This document shows, piece after piece, positions 1 through 64,000 of a stretch of DNA of 64,000 bases. The translations under genes were made by a program, and so were the position numbers. The notes beneath the pieces are model-generated. The model saw only the letters and a list, made by a program, of their open reading frames with translations, was not told the origin of the DNA and searched no databases. The stretch covers positions 2,304,001-2,368,000 of the forward strand of contig CAVUAK010000001.1 of the NCBI GenBank assembly GCA_963739455.1, in the 5' to 3' direction. The DNA is from an uncultured Gemmatimonadales bacterium. Lineage in GTDB: Bacteria > Gemmatimonadota > Gemmatimonadetes > Gemmatimonadales > GWC2-71-9. The first letter of the stretch is position 1. Every line of letters starts with the position of its first letter.

Positions 1-381
1 GACGAGAACCCGATCTTCTACGTGCAGATGGCGCACGCGCGACTCTGCGGGATCTTCCGCACCGCCGGCGTCGAGGCCGATTCCGTCGCCGGCGCCCTCG
101 ACCTGGCATCGCTGCCGGCGCCGGAAGACACCGAGCTGCTCAAGAAGCTGGGCGAGCTTCCCGAGGTCATCGCGAAGGCGGCAGGCGAGCGGGAGCCGCA
201 TCGCATGACGACGTACCTGCATGAACTGGCCGGCAGCGTGCACGGCTGGTATCACCACACGCGCACCGTGGGCGAGCCCGCCGACATCGAGCATGCGCGG
301 CTGCTCCTCGCGCGCGCCGCGCGCATCACCCTGGCCAACGGCCTCGCCGTGCTCGGCCTTTCCGCCCCGGAACGGATCTGA
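1..381 (+). CDS. argS: Arginyl-tRNA synthetase, C-terminal part (truncated by window)
   Basis: ENPIFYVQMAHARLCGI and C-terminal LGLSAPERI match the ArgRS anticodon-binding domain. Confidence 0.93.
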   Translation, partial: DENPIFYVQMAHARLCGIFRTAGVEADSVAGALDLASLPAPEDTELLKKLGELPEVIAKAAGEREPHRMTTYLHELAGSVHGWYHHTRTVGEPADIEHARLLLARAARITLANGLAVLGLSAPERI

Positions 382-385
382 CTTC

Positions 386-1306
386 ATGAGCCTGCTCGTC
401 GTCGGCAGCGTGGCACTCGATTCCATCTTCACCCCGTTCGGCGAGACTGCGGACACGCTGGGTGGATCGGCGGTGTTCTTCAGCGTCGCGGGCGCGATCC
501 TGCACCCGGTGAAGGTGGTGGGTGTGGTCGGCAGCGACTATCCGGTGAAGGAACTGGAGAAGCTCGCGGCACGGGGCATCGACTGGTCGGGGGTGGAACA
601 CGCCGAGGGAGAGAGCTTCCGGTGGAAGGGGAAGTACTCCTACGACCTGCAGAGCCGGGAAACGCTGGAGACGCGACTGGGTGTGTTCGCGGCGTTCCAG
701 CCGAAACTGCCGGCGAGCTTCCGCGACTCCGAGTTCCTGTTCCTGGGCAACATCGACCCGGAGCTGCAGCTGGGGGTGCTGGACCAGGTGCCGCATGCCA
801 AGCTGGTGGCGTGCGACACGATGAACTACTGGATCCAGAGCAAGCGCGATGCGCTGATGGAGCTGCTCAAGCGGGTGGACATCCTGATGGTGAACGATGG
901 GGAGGCACGCGAGCTCTCGGGCGACTGGAACATCCATCGCGCCGGTCGCTGGATCCTGAAGCACGGTCCCAAGCGGGTGGTGATCAAGCAGGGCGAATAC
1001 GGCGCGCTGCTGATGGGTGGCGAGCAGACGTTCTTCACGCCGGCCTTCCCGCTGGAAGAGGTCTTCGACCCGACGGGTGCGGGTGACGCGTTCGCCGGCG
1101 GTTTCATGGGGTACCTGGCGCGGGCGGGCACCGTCAGTGACGCCGAGTTCCGGCGCGCGATGGTGTATGGCAGCGTGATGGGCTCCTTCGCGGTGTCGCA
1201 GTTCGGCGTGCACGGGTTCGACGACGTGACGCTGGAACAGGTGGAGCGCCGGGCGCGCGCATTCCGGCAGCTGACGCACGTGGAACTGGCGGAGCCGGTC
1301 GCGTGA
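386..1306 (+). CDS. PfkB/ribokinase family sugar kinase
   Basis: VVGSVALD start, DPTGAGDAFAGGF PfkB signature. Confidence 0.9.
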   Translation: MSLLVVGSVALDSIFTPFGETADTLGGSAVFFSVAGAILHPVKVVGVVGSDYPVKELEKLAARGIDWSGVEHAEGESFRWKGKYSYDLQSRETLETRLGVFAAFQPKLPASFRDSEFLFLGNIDPELQLGVLDQVPHAKLVACDTMNYWIQSKRDALMELLKRVDILMVNDGEARELSGDWNIHRAGRWILKHGPKRVVIKQGEYGALLMGGEQTFFTPAFPLEEVFDPTGAGDAFAGGFMGYLARAGTVSDAEFRRAMVYGSVMGSFAVSQFGVHGFDDVTLEQVERRARAFRQLTHVELAEPVA

Positions 1307-2325
1307 CCGCCCGACAGTATGCGGCGGCTGGTGTGGACCTCAACACCGCCGAGGCCGCAAAGGAAAAGATCGGTCACCTGGTGGCGGGGACGCGCACGGC
1401 GCTCTCGGTGGGGCTGGTCGGCGCCTTCGGCGGCATGGTGCGCGTACCGGCCGGAATGAAGAAGCCGGTGCTGGTGCTGAGCACCGACGGCGTGGGCACC
1501 AAGGTGCTGGTGGCGCTGGAGGCAGGGCGGTTCGACACGGTGGGCGAGGACCTGGTCAACCACAGCGTGAACGACATCCTGGTGCACGCGGCGCGGCCGA
1601 TCGCATTCATGGACTACGTGGCGGGTGCGGCGCTGGGCGTGGAGATGATCGCCGGAATCGTGGAGGGCATCGCGCGCGGGTGCCGCAACCACGGGATGGC
1701 GCTGGCGGGCGGCGAGACGGCGCAGATGCCTGGTCTCTACCGCGAGGGAACGTTCGACCTGGCGGGCACGATCATCGGCGTGGTGGAAGAGGACGCGGCG
1801 CTGCACGGTGACCATGTGGTGCCGGGCGACGTGCTGCTGGGCTACGCCTCCACCGGCCTGCACACGAACGGCTATACACTCGCGCGCCGGATCATCTTCG
1901 AGCAGGCGGGACTCAAGCTGGGCGACACGCTCGGTGACACCGGCAAGTCGGTGGCCGATGCGCTGCTCGCGGTGCATCGCAGCTATGTGCCGACCCTGGC
2001 GCCGGTGCTGGGACAGGTCCACGCGCTGGCGCACATCACCGGTGGTGGCATCGGCGGAAACCTGGTGAGGGTGCTGCCGGAGAACTGCCGTGCGACAGTG
2101 GAGATGAAGTCGTGGGAGCGGCCGGCGCTCTACAAGTTCCTGCAGAAGGCCGGCAACGTGAGCGAGCCGGAGATGCGCGAGGTGTTCAATCTCGGCATCG
2201 GGATGATCGCGGTGCTGCCAGCCGCCTCGGTGGACCTCGCGCGTGCCGCGGCGCGCGTGGCGGGCGTGGAGACGTGGGTCATTGGGAAGGTGGAGGCTGG
2301 TGCACGCGACGTGGCTTTTGCGTGA
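1303..2325 (+). CDS. purM: Phosphoribosylformylglycinamidine cyclo-ligase (AIR synthetase)
   Basis: YAAAGVD, STDGVGTK, GGETAQMPG, GLHTNGY, AHITGGG motifs. Confidence 0.96.
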   Translation: MTARQYAAAGVDLNTAEAAKEKIGHLVAGTRTALSVGLVGAFGGMVRVPAGMKKPVLVLSTDGVGTKVLVALEAGRFDTVGEDLVNHSVNDILVHAARPIAFMDYVAGAALGVEMIAGIVEGIARGCRNHGMALAGGETAQMPGLYREGTFDLAGTIIGVVEEDAALHGDHVVPGDVLLGYASTGLHTNGYTLARRIIFEQAGLKLGDTLGDTGKSVADALLAVHRSYVPTLAPVLGQVHALAHITGGGIGGNLVRVLPENCRATVEMKSWERPALYKFLQKAGNVSEPEMREVFNLGIGMIAVLPAASVDLARAAARVAGVETWVIGKVEAGARDVAFA

Positions 2326-2407
2326 GTCGGCAGTCGGCAGTCGACAGTCGGCAGGCAGTCGTCAGCTGACAGCTTTCTGATGACTGACGACAGACGACTG
2401 ACGACTG
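2324..2407. repeat. Inverted heptamer-repeat element (CAGTCGN)n ... (NCGACTG)n, empty
   Basis: GAGTCGG CAGTCGG CAGTCGA CAGTCGG..CAGTCGT CAGCTG then CTTTCTG..ACGACAG ACGACTG ACGACTG. Confidence 0.88.
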
Positions 2408-3470
2408 AGCCGGAGGCCATGTCGCGCGCTCATCGAGCTGGCGTGGCAATGGCTGGGGCCGTGTAGCTCCGAATCCGCTGGTCGGTGCCGTGGTCCTTCG
2501 AGACGGCAAGATTGTTGGCGAGGGCTATCACGCCGAGTTTGGTGAGCGTCACGCGGAGGCGGTGGCACTGGAGGCGGCAGGGGACGGGGCTCGCGGGGCG
2601 ACGCTGGTTGTCACCCTCGAGCCCTGCGCGCACCAGGGGAAGCAGCCACCGTGCGCGGACCTGGTGCGGCGCGCGGGCATCAAACGGGTGGTGGTCGCCG
2701 TGGCGGACCCGAACCCGGTGGCGGCGGGTGGCTCCGAGTACCTGCGGCAGCATGGCGTCGAGGTGGAGATCGGGCTGATGCAGCGGGAGGCGTCGGCGCA
2801 GAACGCCGCGTTCCTCCATGCGCAGGGCGCGCGGCGCCGGCCCTACGTGGCGCTCAAGCTGGCGACGTCGCTCGATGCGCGGATTGCCGACCGGGAAGGA
2901 CGGTCGCGCTGGATCAGCGGGCCCGAGGCCCGCGCCTGGGTGCAGTGGCTGCGCGCCGGGTTCGACGCGATTGCCGTCGGCAGCAACACGGCACGGCTCG
3001 ACGATCCGTCGCTGACGGTGCGCGGCACGGTGGTGCCGCGACGGACACCGAGGCGGGTGGTGTTCGGCCGGAGCAGCGTCCTGTCGTCGGACGGCGCGCT
3101 GGCTCGCACCGCACGGGAAACGCCGACGACAGTGTTCGTCGCGCCGGGCACCGGGGCCGCACAGTCGGCGCTCGCGACCGCCGGTGTGGAGGTGCGCGAG
3201 ACGAAGTCGCTCGCAGCAGCGCTCGCGACGCTCCGCGACGAAGAGGTGGAGAGCGTGCTGGTGGAGGGCGGGGGACAGCTCGCCGGTGCGCTGCTGGCAG
3301 AGGACCTGGTGGACCGGCTGTACTGGGTACAGAGCCCGCTCTGGCTGGGCGATGGCGTCCCCGCGGTGACGGGACTGCCGGGCACGTCACTGGAACTGGC
3401 ACCGCGCTGGCGTGTGGTCGAGCGTCGCGCACTGGGAGAGGACACGCTACTCGTGGTGGATCGCCGCTAG
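2380..3470 (+). CDS. ribD: Riboflavin biosynthesis deaminase/reductase; 5' part frameshifted (~2430-2450), start uncertain
   Basis: PNPLVGAVV, HAE, TLEPCAH..PPC, KLATSLD, VLVEGGG; first gene of rib cluster. Confidence 0.92.
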
Positions 3471-4079
3471 ATGTTTACCGGACTGGTGACAGCCATTGGT
3501 GTGGTGTCGCGCGCACGGCGCGATGACCAGGGCCTCGAGCTCGTCATCGACGCGCCCTACAAGGGCCTCGAACTGGGCGAGAGCATTGCCGTGGACGGGG
3601 CGTGCCTGACGGTCAAGGCGTTCGCCAATGCCGGGTTCGTGGTGCACATCATCGCCACGTCGCTCGACCGGACGGCGTTCGGCACATATGTCGCGGGACG
3701 CCGGGTAAACCTGGAGCGGGCGCTCCGGGTGGGTGACCGGATGGGTGGCCACCTGGTGCAGGGGCACGTCGATGGCGTGGGGCTGGTGCTGCACGTGAAG
3801 CACCACGAGGACGCGCGGCTGGTCGACATCAAGGTGCCGAGCGAGGTGTCACGGGTGAGTGTGCCGCTGGGCTCCGTCACCATCGACGGCGTGAGCCTGA
3901 CCGTGAATGCAATTCCGGAACCGGGCGTGATCCAGATCTCGCTGATTCCGTTTACCTTGGAACACACGACGCTGGGCGAGCGACGGCCGGCAGATGCAGT
4001 GCACGTCGAGGCCGACGTGCTCGGGAAGTACGTCGAGGGATTGCTGCTGCCGCACCTGGCACGGCTTCCCCACAATTGA
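3471..4079 (+). CDS. ribE: Riboflavin synthase alpha chain
   Basis: MFTGLV N-terminus, [17 protein letters not shown]. Confidence 0.96.
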
Positions 4080-4098
4080 ACGAACGGACGAAGGCCGC

Positions 4099-5304
4099 AT
4101 GACACGCCACACCATCGAGCAGGCGATCGAAGACCTGCGCAACGGAAAGATCATCATCGTCGCCGATGACGAGCAGCGCGAGAACGAGGGCGACCTCGTC
4201 TGCGCGGCGGAACTGGTGACGCCGGAACTCATCAACTTCATGACCGTGCATGGCCGCGGGCTCATCTGCCTTGCCCTCCCGGGCGAGCGCTGCGATGAGC
4301 TGGGCCTGCCGCAGATGACCGAGCGGAACACCGAGGAACTGGGCACGGCGTTCACCGTGAGCATCGATGCCGACCGCCGTTTCGGCGTCACCACCGGCAT
4401 CTCGGCGGCGGACCGCTCGAGCACGATCCACGTGGCGCTCAACCCGCGCACCATCCCATCGGACCTGCGGCGCCCGGGGCACATCTTCCCGCTGCGTTCG
4501 CGCCCGGGTGGCGTGCTGCAGCGGGTCGGGCACACGGAAGGCAGCGTGGACTTTGCGCGGCTGGCGGGGCTCTACCCCGCGGGCGTGATCTGCGAGATTC
4601 TCAGCGCCGACGGCTCGATGGCGCGGCGGCCGCAGCTGATGGAGCTGGCGGAGAAGCTCAACCTGACGTTCGTGACGCTGGCGCAGCTTGTTGCCTACCG
4701 GCTCCGCACCGAGCGGCTGGTGCATCGGATCGCCGAGGCGCGGCTGCCGACGCCATTCGGCGAGTTCCGCATCGTGGGGTACCGGAACGACGTGGACCAG
4801 GCGGAGCATGTGGCGCTGATCATGGGCCATGTGGAAGGGGAGAAGAACGTGCTGGTGCGAATGCACTCCAAGTGCCTCACCGGCGACGTGTTCGGCTCGC
4901 GGCGCTGCGACTGCGGGGACCAGCTTCACGCCGCGATGCGCCAGATCGGCGAGGCGGGGCGCGGCGTGATCGTGTACCTCGACCAGGAGGGCCGCGGCAT
5001 CGGGTTGCTCAACAAGCTCCGCGCATACGAGCTGCAGGACACCGGTGTGGATACGGTGGCCGCGAACCAGCGGCTCGGGTTTGCGCCCGACCTCCGCAAC
5101 TACGGCATCGGGGCACAGATCCTCCGGGACCTGGGCCTCTCGGCGATCCGCATCATGACCAACAACCCGCGCAAGCTCGTCGGTGTCGACGGGTATGGAC
5201 TTGAAATCGTGGAACGCGTGCCGCTGATCACCAGTCCCACCGACGAGAACCGCAGCTATCTCGACGTGAAGCGCGACAAGCTCGGCCACCTCTTCGCCCA
5301 CTGA
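4099..5304 (+). CDS. ribBA: Bifunctional DHBP synthase / GTP cyclohydrolase II
   Basis: [42 protein letters not shown]. Confidence 0.97.
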
Positions 5305-5306
5305 TC

Positions 5307-5778
5307 GTGCCAGAATATCTCCGGGGAACGCCGCCACGTCGGTCCCGTGGCGGTCCTTGTCAGCCGCTACAACGAACTGGTCACCCGCCGCCTGCTCGAC
5401 GGTGCGCTCGCGTGCGCCCAGGAGGCGGGCATCGCGGATGAGGAGATCGACGTCGTGTGGGTTCCGGGTGCGTTCGAGCTCGGTGCAGCGGCGGCGGAAC
5501 TGGCGGGCAGCGGGCGCTACTCGGCGCTGGTGGCGCTGGGCGCGGTCATCCGGGGCGAGACGCCGCACTTCGAGTACGTGGCAGGCGAGGCAGCGCGCGC
5601 GCTCAGCGCGGTGGCGCTGCAGCACGTGATCGCGGTGGCGTTCGGGGTGCTGACGGTGGACACGATGGAACAGGCGACCGACCGGGCCGGCGGCAAGGCG
5701 GGGAACAAGGGCCACGAGGCGATGAGTGCGGCGCTCGAGCTGGCCGACGTCATGCGCCAGTTGCGGGAGCGCCCATGA
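5307..5778 (+). CDS. ribH: Lumazine synthase (apparent frameshift near 5' end)
   Basis: VPGAFE, LGAVIRGETPHFEYV, GNKG. Confidence 0.95.
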
Positions 5779-6188
5779 TCCGACGGGAAACCCGCTGCCG
5801 GGCGCGGGCACTGCAGATGCTGTACGCGTGGGAACTGCAAGGCGTCTCGCCGATGCACGACGTGGCGACGGGCATTGCGCGGATCACGGGGCCGGAGCCG
5901 ACGGTGTTCGACGGGGCGGAGCTGCTCGCCATTGCGGTGGTCGAGGATGCCGACGTGCTCGATCGCGAGGTGGAGGAAGCGACGGACAACTGGCGCCTCG
6001 AGCGCATGGGCGTGGTGGAGCGGATCATCCTGCGCCTTGGCATCCATGAACTTCGCACCGGTGACGTGCCACCCAAGGTGGCGATCGACGAGGCGGTGCG
6101 GCTGGCGCACTGGTTCGGCGGCGCGCGGGCACCGGCATTCGTGAACGGCGTCCTCGACCGGGTCGCCCATACGCTCGGCCGCCTGTGA
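5775..6188 (+). CDS. nusB: Transcription antitermination factor NusB
   Basis: NWRLER, PPKVAIDEAVRLA, FVNGVLD; follows ribH. Confidence 0.94.
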   Translation: MIRRETRCRARALQMLYAWELQGVSPMHDVATGIARITGPEPTVFDGAELLAIAVVEDADVLDREVEEATDNWRLERMGVVERIILRLGIHELRTGDVPPKVAIDEAVRLAHWFGGARAPAFVNGVLDRVAHTLGRL

Positions 6189-7307
6189 ACATCCTGCTGG
6201 TGAACTGGCAGGACGTGCGCAATCCGCAGGCGGGCGGGGCCGAGATCCACCTCTTCGAAATCTTCAGCCGGCTGGCGGCGCGCGGGCACCGGGTACGGCT
6301 GATCTGCTCCAACTGGGTCGGTGGGGAAGCACAGGAGGAGGTGCGGGGCATCGAGGTGCATCGCTTCGGCGGCCGGCACTCGTTTGCGCTGCAGGCACGC
6401 GGCGCGGTGCGGCGGGCACTCCGGGCGGAACGCGCCGACATCGTGTGCGAGGACATCAACAAGCTGCCGCTGTTCCTGGCGGGGATGACGCCGCTGCCGT
6501 TCTGCGCGATCATCCCGCACCTGTTCGGGAGCACGGCGTTCGAGGAAGCGTCGTGGCCGATGGCGGCGACGGTGTGGCTCGCGGAGCAGCCGATTGCGCT
6601 GGCGTACCGCCGCGCCGGCTTTCATGCGATCAGCGAGAGCACGCGGGACGACCTGGTGGCGCGCGGCGTGGCGCGCGAGCAGATCCAGGTGATCCATCCG
6701 GGCGTCGATTGCGTACGGTACCACCCGGACCCGGCGGTGGGCCGGACAGCCGACCCGACCTTTGTGTATGTTGGGAGGTTGAAGCGTTACAAGAAGGTCA
6801 CCGTCGCCATCCAGGCCCTTGCCCTGGCGCGGCGGGAGCGGCCGGAGCTGCGACTCGACATTGCCGGCGGCGGCGACCACCTGGAGGAGCTGCAGCAGCT
6901 TGCCCAGGGAGATGGGCCAGACGGACGCGGTGCGGTTCCTGGGGTTCGTGAGCGAAGAGGAGAAGGTGCGACTCTTCCGCAGCGCCTGGGCCAACGTCTT
7001 TCCGTCGCCCAAGGAAGGGTGGGGTATCACGGTGATGGAGGCAGCGGCCTGCGGCACGCCGTCGATTGCCTCAGACAGTCCGGGGCTGCGCGACTCGGTG
7101 CGCGCGGGGGTGACCGGATGGCTGGTGCCGCATGGTGACGCGGCGGCGCTGGCGCAGCAGTACCTGACACTGGCTGGTGATCGCAGCCTGGTGGACCGGT
7201 TCGGCGTGGCGGCACGACAGCACGCGGAGCGGCTCACGTGGGATGCGGCGGCCGGCCAGACCGAAGTGCAATTGCAGAACCTCGTCTCTCACGCCGACTT
7301 CCGCTGA
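6185..7307 (+). CDS. Glycosyltransferase family 4 (frameshift ~6908)
   Basis: NPQAGGAE, YVGRLKRYK, EGWGITVMEAAACG spread over two frames. Confidence 0.88.
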
Positions 7308-7321
7308 CGCCAGGAGGATTC

Positions 7322-7639
7322 GTGCAGATTACCGTCACGGCCCGTCACTGCGAAATTTCCGAACTGCTGCAGGAGCGCGCCAACACCATCGCCGACCGGG
7401 TGAGCGTGCTGGCCATCCGACCGATCAGTTGCACCATCGTGTTCGACGTCGAAGGCACCCAGTCACTGGCGGAACTGCGCCTGCTCGATGCGCGCGGCGA
7501 CACGCTGGTGAGCCGGGGCGAGGGTCCGGATCATCGCTCGGCGCTCGATCGCGCCGAGGAACGGCTCAAGCGACAGCTCGAGACGGCGTCGGGCCGGCAG
7601 CGGCGGGCGCGGCGCGCCCCCGAGGCCGCCGAGGGCTGA
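7322..7639 (+). CDS. hpf: HPF/RaiA family ribosome-associated protein
   Basis: MQITVTARH start, ALDRAEERLKRQL; upstream of hprK. Confidence 0.82.
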   Translation: MQITVTARHCEISELLQERANTIADRVSVLAIRPISCTIVFDVEGTQSLAELRLLDARGDTLVSRGEGPDHRSALDRAEERLKRQLETASGRQRRARRAPEAAEG

Positions 7640-8604
7640 TGTTCCGTCTTCGCGATTTCCTGGAGCGGCCGGACGACCCGCTCCAGCTGGAGGCGCTGAC
7701 CGGCGACGTGGGCCTGGACCGGTCGGTGCCCGACCCGGAGGTCGCGAGCCCGGGCCTGGCCCTGGCGGGCTACACCGGACGTTTCGCGCCGCAGCGCCTC
7801 CACGTGCTGGGCGAGACGGAGATCATGTATCTCGCGTCGCTGCCGGCGTCCGAACGGCATCGCCTCCTCTCCAATCTTTTCTCCTTCGACCTGCCATGCC
7901 TCTTCGTGACGAAGGGGCTCGAGGTGCCGAGCGAGCTTCTCGAGCTGGCGCGCGAGAAGGGCGTGCCGGTCCTGCGCTCGCGGCTCAAGACGGCGGAGTT
8001 CTACCGCCGGATCAAGCCGCTGGTGGAGGAGGCGTTTGCACCGCGCACCACGCTGCACGGGTCGCTGGCCGACGTGTATGGCGTGGGCCTCCTCTTCGTG
8101 GGTCGCTCGGGCATCGGCAAGAGCGAATGCGTGCTCGACCTGGTGGAGCGCGGGCACCGGCTGGTGGCGGACGACGTGGTGCAGGTGACGCGCCGCGGCA
8201 CCGACATCCTGATCGGGCGGGGCCACGAGCTGGCGGGGCACCACATGGAGATCCGTGGCATCGGGCTGATCGACGTGCAGTCGCTCTTCGGCATCCGCGC
8301 GGTGCGGCAGCAGAAGCGCATCGAGGTGGTGGTGCAGCTCGAGGACTGGGAGACGGCGCGGGACACGACGGAGCGGACCGGCCTGGCGCACCAGACGACG
8401 GACGTGCTGGGCGTCCCGATCCCGATGGTGGTGGTGCCGCTCAACCCGGGAAAGAACATCACCGTGGTGTCCGAGGTGGTCGCGATGATGCACCTGCTGC
8501 GCTATGCCGGCGTCGATGTCGCCGCGGCGTTCAATGACCGCCTCATCAAGCGCATGAAAGAGAAGCGCGGCCTCAAGAGCTATCTCCAGGAAGACTATGA
8601 GTGA
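7639..8604 (+). CDS. hprK: HPr(Ser) kinase/phosphorylase
   Basis: GRSGIGKSE Walker A, GHRLVADD, MEIRGIG. Confidence 0.96.
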   Translation: MFRLRDFLERPDDPLQLEALTGDVGLDRSVPDPEVASPGLALAGYTGRFAPQRLHVLGETEIMYLASLPASERHRLLSNLFSFDLPCLFVTKGLEVPSELLELAREKGVPVLRSRLKTAEFYRRIKPLVEEAFAPRTTLHGSLADVYGVGLLFVGRSGIGKSECVLDLVERGHRLVADDVVQVTRRGTDILIGRGHELAGHHMEIRGIGLIDVQSLFGIRAVRQQKRIEVVVQLEDWETARDTTERTGLAHQTTDVLGVPIPMVVVPLNPGKNITVVSEVVAMMHLLRYAGVDVAAAFNDRLIKRMKEKRGLKSYLQEDYE

Positions 8605-8974
8605 CCAGCTGCGCGGCGTGATCGTCTGTCACGGCGCGCTGGCCCGGGCGCTGGTGGACGCCACGGCACAGATCTCGGGGATGGCCGACGGGCTGGTACC
8701 GGTGTCGAACTCGGGCTGTGACCGGGGCGACCTCGAGGCGCGGGTGGAAGCCGCGGTGGGCACGGAGCCAACGGTGGTGTTCGTGGACATGGCGAGCGGG
8801 TCGTGCCTGTTCGCGGTGCTGCGGCGGCTGCGCGAACGGCCCAACGTGCGCGTGGTGACGGGCGTCAACCTGGCGATGCTGCTCGACTTCGTCTTTCACC
8901 GCGAGCTCTCGCCGGATGACGCGGCGAAGCGCGCGGTCGAGATCGGCGAGAAGGCGATCCAGGTTTCGGCATGA
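8597..8974 (+). CDS. PTS mannose/fructose family EIIA
   Basis: VCHG phospho-His motif, TGVNLAML. Confidence 0.88.
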   Translation: MSDQLRGVIVCHGALARALVDATAQISGMADGLVPVSNSGCDRGDLEARVEAAVGTEPTVVFVDMASGSCLFAVLRRLRERPNVRVVTGVNLAMLLDFVFHRELSPDDAAKRAVEIGEKAIQVSA

Positions 8975-9447
8975 CGCTGGTGCTCTGCCGCGTCGATGAC
9001 CGGTTGATTCATGGGCAGGTCGTGGTGGGGTGGGGGCAGCCGCTCGGTATCCAGCGCTACATCCTGGCCGACGACGAGGTGGCCCTGAGCGACTGGGAGC
9101 AGGACCTCTACCGGATGGCAGTGCCGAAGGGACTCGAAGTGGTGTTCGCCACGGTGGCGAGTGCGGGGGCACAGCTTCGCGCATGGGACGCCGACAGCCC
9201 GCGCACGGCGGTGCTGCTCGGCAGCGTCGAGGCGGCCGCCCAGCTGTATCACGCGGCACCGACCATCGTTCGCAAGATCAATCTCGGGGGCATTCATCAC
9301 CGGCCGGGCCGGGTGGAGCGCCTGCCGTATGTGTATCTCAGTCCCGATGAGGCGCGCCTGCTGACCGCGCTGGCCACCGAGGGTGCGGAGATCGTGGGCC
9401 AGGACCTGCCGACGGCGACGCCGGTGCCACTCGGATCGATGACGTGA
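8971..9447 (+). CDS. PTS mannose/sorbose family EIIB
   Basis: RVDDRLIHGQV signature, INLGG. Confidence 0.93.
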   Translation: MTLVLCRVDDRLIHGQVVVGWGQPLGIQRYILADDEVALSDWEQDLYRMAVPKGLEVVFATVASAGAQLRAWDADSPRTAVLLGSVEAAAQLYHAAPTIVRKINLGGIHHRPGRVERLPYVYLSPDEARLLTALATEGAEIVGQDLPTATPVPLGSMT

Positions 9448-10129
9448 GTCCGCTGGATCCCGGGACGCTGCTCCTGCTCCTCGGCTGGGGCACGCTGGTG
9501 GCGCTCGACCTGGTGAGCGTACCGCAGGCGATGTACGCGCGGCCGCTGGTGGCGGGCACGGTGGCAGGGCTCATCGCCGGCGACGTGACGACGGGGCTCG
9601 CGCTGGGCGTGCTGCTCGAGCTGTTCGCGCTCGACGTGCTGCCGGTTGGTGCCGCGCGCTATCCCGATCATGGCCCGGCCACGGTGGCGGCGGTGGCCGC
9701 GGCGGCGGGGGCGCCCTGGCCGGAACGAATGGGCACCGCGGTGCTGCTGGCGTTGCTGCTTGCGGTGCTGGGCGGGATGGAGCCTGCAGCGTCTCCGTCA
9801 CCGCAATGCAGAGGCACTGCACGGCCGGGCGGCGGCGCTGGCGGCCGGGAGCCAGCCGGGGCTCCGCGCGCTGCAGTGGGGCGGATTGGGGCGGGATGCG
9901 ATCCGGGGCGTGCTGCTCACGGCGCTGGGACTCGCGGGGGCACTCGCTGCTGCGCGCGTTCCCGCCGGTTCCCGCCCGGCTGCAGGGACTCCTCGCGGCG
10001 GCGGCGATCGGCTGCGCGCTCGCGGCGGTGGCAGGAGGTGCGGCGCGGAGCGCAGGTCGCGGACCCCGGCTCTACTGGCTGCTCGCGGGACTCGCGGCCG
10101 GACTGGTCATCGCATTCGGTCTCGGATGA
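9444..10129 (+). CDS. PTS mannose family EIIC (frameshifts ~9778 and ~9962)
   Basis: RPLVAG, ELFALDVLPVG; hydrophobic; operon position. Confidence 0.82.
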
Positions 10130-10866
10130 AGACACAGGGCAGGGTGCGGGCGTTCGCGCGGTTGTTCGCGATCCAGGGCGACTGGAACTACGAGCGCATG
10201 CTGGGCATCGGCATGGGGTACGCGGCGGAACCGCTGCTCGACGAACTCAAGACACGCGACCCGGCGCGACACACGGCGGCGGTGGTGCGGTCCGCGGAGT
10301 TCTTCAACTGCAACCCGAACCTCGCGGGGCTGGCGCTTGGTGCGCTGGCGCGGGCCGAGCGTGACGGGGTCCCGGGGGAGCAGGTGAGCCGGCTCCGGAC
10401 GGCGCTGTGCGGTCCCCTCGGCGCGATCGGCGACCGGCTGTTCTGGGCGGGCGTGGTGCCGGCGCTCTCGGCGCTGGCGATCGCCGCGGTGGTGCTCGGA
10501 GCCGGGGTGTGGGCCGTCGCCGGGTTCCTGCTGGTGTACAACACGCTCCGGGTGGGCACTGCGTGGTGGTCGCTCCGCACCGGACTGCGCGAAGGACTGC
10601 AGGTGGGTGGCGCGGTGGGCCGTTCGTGGCTGCCGAAGGCGGCTGAGCGGGTGGGGCCGCTGGCAGGGTTCGCTGTGGGGCTCGCGGTGCCGCTGGCCGG
10701 CAAGTGGCTGCTGAAGGGGCTGGCGCCGCAGGCCATGGTGCTGGCGGTGTTGCTGGCGACGGGTGGTGTGGCGCTCTCCCGATGGGGCGGCACGCACTAC
10801 AGTGCGGTACGCTATGCCCTGGTGGTGCTGGTCCTGCTGGCAGCCGGAGGGATGGTGATGCTGTGA
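10126..10866 (+). CDS. PTS mannose family EIID
   Basis: WNYERMLGIG, FFNCNP, GPLGAIGDRLFW. Confidence 0.92.
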   Translation: MKTQGRVRAFARLFAIQGDWNYERMLGIGMGYAAEPLLDELKTRDPARHTAAVVRSAEFFNCNPNLAGLALGALARAERDGVPGEQVSRLRTALCGPLGAIGDRLFWAGVVPALSALAIAAVVLGAGVWAVAGFLLVYNTLRVGTAWWSLRTGLREGLQVGGAVGRSWLPKAAERVGPLAGFAVGLAVPLAGKWLLKGLAPQAMVLAVLLATGGVALSRWGGTHYSAVRYALVVLVLLAAGGMVML

Positions 10867-11130
10867 CCGAGCGCACGATCGAGATCGTCAACTCGCTGGG
10901 ACTCCATGCCCGGCCGGCGGCGCAATTCGTCCGGCTGGCCGCGGGCTTTGCCTCCGAGATCGAGCTTGCGCGCGACGAAATGTCGGTGAACGGCAAGAGC
11001 ATCATGGGGGTGATGATGCTCGCGGCGGAGTGCGGCAGCAGCGTGGTCGTGCGGGCCACGGGCGTCGACGAGGAGGCGGCCGTCGCCGCGCTCGAGGCAG
11101 CTCATTCGCAACGGGTTCGGCGAGACGTGA
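10863..11130 (+). CDS. ptsH: Phosphocarrier protein HPr (frameshift ~11100 creates an apparent fusion to EI)
   Basis: GLHARPA, NGKSIMGVMML; likely true end LIRNGFGET-stop in another frame. Confidence 0.92.
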
Positions 11131-11132
11131 GC

Positions 11133-12950
11133 ATGCACCAGCAGCTCCGCGGCATCGGCGTGTCGCCGGGCGTGGCGTTCGCGCGCACGGTGCTGATGCG
11201 GCCGAACTTCCCGGAGATCCCGGATCGCACCGTGCGGCCCGAGGAGGTGGAGGGCGAGGTCCAGCGACTGCGCGCCGCGGTGGCGACGGTGGTGGGGCAC
11301 CTGGAGGAGCTGGGCCGCAAGGTGCTCGAGCGGGCGGGCGAGGAAGAGTCGCGGATCTTCGACGCGCAGACGCTCATGGTGCAGGACGACGAGTTCCTCG
11401 CGTCGGCCGAAGTACTCATCCGCAACAACCTCCTGTCCGCCGAAACGGCCTACGAGTTCAAGGCCCTCGAGCTGCGCGCGCTCTGGTCGGCGTCGCAGAG
11501 CGCGCACCTGCGCGACCGGCTGGCCGACCTGCACGCGATCCAGCTCCGCATGCTCAACGTGCTGATGGGGCGCTCGGGCCAGGACATCTGGTCGCTGCCG
11601 CACGACGAGCAGATGATCGTGGTGGCGCACGAGCTGTCGCCGGGGCTGACGGTGCAGCTCGATCGCGAGCACGTGGTGGGGCTGATCAGCGAGGAGGGCA
11701 CGCGGACGTCGCACGCCGCGATCCTGGCGCACTCGCTCGGCATCCCGACGGTGATGGGCGTCAGCGGCGCGCTGGCGAAGATCCCCGAGGGGACGCTGGT
11801 GCTGATCGACGGCCAGGCGGGCGTCATCACGGTGGACCCGACGCCGGTGGAGCTGGAGGAAGCGAAGGTCCAGATCAGCCGGCGTCACCGGCTCGAGTTC
11901 CAGCTGGAGAGCGTGGTGGCGCTGCCGGCGGAGACGCCGGACGGCGTGCGCGTCAGCATGATGGGCAACGTGGACCTGCCGGACGAGATCGAGTCGGCGA
12001 TGCGCTCGGGTGCCGAGGGCGTGGGCCTGCTGCGCACCGAGTTCCTGCTGACCGGTCGCGCCGCGCTGCCGACCGAGGCGGAGCAGTACGCGTACTTCAA
12101 GCGGGTGAGCCTCGCGTTCCCCAGCAGCCCGGTGATCATCCGCTCGTACGACCTGGGCGGCGACAAGTTCCCGGCGATGTTCCGCATGCCGCAGGAGGCG
12201 AACCCGTTCCTCGGGTGGCGCTCGATCCGGGTGTGCCTGGACCAGCCGGAGGTGTTCCGCACGCAGCTGCGCGCGGTGCTGCGCGCGGCGGCCGATCGCA
12301 ACGTGCAGCTGATGCTGCCGCTGGTGACGCGGGTGGATGAGGTGACCGACACGCGGGCGCTGCTGGAAGAGGAGCGCCAGTCGCTGGTCAAGGGCGGGTT
12401 CCGCGCGGCGTCGCAACTGCGGGTGGGCGTGATGATCGAGACGCCGGCGGCGGTGCTCATCGCGGACAAGCTGGCCGAGGTGAGCGACTTCTTCAGCGTG
12501 GGCAGCAACGACCTGACGCAGTACACGCTGGCGCTCGACCGCGGCAACGCGCGGCTGGCGGAGCGCTTCACGTCGCATCACCCGGCGGTGGTGCGGCAGC
12601 TGGCGCAGATCGTGGCGGCCGCGGCGACGCGGAACCTGCCGGCGAGCGTGTGCGGCGAGATGGCGTCGGAGCCGTTGAGCGCGGTGCTCCTCATGGGACT
12701 CGGCTTCCGCATCTTCAGCATCGCGCCGCCGTCGATCCCGCTGGTGAAGTGGGTCATTCGCAGCGTGCCGCTCTCGGCGGCGCGCGCCGCGGCCGACGCG
12801 GCGCTCGATGCGCGGGGCCCGGCCGACGTGGACGAGGCGCTCCGCGAGGCGGTGGCGCCGCACGTGGACCTGCGCCTGATCGACCCTCACGCTGCGTTGC
12901 AGGCCCGTGGGCGCGTCGTTAGCTTGCCCAGTCCACCACAGTCGTCCTGA
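11133..12950 (+). CDS. ptsI: PEP-protein phosphotransferase (Enzyme I)
   Basis: [38 protein letters not shown]. Confidence 0.96.
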
Positions 12951-12985
12951 ACGGGCCGACGAGGCTCCTCTTTTCCCCCAGGATC

Positions 12986-14194
12986 ATGGCGAAGAACACC
13001 AAGCACGTCTTCACGTCCGAGTCCGTCACGGAAGGTCATCCCGACAAGGTCGCCGACGCGATCTCCGATGCGGTGCTGGACGCGATCCTCGCCGATGATC
13101 CCCGGGCCCGCGTGGCCTGTGAAACGCTGGTCACGACCGGCATGGCCGTGGTGGCGGGCGAGATCACCACGACGACGTACGTGCACATTCCCGACATCGT
13201 CCGCGAGACGCTGAACCGCATCGGCTACACCGACGCCAACTTCGGCATCGACGGCCGCACCTGCGCGGTGCTGAGCACCATCGACCGCCAGTCGCCGGAC
13301 ATCGCGATGGGCGTGGACCGCGAGGGTGCGGGCGACCAGGGCATGATGTTCGGCTACGCCAGCGACGAGACGCGCGAGCTGATGCCGCTGCCGATCATGC
13401 TGGCGCACCGCATCACCGAGCGCCTCGCGGCGGTGCGCAAGGGTGCCGACGGGAAGAAGCCGGTCGAGTGGCTCCGTCCCGACGGCAAGAGCCAGGTGTC
13501 GGTGGAGTACGATGGCGACCGCCCGGTGCGGGTGAAGACGGTGGTGGTGTCCACGCAGCACGCGGAGCGGTACAACGGCCGTGAGCTGAGCCAGGGCACG
13601 ATCCGTCGCACCGTCATCGAGCAGGTCATCAAGCCGGTGCTGCGCGCGGCGAAGCTCGATCCGCGCGGGGTCAAGTTCTTCATCAACCCGACCGGCCGGT
13701 TCGTCATCGGCGGCCCGCACGGCGATGCCGGCCTCACCGGCCGCAAGATCATCGTCGACACGTACGGCGGCATGGCGCGGCACGGCGGCGGCGCGTTCAG
13801 CGGCAAGGACCCGTCGAAGGTGGACCGGTCGGCGGCGTACGCGATGCGCTGGGTGGCGAAGAACATCGTCGCGGCGAAGCTGGCGCGCCGCTGCGAGGTG
13901 CAGGTGGCGTACGCCATCGGCGTGGCCGACCCGGTGTCGGTGATGGTGCAGACGTTCGGCACCGGCACGGTGCCCGACGGCAAGCTCGAAGCGGCGGTGC
14001 GTGAGGTGTTCGACCTGACGCCGCGCGGCATCATCACCGCGCTCAAGCTGCGGAAGCCGATCTACTCGGCCACCTCGGCGTATGGCCACTTCGGCCGGAA
14101 GCCGTACAGCAAGCGCATCGACGGCCGGATCGTCGATTTCTTCACCTGGGAGCGGACCGACAAGGCGCAGGCGCTCATTCGCGCCCTGCGCTAG
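12986..14194 (+). CDS. metK: S-adenosylmethionine synthetase
   Basis: [28 protein letters not shown]. Confidence 0.98.
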
Positions 14195-14215
14195 ACGGCG
14201 GTCCGGATCGGTGGC

Positions 14216-14707
14216 GTGATCGAAGTCACCGTGTCCGACATTCGGGTGGACCGGGCGAGCAACTCGCCCGTGGTGCTGCTCAGGGAGAAGGGCGGGACGC
14301 GCGTCCTGCCCATCTGGATCGGCCCGGCGGAGGCCAACGCCATCGCCATGGAAATGCAGGGGGTGCGAGCCCAGCGCCCCCTGACGCACGACCTCTTCAA
14401 GCAGGTGCTGACGGGTCTCGGTGGATCGCTTCGCCGGGTGATCATCAGCGCCGTCCGCGAGAACACCTACTTCGCCGAACTGCAGATCCATCGCGACGAC
14501 CATGTGTTCCAGGTCGATGCGCGCCCATCCGACAGCATCGCGCTCGCGCTCAGACTGCACGCGCCCATCTTCGCCGCCGAGGGCCTGTTCGATGATGCTG
14601 GTGTGCAGTCACCCGATGACGGCCCCGAGCCGACCATCGACCCCGAGTCCCTCAAGCACTACCTCGAGAAGCTCGATCCCCAGGATTTCGGCCGCTTCAG
14701 CCCGTAG
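14216..14707 (+). CDS. Bifunctional nuclease family (DUF151) protein
   Basis: LPIWIG, RPLTHDL, DARPSDSIALA. Confidence 0.9.
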   Translation: MIEVTVSDIRVDRASNSPVVLLREKGGTRVLPIWIGPAEANAIAMEMQGVRAQRPLTHDLFKQVLTGLGGSLRRVIISAVRENTYFAELQIHRDDHVFQVDARPSDSIALALRLHAPIFAAEGLFDDAGVQSPDDGPEPTIDPESLKHYLEKLDPQDFGRFSP

Positions 14708-14709
14708 CC

Positions 14710-15834
14710 TTGCGCTGGCCCTGCTCGCGACGGGGCTGCTGGCGCCGTCGGGCGTGGCAGCACAGGCGCGCGTGGGCGGCACGGTGGCACGCCTGGCCTC
14801 GGGCGATACCGTGCCACTGGCGGGAGCGCGCGTGGTGCTGCACCGGCTCACCGCGACGCAGCAGGGTCCGGTGGACTCGGTGCTGTCCGATGCCGCCGGC
14901 CGCTTCCAGTTCCGCGTGACCGCGGACACCACCGCGCTGCTCCTCACCAGCTCGCTTCACGACGGCATCGAGTACTTCTCGCGCCCGGCGCGCCCGACAG
15001 CGCAGGGTCCCGATACCGGGCTGGTCGTGCTGGTGGCGGACACGTCGTCGTCGGCGCCGGTGTCGCTGGCCGGTCGCTACCTGATGATCGGGAAGCCGCA
15101 GCAGGGCGGCCGGCGCGGCGCGCTCGACCTCATCGTGCTGCAGAATCGCGGCGACATGACGCGGGTGGCGAGGGACAGCGCCGCGCCGGTGTGGTCGATG
15201 CCGATGCCGGCGGGCATCCAGGACTTCACCCCGGGTGAGAGCGAGTTCTCGGCGGCGGCGGTGGGACACCGGGACGACTCGCTCACCATCTCGGCACCGT
15301 TGTCTCCCGGAGACCGGCAGCTGCTGGTGACGTACACCTTCCCGCTCGGCGTGAAGAAGGTCAGGGTGCCCTTCGCGGCGGCCACTGACAGCGTGGTGCT
15401 GCTGCTGGAGGAACCGACTGCGCGAGTGGTGACGCCTGGCTTCGCTGCGCGCGACAGCCAGGTGATCGAGACGCGCACCTATCGCCGGTGGGTGGGCTCG
15501 ATACCGGCAGCAGGCGAGGTGGAGGTGAAGTTCGAGGTGCCGGGTGAGGGTGGCCGGGAGGCGACGCTGGCACTGGCGGCGCTGCTGGCGGCGGGACTGT
15601 TCGCGGGAAGCATCGTGCTGTTGCGCCGGCGGAGCGGCGCCGGCCAGGTGGCAGTCGCTCCCGCCCGGGCGCGATGCGGCAGGGCTCATCGATGCGCTCG
15701 CCCGCCTCGATGCGCGGTTCGCCGGGCGGGAGGCGGAGGTGGGCGCCGCGGCGTGGTCGGAGTACGTGGTGCAGCGAGCGGAGCTCAAGGCCGCACTCGA
15801 TGCCGCGATGGCTGCGCGCCCTCCCATGCACTAG
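14710..15834 (+). CDS. Hypothetical exported protein with C-terminal membrane anchor (start uncertain, frameshift ~15665)
   Basis: Signal-peptide-like N-terminus, prealbumin-like motif SDAAGRFQF, TM helix followed by RRR. Confidence 0.6.
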
Positions 15835-15842
15835 GCTGCAGC

Positions 15843-16605
15843 ATGCCCCTCGTCTCCACTCCCGCCATCGTCCTCGCGACGCTCCGGTACAGTGAGACGT
15901 CCAAGATCGTGCGGCTGGCCACGCGAGAACATGGTATCCAGAGTGCCATGGCGAAGGGTGCCTCGCGGCCCAAGAGCAGGTATGGTGCGGCGCTGCAGGT
16001 GCTGAGTGAGGGGCTCGGCGCAGTACATCGCGAAGGAGGGCCGCGAGCTGCACACGCTCACGGCGTTCGACGTGACCCACCTGCGGGTGGGGCTGGCGGG
16101 CCAGCTGGACCGCTACTCCGCGGCGTCGGCGATGTCCGAGGTGATGCTGCGGCTGGCACCGCCGGCGCCGCACGCCGAGAGCTTCGACGTGATGGCGCAC
16201 GCGCTGGCGATGCTCGAGGCGATCCCCACCGAGGCGGTGGAGAGCTACGGCCTCAGGGCGCTGTGGCAGCTGGTATCCTCGCTCGGATTTGCGCCAGCGC
16301 TCGCGTCGTGCGCGCGCGACGGCTCGGCGCTCCCGGCGAGCGGCACGGTGCGCTTCAGCCTCACCGACGGCGGCGCCCTCTGCAATGCGTGCGCGCACGA
16401 GCGCGCCACCATCGAGCTGCCGCGCCAGGCGCTCGACGACCTCGCCGCACTCCTCTCTCCCGATGCCGACCTGCCATTCCTCGATGCGCGGCACCTCGCC
16501 GCGCACCGCCGCCTGCTCGCGCGCTGGGTGCGCGTTCACCTGGCGGAGGCGGCCGACCTGCCGGCGCTCGAGTCATGGCAGCAGCGGAACTGGTTTCCCG
16601 CATGA
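15843..16605 (+). CDS. recO: DNA repair protein RecO (frameshift ~16010)
   Basis: YSETSKIV..T..HG, AKGA.RPKSR, CxxD/CxxC zinc region. Confidence 0.9.
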
Positions 16606-18461
16606 TCTTCGGGATGGCGGGGCACGTGGACCATGGCAAGTCGGCGCTGGTAACGGCACTGACCGGGCGACCGATGGACCGGCTGGCGGAGGAGCGTCGA
16701 CGGGGCATCACGATCGACCTCAACTTCGCGTCGCTGGAGATCGCGCCAGGGGTGGTGGCGGGCATCATCGACGTGCCGGGGCACGAGGACTTCATTCGCA
16801 CGATGGTGGCCGGCGCGTCGGGGATCGATGCCGCGATCCTGGTGGTTGCCGCCGATGAAGGGATCATGCCGCAGACCCGGGAGCACCTGCTGGTGCTGGA
16901 ACAGCTGCGCGTGCCGGTGGGTGTCGCGGTGCTCACCAAGGCTGATGCCGTCGATCCCGACTGGCTCGAGCTGGTGAAGGCGGAAGTGGCGGAGTGGCTG
17001 GCAGCGTCATTGGTGCCGTTCGGCGAGCCGCTGGTGACCTCGGTGAAGACGGGACAGGGCGTAGAGGCACTTCGCGCGAGGCTCAACGAACTCGCGCTCA
17101 CCGGCCGGGTGCGCAATGCCAACGACCTGTTTCGACTGCCGGTGGACCGGGTGTTCACCGTGGCGGGGACGGGCACGGTGGTGACCGGCACCGCGATGTC
17201 TGGATCGGTGGCGGTGGGTGACAGCGTCGTGCTGCAGCCTTCGGGGCGCGAGGCTCGGGTGCGCACCATCGAGTCATTCGGGCAGTCGCTGGATCATTCG
17301 TTGCCAGGAGCCAGGACGGCAGTGGCACTGAGCGGCCTGGAGCGGGACGACATCGCGCGAGGGGACGTGCTGGTACTCGCGTCCGGGCAATGGGAGGCGA
17401 GCACCCGGATCGATGCGGAGGTGATGCTGGTGACGGATGCCGTCGCGCTCACGGACCGGAGCAGGGTGCGGGTGCATCACGGCACGGCGGAAGTGATGGC
17501 GCGCGTGCGGCTGGACAACCCGCTCCAGCCGGGCCAGACCACGGTCGCGCGCCTCACCCTTGAATCTCCGCTGCTGGCCCGGGGTAACGACCGGCTGGTG
17601 CTGCGGAGTTACAGCCCGATGACGGTGATCGGGGGAGGGCGGATCGTCGATCCGAGTCCGGGAAGCCGACGCCACCTGCCGGCAGGCCTCGGCTCGAGTG
17701 ATCCTGCCGCGCGACTCGAGGCACTGGTGGAGCGTCGCCGAAATGGAGTCGATTTGCGCCTGCTTCCGGTGCTGCTGGGCCTGCCGCCGTCCGACTGTGA
17801 AGCGCTGGCGCGGAGCTCGCCGACGCTCATGCCGGCGGGCGAGCTCCTGGTGCGGCGGAGCGAGGTGGACCGCCTGGGTGAACAGTTGATGCGCGAGGTA
17901 GGGGGCTATCACGAGCGTGAGCCCCACGAAGCGGGGTTGTCGCTCGAGACGCTCCGCCACTCCCTCCGGGTGCCGGACGCCATCGCCGATGTGGCCCTGA
18001 ATCAAGCGGAGCAGGGGGGACGGCTTCGGCTGCGAGGGGGCGTGGTATCGGTGCCGGCCTTTCAAGCGGTGCCGAGGGCAAGCCCGGACGACCAGCGACG
18101 CCTGGTGTCGACCGTGGAGGAGGCAGGCCTGACGGTCCCGCTGCTCAGCGAGGTCGCGGAACGGCTGGGACTGGCCCTGTCCGGGCCAAGGCTGGAGCAG
18201 GCTGCCGTCGACGGGAACCTGATCAGGGTCGAGCCAGGCCGGTATCTCGCCCGAGTGGCCCTGGAGGGGTTCGCCGAAGTGGTACGGGAGGTGGGGGCGC
18301 TGGGGGAGATCACGCCGGGGCTGCTCCGCGACCGTACCGGGCTCTCGCGCAAGTTCCTGATCCCGCTACTGGAATGGTCGGACCGGTGCGGAGTTACCTA
18401 CCGTGTGGGGGATGCCCGACGGCTGCGGGTGCCGCGGCCAGGGGTACGGCAGGGTGCTTGA
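16602..18461 (+). CDS. selB: Selenocysteine-specific elongation factor
   Basis: GHVDHGKS, RGITIDL, DVPGHEDF, C-terminal winged-helix SRKFLIPLLEWSD; ~620 aa. Confidence 0.93.
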   Translation: MIFGMAGHVDHGKSALVTALTGRPMDRLAEERRRGITIDLNFASLEIAPGVVAGIIDVPGHEDFIRTMVAGASGIDAAILVVAADEGIMPQTREHLLVLEQLRVPVGVAVLTKADAVDPDWLELVKAEVAEWLAASLVPFGEPLVTSVKTGQGVEALRARLNELALTGRVRNANDLFRLPVDRVFTVAGTGTVVTGTAMSGSVAVGDSVVLQPSGREARVRTIESFGQSLDHSLPGARTAVALSGLERDDIARGDVLVLASGQWEASTRIDAEVMLVTDAVALTDRSRVRVHHGTAEVMARVRLDNPLQPGQTTVARLTLESPLLARGNDRLVLRSYSPMTVIGGGRIVDPSPGSRRHLPAGLGSSDPAARLEALVERRRNGVDLRLLPVLLGLPPSDCEALARSSPTLMPAGELLVRRSEVDRLGEQLMREVGGYHEREPHEAGLSLETLRHSLRVPDAIADVALNQAEQGGRLRLRGGVVSVPAFQAVPRASPDDQRRLVSTVEEAGLTVPLLSEVAERLGLALSGPRLEQAAVDGNLIRVEPGRYLARVALEGFAEVVREVGALGEITPGLLRDRTGLSRKFLIPLLEWSDRCGVTYRVGDARRLRVPRPGVRQGA

Positions 18462-18565
18462 CACCCCTTGTCCGTGGCCCGCATGTTTTGCAGTGGCAGC
18501 AGCTTAAGTCAGACGTTTTCCCGGAGCGCCTAGAGTCCCAACCCATTGTGTGAGCAGGAGTGTCC

Positions 18566-18994
18566 ATGGTTCGCGTGGCGTGCCCAACGTTTGTGTTGGC
18601 GCTCACGCTGGGGGCAGCACCGGTGGTCCTAGGCCAGGCACCACCAGCTGTTCGTGTCGAACTCGGGGAGGCAATTTCCGACTCAGTAACCGGTTCGACG
18701 ACGATCCCGTTCTCCATCCTACCGGAGGTGTGCAGCAAGGGGCATATACCGACGGTCAGCCTCAAGATCTTCAATGTGCTGGTGCAGGTGGTCGCGATTC
18801 CTGCCCTCGAGGGTGAAGCTCCCGGATCGCTCGGGGGCACCCGGCTCAAGTGTGGCGCGTATCGGGTGCAATGGGACGGCAGGAAACTGGATGGACGTCC
18901 CGCAACCACCGGGGTGTACTACTACCAGCTGAGCGTGGATGGAGAACGGTTTACACGAAAATTGATTGTCCAGCGACGGAGCGAGACGACGTAG
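18566..18994 (+). CDS. Secreted FlgD-Ig-like domain protein
   Basis: Signal peptide; VSLKIFNVL..V, WDGR..DG..GVYYYQL pattern. Confidence 0.7.
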   Translation: MVRVACPTFVLALTLGAAPVVLGQAPPAVRVELGEAISDSVTGSTTIPFSILPEVCSKGHIPTVSLKIFNVLVQVVAIPALEGEAPGSLGGTRLKCGAYRVQWDGRKLDGRPATTGVYYYQLSVDGERFTRKLIVQRRSETT

Positions 18995-18996
18995 GA

Positions 18997-19026
18997 GGGA
19001 GACATCCGTGAGGGTGGCTCCCTTTT
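18997..19026 (+). terminator. Probable intrinsic terminator
   Basis: GGGAG..CATCC GTGA GGGTG..CTCCC followed by TTTT right after the stop codon. Confidence 0.6.
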
Positions 19027-19032
19027 GCGTTT

Positions 19033-19086
19033 CAACTGCGTGAGGAGGAACCGCAACAGCGTAAGGAGGAACTACAACTGCGTAAG
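19033..19086 (+). repeat. 21-bp tandem repeat (CAACWGCGTRAGGAGGAACNN), about 2.5 copies
   Basis: Direct reading; same unit as at 29404 and 30487. Confidence 0.85.
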
Positions 19087-19180
19087 CGGCAAGCGGTGAG
19101 CGGGCCCTGGCGTCCGCATCTCGCATGTCCTGCCAAATGGGCGCATTTTAGGGGCATACGCGTTGCCAACGGGAAGGGCC

Positions 19181-21797
<2,617 letters not shown>

Positions 21798-21805
<8 letters not shown>

Positions 21806-22289
21806 GGGGACACCGTCGGTCCGGGACATCGCCGGCATGGAGGCGGCCCTTCGGCGGGCGCGGGCAGCGGCGGTGCGAGACGAGGTGCCGGTCGGTGCCG
21901 TCATTGCGCGCAACGACGAGGGCGACTTCCTGGCCGAGGCGCACAACGAGACGGTACTACGCAAGGACCCGACGGCGCATGCGGAGTTGCTGGCGATCCA
22001 ACAGGCGCTGAAGGCGCTGGGCACCGACCGCCTGACCGGCGTCACGCTGTACGTCACCCTCGAGCCCTGTGCGCAGTGTGCCGGAGCGATCATCCTGGCA
22101 AAGGTAGAGCGGGTGGTGTTCGGGGCCTGGGACCAGCGCGCGGGAATGGCGGGATCGGTGATGGACCTGCTCCGGGACCCGCGGCTCAACCACCGGCCCG
22201 AGGTGGTGGGTGGCGTGCTGGCGGAGGAGTGCGGCGAGATGCTGCGACAGTTCTTCCAGGCGCGACGGGGCGGGGGGTGGGGGCGATAG
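21798..22289 (+). CDS. tadA: tRNA adenosine(34) deaminase
   Basis: [32 protein letters not shown]. Confidence 0.9.
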
Positions 22290-22398
22290 GCGTTGGGCGT
22301 TAGGCGTTGGGCGTTAGGCGTTAGGCGTTAGGCGTTAGGCGTTAGGCGTTAGGCGTTAGGCGTTAGGCGTTAGGCGTTGGGCGTTAGGAGTCAGGAGT
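22287..22398 (+). repeat. Heptamer tandem array (TRGGCGT)14 plus 2 degenerate units
   Basis: Direct reading; begins at the tadA TAG stop. Confidence 0.95.
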
Positions 22399-22516
22399 TG
22401 AGGGTAGAGCGTCGTGGACTTCTGGCACCTGGACGATTAGCTTCGCGCGTCTTGCACGCCGTGGCCGCGGCGGACGTTGGGTCGGATCTCACACCACCAT
22501 ATTGGAGTTCATTGTC

Positions 22517-22951
22517 ATGACGAAGGGTCTGGTTGCACTGGTCGCGCTCGCCGCGATGACGGGTTGTGCGTCGGCGGAGAAGAAGGCGGAGAAGGCGGAC
22601 ATGGCGTCGGTGAAGGCGGATGCGGCGTACTGCAACGACCTCGCGGGCCTGGCAACGTCGATTGCCGCGTACACGACGCTCGACTCCACGTCGTCGGTTG
22701 CCGACCTGAAGACGGCGACGGCGAACACGGAAGCGGCGTACGCCAAGGTGCAGAGCGCCACGGCGGCGATGGACAAGGCCGAGGCGAAGGCGCTGGTGGC
22801 CGCGCATGATGCGTACGCGGCGGCGGTGTCGGCGATCCCGGGCTCGGCCACGCTGGGCGCGGCGGCCTCCTCGGTGCAGAGCGCGTACACGGAGTACCAG
22901 AACCGGGTGCAGGGCCTGACCGGCGTCGAGTGCGTGGTGGCAGCGAACTAA
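22517..22951 (+). CDS. Hypothetical lipoprotein
   Basis: Lipobox AMTGC, GGAG RBS, Ala-rich helical sequence. Confidence 0.78.
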   Translation: MTKGLVALVALAAMTGCASAEKKAEKADMASVKADAAYCNDLAGLATSIAAYTTLDSTSSVADLKTATANTEAAYAKVQSATAAMDKAEAKALVAAHDAYAAAVSAIPGSATLGAAASSVQSAYTEYQNRVQGLTGVECVVAAN

Positions 22952-22965
22952 GACACCCGCCTGAT

Positions 22966-23004
22966 CAAAGACCCCTGCCTGGCGTCGCCAGGCGGGGGTC
23001 TTTG
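22966..23004. terminator. Bidirectional hairpin terminator
   Basis: CAAAGACCCCTGCCTGGC..GCCAGGCGGGGGTCTTTG between convergent genes. Confidence 0.75.
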
Positions 23005-23014
23005 CTTTGCGGGC

Positions 23015-23049
23015 GAGTCGGCAGTCGGCAGTCGTCAGTCAGTCGACAG
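23015..23049 (+). repeat. CAGTCGN heptamer array (single arm)
   Basis: GAGTCGG CAGTCGG CAGTCGT CAGT CAGTCGA CAG; overlaps the bestrophin stop. Confidence 0.8.
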
Positions 23050-23856
23050 AGTCAGGATGGCGCGGACGTCCAGCGCGATTCCCGTCGAGATATCGTCAAG
23101 CGGCAGGTCATTCCGGTCCTCGCCGAACGGTTCCTCCACCTCGCCTGCCAGCAATTCCAGTCCCATGGTCGAGAAGAACAGGAACATCTGGGCGAGGATG
23201 GTGCCGTAGCCGAACTCGCCGGCCAGGGCGAAGGGCACGATCAGCGCATACAACACCACGAACTGCTTGATGTAGCTGCTGTACGAGAACGGAATCGGCG
23301 TCTTGAGTATGCGCTCGCATCCGCCCTGAATGTCGTCGTACGCTGCCATCATCGGGGTGAGTGAAATGAGCGACTCGCGCGGGAGCATGCCGGCGCGAAT
23401 ATCGTCCTGGACCGCATGCACGAGCTGGCTGATGAGGCGGCCCGGCTCGCGGAGCCCCTTGCCGCGCAGGCGCTCGCTCAAGGCGTGAGGGTAGGCTGCG
23501 AGCAGCTCCGCGTACGTGGCGCGTCGTTCCGTGGACGGAGGGGGGAGGAGGGCATCCAGCTGGCGGGCGAGGGCCCGGCTCACGTTGGTGAGCTGTCCCC
23601 AGAAACGGCGCCCCTCCCACCAACGGTCGTAGGCGGTATTGGTGCGAAACACCAGCAGCAAGCCGAGTATGATGCCGAGCAGCGAGAGGATCGAGGGCCC
23701 GAAGGGATCCTGTATCTCGAAACGCAGCTCGACCCAGACGACAATGCCGGCGTAAAGCCCGACTCCAAGGACGTCGAGGATCAGGGTGGTGAAGATCCGG
23801 CTTCGCGGGAAGCTCAGGAGGACGTGCCACCAGCGCTTCGGGTCGTAGTTGATCAT
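23035..23856 (-). CDS. Bestrophin family ion channel
   Basis: LLLVFRTNTAYDRWWEGR, CERILKTPIP, EEPFG. Confidence 0.93.
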   Translation of the reverse strand: MINYDPKRWWHVLLSFPRSRIFTTLILDVLGVGLYAGIVVWVELRFEIQDPFGPSILSLLGIILGLLLVFRTNTAYDRWWEGRRFWGQLTNVSRALARQLDALLPPPSTERRATYAELLAAYPHALSERLRGKGLREPGRLISQLVHAVQDDIRAGMLPRESLISLTPMMAAYDDIQGGCERILKTPIPFSYSSYIKQFVVLYALIVPFALAGEFGYGTILAQMFLFFSTMGLELLAGEVEEPFGEDRNDLPLDDISTGIALDVRAILTLSTD

Positions 23857-23883
23857 TCGGGCATTGTGGTGGAATGTTCCCCC

Positions 23884-24324
23884 ATGCGAAAAACAGCCGG
23901 CTTCACCCTGGTGGAGCTACTCGTGGTGGTTGTGGTCATCGCCATCCTGGCCGGGTTCGCCATTGGGCGCCAGCGGGGGATGGTGTCCCGCGCCCGTGTG
24001 GCCGCTGCGCAGGCCGACAGCTACGCCATCCGGCAGGCCGAAGCATCGTTCCACGCTGACTCCGGGCGCTATGCCGACTTCGCGACGTTGACCAGCGCCG
24101 GGTACGCCCCGCAGCCGACGGCAGGCAACGCACTGAGCGTCATGCTCAACCCGCAGGGATACTCCGCGGTGGTCGAGTTCGGGGAGGGCCAGGGCAGCGG
24201 TGCCGACCGAGGGGGGTGCCGCCTCGAGGTGGCTGGTGCAACCGAAGCCCTGGCCTGCTCAGCCGACGGGGTACCCGGAAGCGCCACCGGCGAAGCCCCC
24301 TGGGTGACCGGCCGCGCCCGCTGA
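23884..24324 (+). CDS. Type IV pilin-like protein (prepilin N-methylation motif)
   Basis: GFTLVELLVVVVVIAILA. Confidence 0.85.
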   Translation: MRKTAGFTLVELLVVVVVIAILAGFAIGRQRGMVSRARVAAAQADSYAIRQAEASFHADSGRYADFATLTSAGYAPQPTAGNALSVMLNPQGYSAVVEFGEGQGSGADRGGCRLEVAGATEALACSADGVPGSATGEAPWVTGRAR

Positions 24325-24362
24325 AACAGAGGGCCCTCGGCGTGGGCGGACAAGTGCCCGGG

Positions 24363-24391
24363 TTGGCGGAACCGGTGGTGCTGGTTACGTT
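24363..24391 (+). promoter_or_regulatory. Possible sigma70 promoter of tRNA-Ser
   Basis: TTGGCG-17 nt-TACGTT, 20 nt upstream of the tRNA. Confidence 0.45.
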
Positions 24392-24411
24392 TTCGCCCCG
24401 CAGTGCGTGCT

Positions 24412-24498
24412 GGACAGGTGTCCGAGTGGCTGAAGGAGCCGGTCTCGAAAACCGGTAAACCGGTAACGGTTTCGAGGGTTCGAATCCCTCCCTGTCCG
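24412..24498 (+). tRNA. tRNA-Ser (CGA)
   Basis: Acceptor GGACAGG/CCTGTCC, anticodon arm CCGGT-CTCGAAA-ACCGG, long variable arm, GGTTCGAATCC; CCA not encoded. Confidence 0.96.
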
Positions 24499-24509
24499 TC
24501 TTGTTGTCC

Positions 24510-27500
24510 CTACTTCAGGATCGACTTCTCGATCCCTCCCCGCACCGCAAACCACAAGAACTGGATGACCGACTCACCTGCAAAGGTGTGATCGATCGTA
24601 CCCACGCGCGGCGGTTCACCCTCCTGCGAAGGGTTGTCGCGCCGAATGAAGAACGTCCGCGCGAGGAAGGTCAGCACGCTGAACTTGACCCGCTTGAAGA
24701 AGCCGGCGGTCGGGTCGTGCAGCCTGACCCGGAGCCCGGTGTAGATGGGCACGATGGTGCCGACCGCGTGACCGTCCCTCGAGCCGACGGAGAAGGTGAC
24801 TTCGTGGAACTGTCCGCCCTCGATGGTGACCGGCAAGTTCTTCTGGGCGAACTGGTTGATGGCGACCGCGGGCATGGGCCCGAGCCGGCCATAGTAGGTC
24901 GCGTCGAGCCCGGATGCGGTGAGGGGCACCGTGGCGAAGGCGTCGAGCTTGCCCATGCCGAAGATGGTGCTGTGGGTCTCGATGCGGAGCGGCGGGCTCT
25001 GGCCGGCCACGCCGCGGCTGGTAAACCCGGTGATCATGGCGGTGATGGCGGTGAAGGTGACGCCACCCGCCTCGGGCTTCCCCACCTCGAGCTCATTGTA
25101 CACCACCGCACCGTCGATGACGGAGAGCGAGTCGATGCCGAAGGGGAACCTGATGCTCTGCACGTCATGCTGCACGGTGGAGTGGAGCTTCTTCACCGTG
25201 TCGGCCACGAGGTTCTTGTCGGTGAAGGCGTCGATGCCGAAACCATAGACGCTGCCATGCCGAAGCCAGAGGCCGTCGCCCAGGATGAGGCGGTCGAAGT
25301 CGAGCCCCGCGAGTTGCACGCTGTCGGCGCCGACCCGGATGCGGTCCCGGCGATGTGACTGGCGGGAGACCCAGACCGAGTCGGGGACGGTCGGGCCGAT
25401 CCTGATGTTGCCGATACGGGCGCTGGAATCGGAGAGGCTCGCAATGAAGGATCCGACGGTAAAGCTGCTCATCGGGTTGTCGTCGATGACGATGTCGGTG
25501 GCAGAGACCACCGCCCGCTTGCTGATGTGCCGTATGCGCGACTCGCGCGAGGCGCCGGGATTCAGTGCCACGCCCTCGGCAGCGAGGCTGGCCTTCTTCA
25601 CACTGTAGGTGTGCGACCCTCCATCGGGCTTCACGTCGACGTAGCGGAAGTGCACCAGAGGGGCGCTCAGGTTCCCGATGGCCAGCGGAAGACCCGCTTT
25701 CTGCCCGGTTTCCCGGTCGACCGGTTCCTCGAGGGAGTCCTTCGCGCTGCCGACATGGCGCACCTCGACGTCGAGGGTGCCCACGGACACGCGTCGCATG
25801 CGCACCGCCTTGCCGCGCACCAGTTCTCCCAAATGAATTCCCGCGAGCTCGACGCTGTCGAGTGCGACGGTGACGCCGCTCGTCGGCAGTTCGCCGGCGC
25901 GCGCCGAGTCGTGGGGTGACCCGGTGTGCAGCCGCATGCCGTGGAGCGAAATGGTGGAATCGCCGAGGTTGATGGCAACCGACGCCGCGCGCGCATTCGC
26001 CGGCGGACCGGCGAGGGTCACGCCGGAGATGCGCGCCACGATGTCCTGCTCGACCAGCGGCCGGGTGACGCCGCGCTGGAGGTCGATGGAGCGCCCGGTG
26101 ACCGCGATACGGTCGAGGGACAGCACGAGGGGAGCCTTGCCGGGTTCGCGGCGGGTGTAGAGCCCGCGTCCCCGAAGGACCTCGAAGTCCCGGACGGCAA
26201 TGGGGAAGGAGAGGCCGGTGAAGAGGGAGTCGTGAGTCGTGAGTCGTGAGTCGGCAGGGGGTCGTGGCGCTTGCGCGACCCCGGCGTCGACCGTGACGTC
26301 GAACGAGGCATTGCCGACGATCGCCTGGCGCATGGTGGCACCGTGGCCATCGGCCAGCCGGACAAAATCGACGCCGGTCATCCGCATGCTGTCGAGCGCC
26401 ACGTTCACGGTAGTGCGCCGGGGGAAGCGGGTGTAGTGCGGCGCGATGCGAATGCTGTCGATGGTGAGGGTGGAGTCGTCGAGGCTGACGGCGACCCGGC
26501 CCACGGCGAGTGACCGGACCTTGCCCCAGTGGCGATCGATGTCGGTGAGGACCAGCTTGATGCGCTGCTGCATGAGCGGCACGAGGGGGCCGCTTCCCTC
26601 GACCACGAGCTTCTCGCCGGTGACCGCGACGCGCTTCACCGTGAACTCGCGGTCGGGGAGGCCGGGGTGATGCTCGATGTAGGTGACGTCTCCCTCGGCG
26701 CTTAGCCGGCCGATGTTGGTGGGCACGCCCATGTCCGCGAGGGTGGAGTCGAGCGCGGGCTGGGCACGCTCCGAGCGCTTCGGCGGCGCGGGAAGCCCCA
26801 TGTTCTTCTGCAGCCGCACCCGCACGCCGCTGACTGCCATGTCACGGGCATCGAGTATCGAATGCACGATGAGGCGGTCGTAGTTGACCCCCCGCAGGAC
26901 AACGCTGTCGATCACGGCACGCCCAAGGGTCTGGCGCACCTTCTGGCGGCGCATCCAGTCGGCGTCGCTGATCCCGGGGCCAACGGTCAGTTGCCGGGCC
27001 ACCAGCACCGAGTCGCCCACCTTCAACCGGAGCTGACCCATGGTGAGCAGCTTGAGTGAATCGGCGGTGCCATAGGTGGCGCCATCCAGCGTGAGATCCA
27101 CGACGCGGGCAAGCAACGGGCGCTGCCGTGTCGGTGGAAGATCGGGGTCGATCAGGATCTCACTGGCCTTGAAGGCGACATGCGGCAGCCAGACCGTGAC
27201 GTTCGGGGCCCCGGGGCGATGCTGGATATAGCGCGCCGTGCCATCAACCAGCTCGACGGTGTCGGCCTCGAGCCGCACGGTGGACGCTGTCGCTGCGGCC
27301 TCGTGGACCGGGGAGACGGCGCGCACCGTGGGCGGACGGGGCGGCAGCGAGGCATCGGTTTCGATGGTGGTGTTGAGCCCGCCGATCACGATGCGCTCGC
27401 TGGTGACCGTCCCGTGCATGATGAGCTCGGCGAGGTTGATGCCGGCGAACTGGACGCTGTCCGCCTGCAGCTCGACCCATGGCCTTCGATACTTCTGCTG

Positions 27501-28346
27501 CCGGAACCAGGCCGCTGCCGAATCATTGGGCTGCATGCGCAGGCCGAGCAGGGTGATGTTGCCCTGGTCGAGGCTGGCGGACATGTGGCGGAAACTGACC
27601 GTGGAGGCGCCCGACCCGATCGCGAGTTCCTCGGCAGCGAGGGCGATCTGCCGGCTGAACAGCGGGCGGCGGTCCGCGACCGGCTGCTGCGGATCGATGA
27701 CGACGTCCACGAAATGCGCGGAGAACTGCTGCAGCGCCACGCTCTGGGCAGGCAGTGACTGCCGTTCGCGCGTGAGATCGAGGCGAATGTCAGGGAAGTC
27801 GACATCGCGGATGCTGATGACCGGGAGCATCTCGGGAAGCCTGAATTCCCGTTGCATGCGGAGAAAGCCGAGTCCGCCGCGTCGCTGCTTCGTCTCGGGA
27901 GCAACGCTGTCACTGGCAGCGACCTGGGCGCCGATCCGCACGCTCTTGCACTGGAAAAGGTTGCCGAAGAGGCCACGCCGGCGAATGAGCTTCCAGACGT
28001 TGACGCCGCTCAGCTGGCAGTCATGGGCGCTCACCCGGAGCCTCGGCCGGTCAGGAAACCGGGCCTTCCGGATGGTATCGGTGGTGACGTAGGCGGAATC
28101 GAACGCGATGGCCCCGGGGATGAGGCGGAGGCGCACGGGGGTGATCTGCAGGACGTAGACGCTGTCGGACACCCGCGTCATCTCGGCGCGAAGCAACTCG
28201 CGCAGCGCCTGGCTGGAGAACTCGCGCCACCTCAGGAGCGGTGTCAGGGCGACGATGAGCAGCATCAAGCCGGCGCCGATGAGCCATGGGCGCCGGATGA
28301 CACGAGCTTTCCGCGATGGTGGAGCTGGGGAGGCCGTAGGGTGCAT
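24510..28346 (-). CDS. Large membrane-anchored beta-rich protein with about 6 internal repeats (possibly AsmA/DUF748-like)
   Basis: ~1280 aa uninterrupted ORF, one N-terminal TM helix, recurring V.xDSV.L.G.xx..L motif. Confidence 0.65.
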   Translation of the reverse strand: MHPTASPAPPSRKARVIRRPWLIGAGLMLLIVALTPLLRWREFSSQALRELLRAEMTRVSDSVYVLQITPVRLRLIPGAIAFDSAYVTTDTIRKARFPDRPRLRVSAHDCQLSGVNVWKLIRRRGLFGNLFQCKSVRIGAQVAASDSVAPETKQRRGGLGFLRMQREFRLPEMLPVISIRDVDFPDIRLDLTRERQSLPAQSVALQQFSAHFVDVVIDPQQPVADRRPLFSRQIALAAEELAIGSGASTVSFRHMSASLDQGNITLLGLRMQPNDSAAAWFRQQKYRRPWVELQADSVQFAGINLAELIMHGTVTSERIVIGGLNTTIETDASLPPRPPTVRAVSPVHEAAATASTVRLEADTVELVDGTARYIQHRPGAPNVTVWLPHVAFKASEILIDPDLPPTRQRPLLARVVDLTLDGATYGTADSLKLLTMGQLRLKVGDSVLVARQLTVGPGISDADWMRRQKVRQTLGRAVIDSVVLRGVNYDRLIVHSILDARDMAVSGVRVRLQKNMGLPAPPKRSERAQPALDSTLADMGVPTNIGRLSAEGDVTYIEHHPGLPDREFTVKRVAVTGEKLVVEGSGPLVPLMQQRIKLVLTDIDRHWGKVRSLAVGRVAVSLDDSTLTIDSIRIAPHYTRFPRRTTVNVALDSMRMTGVDFVRLADGHGATMRQAIVGNASFDVTVDAGVAQAPRPPADSRLTTHDSLFTGLSFPIAVRDFEVLRGRGLYTRREPGKAPLVLSLDRIAVTGRSIDLQRGVTRPLVEQDIVARISGVTLAGPPANARAASVAINLGDSTISLHGMRLHTGSPHDSARAGELPTSGVTVALDSVELAGIHLGELVRGKAVRMRRVSVGTLDVEVRHVGSAKDSLEEPVDRETGQKAGLPLAIGNLSAPLVHFRYVDVKPDGGSHTYSVKKASLAAEGVALNPGASRESRIRHISKRAVVSATDIVIDDNPMSSFTVGSFIASLSDSSARIGNIRIGPTVPDSVWVSRQSHRRDRIRVGADSVQLAGLDFDRLILGDGLWLRHGSVYGFGIDAFTDKNLVADTVKKLHSTVQHDVQSIRFPFGIDSLSVIDGAVVYNELEVGKPEAGGVTFTAITAMITGFTSRGVAGQSPPLRIETHSTIFGMGKLDAFATVPLTASGLDATYYGRLGPMPAVAINQFAQKNLPVTIEGGQFHEVTFSVGSRDGHAVGTIVPIYTGLRVRLHDPTAGFFKRVKFSVLTFLARTFFIRRDNPSQEGEPPRVGTIDHTFAGESVIQFLWFAVRGGIEKSILK
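26227..26257 (+). repeat. (GAGTCGT)3 GAGTCGG CAG array inside a CDS
   Basis: Encodes [10 protein letters not shown] on the minus strand. Confidence 0.85.
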
Positions 28347-28369
28347 GCGGACAGAAGAATAGCAGGAGG

Positions 28370-28392
28370 GGGAACAGGGAACAGGGAACAGG
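28370..28392 (+). repeat. (GGGAACA)3 array
   Basis: Direct reading; in a divergent intergenic region. Confidence 0.85.
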
Positions 28393-28433
28393 TTGTCCTT
28401 GTGCGCGACCGACTGGATCGGCAGACTCCGCGC

Positions 28434-29414
28434 ATGAACCTGCATTCACCGGTGCCGACGATTGTTCCGAGGCCGCGAGACTACCTGGAAACGCGGGACG
28501 GGATGTTCCTCGCGGTGGTGTCGTCCATGGTGGATGACGGGCATGCACTCACGAGCCTGCGTTACGTGCGGCGGGGCGGGGTGCTGGTGAAGCTCGGCAC
28601 GGACGAGGCCAACCAGTACCTGCGTGACCACCGGCCGACATACCTGGCTCATTCGGCGCTGATCGATGCGATGATCCACCTGGTGCCACTCGGCGATGTG
28701 GTGAGAGTCCACCGGCCGGACCTTCGGCTTGCGGCGCTCAGAACAGCGGGAACAGGGAACAGGGAACAGGGAACAGGACACGACCTGGCGAGCCTGGCGC
28801 TGCGGGTGGTGGAGGCGCTCGAGCGCGGAGGGGCGCCGGTGGGGAGAATCGGGCTGGGCGGATCGCTGCTGCTGGGGGCACAGCACGCCGAGTCGGACAT
28901 CGACCTGGTAGTGTACGGCCGGGCAGCGTTCGAGGCGGCGCGGCGGGCGCTCGGGGCCGCGGTGGCGTCGGGAGGGCTCGATGCGCTCGATCGAGGGCAG
29001 TGGGAGGCTGCGTGGACGCGTCGCGGCAGCGACCTGACGCTGGAGGAGTATGTGCGGGCTGAAGTGCGCAAGCTGAACAAGGCGGTGATCGCGGGGACGC
29101 GGGTGGACCTGACGCTGGTGGTGGACAGGGACGAGGAGGTGCCGGAGCGGGGTCCGTTCAGGAAACTGGGGAGGTTGGTCGTGACGGCGGAGGTGGTGGA
29201 TGCGGTGTCGGCGTTCGATCATCCGGCGCGATACCGGGTGCGGCATGACCAGGTAAGCGAGGTGGTGTCGTTCACGCCGACGTATGCGGGGCAGGCGGTG
29301 GCGGGGGAGATCATCGAGGCCGCGGGATGGCTGGAGGTGGATTCGGTGGGGGCACGGAGGGTGGTGGTGGGGACGAGCAGGGAGGCGGGGGGGGAGTACA
29401 TCAAAACAGCGTGA
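28434..29414 (+). CDS. Predicted nucleotidyltransferase (Pol-beta superfamily)
   Basis: GLGGSLLLG..SDIDLVVYG motif; probable C-terminal OB-like region. Confidence 0.78.
   Translation: MNLHSPVPTIVPRPRDYLETRDGMFLAVVSSMVDDGHALTSLRYVRRGGVLVKLGTDEANQYLRDHRPTYLAHSALIDAMIHLVPLGDVVRVHRPDLRLAALRTAGTGNREQGTGHDLASLALRVVEALERGGAPVGRIGLGGSLLLGAQHAESDIDLVVYGRAAFEAARRALGAAVASGGLDALDRGQWEAAWTRRGSDLTLEEYVRAEVRKLNKAVIAGTRVDLTLVVDRDEEVPERGPFRKLGRLVVTAEVVDAVSAFDHPARYRVRHDQVSEVVSFTPTYAGQAVAGEIIEAAGWLEVDSVGARRVVVGTSREAGGEYIKTA
28741..28777 (+). repeat. GAACAGC(GGGAACA)4 array inside a CDS
   Basis: Encodes TAGTGNREQGTG in frame. Confidence 0.88.
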
Positions 29415-29529
29415 GGAGGAACTGAAACAGCGTGAGGAGGAACTGAAACAGCGTGAGGAGGAACAACGACTGCGGTAACCGCCGTTGCAGTTCCTCCTTA
29501 CGCCGTTGCCGTGCCTCCTTACGCTCTTG
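29404..29529. repeat. Palindromic 21-mer element: 3 direct units, centre GCGGTAACCGC, 2 inverted units
   Basis: AAACAGCGTGAGGAGGAACTG x3 (third slightly variant) then CAGTTCCTCCTTACGCCGTTG-type units. Confidence 0.9.
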
Positions 29530-30450
29530 CTACTTCGCCAGGTTCTTCCTGAGGTCTCCCAGGTTCAGCATCGGCACGCCGCCCTCGGTGGGCACGAGGA
29601 TGACCAGGTTGCTGGATGTCTTCATGCCCTCCAGCACCTCGAGATACTGCTTGGTGAGGGCCTCGGGGGTGAGGGTCTGGTTGAGCAGGCGCTGCTGTTC
29701 CGCCTGAAGCCGGGCGACATCGACGCGATGGCGCTCGGTTTCCACCTGCTGTTCCTGGGCAATCTTGGAGTTGATGGCCTGCACCACCTGTTCGGGCGGC
29801 TGGAGATCGCGCAGGAAGAAGGCGGTGATCTCCGCGATGCGGAATGGCGGGCCGCCGGAGCGGGGCTGGGTTTCCAGCGCGGAATCGACCTCGGCCTTCA
29901 TCCGCTCGGCGATCTTGTTGCGATCCGCGATCTGGTTGATGGAGAAGGCGGACATGCCGTCGCGGACGCCGTTCCGGATGGCGTTCTGGACCACACTCTC
30001 GATCTGCTCGTGCCCGCCGATCTCGGTGTAGATGCGGGGCGCCTGCTGGGGGTCGATCTGCCAGCGGACTGCGGCATCGATGTTCATTCCCATCTGTTCA
30101 CTCGAAAGCGCCGGAATGCGCTCGGCCTGCTCGCCGGTGCGGGGCCATTGCTCCTCGCGGGTGGAGAAGCGCTCAACCTCCGACCATGGCAGGACGAACC
30201 GAACCCCGGGGAGCAGCGGCTCCGGCTGCACCTTGCCGAAGGCATGCAGCACGCCAACCTGTCCGGCGTCGATGACCACGAAGGAGCTGGTGGAAAGCGC
30301 CAGCACACCCAGGATGGCCAGCACCAGGCCCACGAGGCGCGTCAGCGCGGCACCGGGGCGAGGTGAGGCGCTGGTCTTCATGCCAGACGCGGTGGCGAGG
30401 ACGATGAGGGAGATGAACAGGAGGACGAAGCCCAGGACCAGGCGTGTCAC
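29530..30450 (-). CDS. SPFH/prohibitin (band 7) family membrane protein
   Basis: FVVIDAGQVGV..FGKV, LRDLQPP, AINSKIAQEQ. Confidence 0.88.
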   Translation of the reverse strand: MTRLVLGFVLLFISLIVLATASGMKTSASPRPGAALTRLVGLVLAILGVLALSTSSFVVIDAGQVGVLHAFGKVQPEPLLPGVRFVLPWSEVERFSTREEQWPRTGEQAERIPALSSEQMGMNIDAAVRWQIDPQQAPRIYTEIGGHEQIESVVQNAIRNGVRDGMSAFSINQIADRNKIAERMKAEVDSALETQPRSGGPPFRIAEITAFFLRDLQPPEQVVQAINSKIAQEQQVETERHRVDVARLQAEQQRLLNQTLTPEALTKQYLEVLEGMKTSSNLVILVPTEGGVPMLNLGDLRKNLAK

Positions 30451-30486
30451 GGAGTCTCCGGCGTGTGGGGATGGTTAAGGGTACTT

Positions 30487-30590
30487 CAACGGCGTGAGGA
30501 GGAACAGCGACTGCGTGAGGAGGAACTGAAACAGCGGTGACCGCAGTTGCGGCTCCCCCTTACGCTTCTGCAGTTCCTCTTGACGCAGTT
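30487..30590. repeat. Palindromic 21-mer element: 2 direct units, centre GCGGTGACCGC, 2 inverted units
   Basis: Same unit and centre architecture as 29404-29529. Confidence 0.88.
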
Positions 30591-30945
30591 ACCTGCCACG
30601 GATGCTTCCCGCAGTACCGTACCGAAGGACCCGGTTCATCGTATCGACGTAGCGCTCCCAGCGTTCCAGCTCGGTCCAGAACCACTGGCGGCCCTGGGGG
30701 GTGAGCTGGTAGTAGCGAGCCTTGCGGTGGCGCTCGGAGGCGCCCCATTCGGACTCGATCATGCCGCGCTTCTCGAGGCGGCGGAGTGCAGGGTACAGGG
30801 TGCCTTCCTCGACCTGGAGGGTGCCGTTGGTGACCAGGCGCATCCATTCGGCGACCCCGGCGCCGTGGGTGGGTTCCCAGCGCAGGGCGCGGAGGATGAG
30901 CATGTCCAGGGTGCCGCGCACGAGGGCGGTGGAGGCGGCCGGCAT
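30589..30945 (-). CDS. PadR family transcriptional regulator
   Basis: GTLDMLILRAL, EEGTLYPALRRLE, RKARYYQLT. Confidence 0.92.
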   Translation of the reverse strand: MPAASTALVRGTLDMLILRALRWEPTHGAGVAEWMRLVTNGTLQVEEGTLYPALRRLEKRGMIESEWGASERHRKARYYQLTPQGRQWFWTELERWERYVDTMNRVLRYGTAGSIRGR

Positions 30946-30959
30946 GCTGCAAGATAAGG

Positions 30960-30988
30960 CGCTTCCCATAGAAACCATATGGGAAGCG
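30960..30988. promoter_or_regulatory. Perfect inverted repeat, candidate operator
   Basis: CGCTTCCCATA-N7-TATGGGAAGCG, 15 nt upstream of the padR start. Confidence 0.6.
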
Positions 30989-31075
30989 GTGGACGCGCCG
31001 GGCGGTCCTCAGTAGGCTTGCTTCCTTCGTACTGCTTCAAACCCCTCTGACTCCCGCCCAGATGAGGAGAATGCC

Positions 31076-33212
31076 GTGAGCCCCAACAGTCCCGAACGCG
31101 TTGATGAAATCTTCAGCGCCGATGTGTTTTCCCGTGCCGTCATGCGCCAGCGGTTGCCGAAGGAGGTCTACAAGAGCCTGCTGCGGACGATCGACCGGGG
31201 CGAGCCGCTGGACCCGAAGGTGGCCGACGTGGTCGCGGCCACGATGAAGGACTGGGCGGTCGAGAACGGCGCCACCCACTTCACCCACTGGTTCCAGCCG
31301 CTGACCGGCCTGACGGCCGAGAAGCATGACTCGCTGGTGTCGCCGGATGGGCAGGGCGGGGTGGTGTTCAACTTCTCCGGTTCCGACCTGGTGCAGGGCG
31401 AGCCGGATGCGTCGAGCTTCCCGTCGGGCGGCCTGCGGGCGACGTTCGAGGCCCGCGGCTACACCGCGTGGGACCCGACCAGCCCGGCGTTCCTGATCCG
31501 GGGCCAGGGCGGCACGGTGACGCTGTGCATCCCGACGGCCTTCGTGTCGTGGACCGGCGAGGCGCTCGACACGAAGATCCCGCTGCTCCGCTCGATGGAA
31601 GCGCTGTCCAAGCAGGCGTTCCGCATCCTCAAGGTGTTCGGCACCGATGCCGGGCGTGTCGCAGGTGTTCACGACGGTGGGCCCGGAGCAGGAGTACTTC
31701 CTGATCGACCGGGACCTGTTCTTCGCGCGGCCGGACCTGGTGTCGTGCGAACGGACGCTGTTCGGCTCGCGGCCGCCCAAGGGGCAGCAGCTGGAAGACC
31801 AGTATTTCGGCACGATCCCGGCGCGGGTGCTGGCGTGCATGCACGAGGTGGAGCGGGAGCTGTGGCGGCTGGGCGTGCCGGTGAAGACGCGGCACAACGA
31901 GGTGGCGCCGGGGCAGTACGAAATCGCGCCGCTGTTCGAGCAGAGCCACATCGCCAGCGACCACCAGATGCTGACGATGGAGACGATCAAGCGGGTGGCG
32001 CAGCGGCACGACCTCGCGGCGCTGATCCACGAGAAGCCGTTTGCGGGGATCAACGGCTCGGGCAAGCACAACAACTGGTCGATGTCGACGGACACGGGCG
32101 TCAACCTGCTGGACCCGCAGGACGACACGCACACGCAACCTGCAGTTCCTGGTGTTCCTGGTGGCGGTCGTCCGGGCGGTGGACCTGCATGCCGACCTGC
32201 TGCGGGCGTCGATCGCCTCGGCGGCCAACGATCACCGCCTGGGTGCCAACGAGGCCCCGCCGGCGATCATCTCGATCTTCATGGGCGACCATGCTGTCGG
32301 ACATCCTGGCGCAGGTGGAGCAGGGGTTGCCCAAGCGCACGATCCGCGGCGGCACGCTGGACCTGGGGGCGCGGACACTGCCGCAGCTGCCGCGTCACTC
32401 GGGCGACCGCAACCGGACCAGCCCGTTCGCGTTCACGGGGAACAAGTTCGAGTTCCGCGCGGTGGGCTCGAGTGCGAGCATCGCGTGGCCCAACACGGTG
32501 CTGAACACGATCGTGGCGGAGTCGCTGGACTACATCGCGACGGAGCTGGAGAAGGCGGCGGGAACCAATCCCTCACCGGCCAAGCTGCAGGATGCGGTGC
32601 TCAAGATCCTCAAGAAGGAGCTCAAGGAGCACAAGCGGGTCATCTTCGACGGCGACAACTACTCGAGCGACTGGCACAAGGAAGCGGCGAAGCGCGGGCT
32701 GCCGATCATGGCCGACTCGGTGGCGGCGTTCCCGATCCTCAAGTCGAAGAAGACGGTCGACCTGTTCAAGGCGTACGGGGTGCTGAACAAGGCCGAGGTG
32801 GACTCGCGGTTCCACATCTCGGTGGAGAAGTACGTGAAGCAGATGGGCATCGAGGCGGACACGGCGGTGAACATCGCCCGCACGATGGTCCTTCCTGCGG
32901 CACTGCAGCACCAGGAGCTGCTGGCTGGGGCACTGAGCGGGCTGGAGGCGGCGGGGATGAAGTCGCCGGAGCAGAAGAAGGCTCTGGAAGAGTTCGCGGG
33001 CCTGGTCAGCTCACTCCGGAAGGCGACGGCGAAGCTGGAGAAGGCGGCGGGCCACCACAGCGACGACCCGTACAAGCACGCGCAGCAGATCAAGAGCGAC
33101 GTCCGGCCTGCGATGGCGGAGTTGCGCGAGGCGGTGGATACGCTGGAGACGTGGGTGTCGTCGGAGTTGTGGCCGCTTGCCGACGTATCAGGACATGCTC
33201 TTTCTGGAGTAG
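31076..33212 (+). CDS. Glutamine synthetase type III (frameshifts ~31650, 32135, 32290, 33180)
   Basis: [65 protein letters not shown]. Confidence 0.93.
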
Positions 33213-33213
33213 T

Positions 33214-33257
33214 GAGGGCGGGGAAGACGGGGAGGGCGGGGAGGGCGGGGAAGGCGA
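33214..33257 (+). repeat. 9-mer array GARGRCGGG x5
   Basis: GAGGGCGGG GAAGACGGG GAGGGCGGG GAGGGCGGG GAAGGCG directly after the GS stop. Confidence 0.85.
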
Positions 33258-33317
33258 TTGCCGGTCCCCCTCTTTCATTTCCTGAAACATTGGGTGCCGC
33301 ACGAGGTAGCTTACGCC

Positions 33318-35187
33318 ATGACCGATGGCCTGATGCGCCGCACCTGGGAGGACTTCCGCTTTCACTGGCGGCCGTCGCTCGGTTTTCACCTCGTCCTCCA
33401 GCTGCTCGGCGTCGCCATCCTGACCCCCCTGATCGCGGGGGTGGGACGGCTCCTCGTGCGGGCATCGGGCGGCCCGGTCATCAGCAACTACGACATGGTG
33501 GCATTCGGGCTCTCGCCCATCGGGATCGCCTTCATCGTGGTGGTCGCGGCGCTCACCATCACCCTCCTGCTCGCCGAATTCGCCGGACAGAACTGGATCG
33601 CGGGCCACGCCGTGGCGCGGCGGCCGGTGACGGTTTCCTCGACGATCGCCTTCCTGGTCCGGAAGCTTCCCTGGCTGATGGTGCTGTCGGCGCGGGTGTT
33701 CCTGCGAGCTGGTGCTGCTGGCGCTGCCGTTCCTGGCGGGTGCCGGGCTGGTGTGGTTCACGATGCTGCGCGGGCACGACATCAACTTCTACCTCGCCGA
33801 GCATCCACCGGAGTGGCAGCGCGCCAAGGTGCTGGCGGTGGTCCTGGGCGCCGGCTACGCGCTGGTGGCCGTGTGGCAACTGGCCCGGTGGCTCTTCGCG
33901 ATCCCGATCCTCACGTACAAGGGCGTGCAGGCCGGTGCAGGCGCTCCGGGACAGCGCGGAGATGACGCGCGGGCAGCTCCGCCAGATCGTGCCGCCGCTG
34001 GTGCTGTGGTGGCTGCTGGTGACGGCGGTGGCGCTGGCGATCACCTGGGCGGCCCGGCCGATCTCCGATGCGGGGCTCGAGTGGGCGGGCATCGATGTGC
34101 GCCGGGTGCTGCCGCTGGTGGCGCTGTACGTGATCATGGCGGGGGTGGGCAGCTTCCTGTACAGCGCGGTGCACCTCGCCGGCCAGCAGTTCCTGGTGAC
34201 GCGCATGTACGCGGAACAGGTGGATGCGGCGAAGTGGCGGGTACCGGCGACGCTCGAGATTGGTGAACAGCTCGCCCGGCCGATGGCGCGCCGCGTCATC
34301 CTCGCGTCGCTGGCGCTCCTGGCCGCTGTCGCTCACGGCGTCGCCTGGTTCGTGGCGTCGCGGCTCGACCTGGAGCGGGTCGTGGCGGTGACGGCGCACC
34401 GTGGCGCCAAGGTGACCAATCCCGAGAACACGCTGGCGGCATTCAAGGCAGCGATGGAGGCGGGGGCGAACTACATCGAGCTCGACGTGCAGCACACGAA
34501 GGATGGCGAGATCGTGGTGCTGCACGACGCCGACTTCATGCGGATGGGCGGCGATCCGCGGAAGATCGCCGCGCTGACCGGGGCCGAGGTTGCGACGATC
34601 GACATCGGGCGGAAGTACGACCCGAAGTTCACGGGAGAGCATGCGCCGACGCTCGAGGAGGTGATCGACCTGGTGCGGGGCCAGATGAAGATCAACATCG
34701 AGCTCAAGTACAACGTGCCGGACTCGACGCTGGCGCCGGCGGTGATCGAGCTGCTGCGGCGCAAGGACTTCCTGGACCAGGTGGTGATCACGTCGCTCGA
34801 CTACGGGGCGCTCAAGCAGGTGGAGCGCATCGAGCCGAGCATCAAGACCGGTCACATCGTGACGGCGGCGGTGGGCAACGTGGTCAAGACCGAGGCCGAC
34901 TTCCTGAGCCTCAATTCGGCGAAGGCGACGTCGTCACTGATCCGGCAGGCGCATGCGGCCGGGCAAGGAAGTTCACGTCTGGACGGTCAACAAGCCGGAC
35001 GTGATGATGCGCATGATCGAGCGCGGGGTGGACAACATCATCACCGACGACCCGGTGCTGCTCATGCGGGTCATGAAGGAGCGCGACGGCGCTGAGCCGG
35101 CCGGAACTGCTGGGACTCCGGCTGCGGGTCCTGTTCGACCGGCCGCCGCCGGAGGTGACGAATCCGGAGGCGGTGGAGGAGCTGTGA
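33318..35187 (+). CDS. Membrane-domain glycerophosphodiester phosphodiesterase (several frameshifts)
   Basis: Multi-TM N-terminal domain; AHRG, PENTL, IELDV, HD, NIELK, WTVN, IITD. Confidence 0.88.
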
Positions 35188-35217
35188 GGGCGGGGAGGAC
35201 GGGGAGGACGGGGAGGC
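35186..35217 (+). repeat. 9-mer array GAGGRCGGG
   Basis: Overlaps the GDPD stop codon; between convergent genes. Confidence 0.8.
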
Positions 35218-35219
35218 GC

Positions 35220-35810
35220 CTACTCGCCGGCTGACAGCCAGCTCACGGTGAACGCGATGCCCCACGAGTTGTAGTAGCCCCACTTGTCGTCCCAGACGAC
35301 CGCACCGCCCACCTCCCAGTGCCGTCCCACATGCCAGCCCACTTCTGCGCCAAGTCGGGTCAGGCCGATCGCCTCTCCGGAGGCGTATTCCACGCCCACA
35401 CCGCCGACGAGCGACAGGAGCGGGACGGGCTTGAAGAGCACGACCGGCACCACGGACAAGGGGTAGCTGCGCTCGAGTTGCTCGTCGTGGCCATGTTCGA
35501 TGACGAACTGTTCCAGGATCAGGTCGTTCTGCAGGCCGACCGCCCACCGATTCGCCAGCCAGTAGTCGTAGTTCAGCGACCACGACGCGGTGGCCAGCCA
35601 CTTCGTATCGCCTTCCACGAGACCCTGTGAGATGTGCGTATGGCCGAGACCCAGCGTGATCCGATGAGTACCTGCCATGCCGTGGCCGCTTCCGGCTTCA
35701 TGCCCGGATGCGACCGCGTGGTGTTGCGCCACGGCGGCCGTGTCCTGAGCCCGGGCGGGAGAGACGACGGCCAGCAGCGCAGCGGCCACGGCCGCGCCGC
35801 ATCGGCTCAC
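35220..35810 (-). CDS. Hypothetical secreted/outer-membrane beta-barrel-like protein
   Basis: Signal peptide, His-rich linker, amphipathic aromatic beta strands. Confidence 0.6.
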   Translation of the reverse strand: MSRCGAAVAAALLAVVSPARAQDTAAVAQHHAVASGHEAGSGHGMAGTHRITLGLGHTHISQGLVEGDTKWLATASWSLNYDYWLANRWAVGLQNDLILEQFVIEHGHDEQLERSYPLSVVPVVLFKPVPLLSLVGGVGVEYASGEAIGLTRLGAEVGWHVGRHWEVGGAVVWDDKWGYYNSWGIAFTVSWLSAGE

Positions 35811-37531
35811 GGGGCCGGCGATGCGCTGCGGGAGTAAACGGTCTGCCCCTCCTTGATCGTCTCCATGACCTTGATGTCCTTGATGGTCATCGGGTCGATC
35901 TTCAGCGGATTCTCCGACAGCACCACCAGGTCCGCCAGCTTCCCGACCGTGAGCGATCCCTTCCGCTGTTCCTCGAAGTGCTGATGCGCCCCCCAGATGG
36001 TCATCGTCTGCAGCGCCTGGTATGGTGTGAGGCGCTCATCCGGACCGATGACGGTGCCACTACGCGACACCCGGTTCACCGTGGCCCACATGACGACCAT
36101 CAGGTTGGGGAGAGCCACCGGTGCATCGGTATGGCTGGTGGGCATCATGCCGCGCTTTACGGCTGAATTGATCGGGCTGATCCGCATGGCAGCGGAATCA
36201 CCGATGATCTTCCGGTACCAGTCGCCCCAGTAGAAGGTGTGCATGGGGAAGAGCGAAGGGATGACCTTCATGCGCTCCAGCGTGTCCAGCTGGTCCTCGC
36301 GGAGGAACTGCCCGTGAATGAGCACGTTCCGCCGGTCGTTGTTGCCGTACTTCTCGATGGCCGGCCGAAAGGCATTGATCAACTGGTCGATGGCGGCGTC
36401 GCCGTTGGCGTGCGTCAGCAACTGCCAGTTGTTGGCGAAGGCGGTGTCAACGATGGCCTGGACCTTCTTGCTGTCGGGGATAGCGGGATAGCCCTTGTAT
36501 CCCGCCTTCTGGCCGTCCGGCGGAATGAGGTAGGGAATCGTTCGCCAGGCGGTGCGGCCCTGGGGTGATCCGTCGAGGGTGAGCTTCAGCCCGCCGATGC
36601 GATAGTGGTCCTTGTAGTCGCGACTGTACCACGGCGTGCGCATGTACTTGTCGAACGGAGTAGTCGATGTAGCTCACAACGTCGATCTTCAGGCGACCTG
36701 ATTCAGCGTACTGCACCAGTTGCTCGTGGTTGGCCATTGCGCGGCCTTCCTGCGCGGTGGTGTAGCCGAACGACATCGGCGAGCGCCTGCCCCTTGTCCA
36801 GGAAGATAGTCCGCCTGCTTCGGGGTCTGGGGAGCGAACCGGACGAAGATGACGGGAATGGCGGCCATTTCCTCCAGCACGCCGTTCGGCACCTTCGACC
36901 CCGGCATTCGCCGGATGATGCCGCCGGCGGGATCGGGCGATGCCGCGGTGACCTTGCTCAGCTCGAGCGCCTTGCTGTTGAGGACGGCGAAGTGCCCCGA
37001 GATGTGCATGATGACGACCGGGACATCGGTCGAGACCTTGTCGAGGTCCTCCTTCGTCGGGTGCCGGCCCTCCTTGAGCACGGCGTCATCGTATCCCATG
37101 CCGAGGATCCAGCCGTTGGTCATGCTGGTGTCGGCGGTTGCCTGCCACTCCTTGAGGATCCGCACGATGTCATCGATGCTGTTGGCGTCGCCGTCGGGGG
37201 ACGCCAGGAGATTGGCCGCCACCGCCTGGGCGCCGAAGCCGGTGAAGTGGGCGTGCCCGTCGACGAGCCCGGGGATGAGGGTTCGACCCTTGAGGTCGTG
37301 CACGACGGTGGCGCGGCCCTTCAGCTTGTCTGCGTCGGCCTTGCTCCCGACGAACGAGATCTTGCCGCCGGTGACCGCCACGGCCTCCGCGTACGCGGCG
37401 GTGTCACCATCCATGGTGATGATGTCGCCGCCGGCATAGATGGCGTCGGCCGGCACGGCGGGTTCGGGCGCGCCGCACCCAGATGCCAGGATGATCGTCG
37501 CCAGCCCCACCCTCCCCAGGACCCAGTTCAT
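35807..37531 (-). CDS. Amidohydrolase_3 (YtcJ-like) lipoprotein (frameshifts ~36650, ~36790)
   Basis: PGLVDGHAH, KLTLDGSPQGRTA, HANGDAA, HTD, GKLADLVVL; lipobox LASGC. Confidence 0.88.
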
Positions 37532-37550
37532 TTTCCGCCCCCTCGCGCCG

Positions 37551-39258
37551 TCAGTGTGCCTGGTAAATCGTCTTCCCTTCCTTGATCGTTGCCACCACCT
37601 TGATGTCCTTGATGGCCATCGGATCCACCTTGAGCGGATCCTGGTCGAGGATCACCAGGTCCGCGAGCTTGCCGGGCTCGATGGAACCCTTCGAGTTCTC
37701 CTCGAAATACTGATACGCCGCATTGATGGTGATCGCCTTGAGCGCCTCGAGCGGCGTGATGCGCTGGTCGGGCCCGATGACGACGCCATTCCGTGACACC
37801 CGATTCACCGCGCTCCACACCACCACCATCTGGTCAATCGGCGCAACATTGAAGTCGGTGTGGTTGGTGGGGCGCAGGCCCTTGTCGATCGCGGTGCGCA
37901 TCGGGCTCAGGAAGAACGCGCGCTCCTCACCCAGTTGCCGCACGTGCGTGTCACCGAAGTAGAAGGTGTGCTCGGTGAAGAACGACGGGATGAACTTGTA
38001 CTGGACATACTTGTCGAGCTGGTCCAGCCGGACGAACTGGGAGTGGATGACGGTGGTGCGCCGATCCTTGTCGAGGCTGCCCGCAGCGGCAGACTCATGT
38101 GCCTTGAGCAGGACGTCGAGCGCGGCATCGCCGTTGCCATGCACGTAGAGCTGCAGCCCCAGGCCATACACTCGCTTGAACCACGCGTTGACAGTGTCCT
38201 GGGGAAAGGGGAGCTCGCCCCTCCAGTTCTTCTGGCCATTCGGCCCGTCGACAAGGTATGGCTTGGTGAAAAACGCCGTGCGGCCCTGTGGTGAGCCGTC
38301 GAGCGTGACCTTCACGCCGCCCAGCTTGAGGTGGTTCTTGTACACCCCAAAGGTGCTTGCGGGGTTGTCCTTGAGCACGGCATCGAGGTCGAGAATGAAT
38401 GGGTACGACACCACATCGATGATGGTGGCGCCGCCCGCCGCGGCGCGCTGCATGAGGGCGACATCAGACGCGTGGGTGGCCCCTTCCTGCGCCGTGGTCA
38501 CGCCAGCGGCAGCGTAGAGCATCTGTCCCGCCTTGCTCCACTCGACTTCCTGCTCGGGGGTGGGCTTGGGCAGCGACGCGAAGATCGGCAGCCAGGCCGT
38601 CTCCATGACGAGGCCCTCGGGCTCATTCGAACCCTTCTTCCGCACGATGATGCCTCCGGGCGGAGTCTTTGTCGCCGCCGAGATGCCGTACTTCCTGAAG
38701 GCCGCCGAGTTGAGGACCGCTCCGTGCAGCGAGGTATGCCCGACCATTACCGGGTTGTCGGGGAAGTCCTTGTCGAGGTCGTCCCGAGTCAGAGTGCGAC
38801 CACCCGGCATGCTGGTCTCGTCATAGCCATAGGCCATGATCGTCGCGCCTGCGGGGATCTTCCGCGCATCACGGAACTTCACCAGCTCGGCCACGATTGC
38901 GTCGACGTCCTTGCCTGGCCCTGCGGGCGGGGCGAAGACGTTGACCTGATTGGCCATCGTAAGCGAGTTGATGTAGTGGCTGTGCGGGTCGAGGAAACCG
39001 GGGAGCAGGGTCTTGCCCGCCGAGGTCGACCATTGTGGTCGCCTTGCCCATGTAGGAGCGCTCCAGGTCAATGCGGGTGCCGACTGCACGGATCTTTCCG
39101 TCCTTGACGGCGATGGCCTCGACGGTGGGCTGGTCGTCGTTGATGGTGACGATGTCTCCCCCGAAGTAGATGGTGTCGGCGGGTGACGCCGGCTCGGGCC
39201 TGGCGCACGCGGTGAGCGCCAAGCCAAGGGACAGCAGCATCCGGGGCACGGTCTTCAT
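37551..39258 (-). CDS. Amidohydrolase_3 (YtcJ-like) lipoprotein, paralog (frameshift ~39020)
   Basis: PGFLDPHSH, DGSPQGRTA, HGNGDAA, GKLADLVIL; lipobox LTAC. Confidence 0.88.
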
Positions 39259-39361
39259 GCAGCGTCTTTCAGGCAGTGAGGATCGGGGGGTATCAGGCCC
39301 TGGCCGGACCCGGGGTGCAGGCTAGGGTCCGGTAGTCCGGGGCGCAATTGAACCTTGGTTT

Positions 39362-39403
39362 GGGGAGGGCGGGGAGGGCGGGGAGGACGGGGAAGGCGGG
39401 GAA
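39362..39403 (+). repeat. 9-mer array GARGRCGGG
   Basis: GGGGAGGGC GGGGAGGGC GGGGAGGAC GGGGAAGGC GGGGAA. Confidence 0.85.
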
Positions 39404-39430
39404 GTGAGAGAGGCGGGTGGGGGAAAGAGA

Positions 39431-39460
39431 GAAGGACGGAATCCGAGGATTCCGTCCTTC
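39431..39460 (-). terminator. Perfect 13-bp hairpin, probable terminator of the minus-strand gene 39495-39953
   Basis: GAAGGACGGAATC-CGAG-GATTCCGTCCTTC; followed by TCTCTTT on the minus strand. Confidence 0.7.
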
Positions 39461-39494
39461 CCTACTGTTCTACTCAGTCTGTCACGCGATGGGC

Positions 39495-39953
39495 CTACGC
39501 GGGCCAAGTGGGTGGGCGTCGCCGAGTAAGAACGAAAAGTTCAGTGGGGCAGGATTCGGGGGTCAGTTCGCCGGCCATGGCGGCAAAGAGCGCGGCATCG
39601 GGGCCGGTGGCGCCGGGATCGAAATAGACGGCCAGGCTCCTCACCAGTGCGGCACGGTCGGGGCGGTCGATGGCCGCCCATTCGGCTGGCAGCTCGGCGG
39701 TGCTGCGGCACTCCAGGCGGACCCGGACGGCACCATCCAGCCAGCAGGACATGCGGCTCAGTTCGTCGAGGAGTTCGCTGGTGAGGACCAGGCTCTCGCC
39801 ACCCGAGGTGACGGCGCCGAAACGGATCCGGCCGCGCTCATTCCGACGGTGCAACACCACCCCCCACTTGAAGCTCGGGAGGTCGCGGCGATGCCACTCC
39901 ATGATGGTGGCCAGCTGCTCCTTGAACACGTCGACGACCATGGGTGATCTCAT
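39495..39953 (-). CDS. Hypothetical protein
   Basis: AGGAG RBS 8 nt upstream of ATG; downstream hairpin; no recognised motif. Confidence 0.6.
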   Translation of the reverse strand: MRSPMVVDVFKEQLATIMEWHRRDLPSFKWGVVLHRRNERGRIRFGAVTSGGESLVLTSELLDELSRMSCWLDGAVRVRLECRSTAELPAEWAAIDRPDRAALVRSLAVYFDPGATGPDAALFAAMAGELTPESCPTELFVLTRRRPPTWPA

Positions 39954-40232
39954 CGTAGTCACTCCTGAACGCCGTGCAGTCGCGGGTGGTGATTGGTTGA
40001 CGGGAGGTGATGAAGCAGGTTGCAGGCCAAACGCCGAATTGAGGCTGAATTACCATAGGTTGCAGCTAATATTGGACCTTAGAATACCGTATGTAAATGC
40101 TTTTATTGCATTAGTTAACTAATTAACAATACGTAATGAATGCTAATTGCTAGTTGTGAAGGTGACGACGCGGTGATCGAGCGGAAGCGCCGCCAATTCA
40201 GGGCTCGAGTTCGGACCTGCAAGACCTGTCAG

Positions 40233-41928
40233 TCAGCGCGTGATCGAATCGGCCGGCGCAGGAGCGATGGAATCGGTGGGGGGCGGGACCACCGGATCAA
40301 TCACCCGATGGAGCACGATGTCGGTGCTCGTGGCCCGGTCCTCCGACGTGGCTCGGAGGCTGGCGGGGGCGCTGACAACCTGCCAGCGGCCGGGGGCAAG
40401 GAACTCGCTGAACATGACCGTCACCTTGTAGTCCCGGGGGCGGCCGAGACGGATGAGGAACTGCCCCTCGGGGTTGGTGAAGGTGATGTTGCCGTCAAAG
40501 TCGATCGCGGCCCCGTCAACCGGCTGCCCCTGCTCGTCCACCACCCGCCCGGTGATCACGAACTTACCGATCTGGGGGGAGATGAGGTTGGGCTGCATGC
40601 CGCCGAACTGGCTCATATAGAGGAAGGTGGAGGCGGTGGCGAGGTAGTCGACCCGACCATCGGGCTGGATGACGGTGTTGACGCTGGTGGAATAGCGCCC
40701 CAGCTGGAGTCGCGCGGTGAGGCTCAGGACGCTCTTGAACGGGTTGAGTGGCTGGAAGGGCTGCTGGACGATCTGGTACGACACACTGAGGTCGCCGATC
40801 GACGTCATGAGGTCGCCGCCGAACTGGAACGTGGGCTTCCCGTTGTTGAACGAGATCATCTGCATGAGCGAGAGGCGACGGGAGAGGTGCTCGCGCAGGC
40901 TGATGATCGGGGTGCTGGTGTTGGGTCCCACCGAGGGACGGCTCTGCAGCAGGAAGAGCTCGGCGTCCACCCACTGGCCGAAGGAATAGCCCAGGGCGAG
41001 ATAGGTGCTGAGGTTGCTGATGCCCTCGGAGTGCGAGTCGTAGACGCCCGCCTGGGCCCGCACGCCGAAGCGAGTGATGCCGCCGTAGGCGGTGTTGCCG
41101 GTGGCGCTGATCGACTGGCGTGCTGTCGGTAGCGCCCTGAAGGAAGTTCTGTCGCGCCACGCCGAGGGAAACCTGGTTCCACGGCATCCAATCGACCTGG
41201 ATGTTTTCCTTGTACGCCTCGGTCTGCTCGGGATAGGGGAGGTCGGCGCGACGGAAGTTGTCTCCCATTCCAACGTAGGAGGTACGGACGGAGACGGTGC
41301 GGGTCTTGTACTCGAGGGCCACGGCGCCGTAGGGAGCATTGCTGCCGATACCGCCGCTGGCGGCGAGGCCGAGGTTGACCCTGGGGAAGTAGGCCACGCT
41401 GCCGATGGCGGTTTGCCGCGCGGCGATGACGCCATCAAAGCCGAGGTTCACCAGGCGGCTGGCCTGGTGCCGGGCGCTGAGGGCGCCGAAGGGTGCATCG
41501 AAGGAGTAGGCCTGGAAGAACTGCGAGCCGTAGGCGGCGGCGGCCGAGCCGGCGGCCGCCATGACAACAGTACGCTTCCGCACCCAGGTGTACCTGATGT
41601 CCTGGGTGAGGACGTTGATGCCGATGCTGAAGAGGTCGGTGGCGTAGCGCTGCAGCAGGACGCTGGAGCCGATGCGCAGCGAATCCTGGTGGAACGAGGT
41701 CTGGACGGCGGCGCCGAGCTTGAAGCCATCCTGGTAGCCGACGCCGAGCCAGCCGGTGTAGTTCGAGGTGTAGAAGTGCACCGAGCCGCCGTAGCTGTCG
41801 TAGAGCGACGTACCGCCCGCCTGCAGCTCGACCACCGTTTGTCCGACCGCTCGCGTCGCTCCTGCCGACAGTACCACCAGGAGGGCCGCGAGGGCTCGCG
41901 TGGCGCTAGCGCGTCGCGCTGGAATCAC
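40233..41928 (-). CDS. Putative compact usher-like outer membrane protein (frameshift ~41105)
   Basis: Signal peptide, many amphipathic beta strands, C-terminal ITGRVVDEQGQPV..TNPEGQF prealbumin-like domain; last gene of the pilin-chaperone operon. Confidence 0.6.
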
Positions 41929-42703
41929 GCGTCTCCGCCGGCTGTGCGGCGGCGGGCGGCGCCGAGTCAGCGGGGGCGGGTGGCGGGGCGGCGGTGGTGT
42001 CGACGACAATGTCGGTGCTGTTCAGGCGGAAGCCATCGAAGCGCACCTCGATTCGCTGCGGGGGCAGGGAATCGGCCCAGGGCATGCGCATGCGGCGGAT
42101 GCTCTCGGGGAATAGCGGGAAGCCGGCGGCTTCCTGGTTCCTCACCCGCTCGGCGCTGGCGACAACGCTCTGCACCCGGCCAAGCCGAGGGCTGCTGTTG
42201 GCGAACTCGACAATGACCTGCTTCTCGGCGGGGCGATAGCGCACCGAGCGAATGGTGATGTCGCCGGCGGTGAGCTTCTGCTTCTGGTAGAGGTAGACGA
42301 CGTGGGGCAGCTCGATCCGCAGGTTGATGCCGGACTCGGTCTTGGACCCGGTGATGCCGCTCCAGACATTGAACCAGTAGGGGACGGTGTCGGTCGAGGC
42401 CTCATAGAAAACGGTATAGGCCTGGCGTGGCTGCAGCCGGAAGCTCATGGCCGAGAGCCGGAGCTTCACGGCGTTCGTGTCGAGCGGCACGTCGTAGAGA
42501 TCGCCGTCCTCCGTGACCTTGAAGCCCTTGGGCTGCAGCACGACGGTCAGGGGGAAGAGCGTCTGGTTGGTGACGATGAAGGAGCCGCGCGCCTTCAATC
42601 CCCGGTACTCGGAGATGGGCGGGCTGATGGATTGCGCCGCGACCGGAGTGGGTGCGGCTGCGAGCAGCAGAAGGATCGGGATGGCCGAGACGAGTTGCTT
42701 CAC
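41906..42703 (-). CDS. Putative PapD-like periplasmic pilus chaperone
   Basis: Signal peptide, SISPP start, VTN, SFRLQPRQ..V pattern of fimbrial chaperones. Confidence 0.68.
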   Translation of the reverse strand: MKQLVSAIPILLLLAAAPTPVAAQSISPPISEYRGLKARGSFIVTNQTLFPLTVVLQPKGFKVTEDGDLYDVPLDTNAVKLRLSAMSFRLQPRQAYTVFYEASTDTVPYWFNVWSGITGSKTESGINLRIELPHVVYLYQKQKLTAGDITIRSVRYRPAEKQVIVEFANSSPRLGRVQSVVASAERVRNQEAAGFPLFPESIRRMRMPWADSLPPQRIEVRFDGFRLNSTDIVVDTTAAPPPAPADSAPPAAAQPAETRDSSATR

Positions 42704-42780
42704 CTGCGATGCTCTCCGGTCGATGACGCGGCAACGATAGCCCCGTCGTCGTACGCGGCGCCACCGTGCCGGGGCGGTGG

Positions 42781-43386
42781 CTAGTAAATCACCGCACGGA
42801 TGTTGAGGACGCCGGCATAGGTGCCGGCCGACGTGGGGTAGCCCACGAGGTTGAGGCGAAGGTCGAGCTGGTCGGTGCGATCACCCTGGCGACAGAAGAT
42901 GCCGAGACCGCAGAGGGCGTTCCACTCCCACAGCGCCTGAGTGCCGCCCGCCGTGCCGGTGCCTCCGACGGCATTGCCGTTGAAGGGGGTCCATGTCGTC
43001 AGCAGGGAAGGGTCGCTCCCCGAGGTACGTCCCTCGACCCGCGACGACGGAATGTTCGCACTGCCGGTGGTAAGGGCCTGGGTCGGGTTGCTGAAGTACG
43101 CCACCAGGGACAGCGTGCCACCGAAGAAGAAGGGGAGGTTCCACTCGGTGTAGATCTGCACCGGAGTGGGGAATTGGTTGATGGCGTTGGGCGTGAGGTT
43201 GAGAATCGTCTGGGTGGCGCCCGACATCACCACCACCACCAGCCGGTCGGCGGCAGTGGCGGCGAGGGTAATGGGGACCGGTGCGCCCAAGGTGCCGGTC
43301 TGGGCCACGGCGGGGCGGCCGAACGCACTTGCGAGCAGCAGGGCCAGGGCCATGCCGCTCGCGAGGTACGATCGACGGAACCGCAT
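42781..43386 (-). CDS. Putative minor fimbrial subunit
   Basis: Paralog of neighbours; C-terminal AGTYAGVLNIRAVIY; one Cys pair. Confidence 0.68.
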   Translation of the reverse strand: MRFRRSYLASGMALALLLASAFGRPAVAQTGTLGAPVPITLAATAADRLVVVVMSGATQTILNLTPNAINQFPTPVQIYTEWNLPFFFGGTLSLVAYFSNPTQALTTGSANIPSSRVEGRTSGSDPSLLTTWTPFNGNAVGGTGTAGGTQALWEWNALCGLGIFCRQGDRTDQLDLRLNLVGYPTSAGTYAGVLNIRAVIY

Positions 43387-43405
43387 GTCGACGATCCGCT
43401 ATCGC

Positions 43406-43951
43406 TTACTGAACGATGGCGCGGAGGTTGAGCGTGCCGGTGTAGACGCCGGCGTTGGGCGTCGGCTGGCCCGTGAAATCGAGCCCAAGGTCGAGGTTGG
43501 TGGTCGCGGTTCCATTGAGTGGGGTGGCGTTCACGCTCCAGAGCTGCAGCGACGCACCCGCGACACCCACACCGGCCACGGCGGCAGCAGTGAAGGGGGC
43601 GAAGGCCGCAACGCCGGTGCGACCTACCACCCGGGCGGAGGCAATGTTGTTGGCGCCGCTGGTGAGGGCGGTGGCCGGCGCCGCGAACCAGCCGACAAGG
43701 CGGATCGTGGTGCCAGCGGTGAGGTTCCACGTCGTGGTGACGTTCAGTCCTGGGAACTGCGTCAGGACGCCCGCGCCGATGGCCGGCATGGTGACCGACG
43801 CGGCGCTGGCGCTCAGCGTCAGCGTCGAGGCCTGGGTGGCATTGAGCACGACGGTCGCAGTGTTCGAGCCGAGACCGACCTGGGCCTGCGCTGTGCCGGC
43901 CACGAGGGCCAGCGCACCAACCATCAGGACCTGCTTGATCATCCGATTCAT
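43406..43951 (-). CDS. Putative fimbrial subunit
   Basis: Signal peptide; C-terminal AGVYTGTLNLRAIVQ. Confidence 0.72.
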   Translation of the reverse strand: MNRMIKQVLMVGALALVAGTAQAQVGLGSNTATVVLNATQASTLTLSASAASVTMPAIGAGVLTQFPGLNVTTTWNLTAGTTIRLVGWFAAPATALTSGANNIASARVVGRTGVAAFAPFTAAAVAGVGVAGASLQLWSVNATPLNGTATTNLDLGLDFTGQPTPNAGVYTGTLNLRAIVQ

Positions 43952-43969
43952 TTCAATGGCTCCTGTTGG

Positions 43970-44518
43970 TTACTGAACGACAGCGCGAAGGTTGAGCGTG
44001 CCGGTGTAGGTGCCGGCATTGGGCGGAAGCTGGCTGGTGTAGTCGAGCCGGAGATCGAGGTTCGTGGTCGCGGTGCTGTTGAGCGGCGTCGCGGCGACGC
44101 TCCAGAGCTGGGCGGTACCGGAGGCCACGCCCTGGCCGGCGACAGCGTTGCCGGTGAACGGGACGTAGGCGGCGACGCCGGTGCGACCGAGCACCCGTGC
44201 GGAGGCGATGTTGCCGCCGGGACCGGTCAGCGCCGAAGCCGGCGTGGCGAACCAGCCGACGAGGACGATGTTGGCGCCTGCGGTCAGGTTCCACGCCGCG
44301 GTGACGTTGAGTGACGGGAAGTCGGTCGTGGTGCCGGCGTTGATGGCGGCGATCGTAGTCGAGCCGACGCTGGTGCTGAGCGTCAGAGTCGAGCTCTGGG
44401 TCGCGTTGAGCAGAACCGTACTCGGCGCGGCATTCGACAGGAGGCCGACCTGGGCCGACGCCGTATTGGCGGTCAGGGCAAGGGCGGCGAGGGCGAGCAG
44501 GCTGCGGGTGCTGCGCAT
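43970..44518 (-). CDS. Putative major fimbrial subunit
   Basis: Signal peptide, AGGAG RBS; C-terminal AGTYTGTLNLRAVVQ. Confidence 0.72.
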   Translation of the reverse strand: MRSTRSLLALAALALTANTASAQVGLLSNAAPSTVLLNATQSSTLTLSTSVGSTTIAAINAGTTTDFPSLNVTAAWNLTAGANIVLVGWFATPASALTGPGGNIASARVLGRTGVAAYVPFTGNAVAGQGVASGTAQLWSVAATPLNSTATTNLDLRLDYTSQLPPNAGTYTGTLNLRAVVQ

Positions 44519-44663
44519 GGGGTCGATCTCCTAAAGGGTCGAGCGTGTGACGCGAAAGTGGACGGTTGCCGCTCGCGAAGGCGGCATTTGGGTCGAGGTA
44601 AGTCAATTGATGTGCCGATTGTGGGGTGGCGAGGTGTAGAGGAAGGGGACAGTGGCGAGAAAT

Positions 44664-44754
44664 GAGTCGGCAGTCGGCAGTCGGCAGTCGTCAGGGAGTG
44701 AGCAGTCATCAGCCGACGACTTTCTGCCGACTGCCGACAGACGACTGCCGACTG
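44664..44754. repeat. Inverted heptamer-repeat element, empty
   Basis: GAGTCGG (CAGTCGG)2 CAGTCGT..CAGCCG..CTTTCTG CCGACTG CCGACAG ACGACTG CCGACTG. Confidence 0.88.
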
Positions 44755-44764
44755 CTTCTGTGCG

Positions 44765-44793
44765 TTGACTGGGGGGATGGGCGGGTCTAACTT
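44765..44793 (+). promoter_or_regulatory. Sigma70-type promoter of tRNA-Ser
   Basis: TTGACT-17 nt-TAACTT, about 20 nt upstream of the tRNA. Confidence 0.7.
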
Positions 44794-44812
44794 CTTCCCC
44801 CGCAACAACCTT

Positions 44813-44901
44813 GGACAGGTGGCCGAGTGGCTCAAGGCGCACGCCTGGAAAGTGTGTATACGGCTCAAACCGTATCGAGGGTTCGAATCCCTCCCTGTCC
44901 G
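44813..44901 (+). tRNA. tRNA-Ser (GGA)
   Basis: Acceptor GGACAGG/CCTGTCC, anticodon arm CACGC-CTGGAAA-GTGTG, long variable arm, GGTTCGAATCC. Confidence 0.96.
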
Positions 44902-44906
44902 TGATG

Positions 44907-44951
44907 GAAGACGTGAAGGCGTGAGGACGTGAAGACCAAGGACGTGAGGAC
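44907..44951 (+). repeat. 8-mer array GARGRCGT
   Basis: GAAGACGT GAAGGCGT GAGGACGT GAAGACCA AGGACGT GAGGAC. Confidence 0.75.
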
Positions 44952-45761
44952 TTGAACGAAAAAATCCCGCGTCCTTATCCCTTGCCGTTGCTGGATGACG
45001 AAGGCGCTGATGCTCCGGAGTTACTGCACCTGGATGGTGTGGAGCATCCGGCGCTGGGTGGGGGACGCGACGTCATTGTGGCGCTGCCGCCGGCCGCGGT
45101 GCGGATCCCGGGGCGGCGTTTTCGTGTGCTCTATATGCACGATGGCCAGAACCTGTTCGACCCGGAGACGAGCTTCGCCGGGGACTGGCAGCTAGGGCCG
45201 ACGCTGGCGCACCATGCGCGACTCGGCCGGCACGCGATCGTCGTGGCGGTGCCGAACGGGCGGGAGCGGCGGGTCAACGAATACACGCCGTTCGAGGACA
45301 CGGTGCGGGGCGGCGGTGCCGCCGACGCGTACCTCACCTTCCTTGCCGATGTGCTCAAGCCGTTGATCGACTCCCATTTTCCCACGCTGCCGGGGCGGGA
45401 ATTCACGTCGATCGCGGGGAGCTCGCTGGGCGGACTGCTGAGCATCTACGCGCACTTCCGGCGCCCGGATATCTTCGGGGCGTCGGCGGTGCTGAGCCCC
45501 GCGCTCTGGTTCGCCGACGGGGCAATCCATCGGTACATTACCGACGCACCAGCGGTCGGTGGCCGGATTTATCTCGATGTCGGCATCGAGGAAGGCCCCG
45601 ACGAACTGGCGGATGTGCGCCGGCTCCGCGACCAGCTGGTCGCGCGTGGCTACCGTCTGGACGACACCCTGCGCTATGTCGAGGAAGAGGGCGCCGACCA
45701 CCATGAGTCACGGTGGGGCGGCCGCTTCCGCGATGCGCTTCCGTTCCTCCTGGGGACCTGA
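44952..45761 (+). CDS. Alpha/beta hydrolase (putative esterase)
   Basis: VLYMHDGQNLFD, GSSLGG nucleophile elbow, H.E..W. Confidence 0.88.
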   Translation: MNEKIPRPYPLPLLDDEGADAPELLHLDGVEHPALGGGRDVIVALPPAAVRIPGRRFRVLYMHDGQNLFDPETSFAGDWQLGPTLAHHARLGRHAIVVAVPNGRERRVNEYTPFEDTVRGGGAADAYLTFLADVLKPLIDSHFPTLPGREFTSIAGSSLGGLLSIYAHFRRPDIFGASAVLSPALWFADGAIHRYITDAPAVGGRIYLDVGIEEGPDELADVRRLRDQLVARGYRLDDTLRYVEEEGADHHESRWGGRFRDALPFLLGT

Positions 45762-45767
45762 CCTCAC

Positions 45768-46488
45768 GTGCTTCACGAGCATCACCACTGGCACAGCTCG
45801 CAGCTCGAACCGCGAGATGCACCTCGACGTGTGGGGCCACGCCGGCGCGCGGGTCATCGTGTTCCCCACGACGATGGGGACGTGGCGCGAGTGGCCCGAC
45901 CGGCGGATGCCGGAGGTGCTCTCGGAGCACCTCGAGAACGGCTGGATCCAGATGTACTTCCTGGACCAGGTGCACGACGAGAGCTGGTACGGAAAGCAGC
46001 TGCACCCGGGCGCCCGGGCGTGGCGCCACCTGCAGTACGACGCGTATGTGCACCAGGAAGTGCTGCCGTTCTCGCAGTCGCGGAACAGCAACCCATTCGT
46101 GATCGCGACCGGGGCGAGCTTCGGCGCATACCACGCGGCGACGTTCGCGTTCCGTCACCCGGAAGCGGTGAACCGGATGATCGGGATGAGCGGGCTCTAC
46201 GACGTGAAGCACATGACGGACGGGTACTCGGACGCGAACGTGTACGCGGCCAACCCGTTCGACTTCATCCGGCACGAATGGGAGGCCTCGCGGCTCGAGG
46301 CGCTCCGTCGCATGGACATCATCTTCGCGATCGGCCGGGGCGACCCATCCTACCAGAACAACGTCGATTTCTCCGCGATGCTGTGGGACAAGGGGATCGG
46401 GAATGCGCTCCGGGTGTGGGACGGTCATGCGCATGACTGGCCGTATTGGGAAAAGATGATCAAGACGTATATAGGCGGGAGCGACTAG
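45768..46488 (+). CDS. Esterase family alpha/beta hydrolase (frameshift ~45808)
   Basis: GHAG..VIVFPT, GASFGAYHA, HDWPYW. Confidence 0.85.
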
Positions 46489-46491
46489 GCG

Positions 46492-46576
46492 CAGTCGGCA
46501 GTCGTCGACGTAAGTCGACAGTCGTGAGCTGATTCGCCGATGGCTGACGACTCCCTGACGACTGCCGACTGACGAC
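46492..46576. repeat. Inverted heptamer-repeat element, empty
   Basis: CAGTCGG CAGTCGT..CAGTCGT GAGCTG ... ACGACTC..ACGACTG CCGACTG ACGAC. Confidence 0.82.
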
Positions 46577-46593
46577 CATTGGAGACATGAGCA

Positions 46594-47536
46594 ATGAGTG
46601 AACCGATCAAGGTCGGATTGATGGTAGGCCGCGAGTGGTCCTTCCCACCGGCATTCATCGCCGAAGTAGCAAAGCGCGATGCCGGCGTGGTGGTCGAGTA
46701 CGTCAAGCTCGGCGCGCCGAGGATGGACGGTCCGTGTCCGTGGCGGGTGATCATCGACCGGATCTCGCATGAAGTGCCGATGTACCGCTCGTTCCTGAAG
46801 CAGGCGGTGCTGCAGGGCACGACGGTGGTGAACAATCCCGTTCATGTGGACCGCGGACGACAAGTTCTTCGGTGCCGCGCTGGCGACGTCGCTCGGCATT
46901 GCGCACCCGAAGACGGTGGTGCTGCCGAACAAGGCGTACGTCGCGGGGATCAAGCACGACGAGAGCCTGCGCAACCTGGAGTATCCGCTCGACTGGGACG
47001 CGATCGTGAAGCACATCGGGCTGCCGTGCGTGCTCAAGGATGCGCATGGCGGCGGGTGGCGCGACGTGTACATCTGCAAGACCAAGGACGAGCTGATCCG
47101 CGACTACGACCAGTCGGGGCTCCTGAGCATGGTGCTGCAGGAGTTCGTGCACTGGGAGCAGTTCATCCGCTGCATGTGCCTGGGGCAGCAGGACATCCTG
47201 CCGATGAAGTACGACCCGCGGGAGCGGAAGTACATCGTGGAGGAGGGGCACCTGGCACCGGCGCTCCACGACCGGATCGTGAAGGACTCGCTGACGCTGG
47301 TGCAGGCGCTGGGCTACGACATGAACTCGATCGAATGGGCAGTGAAGGATGGGGTGCCGTACGCGATCGACTTCATGAACCCGGCGCCGGACATGGACAT
47401 CAACAGCCTCACGCCGGAGTACTTCCAGTGGGTGGTGACGCACATGGCGGACATGGTGATCCGCCTGGCGAAGGAGCCGCCGCGGGCGGCGCCGAAGCGC
47501 TGGAACCAGTTCCTCGGCGGGCGGGTAGCGCGCTGA
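46594..47536 (+). CDS. ATP-grasp protein (RimK/glutathione synthase-like; frameshift ~46840)
   Basis: VIIDRISH, VVNNPF..DDKFF, LKDAHGGGW, LQEF, AIDFMNPAPD. Confidence 0.85.
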
Positions 47537-47552
47537 GCCGGAGCGCACGCAG

Positions 47553-48914
47553 GTGACGCCCGAGCTCGGGGACGCGATCGCGCGCTATCACGATGGCCTG
47601 ACGCCGGCACTCGCGGAAGAGTCGGAGGCGTGGCTGTCGGCGCGACTGGCCGACCGGAAGATGATGTTCGGGTCGCGCCCGCTCTGCACGGTGGTGCGCC
47701 CGCGCTTCCTGACGCGTGACGCCTACCGGCAGATCCAGCAGGCGGGTGCGGCCATCGGCCGGGCGTTCACGCGGGCGCACGAGGCGGCGATGGCGCGTCC
47801 CGACGTGCTGGCGCAGTTCCGGCTCACCGACTGGGAAAAGACGCTGCTGGGCGATGATGACGGCCTGCCGGTGCCGAGTCCGCTGGGCCGCTACGATGCG
47901 TTCTTCGCGGAAGACGGGGCGGGGCTCAAGTTCACCGAGAACAACGCGGAGACGCCGGCTGGCTCGGCGTATGGTGACGTGCTGAGCGAGTTGTTCCTGG
48001 CACTGCCGGGGCTCAAGCCGTTCCGCCGGCACTACGATGTGCGCTCCCTGCCGAGCCGGCCGTCGGTGCTGCAGACACTGCTGGAATGTTTCCATGCGGC
48101 GACGGGGCGGCGCGACCTGCCGGTGATCGGGATCATCGACTGGCACGAGGTACCGACGCAGAGCGAGTTCCAGGCATTCAAGGCGTGGTTCGAGTCGCTC
48201 GGCTTCACGTGCGTGATCGCCGACCCACGCGAGCTGGAGTACAGCGGCGGGAAGCTCCGGGCCGGCGGCACGGTGATCGACCTGATCTACAAGCGGGTGC
48301 TGATCCACGAGCTGGTGGGGCGCGAGGGGATGGATCACCCGATGGTGCGGGCGGTGCGGGAGCGGGCGGTGGTGATGGTGAACCCGTTCCGCTGCAAGGT
48401 GCTCCACAAGAAGGCGAGCCTGGCGGTGCTGAGCGACGAGCGGAACGCGGCGCTGTTCGATGCACCGATGCAGCAGGCGATCGCGGCGCACATTCCGTGG
48501 ACGCGGGTGGTGGAAGCGCGGACGACGACGTGGCGGGGCAAGGACGTGGACCTGCTGGACCATGTCGCGCGGCATCGCGCGCAGTTCGTGCTGAAGCCGA
48601 ACGACGACTACGGCGGCACGGGGATCGTGCTCGGCTGGGAAGTCGATGACGCGGTATGGGCGCGGGCGCTCGCGGCCGCGATCGAGGCGCCGTCGGTGGT
48701 GCAGGAGCGAATTCACCAGCCGAGCGAGGCTTTTGGGGCCTGGATCGATGGTGAACTAGTCGTCAGTGACAGGATCGTGGACACGGCACCGTACGTCTTT
48801 GGTGGTGCCTATGTTGATGGATGCCTTAGCAGGATCTCCACGGCTGCGTTGGTCAATGTCACCGCGGGCGGTGGGAGCACGATTCCTACTTTTGTCGTTG
48901 AGAGTCGGCAGTAG
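47553..48914 (+). CDS. Circularly permuted ATP-grasp / glutathionylspermidine synthase-like ligase
   Basis: GRYD, ENNAETPAG, IYKR, LKPNDDYGG.G..G, VQE, NVTAGG. Confidence 0.78.
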   Translation: MTPELGDAIARYHDGLTPALAEESEAWLSARLADRKMMFGSRPLCTVVRPRFLTRDAYRQIQQAGAAIGRAFTRAHEAAMARPDVLAQFRLTDWEKTLLGDDDGLPVPSPLGRYDAFFAEDGAGLKFTENNAETPAGSAYGDVLSELFLALPGLKPFRRHYDVRSLPSRPSVLQTLLECFHAATGRRDLPVIGIIDWHEVPTQSEFQAFKAWFESLGFTCVIADPRELEYSGGKLRAGGTVIDLIYKRVLIHELVGREGMDHPMVRAVRERAVVMVNPFRCKVLHKKASLAVLSDERNAALFDAPMQQAIAAHIPWTRVVEARTTTWRGKDVDLLDHVARHRAQFVLKPNDDYGGTGIVLGWEVDDAVWARALAAAIEAPSVVQERIHQPSEAFGAWIDGELVVSDRIVDTAPYVFGGAYVDGCLSRISTAALVNVTAGGGSTIPTFVVESRQ

Positions 48915-49456
48915 GGTCGTCAGTCGGCAGAGGGTCGTCAGTCGTCAGTCGTCAGTCGTCAGTGAGTCGACAGTCGTCAGCTGCCCGGTGAGAGTGATTG
49001 GTTCCGTGCGAGGGCGTGCAGCATCCGGCTGATTTCGTCGATCCGCTGGTCCATCAGTTGATGGTCAGATTGGCTGATGAGGTCGAGCTCTCGCGCAATG
49101 TAGCACTTGGGCACGGAGTTCGTGCAGCGAGCCTCGCGCAATGAGGATGAAGCGCTGGAATTCGGCCGGGGTGCCACGGCCGGAGCCCTCAGCGATATTT
49201 GAGACGACGGATACGGCGGCACGGCGGCACTGGGCGGTAAGACCAAACATCTCGCCTCGCGGGAAGCGTGCCAGTGACCCGATACAACTCCACGACCATT
49301 CGAGTCGAGAGTTGCCAGACCTTCAGGCGGCGGAAATCTCCCATGGGGCACAGTAGCGAACGGAACGATCGCAGTGCACACCGGGGGGCCGCTATGCGGT
49401 GCCTTTTCTCGCGACTCACGACTCTCTCACGACTGACGACTGTCGACTGCCGACTC
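48902..49456. mobile_element. Candidate heptamer-arm cassette carrying a four-helix-bundle gene
   Basis: Left arm (CAGTCGT)n 48902-48983, right arm (ACGACTS)n 49404-49456, 11-bp terminal inverted repeat GAGTCGGCAGT; mobility itself is inferred. Confidence 0.5.
48977..49344 (-). CDS. Four helix bundle protein (23S rRNA IVS-protein-like family); two frameshifts (~49262, ~49105), error or pseudogene
   Basis: FRRLKVWQ..YRVT, E.FGLTAQCRRAAVSVVSNIAEGSGR, F..IARGSL.E, RML..L. Confidence 0.9.
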
Positions 49457-49458
49457 CC

Positions 49459-50579
49459 ATGAAACCACCATCGCTGACCATCGGCATCGAAGAGGAATAC
49501 CAGATCATCGATCCCGACACCCGGGAGCTCAAGAGCTACATCACGGAGATCCTGAAGGAAGACTCCATGGTGCTGGGCGAGGTGAAGCCGGAACTGCACC
49601 AGTCGATGGTGGAGGTGGGCACGAAGGTGTGCCACACGCCGGCCGAGGTGCGGGCGGAACTGGTCCGGCTCCGCGGCCTGGTGATGGGGCTCGCGGGGAA
49701 GAACGGCCTGCGTATCGCCGCGGCCGGGACGCACCCGTTCTCGTCGTGGATGACGCAGGAGATCACGCCGCTCGAGCGCTATGCCGGCGTGCAGGAGGAC
49801 ATGCAGGACCTGGCGCAGCAGCTGCTGATCTTCGGCACGCACGTCCACATCGGCATCGAGGACCGGGAGTTCCTGATCGACTGCATGAACGTGGTGCGCT
49901 ACATGCTGCCGCACGTGCTGGCGCTGTCGACGAGCTCGCCGTTCTGGCTGGGGCGGCAAACGGGGCTGAAGTCGTACCGGAGCGTCGTCTTCCGGAACTT
50001 CCCGCGCACCGGGCTTCCGCCCACGATGGAGTCGTGGAACGAGTTCTCCACGCTGGTGGACGGGATGGTCAGCACCAACTGCATCCCGAACGCGTCCAAG
50101 ATCTGGTGGGACGTGCGGCCGAGCTGGAGCTACCCGACGCTCGAGTTCCGCATCTGCGACGTGTGCACGCGGGTGGACGAGGCGGTGTGCATCGCGGCCA
50201 TCTTCCAGGCGATCATCGCCAAGCTGTGGAAGCTGCGGCGCGACAACATGACGTTCCGGCAGTACGGCGCCGGCGCTCATCGAGGAGAACAAGTGGCGCG
50301 CGGTGCGCTACGGCCTCGACGGCAAGCTGATCGACTTCGGGCAGCAGCGCGGAACTGCCGGCGCGCGACCTGATCCGCGAGCTGATCGAGTGGTTCATCG
50401 GCGACGTGGTGGACGAGCTGGGATCGCGGAAGGAAGTGGAGTACGCGTACAAGATCCTGGCGGAGGGGACGAGCGCCGACCGGCAGCTGCGGACGTTCCA
50501 GCAGACGGGGAACCTGCACTCGGTGGTGGACCAGCTGATCGCGGAGACGGAAGAAGGAGTCGTGAGTCGTCAGTCGTGA
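49459..50579 (+). CDS. Carboxylate-amine ligase (YbdK / GCS2 family; frameshifts ~50270, ~50350)
   Basis: [52 protein letters not shown]. Confidence 0.92.
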
Positions 50580-50604
50580 GTCGTGAGTCAGTCGTCAGTC
50601 GTCA
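50557..50604 (+). repeat. (SAGTCGT)n heptamer array
   Basis: Forms the VVSRQS-stop C-terminus of the ligase. Confidence 0.88.
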
Positions 50605-50627
50605 CTGTGAGAGGGCACCGAGCATAC

Positions 50628-51412
50628 ATGAGTCATTCCAAGCCATTGATCGGTGTGACGACGCAGTCGCTGCAGGCGGTGGAGGGGATTCCTCCAACGA
50701 TGCCGCCGTCGTGGATCATGAACCGCATGTACCTCGACGCGCTGGTGCGGGCGGGGGCGGCACCGGTGCTGCTGCCGCTGCTGGCGGACCAGCCGGCGGT
50801 GCTGCGGGAACTCTATGAGCGACTGGATGGCCTGCTGCTGCCGGGCGGGGTGGACATCGAGCCCTCGACCTTTGGCGAGGAGCGGCATGCGTTGCTGCGC
50901 CGACACGGACCCGCCGCGCGACGTGGTGGAACTGCAGCTCGCGCGCTGGGCGCTGGCGGACGGGATGCCGGTGCTGGGTCTCTGTCGCGGGCTGCAGATC
51001 CTGAACATCGCCGCGGGCGGGACGCTGTTCCAGGATGTCGCGGCGCAGCGGTACGGGTCGCAGAAGCACGACTATCGAGCCGCCGGAGCATACGCGCGAC
51101 TTCCTGGCGCACGAGGTGGAGCTGGTGCCGGGCTCGCGGCTGCATGCGCTGGTGGGTGCGTCGTCGGCACCGGTGAACAGCATGCATCACCAGGGGATCC
51201 AGCGGCTGGGTTCCGGTCTCGCCGCCACGGCGCATGCGCCCGACGGGCTGATCGAGGCGATCGAGGGATCGGGCGAAGGCTTCGCGCTCGGGGTGCAGTG
51301 GCACCCGGAATCGCTGGAGCCACACGACGACACATCCCGGGCACTGTTCCGGGAGTTCGTGGCGGCAACCCTCGAACCGATGCGGGGTACGAGAAGGCCA
51401 ATCAGCGGGTAG
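50628..51412 (+). CDS. Gamma-glutamyl-gamma-aminobutyrate hydrolase family (peptidase C26; frameshifted)
   Basis: [30 protein letters not shown]. Confidence 0.9.
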
Positions 51413-51447
51413 TCCCCTTCATTCTCCACACCAACCCGAGGCTTCGC

Positions 51448-52803
51448 ATGCGCGCACTGGCTGTCCTACTCCTGGCGTCGCTCGCGATCGGGACACCGGC
51501 GACGGCGCAGGTCCTGACGTCCCCGCCCAAGGGCATCATCCTCCCCAACTACGACATGGTGCGAATCGGCCAGACTGAAGCGATCGAGTCGGGCGCCGTC
51601 GTCGCGCGCGCCACCGGTCCGCTGGCGAACGTCTACAACCCGGCCGGCCTTGCCGCCGCCGACAAGACGGCAATCAACGGCAGCTCCACCGGCTACCAGG
51701 CGGTAACCCTCGGTCTCGAGGGCGTGGGCAAGAATGTCGGGAGCAGCCGCATCTCGAACCTCGGCGGATTCCTGGGCGCCGTCATCGCCAACCCCGTGAT
51801 CAAGTCGAGCAAGTGGCGGCTGGGCTTCTCCATCTTCTCGCCGCTCGGCTGGGAGCCGGGCACGCTGTCAGGCGCCGTGGCGGCGCAAGTCTCCGGGCAG
51901 GACGCGACGCTGGATTACCGCACACAGGTGCGGCTGCGGGCGCAGATCCCGTCGGTGGCGGCCGGCATCAACGTTTCCAAGTCGTTTCGCCTTGGCGTTG
52001 GCTTCCAGGTTCCCATCGTGAGCATCCAGCAGGAGCAGCAGACGACCTTCCTGGCGAGTGATGCGAATGAGGCCTCGACGGTGACGCGAGCATTCGCCGT
52101 GGACGGAAGCACCTGGCTGGTGCGCGGCACGCTGGGCGCGCAGTGGGATGTGTCATCGAAGCTGTCGCTGGGCCTGATGGCCGAGACGGCTACGGCCCGC
52201 CTGTGGGGCAGCAGCTTCTATTCCGACCAGGTCACGACGGCATTTGGCACGGGATTCGAGGCACTGAACTTCCGCGACCCGAATGCCCGGCTGGAGTACA
52301 AGCTCCCGTTCCTGTTGTCGGGCGGGGCGGCGCTGAGGCTGGGCAAGGTGCAGCTGGAGGCGGACGCGCGCTGGTACGGCAAGGTGAACGAGTTCGACAT
52401 GTACACCAGCGACAGCACCGGGATCGGGTTGCGCCAGATGGATGGAGGAGTGCCGGAGCATTCGCCAGTACTGCTGGCACCGGTGACGATGACGTTCACG
52501 TCGGTGGTCAACCTGGCGATCGGTGCCAGCATTCCGGTGTCCAAGAGCTGGCAGCTGCACCTCGGTTTCAGCACCGACCAGTCGCCCCTGCCGGACACGG
52601 AGCAAATGTTCCGCAAGGTGAGCCTTATTGGTGCAACGGCGGGCGTGTCGTTCAAGGCGGCGCGGTTGTCGGGGGCCTTTGGCCTGGGATTGCAGACCGG
52701 CAAGTCGCCGACGACGGTGGTGGGCATCTCGCCCACAGAGGTCGACACCAAGCTGACGGTGAAGACGTTCCAGCTGCTGTACTCGATCGCGTATACGTTC
52801 TAG
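51448..52803 (+). CDS. Outer membrane beta-barrel protein (OmpP1/FadL-like)
   Basis: Signal peptide, YNPAGL motif, C-terminal YSIAYTF. Confidence 0.72.
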   Translation: MRALAVLLLASLAIGTPATAQVLTSPPKGIILPNYDMVRIGQTEAIESGAVVARATGPLANVYNPAGLAAADKTAINGSSTGYQAVTLGLEGVGKNVGSSRISNLGGFLGAVIANPVIKSSKWRLGFSIFSPLGWEPGTLSGAVAAQVSGQDATLDYRTQVRLRAQIPSVAAGINVSKSFRLGVGFQVPIVSIQQEQQTTFLASDANEASTVTRAFAVDGSTWLVRGTLGAQWDVSSKLSLGLMAETATARLWGSSFYSDQVTTAFGTGFEALNFRDPNARLEYKLPFLLSGGAALRLGKVQLEADARWYGKVNEFDMYTSDSTGIGLRQMDGGVPEHSPVLLAPVTMTFTSVVNLAIGASIPVSKSWQLHLGFSTDQSPLPDTEQMFRKVSLIGATAGVSFKAARLSGAFGLGLQTGKSPTTVVGISPTEVDTKLTVKTFQLLYSIAYTF

Positions 52804-52856
52804 GAACTGCGGGAACGGCACAGCGGGACAGGGAACAGGCAACAGGGAACAGGGAA
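52803..52856 (+). repeat. GGGAACA array with GAACTGCGGGAAC leader
   Basis: Directly after the TAG stop. Confidence 0.75.
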
Positions 52857-52949
52857 TTGACGCGCCGGGCCTGAACGCCCCACCTTCAGGGGTTCAGCAC
52901 CGCGGGTTCGATCCGCTCTTCCCCATTCCAATTGCCTGGACCCTTCCCC

Positions 52950-54305
52950 ATGCGCCTCCTGGCTGTGGCCCTGCTGGCGGTATGCTCGATCGCCTCGAGA
53001 CTCTCGGCGCAGATCCTGACCGCACCGCCTGAGGGGATCATCATCCCCAACTACGACCTCGTCCGCATCGGACAAACCGAGGCACTGGAGTCGGGTGCGG
53101 TGGTGGCGCGCGCGCGCGGGCCACTCGCCAACGTCTACAACCCCGCGGGTCTTGCCTCGGCAGTGAGTACGGAGATCAACGGCAGCTCGACGGGGTTCCA
53201 GCTGACCTCGCTCGGCCTCAAGGGTGTGGGTCCCGATGTCTCCAGCAGCCGCATCGTGAACCTGGGTGGCTTCCTTGGTGTAGTCATTGCCAACCCGGTC
53301 ATCAAGACGACGAAGTGGCGGCTCGGCTTCTCGGTGTTCTCACCACTGGGATGGGAGCCGGGGATTCTCTCCGGCGCGGAGGCCGGCGCCGTAGCAGGAC
53401 AGCAACTCGCGCTCGACTACCGGACGCAGGTCCGGCTGAGGGCACAGATCCCCTCCATCGCCGCCGGGCTCAACGTGTCGAAGCGTTTCCGGGTCGGCGC
53501 CGGGTTTCAGGTGCCGATCGTCAACGTCCTGCAGCAGCAGCAGAGCACGTCGCTGTCGTACGATGCCACCGAGGCGGCGACGATCACGCGCACGTTCGCG
53601 GCAGACGGCAACGTCTGGCTGGTCCGGCTGATCGGCGGGGTGCAGTGGGACCCGATCCCGGCGGTGTCGCTCGGGCTCACCGCAGAAACCGGCACGGCAC
53701 GGTTGTGGGGAAGCAGTTTCTACAGCGACCAGCTGAACACCGCGTCCGGGAATGGCTTCACGACACTGAGCTTCCGGGACCCGAGCGCGCGGATGGACTA
53801 CAAGCTTCCGTTCGCGCTCAAGGGTGGCGTGGCGGCGAGAATCGGCAAGGTGGAGGTCGAGGCCAACGTCCGCTGGTACTCGAGCATCGGCGCATTCGAC
53901 CTGTACCGCAGTGACAGCGTCGGGATCGCACTGTCGCAGCAGGCAGGCGGCACGCCGGAGACCGATGCCGTCGTCCTCCCGCCAGTGACGCAGGCGTTTC
54001 GCTCGGCGGTGAACCTTGCCTTCGGCATGCGCATTCCACTTACGCGAAGCTGGCAGCTGCACCTGGGTGTCAACAGCGACCAGTCGCCGCTGTCGGACCC
54101 GGACCAGTTGTTCCGCCAGGTGACGTTCGTCGGCGGGACGGCTGGGTTGTCGTTCACGGTGGGGAGCCTGTCCGGCGCAGTAGGGCTCGGGTTCCAGACG
54201 GGTGCATCCCCGACGACGCAGATCAGCATTCCTCCGGCGACGGTGGATGTCGGCCTCACCGTCCGGACGTTCCAGTTGCTGTATTCGATTGCGTACACGT
54301 TTTGA
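52950..54305 (+). CDS. Outer membrane beta-barrel protein (OmpP1/FadL-like), paralog
   Basis: Colinear with the previous gene; YNPAGL; C-terminal YSIAYTF. Confidence 0.72.
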   Translation: MRLLAVALLAVCSIASRLSAQILTAPPEGIIIPNYDLVRIGQTEALESGAVVARARGPLANVYNPAGLASAVSTEINGSSTGFQLTSLGLKGVGPDVSSSRIVNLGGFLGVVIANPVIKTTKWRLGFSVFSPLGWEPGILSGAEAGAVAGQQLALDYRTQVRLRAQIPSIAAGLNVSKRFRVGAGFQVPIVNVLQQQQSTSLSYDATEAATITRTFAADGNVWLVRLIGGVQWDPIPAVSLGLTAETGTARLWGSSFYSDQLNTASGNGFTTLSFRDPSARMDYKLPFALKGGVAARIGKVEVEANVRWYSSIGAFDLYRSDSVGIALSQQAGGTPETDAVVLPPVTQAFRSAVNLAFGMRIPLTRSWQLHLGVNSDQSPLSDPDQLFRQVTFVGGTAGLSFTVGSLSGAVGLGFQTGASPTTQISIPPATVDVGLTVRTFQLLYSIAYTF

Positions 54306-54308
54306 AGA

Positions 54309-54346
54309 CGGCGGGTAGGGCGGGTAAGGCGGGTAAGGCGGGTAGG
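54309..54346 (+). repeat. 9-mer array GGCGGGTAR x4
   Basis: Directly after the stop codon. Confidence 0.85.
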
Positions 54347-54360
54347 CAACAGAGAGGCAC

Positions 54361-57300
54361 CTGAAGATTCCAGTTCGCGTCATCGCGCTCATTCTTGTCC
54401 TTGTCTCGTCGCGGGTGGCTGCGCAGATCGCAGCGCCACCGACGGGATTTTCCGTGTCGTCGTGGACCACGGCGGATGGGCTTCCGCAGAGTTCCATCGG
54501 GGGATTGGCGCGCGACCGGGAGGGCTACCTCTGGGTCGGCACCTCTGCGGGACTGGCGCGCTTCGACGGCGACAGTTTCGTGACGTACCCGCGCGAACCG
54601 ATGGCGGAGCCGTTCAAGATGGTGTCGGATATGACGACCGACGCGAGCGGGACGATCTGGGTGGCGGGGGCGGACTCGGGTGTCGCACGACTCGACCAGT
54701 ACGGCCGGCTCACGCCCACCACGCCGTCGCCGGTGCCGCGACCGTTGCACCTCGCGGTGGGCGGGGCGGACTCCGTGTGGATGGCCTATTTCGGACAGTT
54801 GTGGCTGCATGCGGAGAACCGCTGGCAACAACTTGCGTCGGTTCCCGACAACGTCATCGGTGAAATCGGGGCGCTGATGGTCGATGACACTGGTGCGCTG
54901 TGGATCGGCACGACCAACGGCCTGGCACGGCTCGGACCTGGCGGCCAGCGACTGCAACGAATCGCCGGGCTGTCATGCGTCAATGTCTGGTCGCTTGCGG
55001 CAGCGGGTGGGGGTGACGTCTGGGTTGGCACCTGCGGTGGCGTGGTCAGGGTGTCAGCACAGGGCGCGCTGGAGCGGATGGTATGGGATCGCCCGTCGCG
55101 CTCACGAGTGCGGAGCCTGCTGGCTGAAGGTGACAGCGTCCTGTGGTTCGGCGATCGTGATGGAGTGCACCGTCTCAGGGTGACGCGCGACAGCGGGTCC
55201 TCCTGGCGCGTGCACACAACGTTCACCGGGTCGCTGGACCTGGAAGGGGCAGAGCCCAACGTCATGCTCGCCGGGGCCAATGGCAGTATCTGGGTGGGCA
55301 GCAATGGGGCGGGACTACGACTCATCCGTCCACAGCTGGTGGGGCGCCTTACGCTGGCCGACGGACTTCCCGACCGCCCGGTGCATCACCTGATTCCCGA
55401 CGGACACGGGGGCCTGTGGCTGGGTGGTGGCTGCGGTGGCCTGGTGCAATGGCGTGAGGGAGAGGTGAAGGTCTATCGTCCTCCTTCACTCGGCCTCAGT
55501 TCGAATTGCGTGCGCGGGCTGCTGCGCGATCGCGCCGACAACCTGTGGATCGGCGAGGTGGGCCGCCTGATCAGGCTGGACACCGCCGGGCACTCGGTGG
55601 AAATGGCAGGGCAGCCTGGCGCGCCCGTGAACGAGTTCATCCCGATGCTCGAGGACCGGGAGGGCCGAGTCTGGTACGGGACCACCTTCGGCACCGTCGG
55701 ATACGTCTCGAGCGACGGTGCGACGACCATGCTGCCCGATACCACGCTCTCACCGCACAAAGTGTGGTCGATGATCGAGGACGAGACCGGGGTGTGGGTG
55801 GGACAGGTGGGCGAGCTGACGCATCTCGTGAACGGCCGGGTTGATGTGCGCCTGGGGAAGAAGGAGGGCATGCCGCCGGGCCTGATCCGGAGCCTCACGT
55901 ACGACCGCTCCGGGGACCTCTGGATCGCGAGCTATGGCGGCGGCCTGGCGCGACTGCGCGGAGGAACCGGCGGCCAGGTGCAGCGGCTTCGTCCGGGTGG
56001 CCGGCGATTCGAGCAGGCACTGTCGGCGATCGTGATCGACCGGGCGGACCGTTTCTGGTTCCTGGGCGATGGCGGCCTGACGATGATGGCGCCGGGCGAG
56101 TTGTCGGCAGCGGTTGACGAAGGGCGACCGGTTCGTGGGGCGGTGGAGCTGGGCCTCCCCGATGGAGTGCCGGAGGGCAACAACGGCTTCCCCAATGCGT
56201 GGATCGATCGCACCGTGGACCGGCTGTGGGTGGCCACAGTGGACGGTGTGGTAACGGTCGACCTGCCAAGATTTCCCCGCGGCGCCACGGGACCCCGGCT
56301 GCGGATCGATGACGTGCGGATCGACGGCGCGCGCACGGCGACGACGGACTCCGTCGTCGTGCCGGTTGGCGGGAACGCGCTGGAGATCCGGTTTACGGCG
56401 CCGACCTTCGGCGGGCCCGACGACCTGCGCTTCCGCTATCGCCTCCGGGGCCATGATCGCGACTGGATCGAGAGCGGCACCACGCGCGTGGCGCGCTACG
56501 CGAGCCTTGCCCCGGGGCGATACACCTTTGAGCTGATCGGCCGGAGCCGGGATGGCGTCGAGCGCAGCGCGCCGCTGGCACTGCCGGTGACGGTGGTACC
56601 GGCCTGGTGGCAGACGGCCCTCGCCCGCATCGTGTTCGTCCTGCTCGGGCTTGGCCTGATCTGGTTTGCGTTTCTGGCGCTGTCGCGGCGGCTCCGGGAG
56701 CGGGCGCGGGTACTGCAGCACGAGATCTCGGTGCGGGAGCAGGCGGAGGCGCAGGCGGCCGCCGCGGCGCGTGACCTGGCCCATGTCAGCCGGCTGGCGA
56801 CGGCGGGCGAACTGGCGACGTCAATCGCCCATGAACTGAACCAGCCGCTCACGGCAGTCGTCGGGAGTGCCCAGACCGCGCGTCACCTGCTGCATGGCGA
56901 GGGCCACGAGGCACTGCGCGAATTGCTCGACGCGATCGTGACCCAGAGCGACCGCGCGGCCGGCGTCATTCGAAGCCTCCGGGCGTTCGTGCTCAAGCAG
57001 CGATCGGCGGACGAACTCCTGTCTCCCGATGCCGTGGTTGCCGATACCCTCCAGCTCATGCGCCAGGAACTCGCGGTGCGGGGCGTCACGACCAGGGTGG
57101 TGAACGAACTCCGGCCCGGCGCGCGAGTGCGGGGCGACGCGGTGCAGCTGCAGCAGGTGGTGGTCAACCTGCTCCTCAATGCGGCGGACGCGATGAGCGG
57201 CCTGCCGGGATCGAAACGCCGAGTTACTGTACTGGTGCGCTCGGACGATGCGGAGACGGTGCGGATCTCGGTGTTTGATGCGGGAAAGGGGCTCGAGCCG

Positions 57301-57474
57301 GACGCGCTGGCGCGGGTCTTCGAGCCCTTCTTCACCACGAAGCCGGGAGGGCTTGGGCTTGGGCTGTCGCTGAGCCACTCCATCATCGAGGCGCACTCGG
57401 GCCGGCTGTGGGCGGAGTCGGCGCCGGGGAAGGGCAGTGCGTTCCACATCCACTTGCCGGTGAGCCAAACGTGA
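54361..57474 (+). CDS. Sensor histidine kinase with beta-propeller (Reg_prop) and Y_Y_Y domains
   Basis: DGLPQ/LWVGT repeats, FRYRL.G, AHELNQPL, NLLLNA, FEPFFTTK, GLGLGL. Confidence 0.92.
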   Translation: MKIPVRVIALILVLVSSRVAAQIAAPPTGFSVSSWTTADGLPQSSIGGLARDREGYLWVGTSAGLARFDGDSFVTYPREPMAEPFKMVSDMTTDASGTIWVAGADSGVARLDQYGRLTPTTPSPVPRPLHLAVGGADSVWMAYFGQLWLHAENRWQQLASVPDNVIGEIGALMVDDTGALWIGTTNGLARLGPGGQRLQRIAGLSCVNVWSLAAAGGGDVWVGTCGGVVRVSAQGALERMVWDRPSRSRVRSLLAEGDSVLWFGDRDGVHRLRVTRDSGSSWRVHTTFTGSLDLEGAEPNVMLAGANGSIWVGSNGAGLRLIRPQLVGRLTLADGLPDRPVHHLIPDGHGGLWLGGGCGGLVQWREGEVKVYRPPSLGLSSNCVRGLLRDRADNLWIGEVGRLIRLDTAGHSVEMAGQPGAPVNEFIPMLEDREGRVWYGTTFGTVGYVSSDGATTMLPDTTLSPHKVWSMIEDETGVWVGQVGELTHLVNGRVDVRLGKKEGMPPGLIRSLTYDRSGDLWIASYGGGLARLRGGTGGQVQRLRPGGRRFEQALSAIVIDRADRFWFLGDGGLTMMAPGELSAAVDEGRPVRGAVELGLPDGVPEGNNGFPNAWIDRTVDRLWVATVDGVVTVDLPRFPRGATGPRLRIDDVRIDGARTATTDSVVVPVGGNALEIRFTAPTFGGPDDLRFRYRLRGHDRDWIESGTTRVARYASLAPGRYTFELIGRSRDGVERSAPLALPVTVVPAWWQTALARIVFVLLGLGLIWFAFLALSRRLRERARVLQHEISVREQAEAQAAAAARDLAHVSRLATAGELATSIAHELNQPLTAVVGSAQTARHLLHGEGHEALRELLDAIVTQSDRAAGVIRSLRAFVLKQRSADELLSPDAVVADTLQLMRQELAVRGVTTRVVNELRPGARVRGDAVQLQQVVVNLLLNAADAMSGLPGSKRRVTVLVRSDDAETVRISVFDAGKGLEPDALARVFEPFFTTKPGGLGLGLSLSHSIIEAHSGRLWAESAPGKGSAFHIHLPVSQT

Positions 57475-58097
57475 GCACCGAACGAGTTGTGCACCTGGTG
57501 GACGACGACGAGGCGGTGCGCAATGCGCTGGGTGGCCTGCTGTCGGTGTGCGGGTTCGCCGTCCACCGCCATGCGTCGGGGCGCGCGCTGCTGGAGCGCC
57601 TCGAGTCGCTGCCATCGGGCGTGATCCTGCTGGACCTGCGCATGCCGGAGATGTCGGGTCTCGAGGTCCAGGCGGAACTGGAACGACGGGCGATCCCGCT
57701 CCCGATCATCTACCTGACGGCGCATGGGGACGTGCCCACCGGGGTGCTGGCGATGAAGCGGGGCGCGGTCGACTTCCTGGAGAAGCCGGTGCGCGAGGAG
57801 GGCCTGCTCGCGGCGCTCGAACAGGCATTCCGGGTGTTCGGGTCGCAGTCGGACGTGCGGGCCGCCGGCCGGGTGGCGCGGGGGCATGCTGCGCTCCTGA
57901 CGCCTCGGGAGCGGGAGGTGATCGAACTGGTGGTGCGCGGCTCCCGCAACCGGGATATTGCCACGATGCTGGGGATCAGCCTGCAGACGGTGAAAGTCCA
58001 TCGCATGCGTGGCATGACCAAGATGCACGTGACGACGATCCCGGACCTCACTCGGGCGTGGCAGGCCGCGGCCATGGCGGACAGCTCGGCAGACTAG
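57471..58097 (+). CDS. FixJ/LuxR family response regulator
   Basis: VDDD, LLDLRMP, TAHGD, FLEKP, LTPRE, TVKVHR. Confidence 0.93.
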   Translation: MSTERVVHLVDDDEAVRNALGGLLSVCGFAVHRHASGRALLERLESLPSGVILLDLRMPEMSGLEVQAELERRAIPLPIIYLTAHGDVPTGVLAMKRGAVDFLEKPVREEGLLAALEQAFRVFGSQSDVRAAGRVARGHAALLTPREREVIELVVRGSRNRDIATMLGISLQTVKVHRMRGMTKMHVTTIPDLTRAWQAAAMADSSAD

Positions 58098-58194
58098 GTC
58101 CCCCGGCATCACCCCAAGGTTCAATGGTCCCACTCGCCTGACGGCACGAGTCTTCAGGGCGGCCACTTACGGCCATGTCGCCCTGGAGATGTGA

Positions 58195-58863
58195 ATGATC
58201 GCTGCCCGCGCGCTCCACCTGTCCCCGACCCCGCCACCACGACCAATGCCGCTGCCGGCGCTTCGCACCGCGTCGGAGCGGAGCATCCGTGAGGCGGCCG
58301 AGACGAACGAACTGGTGCGGCGGCACCTGTCAGGCGACCCGCTGGCGTTCGACGAGCTCGTCGGGCGCTACCATGGCCGAGTGCTTCGCTTCACCATTCG
58401 CATGATCGGCGACCGGGAGAGTGCGGAAGACCTGGTACAGGAGGCGTTCTTCCGGGTTTCGCGACACATCCATCGCTTCGACACCAGCCGCAAGTTCTCG
58501 ACCTGGCTGTACACCATCGTGTCGAACCTCAGCAAGAACGAGCTGCGCCGTCGCCGGCGGAGCCCGCTGGTGCTGTACCAGTCGAACGGCACGGAGGACG
58601 ACGATTCGGCCCCGATGCAGTTCGCCGATGCGCGCGGCCGTCCGGACGACGCCATGGCGTACCGGGACCTCACGAAGCTGGTGGATGCGACGCTGGCGCG
58701 TCTCCCGGCGCTGTATCGCGACGTGCTGGTGCTGCGTGAGCTCGAGGGTCGCAGCTACGACGAAATGGGCGAGATCCTCGGTTGCCGCCTCGGGGCGGTG
58801 AAGAGCCGGCTGCACCGCGCGCGCATGTCCTTCCTGGCATTGATCGCACCTCATCTCGACTGA
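58195..58863 (+). CDS. ECF sigma-70 factor (start may be 58246)
   Basis: AEDLVQEAF, FSTWLYTI, GAVKSRLHRAR. Confidence 0.92.
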   Translation: MIAARALHLSPTPPPRPMPLPALRTASERSIREAAETNELVRRHLSGDPLAFDELVGRYHGRVLRFTIRMIGDRESAEDLVQEAFFRVSRHIHRFDTSRKFSTWLYTIVSNLSKNELRRRRRSPLVLYQSNGTEDDDSAPMQFADARGRPDDAMAYRDLTKLVDATLARLPALYRDVLVLRELEGRSYDEMGEILGCRLGAVKSRLHRARMSFLALIAPHLD

Positions 58864-58872
58864 AGAGGCATC

Positions 58873-60643
58873 ATGAACGTCGTCTCGCGTGCACCCATCG
58901 GGTTCATGATTGCCCTCCTCGCGACGAGCGTGGTGGCGGGCTGCAAGGGGAAGGCCGCTGATACCACTGCTGCACCGGCCGAAAGCGTGGCAGCGCCCGA
59001 CACGGCGCAGGCGCAGGTGGCCGAAGCGCCGCCGGCATCGGTGGATGAGCTGGTGGCCCCGATCGCGCTGTATCCCGACCAGTTGCTCGGCCAGATCCTG
59101 ACCATCTCGACCACGCCGCAGGAGGTGCTGGACGTCGGCAACTGGATCCTCGCGAACCAGAGCCTGGAGGGCGATGCGCTCTCGGGCGCCGCGAAGACGG
59201 CGGGCTTCACGCCGAGCGCGCAGTATCTCGTGAGCTTCCCGGCGGTGGTGGACAACATGTGCCAGGAGCTGGACTGGACGACGCAACTGGGCGAGGCGTT
59301 CACGTCCAACCAGCAGGGCGTGATGGACGCGGTGCAGCGGAAGCGGCAGCAGGCACAGCAGAGCGGAAACCTGGTGTCGAGCCCGCAGATGCAGGTGTCG
59401 ACGAAGCAGGCGTCGAATGGTGATGCCTACATCGAGATCGCGCCGGGCAACCCGAAGGTGGTCTACGTTCCCCAGTACGACCCGGTGACGGTGTACGTCA
59501 CCGCTCCGCCGGCTACCACGACGACGACCACGACGACGGTACAGAAGTCGGGGGTGAGCACCGGTGCCGCGGTCGGGATCGGCCTGCTGTCGTTCGGGGT
59601 GGGCATGGCGGTGGGTTCAGCGATCAACAACAACAACAACTACTACCCGTATCCGTCATGGGGCTATGGGAGCATGTACTATGGCGGGCGGCCGTACTAT
59701 CCGCCGCCGTACCGGCCGCCGGTGTATCCGGGCTACCGTCCGGTGTATGGGTACAATCCGCCGCCCAACTACCGGTATCACAACACGAACGTGACGATCA
59801 ACAACAACGACTACTACAACCGGTTCAACAACAACAACCGGCCGAACGGCAACAACAATCGTCCGAATGGCAACAACAACCGTCCGGGGAACAACAACAA
59901 CCGCCCGGGCAACAACGGCAACCTGGCGAACAACAACAATCGTCCGGCCGGGGAACGGAACGGCAACCGGCCCGGCAACGGCGAACGACAATCGTCCCGG
60001 CAACAACAACCGGCCCGGTGCCGGTGCGGCGCCCAACGGGACATACAATGGCGCCCGGCCCAAGACGGGTGACCAGCGCCCGGGCGCCGGGATGGCGAAC
60101 GCGAACCCGAACGGGCCTGCCGGGAAGGGGCCGGGGAACCAGATGGCGTCGCGCGACAACCCGCGTCCGACTCCAGGTGGCGCCGGAAACGCGGCACGAC
60201 CTGGTGGTGCGGCCGCGGCGGGTACGCGCGACATGAGCCGCCCGACGGGTGGTGGAAACCGGCCGACCACGGGAGCACAGCCGGTGGATCGGGGATATGG
60301 GGACGCCCGGCCCTCGACGGGTGCCGCGAATGCGAGCCGTCCGTCGCCAGGCGCGGCGAAGCCGACGCGGCCGTCAACGGGAGCCGCTACCGCCAGTCGG
60401 CCTGGGACAGCTGCTGCGCCGAGCCGTCCCGCGGCCAAGCCGCAGCCGGCGAGTCGTCCTGCGCCGCAGCCGCAGAGTCGTCCGGCGCCCCAGAAGCAGG
60501 GAGGCGGCGCCTATGGTGGCGGCGGGGGTGGCGGTGGGAACAGTGCGCGCGCGGCGAGCAGCCGCGGGAAGGCCAGCATGGGCGGAAGCAGTGGCGGTGG
60601 CGGTGGTGGTGCGAGTGCACGTGGCGCGGGGAGGGCTCGCTGA
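58873..60643 (+). CDS. DUF3300-like protein with low-complexity tail (frameshift ~59985)
   Basis: LVAPIALYPD.LL.Q, WTTQLGEAF, VYVPQYDP; lipobox VAGC. Confidence 0.85.
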
Positions 60644-61542
60644 TGTCACATACAACTGAACGGCGCGCGCGGGTGTCCGGTGCCGCGCTCCTGATGATGC
60701 TCTGCCTGGGCTGTGGGGACCGCACGCCGGCACCGGTTGCAACGGGCGCCGGATGAGGGTGCGCGGACCTATGCCACGACGGACGAGGCGGTGGCGGCGT
60801 TCATCAAGGCGTCGAGGGATGGCAGCGTCCCGGAATTGCTGGCGATCCTGGGGCCGGGGAGCGAGGACATCATTTCCTCGGGCGATACGATCGCGGACGC
60901 AAAGGAGCGCGCCTGGTTCGTGGCGCGGTTCGACTCGACCCATACGCTGGTCGAGTCGGCTCCCGACCAGCTGACGCTCGACGTGGGTGCGGACGACTGG
61001 CCGCTTGCCGATCCCGCTGACGCGGGTGGACGGCAAGTGGCACTGGGATGGAGCGGCGGGACGGCAGGAGATCGTCTTCCGCCGGATCGGGCACAACGAG
61101 CTGGGTGCAATCCAGGCGTGTCGTGGAGTGGTGGCGGCACAGCAGGACTACGCGGCCGTGCCACATGATCGCCAGAAGGCCGGCAGCTACGCCGCGCGGA
61201 TTGTGAGCCAGCCGGGCAAGCAGGATGGGTTGTACTGGGCGACGAACGATGGCGCAACGCCGAGTCCCCTGGGGCCGTTCATGGCGCAGGCGGGGGGCGA
61301 AGGGTACGACACGACGGGAGTACAGACGCCGTACCACGGCTACTACTACCGCATGCTGCCGAATCCGGATGGCTTCGGGCTCGTCGCATATCCCGGCCGA
61401 CTATCGCGCGAGCGGTGTGATGACGTTCCTCGTGGACCAGACGGGCGTGGTGTACCAGAAGGACCTGGGCGAGGAGACGGGCACGCTGGCGCAGGCGATG
61501 ACGGGGTTTGCGGTGGACTCGACGTGGACCGTGGTTGAGTAG
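60643..61542 (+). CDS. DUF2950-like protein (frameshifted)
   Basis: G.DDWP, RRIGHNEL, DGLYW, PYHGYYY, SGVMTF, VYQKDLG. Confidence 0.85.
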
Positions 61543-61572
61543 GAACTGCGGGAACAGGGAACAGGGAACAGG
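61543..61572 (+). repeat. GAACTGC(GGGAACA)3 array
   Basis: Directly after the TAG stop; same leader as at 52803. Confidence 0.85.
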
Positions 61573-61602
61573 AGGCCGGCCCGCAGAAATGCGGCCGGCC
61601 TC
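61572..61602. terminator. Hairpin between convergent genes
   Basis: GAGGCCGGCC(C)GCA-GAAA-TGCGGCCGGCCTC. Confidence 0.6.
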
Positions 61603-61613
61603 GTTCGCGCCCC

Positions 61614-62042
61614 TTACTTCATGCCGAAGACAGTGACGTCGGCCTTTCCCTTGAGGATGCCCTTGGTGTCATACCAGAAGTCGATGCGCCGGATGTGGCG
61701 GGTGCCGGAGCCCTTGAGGTCGATGACGCGGCTTTCGCCGCCCTCGGGAATGTTCTGGCGCACGTCGATGTTGTCGGGCTGGCCGTTGGCATAGGTGACG
61801 ACCATGCGCTGCATGTTGAGCGGCGCATCGGTGACCTTGAACTTGAGCTTGCGAAAGGTGTCGTACGGTCCCTTGACGACGATTGCGTCGTGGTCGGCGC
61901 CGTGATCGGCGTGGGTCTGGCCGATGAGGCGCCAGGTGCCTGGGGCGCCAGGGCGGGGCTGGGTGACCTGCTGTGCGGTGAGCGTGCCCGCGCCGAGCGT
62001 GATGGCGGCCATCGCTGCAATAAGGATCTTTGATTGCTTCAC
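61614..62042 (-). CDS. Secreted hypothetical protein (possibly DUF2541-like)
   Basis: Signal peptide; W..IG, D.D.I, VTYANG, SRVIDL.G, IDFWY. Confidence 0.6.
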   Translation of the reverse strand: MKQSKILIAAMAAITLGAGTLTAQQVTQPRPGAPGTWRLIGQTHADHGADHDAIVVKGPYDTFRKLKFKVTDAPLNMQRMVVTYANGQPDNIDVRQNIPEGGESRVIDLKGSGTRHIRRIDFWYDTKGILKGKADVTVFGMK

Positions 62043-62110
62043 GTCATCTCTCCGGGAATGTCCTGTGCGCAGGAAGCTACGGAGAGGCGGGGTGCGGGGT
62101 ATTGAACGAT

Positions 62111-62145
62111 GGGAGTACAGGGAACAGGGAATAGGAAACAGGGGA
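62111..62145 (+). repeat. Degenerate GGGAACA array
   Basis: ACA GGGAACA GGGAATA GGAAACA GGGGA. Confidence 0.65.
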
Positions 62146-62210
62146 CTGTGACCTTGCGGGAACGCTGTAGCAGGAGCTAGAAAGAGACAGCAACAAACGG
62201 GAGCACTCCG

Positions 62211-63702
62211 ATGACATTTGTGACAGGCACCGGCCGCATGCGAGTCATGATGACAGGACTCGTGGCGGTGAGCGTGCTTTCGACGGGCACCTTGCGAGCG
62301 CAGGATGCGGCAGCACCGCAGGTGGCGGTGGCGGCTGCGACGCCAACAACACCGGTGACCCTCGCCGACCTGGTGGCGCCGATTGCGCTCTATCCCGACC
62401 AGCTGCTGGGCCAGGTGCTGATGATCTCGTCCACACCGCAGGAGGTGCTGGACCTGGGCAACTGGCTGATCGAGAACGACACGCTGACCGGCAGCAAGGC
62501 GCAGGATGCCGCGAAGGCAGCGGGCTTCTCCACCAGTGCGCAGTACCTGGCGCTGTTTCCCCAGGTGGTGGACAACATGGCCCAGCAGATCGACTGGACC
62601 ACGCAGCTGGGTGATGCCTTCACCGACAAGCCGAAGGACGTGATGGCGGCGATCCAGACGAAGCGGGAGGCGGCGGTGAAGGCGGGCAACCTCAAGACCA
62701 GCTCGCAGATGACGGTGGAGACAAAGAAGGCCGATAACGGCACCTCCTACATCTCGATCTCACCGACTGATCCGAAGGTGATCTACGTGCCGGTGTACAA
62801 CCCGGTCAACGTGTACGTCACCAACCCGACGCCGGCACCGGCCGCGGCACCGACGACCACGACGACGACCACCACGACAGCCAGCTCGGGGGTGAGCAGC
62901 GGTGCGGCCGTGGGCATTGGACTGCTGTCGTTCGGTGTGGGGATGGCGGTGGGAGCCTCGATCAACAACAACTACTACCCGTACCCGATGTGGGGCTATG
63001 GCGGGATGTACTACGGTGGGCGTCCCTACTATCCGCCGCCGTACCGCCCGCCGTACTACCCGGGATACCACCCGGCGTACGGGTACCATCCGCCGGCGAA
63101 CTATCACTGGAACCAGGTGAACCGGCAGACGAACATCACGGTGAACAACAACAACTATTACAACAAGGTCAACACCAACCCGCGGAAGCCGTCGGGGAAC
63201 AACAATCGTCCCGGGCAGATAGCTGGCGGCAACCGTCCGGGCGGCGGCGGGGGCGGTGAATACAAGGGTGCGCGTCCCAGCACCAACGATCGTCCGGGGG
63301 CCGGCAACAACCGGCCGGGCGGGAACGACCGTCCTGGCGCGGGGAATGACCGGCCCGGCGGGAATGATCGTCCGGGTGCGGGGAACAGCAGGCCGGGCGG
63401 GAACGATCGACCGGCCACGGCGAACGCGGGTGGCGCCGCTACCCGTCCGGGCGGTGGCGGTGGGCGGGTGATCGCGGCTACGGCGGTGGTGCGGGCGGGG
63501 CGCAAACCGTGCCGCGCCGGCGAAGGCAGCCGCACCGGCGAACCGCAGCGGTGGTGCGTTCGGTTCCTCGGGTGGCGGGAGCGGAAGCAGTGCGCGCGCT
63601 GCCAGCGATCGCGGGCGGGCAAGCGCCGGCCCGGCTCATGGTGGTGGTGGAGGGGGCGGTGGCAACCGCGGCGGTGGTGGTGGTGGCGGGAGGAAGCGGT
63701 GA
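62211..63702 (+). CDS. DUF3300-like protein, second copy (frameshifted tail)
   Basis: LVAPIALYPDQLLGQ, WTTQLGDAF, IYVPVYNP; NDRPG repeats. Confidence 0.83.
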
Positions 63703-64000
63703 TGCGCACTCAATCCAGTAGTCTCGTGCTGCTCGGCGCACTCGGGCTGGTGCTCAGCGGCTGTGGCAAGATGGAGTCGTCGGGGGGACAGACGACGTTC
63801 AAGACGCCGGACGAGGCGGTGGCGGCGTTCGTGGCAGCAGCGCGCGCCAACGATACCAAGGCGCTCGATGCGATGCTCGGCGCTGATGGCGCCGATATCG
63901 TGACCTCGAGTGACACGATCGCCGACATGGCGGAGCGGGCGCGGTTCGTGGAGCGGTTCGACGAGAAGCACGACATCGTCGAGGACGGTGCCAATGAGGC
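63702..64000 (+). CDS. DUF2950-like lipoprotein, second copy (truncated by window)
   Basis: Lipobox LSGC; F.TPDEAVAAFV, IVTSSDTIAD..ERARF, paralogous to the 60643 gene. Confidence 0.8.
   Translation, partial: MRTQSSSLVLLGALGLVLSGCGKMESSGGQTTFKTPDEAVAAFVAAARANDTKALDAMLGADGADIVTSSDTIADMAERARFVERFDEKHDIVEDGANE

Follow-up and report, generated by a model that had tools for sequence, protein, structure and literature searches.

The repeats and the protein family that come together at the locus described here are each known separately. The cyanobacterial STRRs are heptameric repeats of this type, and structures of the S23/four-helix-bundle (FHB) proteins have been available since 2006 with, to our knowledge, no known function. 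Repeats of the same unit lengths, in arrays of about four units, have been reported from Xanthomonas (GGGAATC), Nostoc (GGGGA(C/T)T), Beggiatoa (TAACTGA) and Geobacter (paired octamers), with the G-rich strand after stops, the C-rich strand before starts, and convergent inverted pairs (PMC4692102, PMC4679880, PMC2700814). The polarity of the arms had already been reported for the Xanthomonas and Nostoc repeats (PMC4692102) and for the TAACTGA repeats of Beggiatoa (PMC4679880). The arms in the genome studied here likewise are 7-nt tandem repeats that are intergenic, show this strand polarity and form convergent pairs. The difference is that the available portions of these reports name no partner gene; the main text of one of them has no match to “four helix” or “helix bundle” (PMC4692102).

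A second parallel is the REPtron or TIRtron, in which one gene lies within inverted repeats of its own family and many gene-less copies of the repeats are dispersed. According to the available part of the published account, a genome can hold several repeat-specific pairs of gene and repeat, and the gene seldom moves (PMC3733652). Flanks of the gene's own family and gene-less copies are also found here; an HUH/Y1 transposase and GTAG/CGTC REP units are not. The differences lie in the parts. The RAYT protein is an HUH tyrosine transposase, whereas the protein here is an all-helical Avd-like bundle, and REP sequences are GTAG/CGTC-tagged palindromes, whereas the repeats here are 7-9-mers in tandem, each arm pairing with the one opposite.

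The same protein family occurs in the 23S rRNA intervening sequences (IVSs) of Coxiella, Leptospira and Brucella, in which a terminal stem encloses the S23p gene in its loop. In Coxiella, tandem GACAGAT heptamers lie ahead of the ORF and RNase III cleaves the IVS, as described in the accessible text (PMC4990558). A terminal stem is also predicted around the S23p ORF of the focal locus, but the focal locus, like almost every other one examined, is at a protein-gene junction outside rRNA; moreover, purifying selection acts on the focal gene, which may also have a promoter of its own. The Avd proteins of diversity-generating retroelements (DGRs) share the fold, with a profile match of 92%, and the part of the preprint that could be consulted describes pentameric Avd gripping an RNA stem-loop through each of its five protomers (10.1101/2023.10.23.563531). 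In contrast to Avd, the focal protein falls below the cut-off of the Avd profile NF033474 (35.5 bits against 80) and its neighbors are ligases, in a genome where no reverse transcriptase was found. Insertion sequences and MITEs resemble the focal element in their inverted ends and gene-less derivatives (clearest in the relative G043), but the focal element comes without a transposase or visible target duplication, its flank is overwritten, and its arm units change within the genus. The focal element is not an insertion sequence, a DGR or an rRNA IVS, and it parallels REPtrons but lacks what defines them.

The window, the whole 64,000-nucleotide stretch of DNA that was analyzed (G000:C1:2304001-2368000), comes from an uncultured Gemmatimonadales bacterium whose assembly, here G000, has 3.6 Mb, 67% GC and a completeness of 84%. 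Features of the locus are collected in the table.

Table. Features of the focal locus and further arms of its repeat family in the window (positions are those of the window)
Feature	Position	Strand	Basis or remark
Upstream host gene, ATP-grasp-like ligase, 453 aa	47553..48914	+	PF14403 weak, E 3e-4, below cut-off
Left arm, purine-rich (G-type)	48902..48983	+	Tandem (C/G)AGTCG(T/G) heptamers, 2-nt slip unit, inner CAGCTG
FHB gene, PF05635/TIGR02436, about 121 codons	48977..49344	-	Two 1-nt insertions
TACTGT, 5 nt upstream of ATG, possible -10 box	49350..49355	-	Sequence
Small hairpin and T-run just inward of right arm	49388..49410	+	CCGC/GCGG stem also in G003 and G008
Right arm, pyrimidine-rich (C-type)	49412..49456	+	Reverse complement of left arm
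Downstream host gene, YbdK/GCS2 carboxylate-amine ligase	49459..50373	+	Frameshifted in assembly, extends to about 50579
Gene-less paired arms, focal family (empty hairpin)	44665..44755		Array search
Gene-less paired arms, focal family, with CAGCTG signature	2325..2408		Array search
Gene-less paired arms, focal family, from stop codon, in focal operon	46489..46576		Array search
Lone G-type arm, focal family, end of GCS2 gene	50557..50604	+	Array search

A preliminary description of this DNA had seen an FHB gene of ~120 codons lying antisense between two ligase genes, a left array ending in CAGCTG that supplies the gene's TGA, and a right flank of TTTTCTC followed by a further array. All of this holds. 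The gene matches PF05635/TIGR02436 between the ATP-grasp-like and YbdK/GCS2 neighbors, CAGCTG at 48978-48983 overlaps the TGA (minus strand, 48979-48977), and TTTTCTC lies at 49404-49410 ahead of the right array. The arms also reach into the host genes: the left one supplies the terminal codons and the TAG stop (48912-48914) of the upstream ligase, and the right one ends 2 nt short of the downstream ATG. The only cargo between them is the all-helical PF05635 protein. The same description gave the outer ends as an 11-bp perfect inverted repeat, and the match is indeed present, GAGTCGGCAGT at 48902-48912 with its reverse complement at 49446-49456; the predicted stem, however, uses not this outer register but a 43-nt inner one, 48932-48976 with 49412-49456, at a pair probability of ~0.95. 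Pairing on the operon strand is predicted to bring the stop to about 19-20 nt from the next start rather than 544. The region folds with a z of -3.96 on the plus strand and -2.78 on the minus strand against 20 shuffles, and among 1005 ordinary short genes in G000, 7 have flanks of comparable complementarity. No rRNA match was found in positions 44000-53000 of the window, where the flanks are protein genes, and a search of the cassette against Rfam returned no family. The table includes several gene-less arms of the focal family; a dispersed gene-less family for each cassette is the main point absent from the preliminary description.

The focal FHB gene is split over three frames (49344 to 48977, minus strand), of which the middle piece matches PF05635 with an E of 2.5e-20. 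Its scores exceed the curated cut-offs of both family profiles (PF05635, 73.1 against 33.8 bits; TIGR02436, 68.2 against 24 bits). The model of the ortholog in the relative G003 (pLDDT 97) has XCC0516, BT_0352 and Avd as its nearest folds. It superposes on 2GSC with Z 18.8 and an rmsd of 0.6 over 100 aligned positions, an XCC0516-like four-helix fold, and on Avd (4DWL) with Z 14.5 and an rmsd of 1.5 over 98 residues; the 2GSC and 2RLD entries have five chains each. The fold search with this model returned no nuclease, transposase or polymerase above the level of generic helical bundles. Ahead of the gene, the TACTGT motif could be the -10 box of a leaderless promoter. The pattern TANNNT precedes 19 of 67 order-level FHB starts against 115 of 2310 host genes, a difference inflated by the several candidate starts allowed for FHB genes, and a search for a full sigma-70 promoter match in the focal cassette found none.

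Arms around FHB genes are not peculiar to this locus. Flanks were compared by an arm score, the upstream flank against the reverse-complemented downstream flank, with a threshold of 30. In G000 all five FHB genes are armed, every one with a different unit. At order level the armed loci are 30 of 31 scorable (of 33), 33 of 36 (of 37) and 20 of 23 further ones. Other phyla contribute 62 of 77 scorable loci, taken from the best 80 of 597 matches to one peptide pattern; viral contigs contribute 16/17 and plasmids 4/6. Windows shifted away from the genes gave 1/137 (the control cited for the other-phyla loci), 1/58 and 0/31, cross-paired flanks 12/608, 8/240 and 11/128, and flanks in direct orientation 9/77, 2/31 and 0/17. 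Neither of two true DGR Avd loci has arms (scores 18 and 21). One FHB gene sits in an Azospirillum 23S rRNA gene, also between inverted heptamer arms. The enrichment of FHB genes beside inverted arrays that the preliminary description envisaged is therefore borne out at order level, in other phyla and on viral contigs, where almost all are armed, and there is little doubt that the locus is a cassette of an FHB gene inside inverted repeat arms.

The cassette is real, general and apparently undescribed. In the literature within reach, which excludes most subscription journals and preprint supplements, no account connects FHB genes with repeat arms, apart from the Coxiella IVS. Further papers, in the parts available, merely list the protein (PMC8700078; 10.1101/2024.02.27.582315).

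The arms belong to a repeat class that extends over the whole genome. G000 has 524 arrays of period 7-9, of which 373 are mostly intergenic. Null periods of 5, 10 and 11 gave 0-1 against 88; GA periodicity is no null, since the same arrays score on it. An inverted partner is found downstream of 63 of 161 G-type arms and upstream of 4, and upstream of 60 of 212 C-type arms and downstream of 3. A same-strand stop lies at the outer end of 145 of the 373 arms, and 185 outer ends lie at either such a stop or a start on the opposite strand, against 64 in a mirror test at the inner end. These placements rest on gene calls covering 80% of G000. Among 41 assignable empty pairs, 16 are in convergent and 2 in divergent spacers, compared to 118 and 183 of 1122 spacers overall. 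Array length peaks at four units (150/373), and units across phyla share an N-A/G-G triplet, the third position being G in 116 of the 120 units registered, a count that the registration favors.

Such placement could mean that the FHB pentamer regulates translation, processing or termination by binding RNA in a sequence-specific way. The arms would then be selected binding sites spread by slippage or gene conversion, those of the cassette would serve autoregulation, and the protein would have no role in copying. The arms at stop and start codons speak for a regulator, and the common triplet and the peak at four units recall the way that TRAP-type proteins read repeats. MacGregor (2015) suggested an unknown repeat-binding regulator in the text available (PMC4679880).

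The inverted pairs also bear on whether the gene matters to the arms at all. In G000, the enclosed stretch is no longer than 120 nt in 78 of the 95 pairs, and the five pairs at 431-459 nt are those that hold the five FHB genes. Hairpins could be a host feature that turns over alone, with FHB genes surviving as cargo in the loops and their arms homogenized to whichever family is abundant. The excess of empty over filled pairs, 78 against 5, agrees with this, as do the published repeats for which the available texts give no partner gene (PMC4692102, PMC4679880, PMC2700814), the repeat families without a cassette described below, and the GxxExxY genes, which have inverted flanks too, scoring at least 30 at 3 of 7 scorable loci. 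However, passive carriage predicts mixed cargo, and in G000 the 431-459 nt class is FHB in five of five cases. The number of FHB genes correlates with the number of arrays across 61 genomes, with a rho of 0.54 (by family 0.68, 0.08 in f2 with n = 12, and 0.56), and of the 13 genomes without FHB genes, 12 have no more than 30 periodic hits, against a median of 83.5 in genomes with them. An exception is G035, 95% complete, which has 171 periodic hits and in which FHB is absent even at E<=1. Passive carriage also predicts that cassettes share the abundant families. Within genomes only 4 of 148 cassette pairs have common arms, against 15.5 expected from random arrays (binomial P 0.0004, the pairs being non-independent). 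We consider passive carriage highly improbable.

Each cassette instead goes with a repeat family of its own. Counts were made for ten arm units, half of them in 12 genomes and half in 6. The search patterns derive from cassette arms, overlapping matches are counted, and the arms of the cassette itself are among them (6 of 13 matches for one family in G008); the genomes are related and all of these tallies are non-independent. Every one of the 16 genome-by-family cells with a cognate cassette holds 13-102 matches. The 74 cells without one, a scope in which the single cassette of G004 was left uninspected, hold three or fewer in 68 cases, 4-6 in two and 9-39 in four. The focal family has 102 matches in G000, 93 in G008, 18 in G003, 31 in G007 and four or fewer elsewhere. 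The families without a cassette are GGGAACA in G000 (29), GAGGGGT in G006 (39; 97% complete), and in G007 the focal family (60% complete) and ARCRGTR (9). By sequence comparison, cassettes and dispersed arm families match nearly one to one, with these four clear exceptions among the 74 cells. A regulator would explain this match equally well, as it would the purifying selection on the gene.

In sampled DNA, 246 of 366 arrays of G000 match the arms of its own cassettes, split 93/58/54/30/11 over the five, while the shared cassettes of close relatives draw 255 and 193 matches. Own cassettes account for 43 of 67 arrays in G038 (best foreign 19), 38 of 50 in G018 (14) and 31 of 49 in G026 (10). 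The figures for G006, 37 of 51 and 32, come from a biased sample, with 6 of 20 regions picked after seeing hits. The own-genome match is weak in G030 (10/33), G046 (6/25) and G044 (5/16). On the protein tree the arm period, 7 versus 8 or 9, changes five times, against at least eight in 2000 shuffles (46 labeled rows of 53, with 12 same-locus orthologs removed). This result means that the period travels with the gene, not that the two co-evolve.

The reading that we favor, and to which we would give an even chance, is a REPtron-like system, with an Avd-like pentamer that recognizes its own arms and promotes their copying. RNA pairing of the arms would form a stem of ~40 bp with the cargo looped out, leaving the upstream stop ~20 nt from the downstream start, so that the host operon would tolerate the insert. 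A stem of this type in 23S rRNA is the IVS that is taken out by RNase III. The FHB pentamer would bind the arm stem and recruit host polymerase or recombination functions, which would replace the DNA beside stop and start codons with arm sequence and leave no target duplication. The whole cassette would move only seldom while its arms are copied to dozens of other junctions. The FHB protein would thereby have the role that RAYT has for REP/REPIN repeats, yet without being a transposase. From the Avd-like fold, the grip of Avd on its RNA stem-loop and the negative search for a reverse transcriptase we infer a non-catalytic specificity factor. RVT_1 (PF00078) was found in 6 of 61 genomes and in none of G000 (84% complete), G018 and G026, the last two being the genomes richest in arms. 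Counting against copying by the pentamer are the negative searches for a catalytic fold and, in these three genomes, for a reverse transcriptase, which leave no copying enzyme in sight, and also the families without a cassette, G035, the weak matches in G030, G046 and G044, and the absence of a correlation in f2.

The focal junction varies among relatives. A scan of 60 relatives recovered the upstream gene in 15, and the junction was read in each; G008, overlooked in the first scan because its contig ends inside an arm, was added later. Filled alleles occur in G000, G003 (where the gene is intact) and G008. The junction is a repeat-free stop/start overlap in G001, G010 and G015, carries small arm pairs built of other units in G006 and G026, and has one C-type arm alone in G011. 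Short spacers of 11-38 nt are found in G005, G009, G023, G032 and G043 and one of 102 nt in G041, and the gene order differs in G013 and G057. Trees of the flanking genes give supports of no more than 21-63 where they bear on whether the filled genomes form a clade; all deeper branches are unfilled. In sequencing runs, one related contig of 80% likeness spans both junctions, with 292 diverged letters replacing 294, and is thus a filled allele; no run contained more than 13% of the sequence words searched for. Alignment of the operon across relatives, as proposed in the preliminary description, has therefore revealed filled, arms-only and empty alleles, and the gene is not fixed here in relatives lacking arms, since most are empty or arms-only.

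Compared to the empty alleles, the insert substitutes for the last codons of the upstream gene. The absence of a transposase and of a target-site duplication, noted earlier from the sequence alone, agrees with this comparison: no duplication is visible, the stop/start overlap being replaced, and with the closest empty flanks ~83-90% identical, a short decayed duplication is possible. A fixed terminal-inverted-repeat transposon was discarded as an explanation, given units that differ per locus and no target duplication. A partnership with a reverse transcriptase was set aside for want of RVT_1 in the three genomes named above.

Other junctions record similar exchanges. Orthologous cassettes are inherited within the genus, with a dN/dS of 0.08-0.17 in seven measurable pairs of eight, and both arms switch unit jointly between genomes. 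At one junction the cassette in G000 and G008 has the opposite orientation to that in G001, G003, G006 and G007, at a second G006 has a different FHB clade with 8-mer arms, and at a third G001 has a flipped gene of another FHB clade with its own arms. One cassette of G003 has lost the 5' half of its gene between intact arms. Comparison of paralogs within genomes revealed no near-identical cassette copies and no recent jumps of a whole cassette (DNA identity 63-65% in G018 and 60-84% in G043), and whole-cassette moves are rare. The earlier suggestion that arms and gene behave as an insertable unit is supported. The unit is gained, lost, replaced and flipped. The arms overwrite junction sequence rather than inserting cleanly.

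The gene-less arms carry marks of their source. Among focal-family arms, the left-arm signature is found again, with the slip unit in 35 of 91 and CAGCTG in 18 of 91, against 2 of 281 arms of other families. In G043 the arms are ~60 nt long and non-periodic, and 400 kb hold three empty 185-nt pairs of one family, one of them with the gene's 3' tail. These non-periodic signatures in gene-less pairs argue for copying rather than slippage, and the empty arms are best read as copies of cassette arms. A comparison of G006 with G000 adds that arms of different families replace sequence at shared junctions and also enter coding linkers. Here the regulator meets its difficulty. Whole families, tens of sites each, vary from one species to the next within a genus and take each other's place at shared junctions, complex 60-nt arms are dispersed as copies, and arms stand in coding linkers, all of which makes site-by-site selection unlikely as their source. 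On balance we find a pure regulator rather unlikely.

If the arms are copies, the cassette might be no more than the master from which host recombination or template switching works, with the protein acting otherwise (for example, stabilizing or moving its own cassette) and not on the dispersed arms. Such a master fits the tracking of families and the common non-periodic signatures, and it needs no catalytic role for the protein. On the other hand, it leaves open why the gene-bearing copy should beat many empty copies as master, and it does not account for families seldom having two cassettes or for a period that follows the protein clade. This explanation seems to us quite improbable, and less likely than a regulator.

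Copying promoted by the pentamer can be extended beyond the genus, with the balance leaning against so wide a claim. FHB proteins may be dedicated repeat-writing factors without transposase or reverse transcriptase, one 7-9-nt family per pentamer, with host enzymes doing the copying. The heptamer repeats across phyla would be their empty products, ORF-bearing 23S IVSs would have entered rRNA as cassettes, and DGR Avd would have been drawn from the same stock. Two old puzzles become a single question that can be tested, namely the function of the S23/FHB proteins and the source and turnover of the heptamer repeats in Xanthomonas, cyanobacteria, Beggiatoa, Geobacter and Bacteroidota. If the protein helps to copy the arms, it would account for a widespread class of bacterial repeats of unknown origin; if it drives the copying, repeats would propagate without a transposase, and nature would offer a set of small oligomers with differing nucleic-acid specificities. 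The matched pairs of protein and repeat, ten families in one genus, make binding specificity testable by partner swaps. The weaker readings, too, turn the 23S intervening sequence into a particular instance of a widespread junction cassette.

The focal copy itself carries two frameshifts in the assembly. Measured against the intact orthologs in G003 and G008, it has one extra base near 49270 and another near 49102; its dN/dS against the orthologs is 0.08-0.13. G000 has a frameshift background of 0.36 per kb or more (50 broken genes among 154 conserved ones), at which two frameshifts in 370 nt are somewhat above expectation, with a P of about 0.008, or 0.04 for any of the five FHB genes. Since the rate is a lower bound, error and recent decay are both possible; the breaks may reflect sequencing error or very recent decay, and the focal copy may be a pseudogene. 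The genes flanking cassettes carry labels such as pdxA, purD, mutM, tdk and coaE. In Xanthomonas, GGGAATC repeat 15 overlaps the start of XCC0516, the crystallized FHB protein, according to the supplement of the repeat report (PMC4692102).

The 21-nt repeat family of the window recurs in cassette arms. It makes up the arms of one cassette in a related genome (G008), as well as the outer part of the arms of the cassette on contig C3 of the source genome (G000). In the C3 cassette, complementarity runs past the arms into host-gene coding sequence, because the two convergent host genes share identical last nine bases before the arm (G000:C3:177616-177642 and 178200-178220). The matched host-gene ends at this junction are different ones in other species. 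The best system for defining ends is provided by the MITE-like elements of another relative, G043. At a separate junction (G000:C1:695300-696700), G007 and G008 have a cassette with the four-helix-bundle (FHB) gene; in G000, an unrelated gene with CxxCH-like motifs is found in its place, with only a trace of an arm.

Within the window, the ligase operon is conserved within the order, and several of its genes have frameshifts in this assembly. Two of the three tandem secreted proteins were scanned, and neither had a Pfam match.

Coordinates of repeats, MITE-like elements and other genes
Feature	Genome	Location	Description
21-nt repeat family	G000	window 19033-19086 and 29404-29530	unit of three degenerate heptamers
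MITE-like 185-nt element	G043	L292:1465-1654	two 60-nt arms from an FHB cassette
MITE-like 185-nt element	G043	L280:17322-17504	two 60-nt arms from an FHB cassette
MITE-like 185-nt element	G043	L278:16775-16961	two 60-nt arms from an FHB cassette
Three tandem paralogous secreted proteins	G000	window 42781-44518	about 180-200 aa
tRNA	G000	window 44813-44901	adjoins empty arm pair and 8-mer arm
Operon	G000	window 44952-51412	two esterases, RimK-like ligase, ATP-grasp-like ligase, YbdK/GCS2 ligase, peptidase C26

GxxExxY (PF13366) genes can have inverted flanks of their own, as seen at L186 (G055), L188 (G026) and L190 (G018), with different motifs of about 9 nt. The score of the upstream flank against the reverse-complemented downstream flank reached at least 30 in three of the seven scorable loci. 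These genes are possibly a parallel cassette class built on another protein.

In Azospirillum, an FHB gene enclosed by inverted heptamer arms lies inside a 23S rRNA gene (NC_016586.1:13410-15721). CRISPR-Cas operons on cyanobacterial plasmids (L364, L367) also contain FHB genes with repeat arms, the contexts being cas6-cas4 and cas10-cmr3; their presence there may reflect insertion at a gene junction rather than a Cas role. FHB genes on putative viral contigs (L130-L147) are armed in 16 of the 17 scored, and such contigs are a possible route from host to host.
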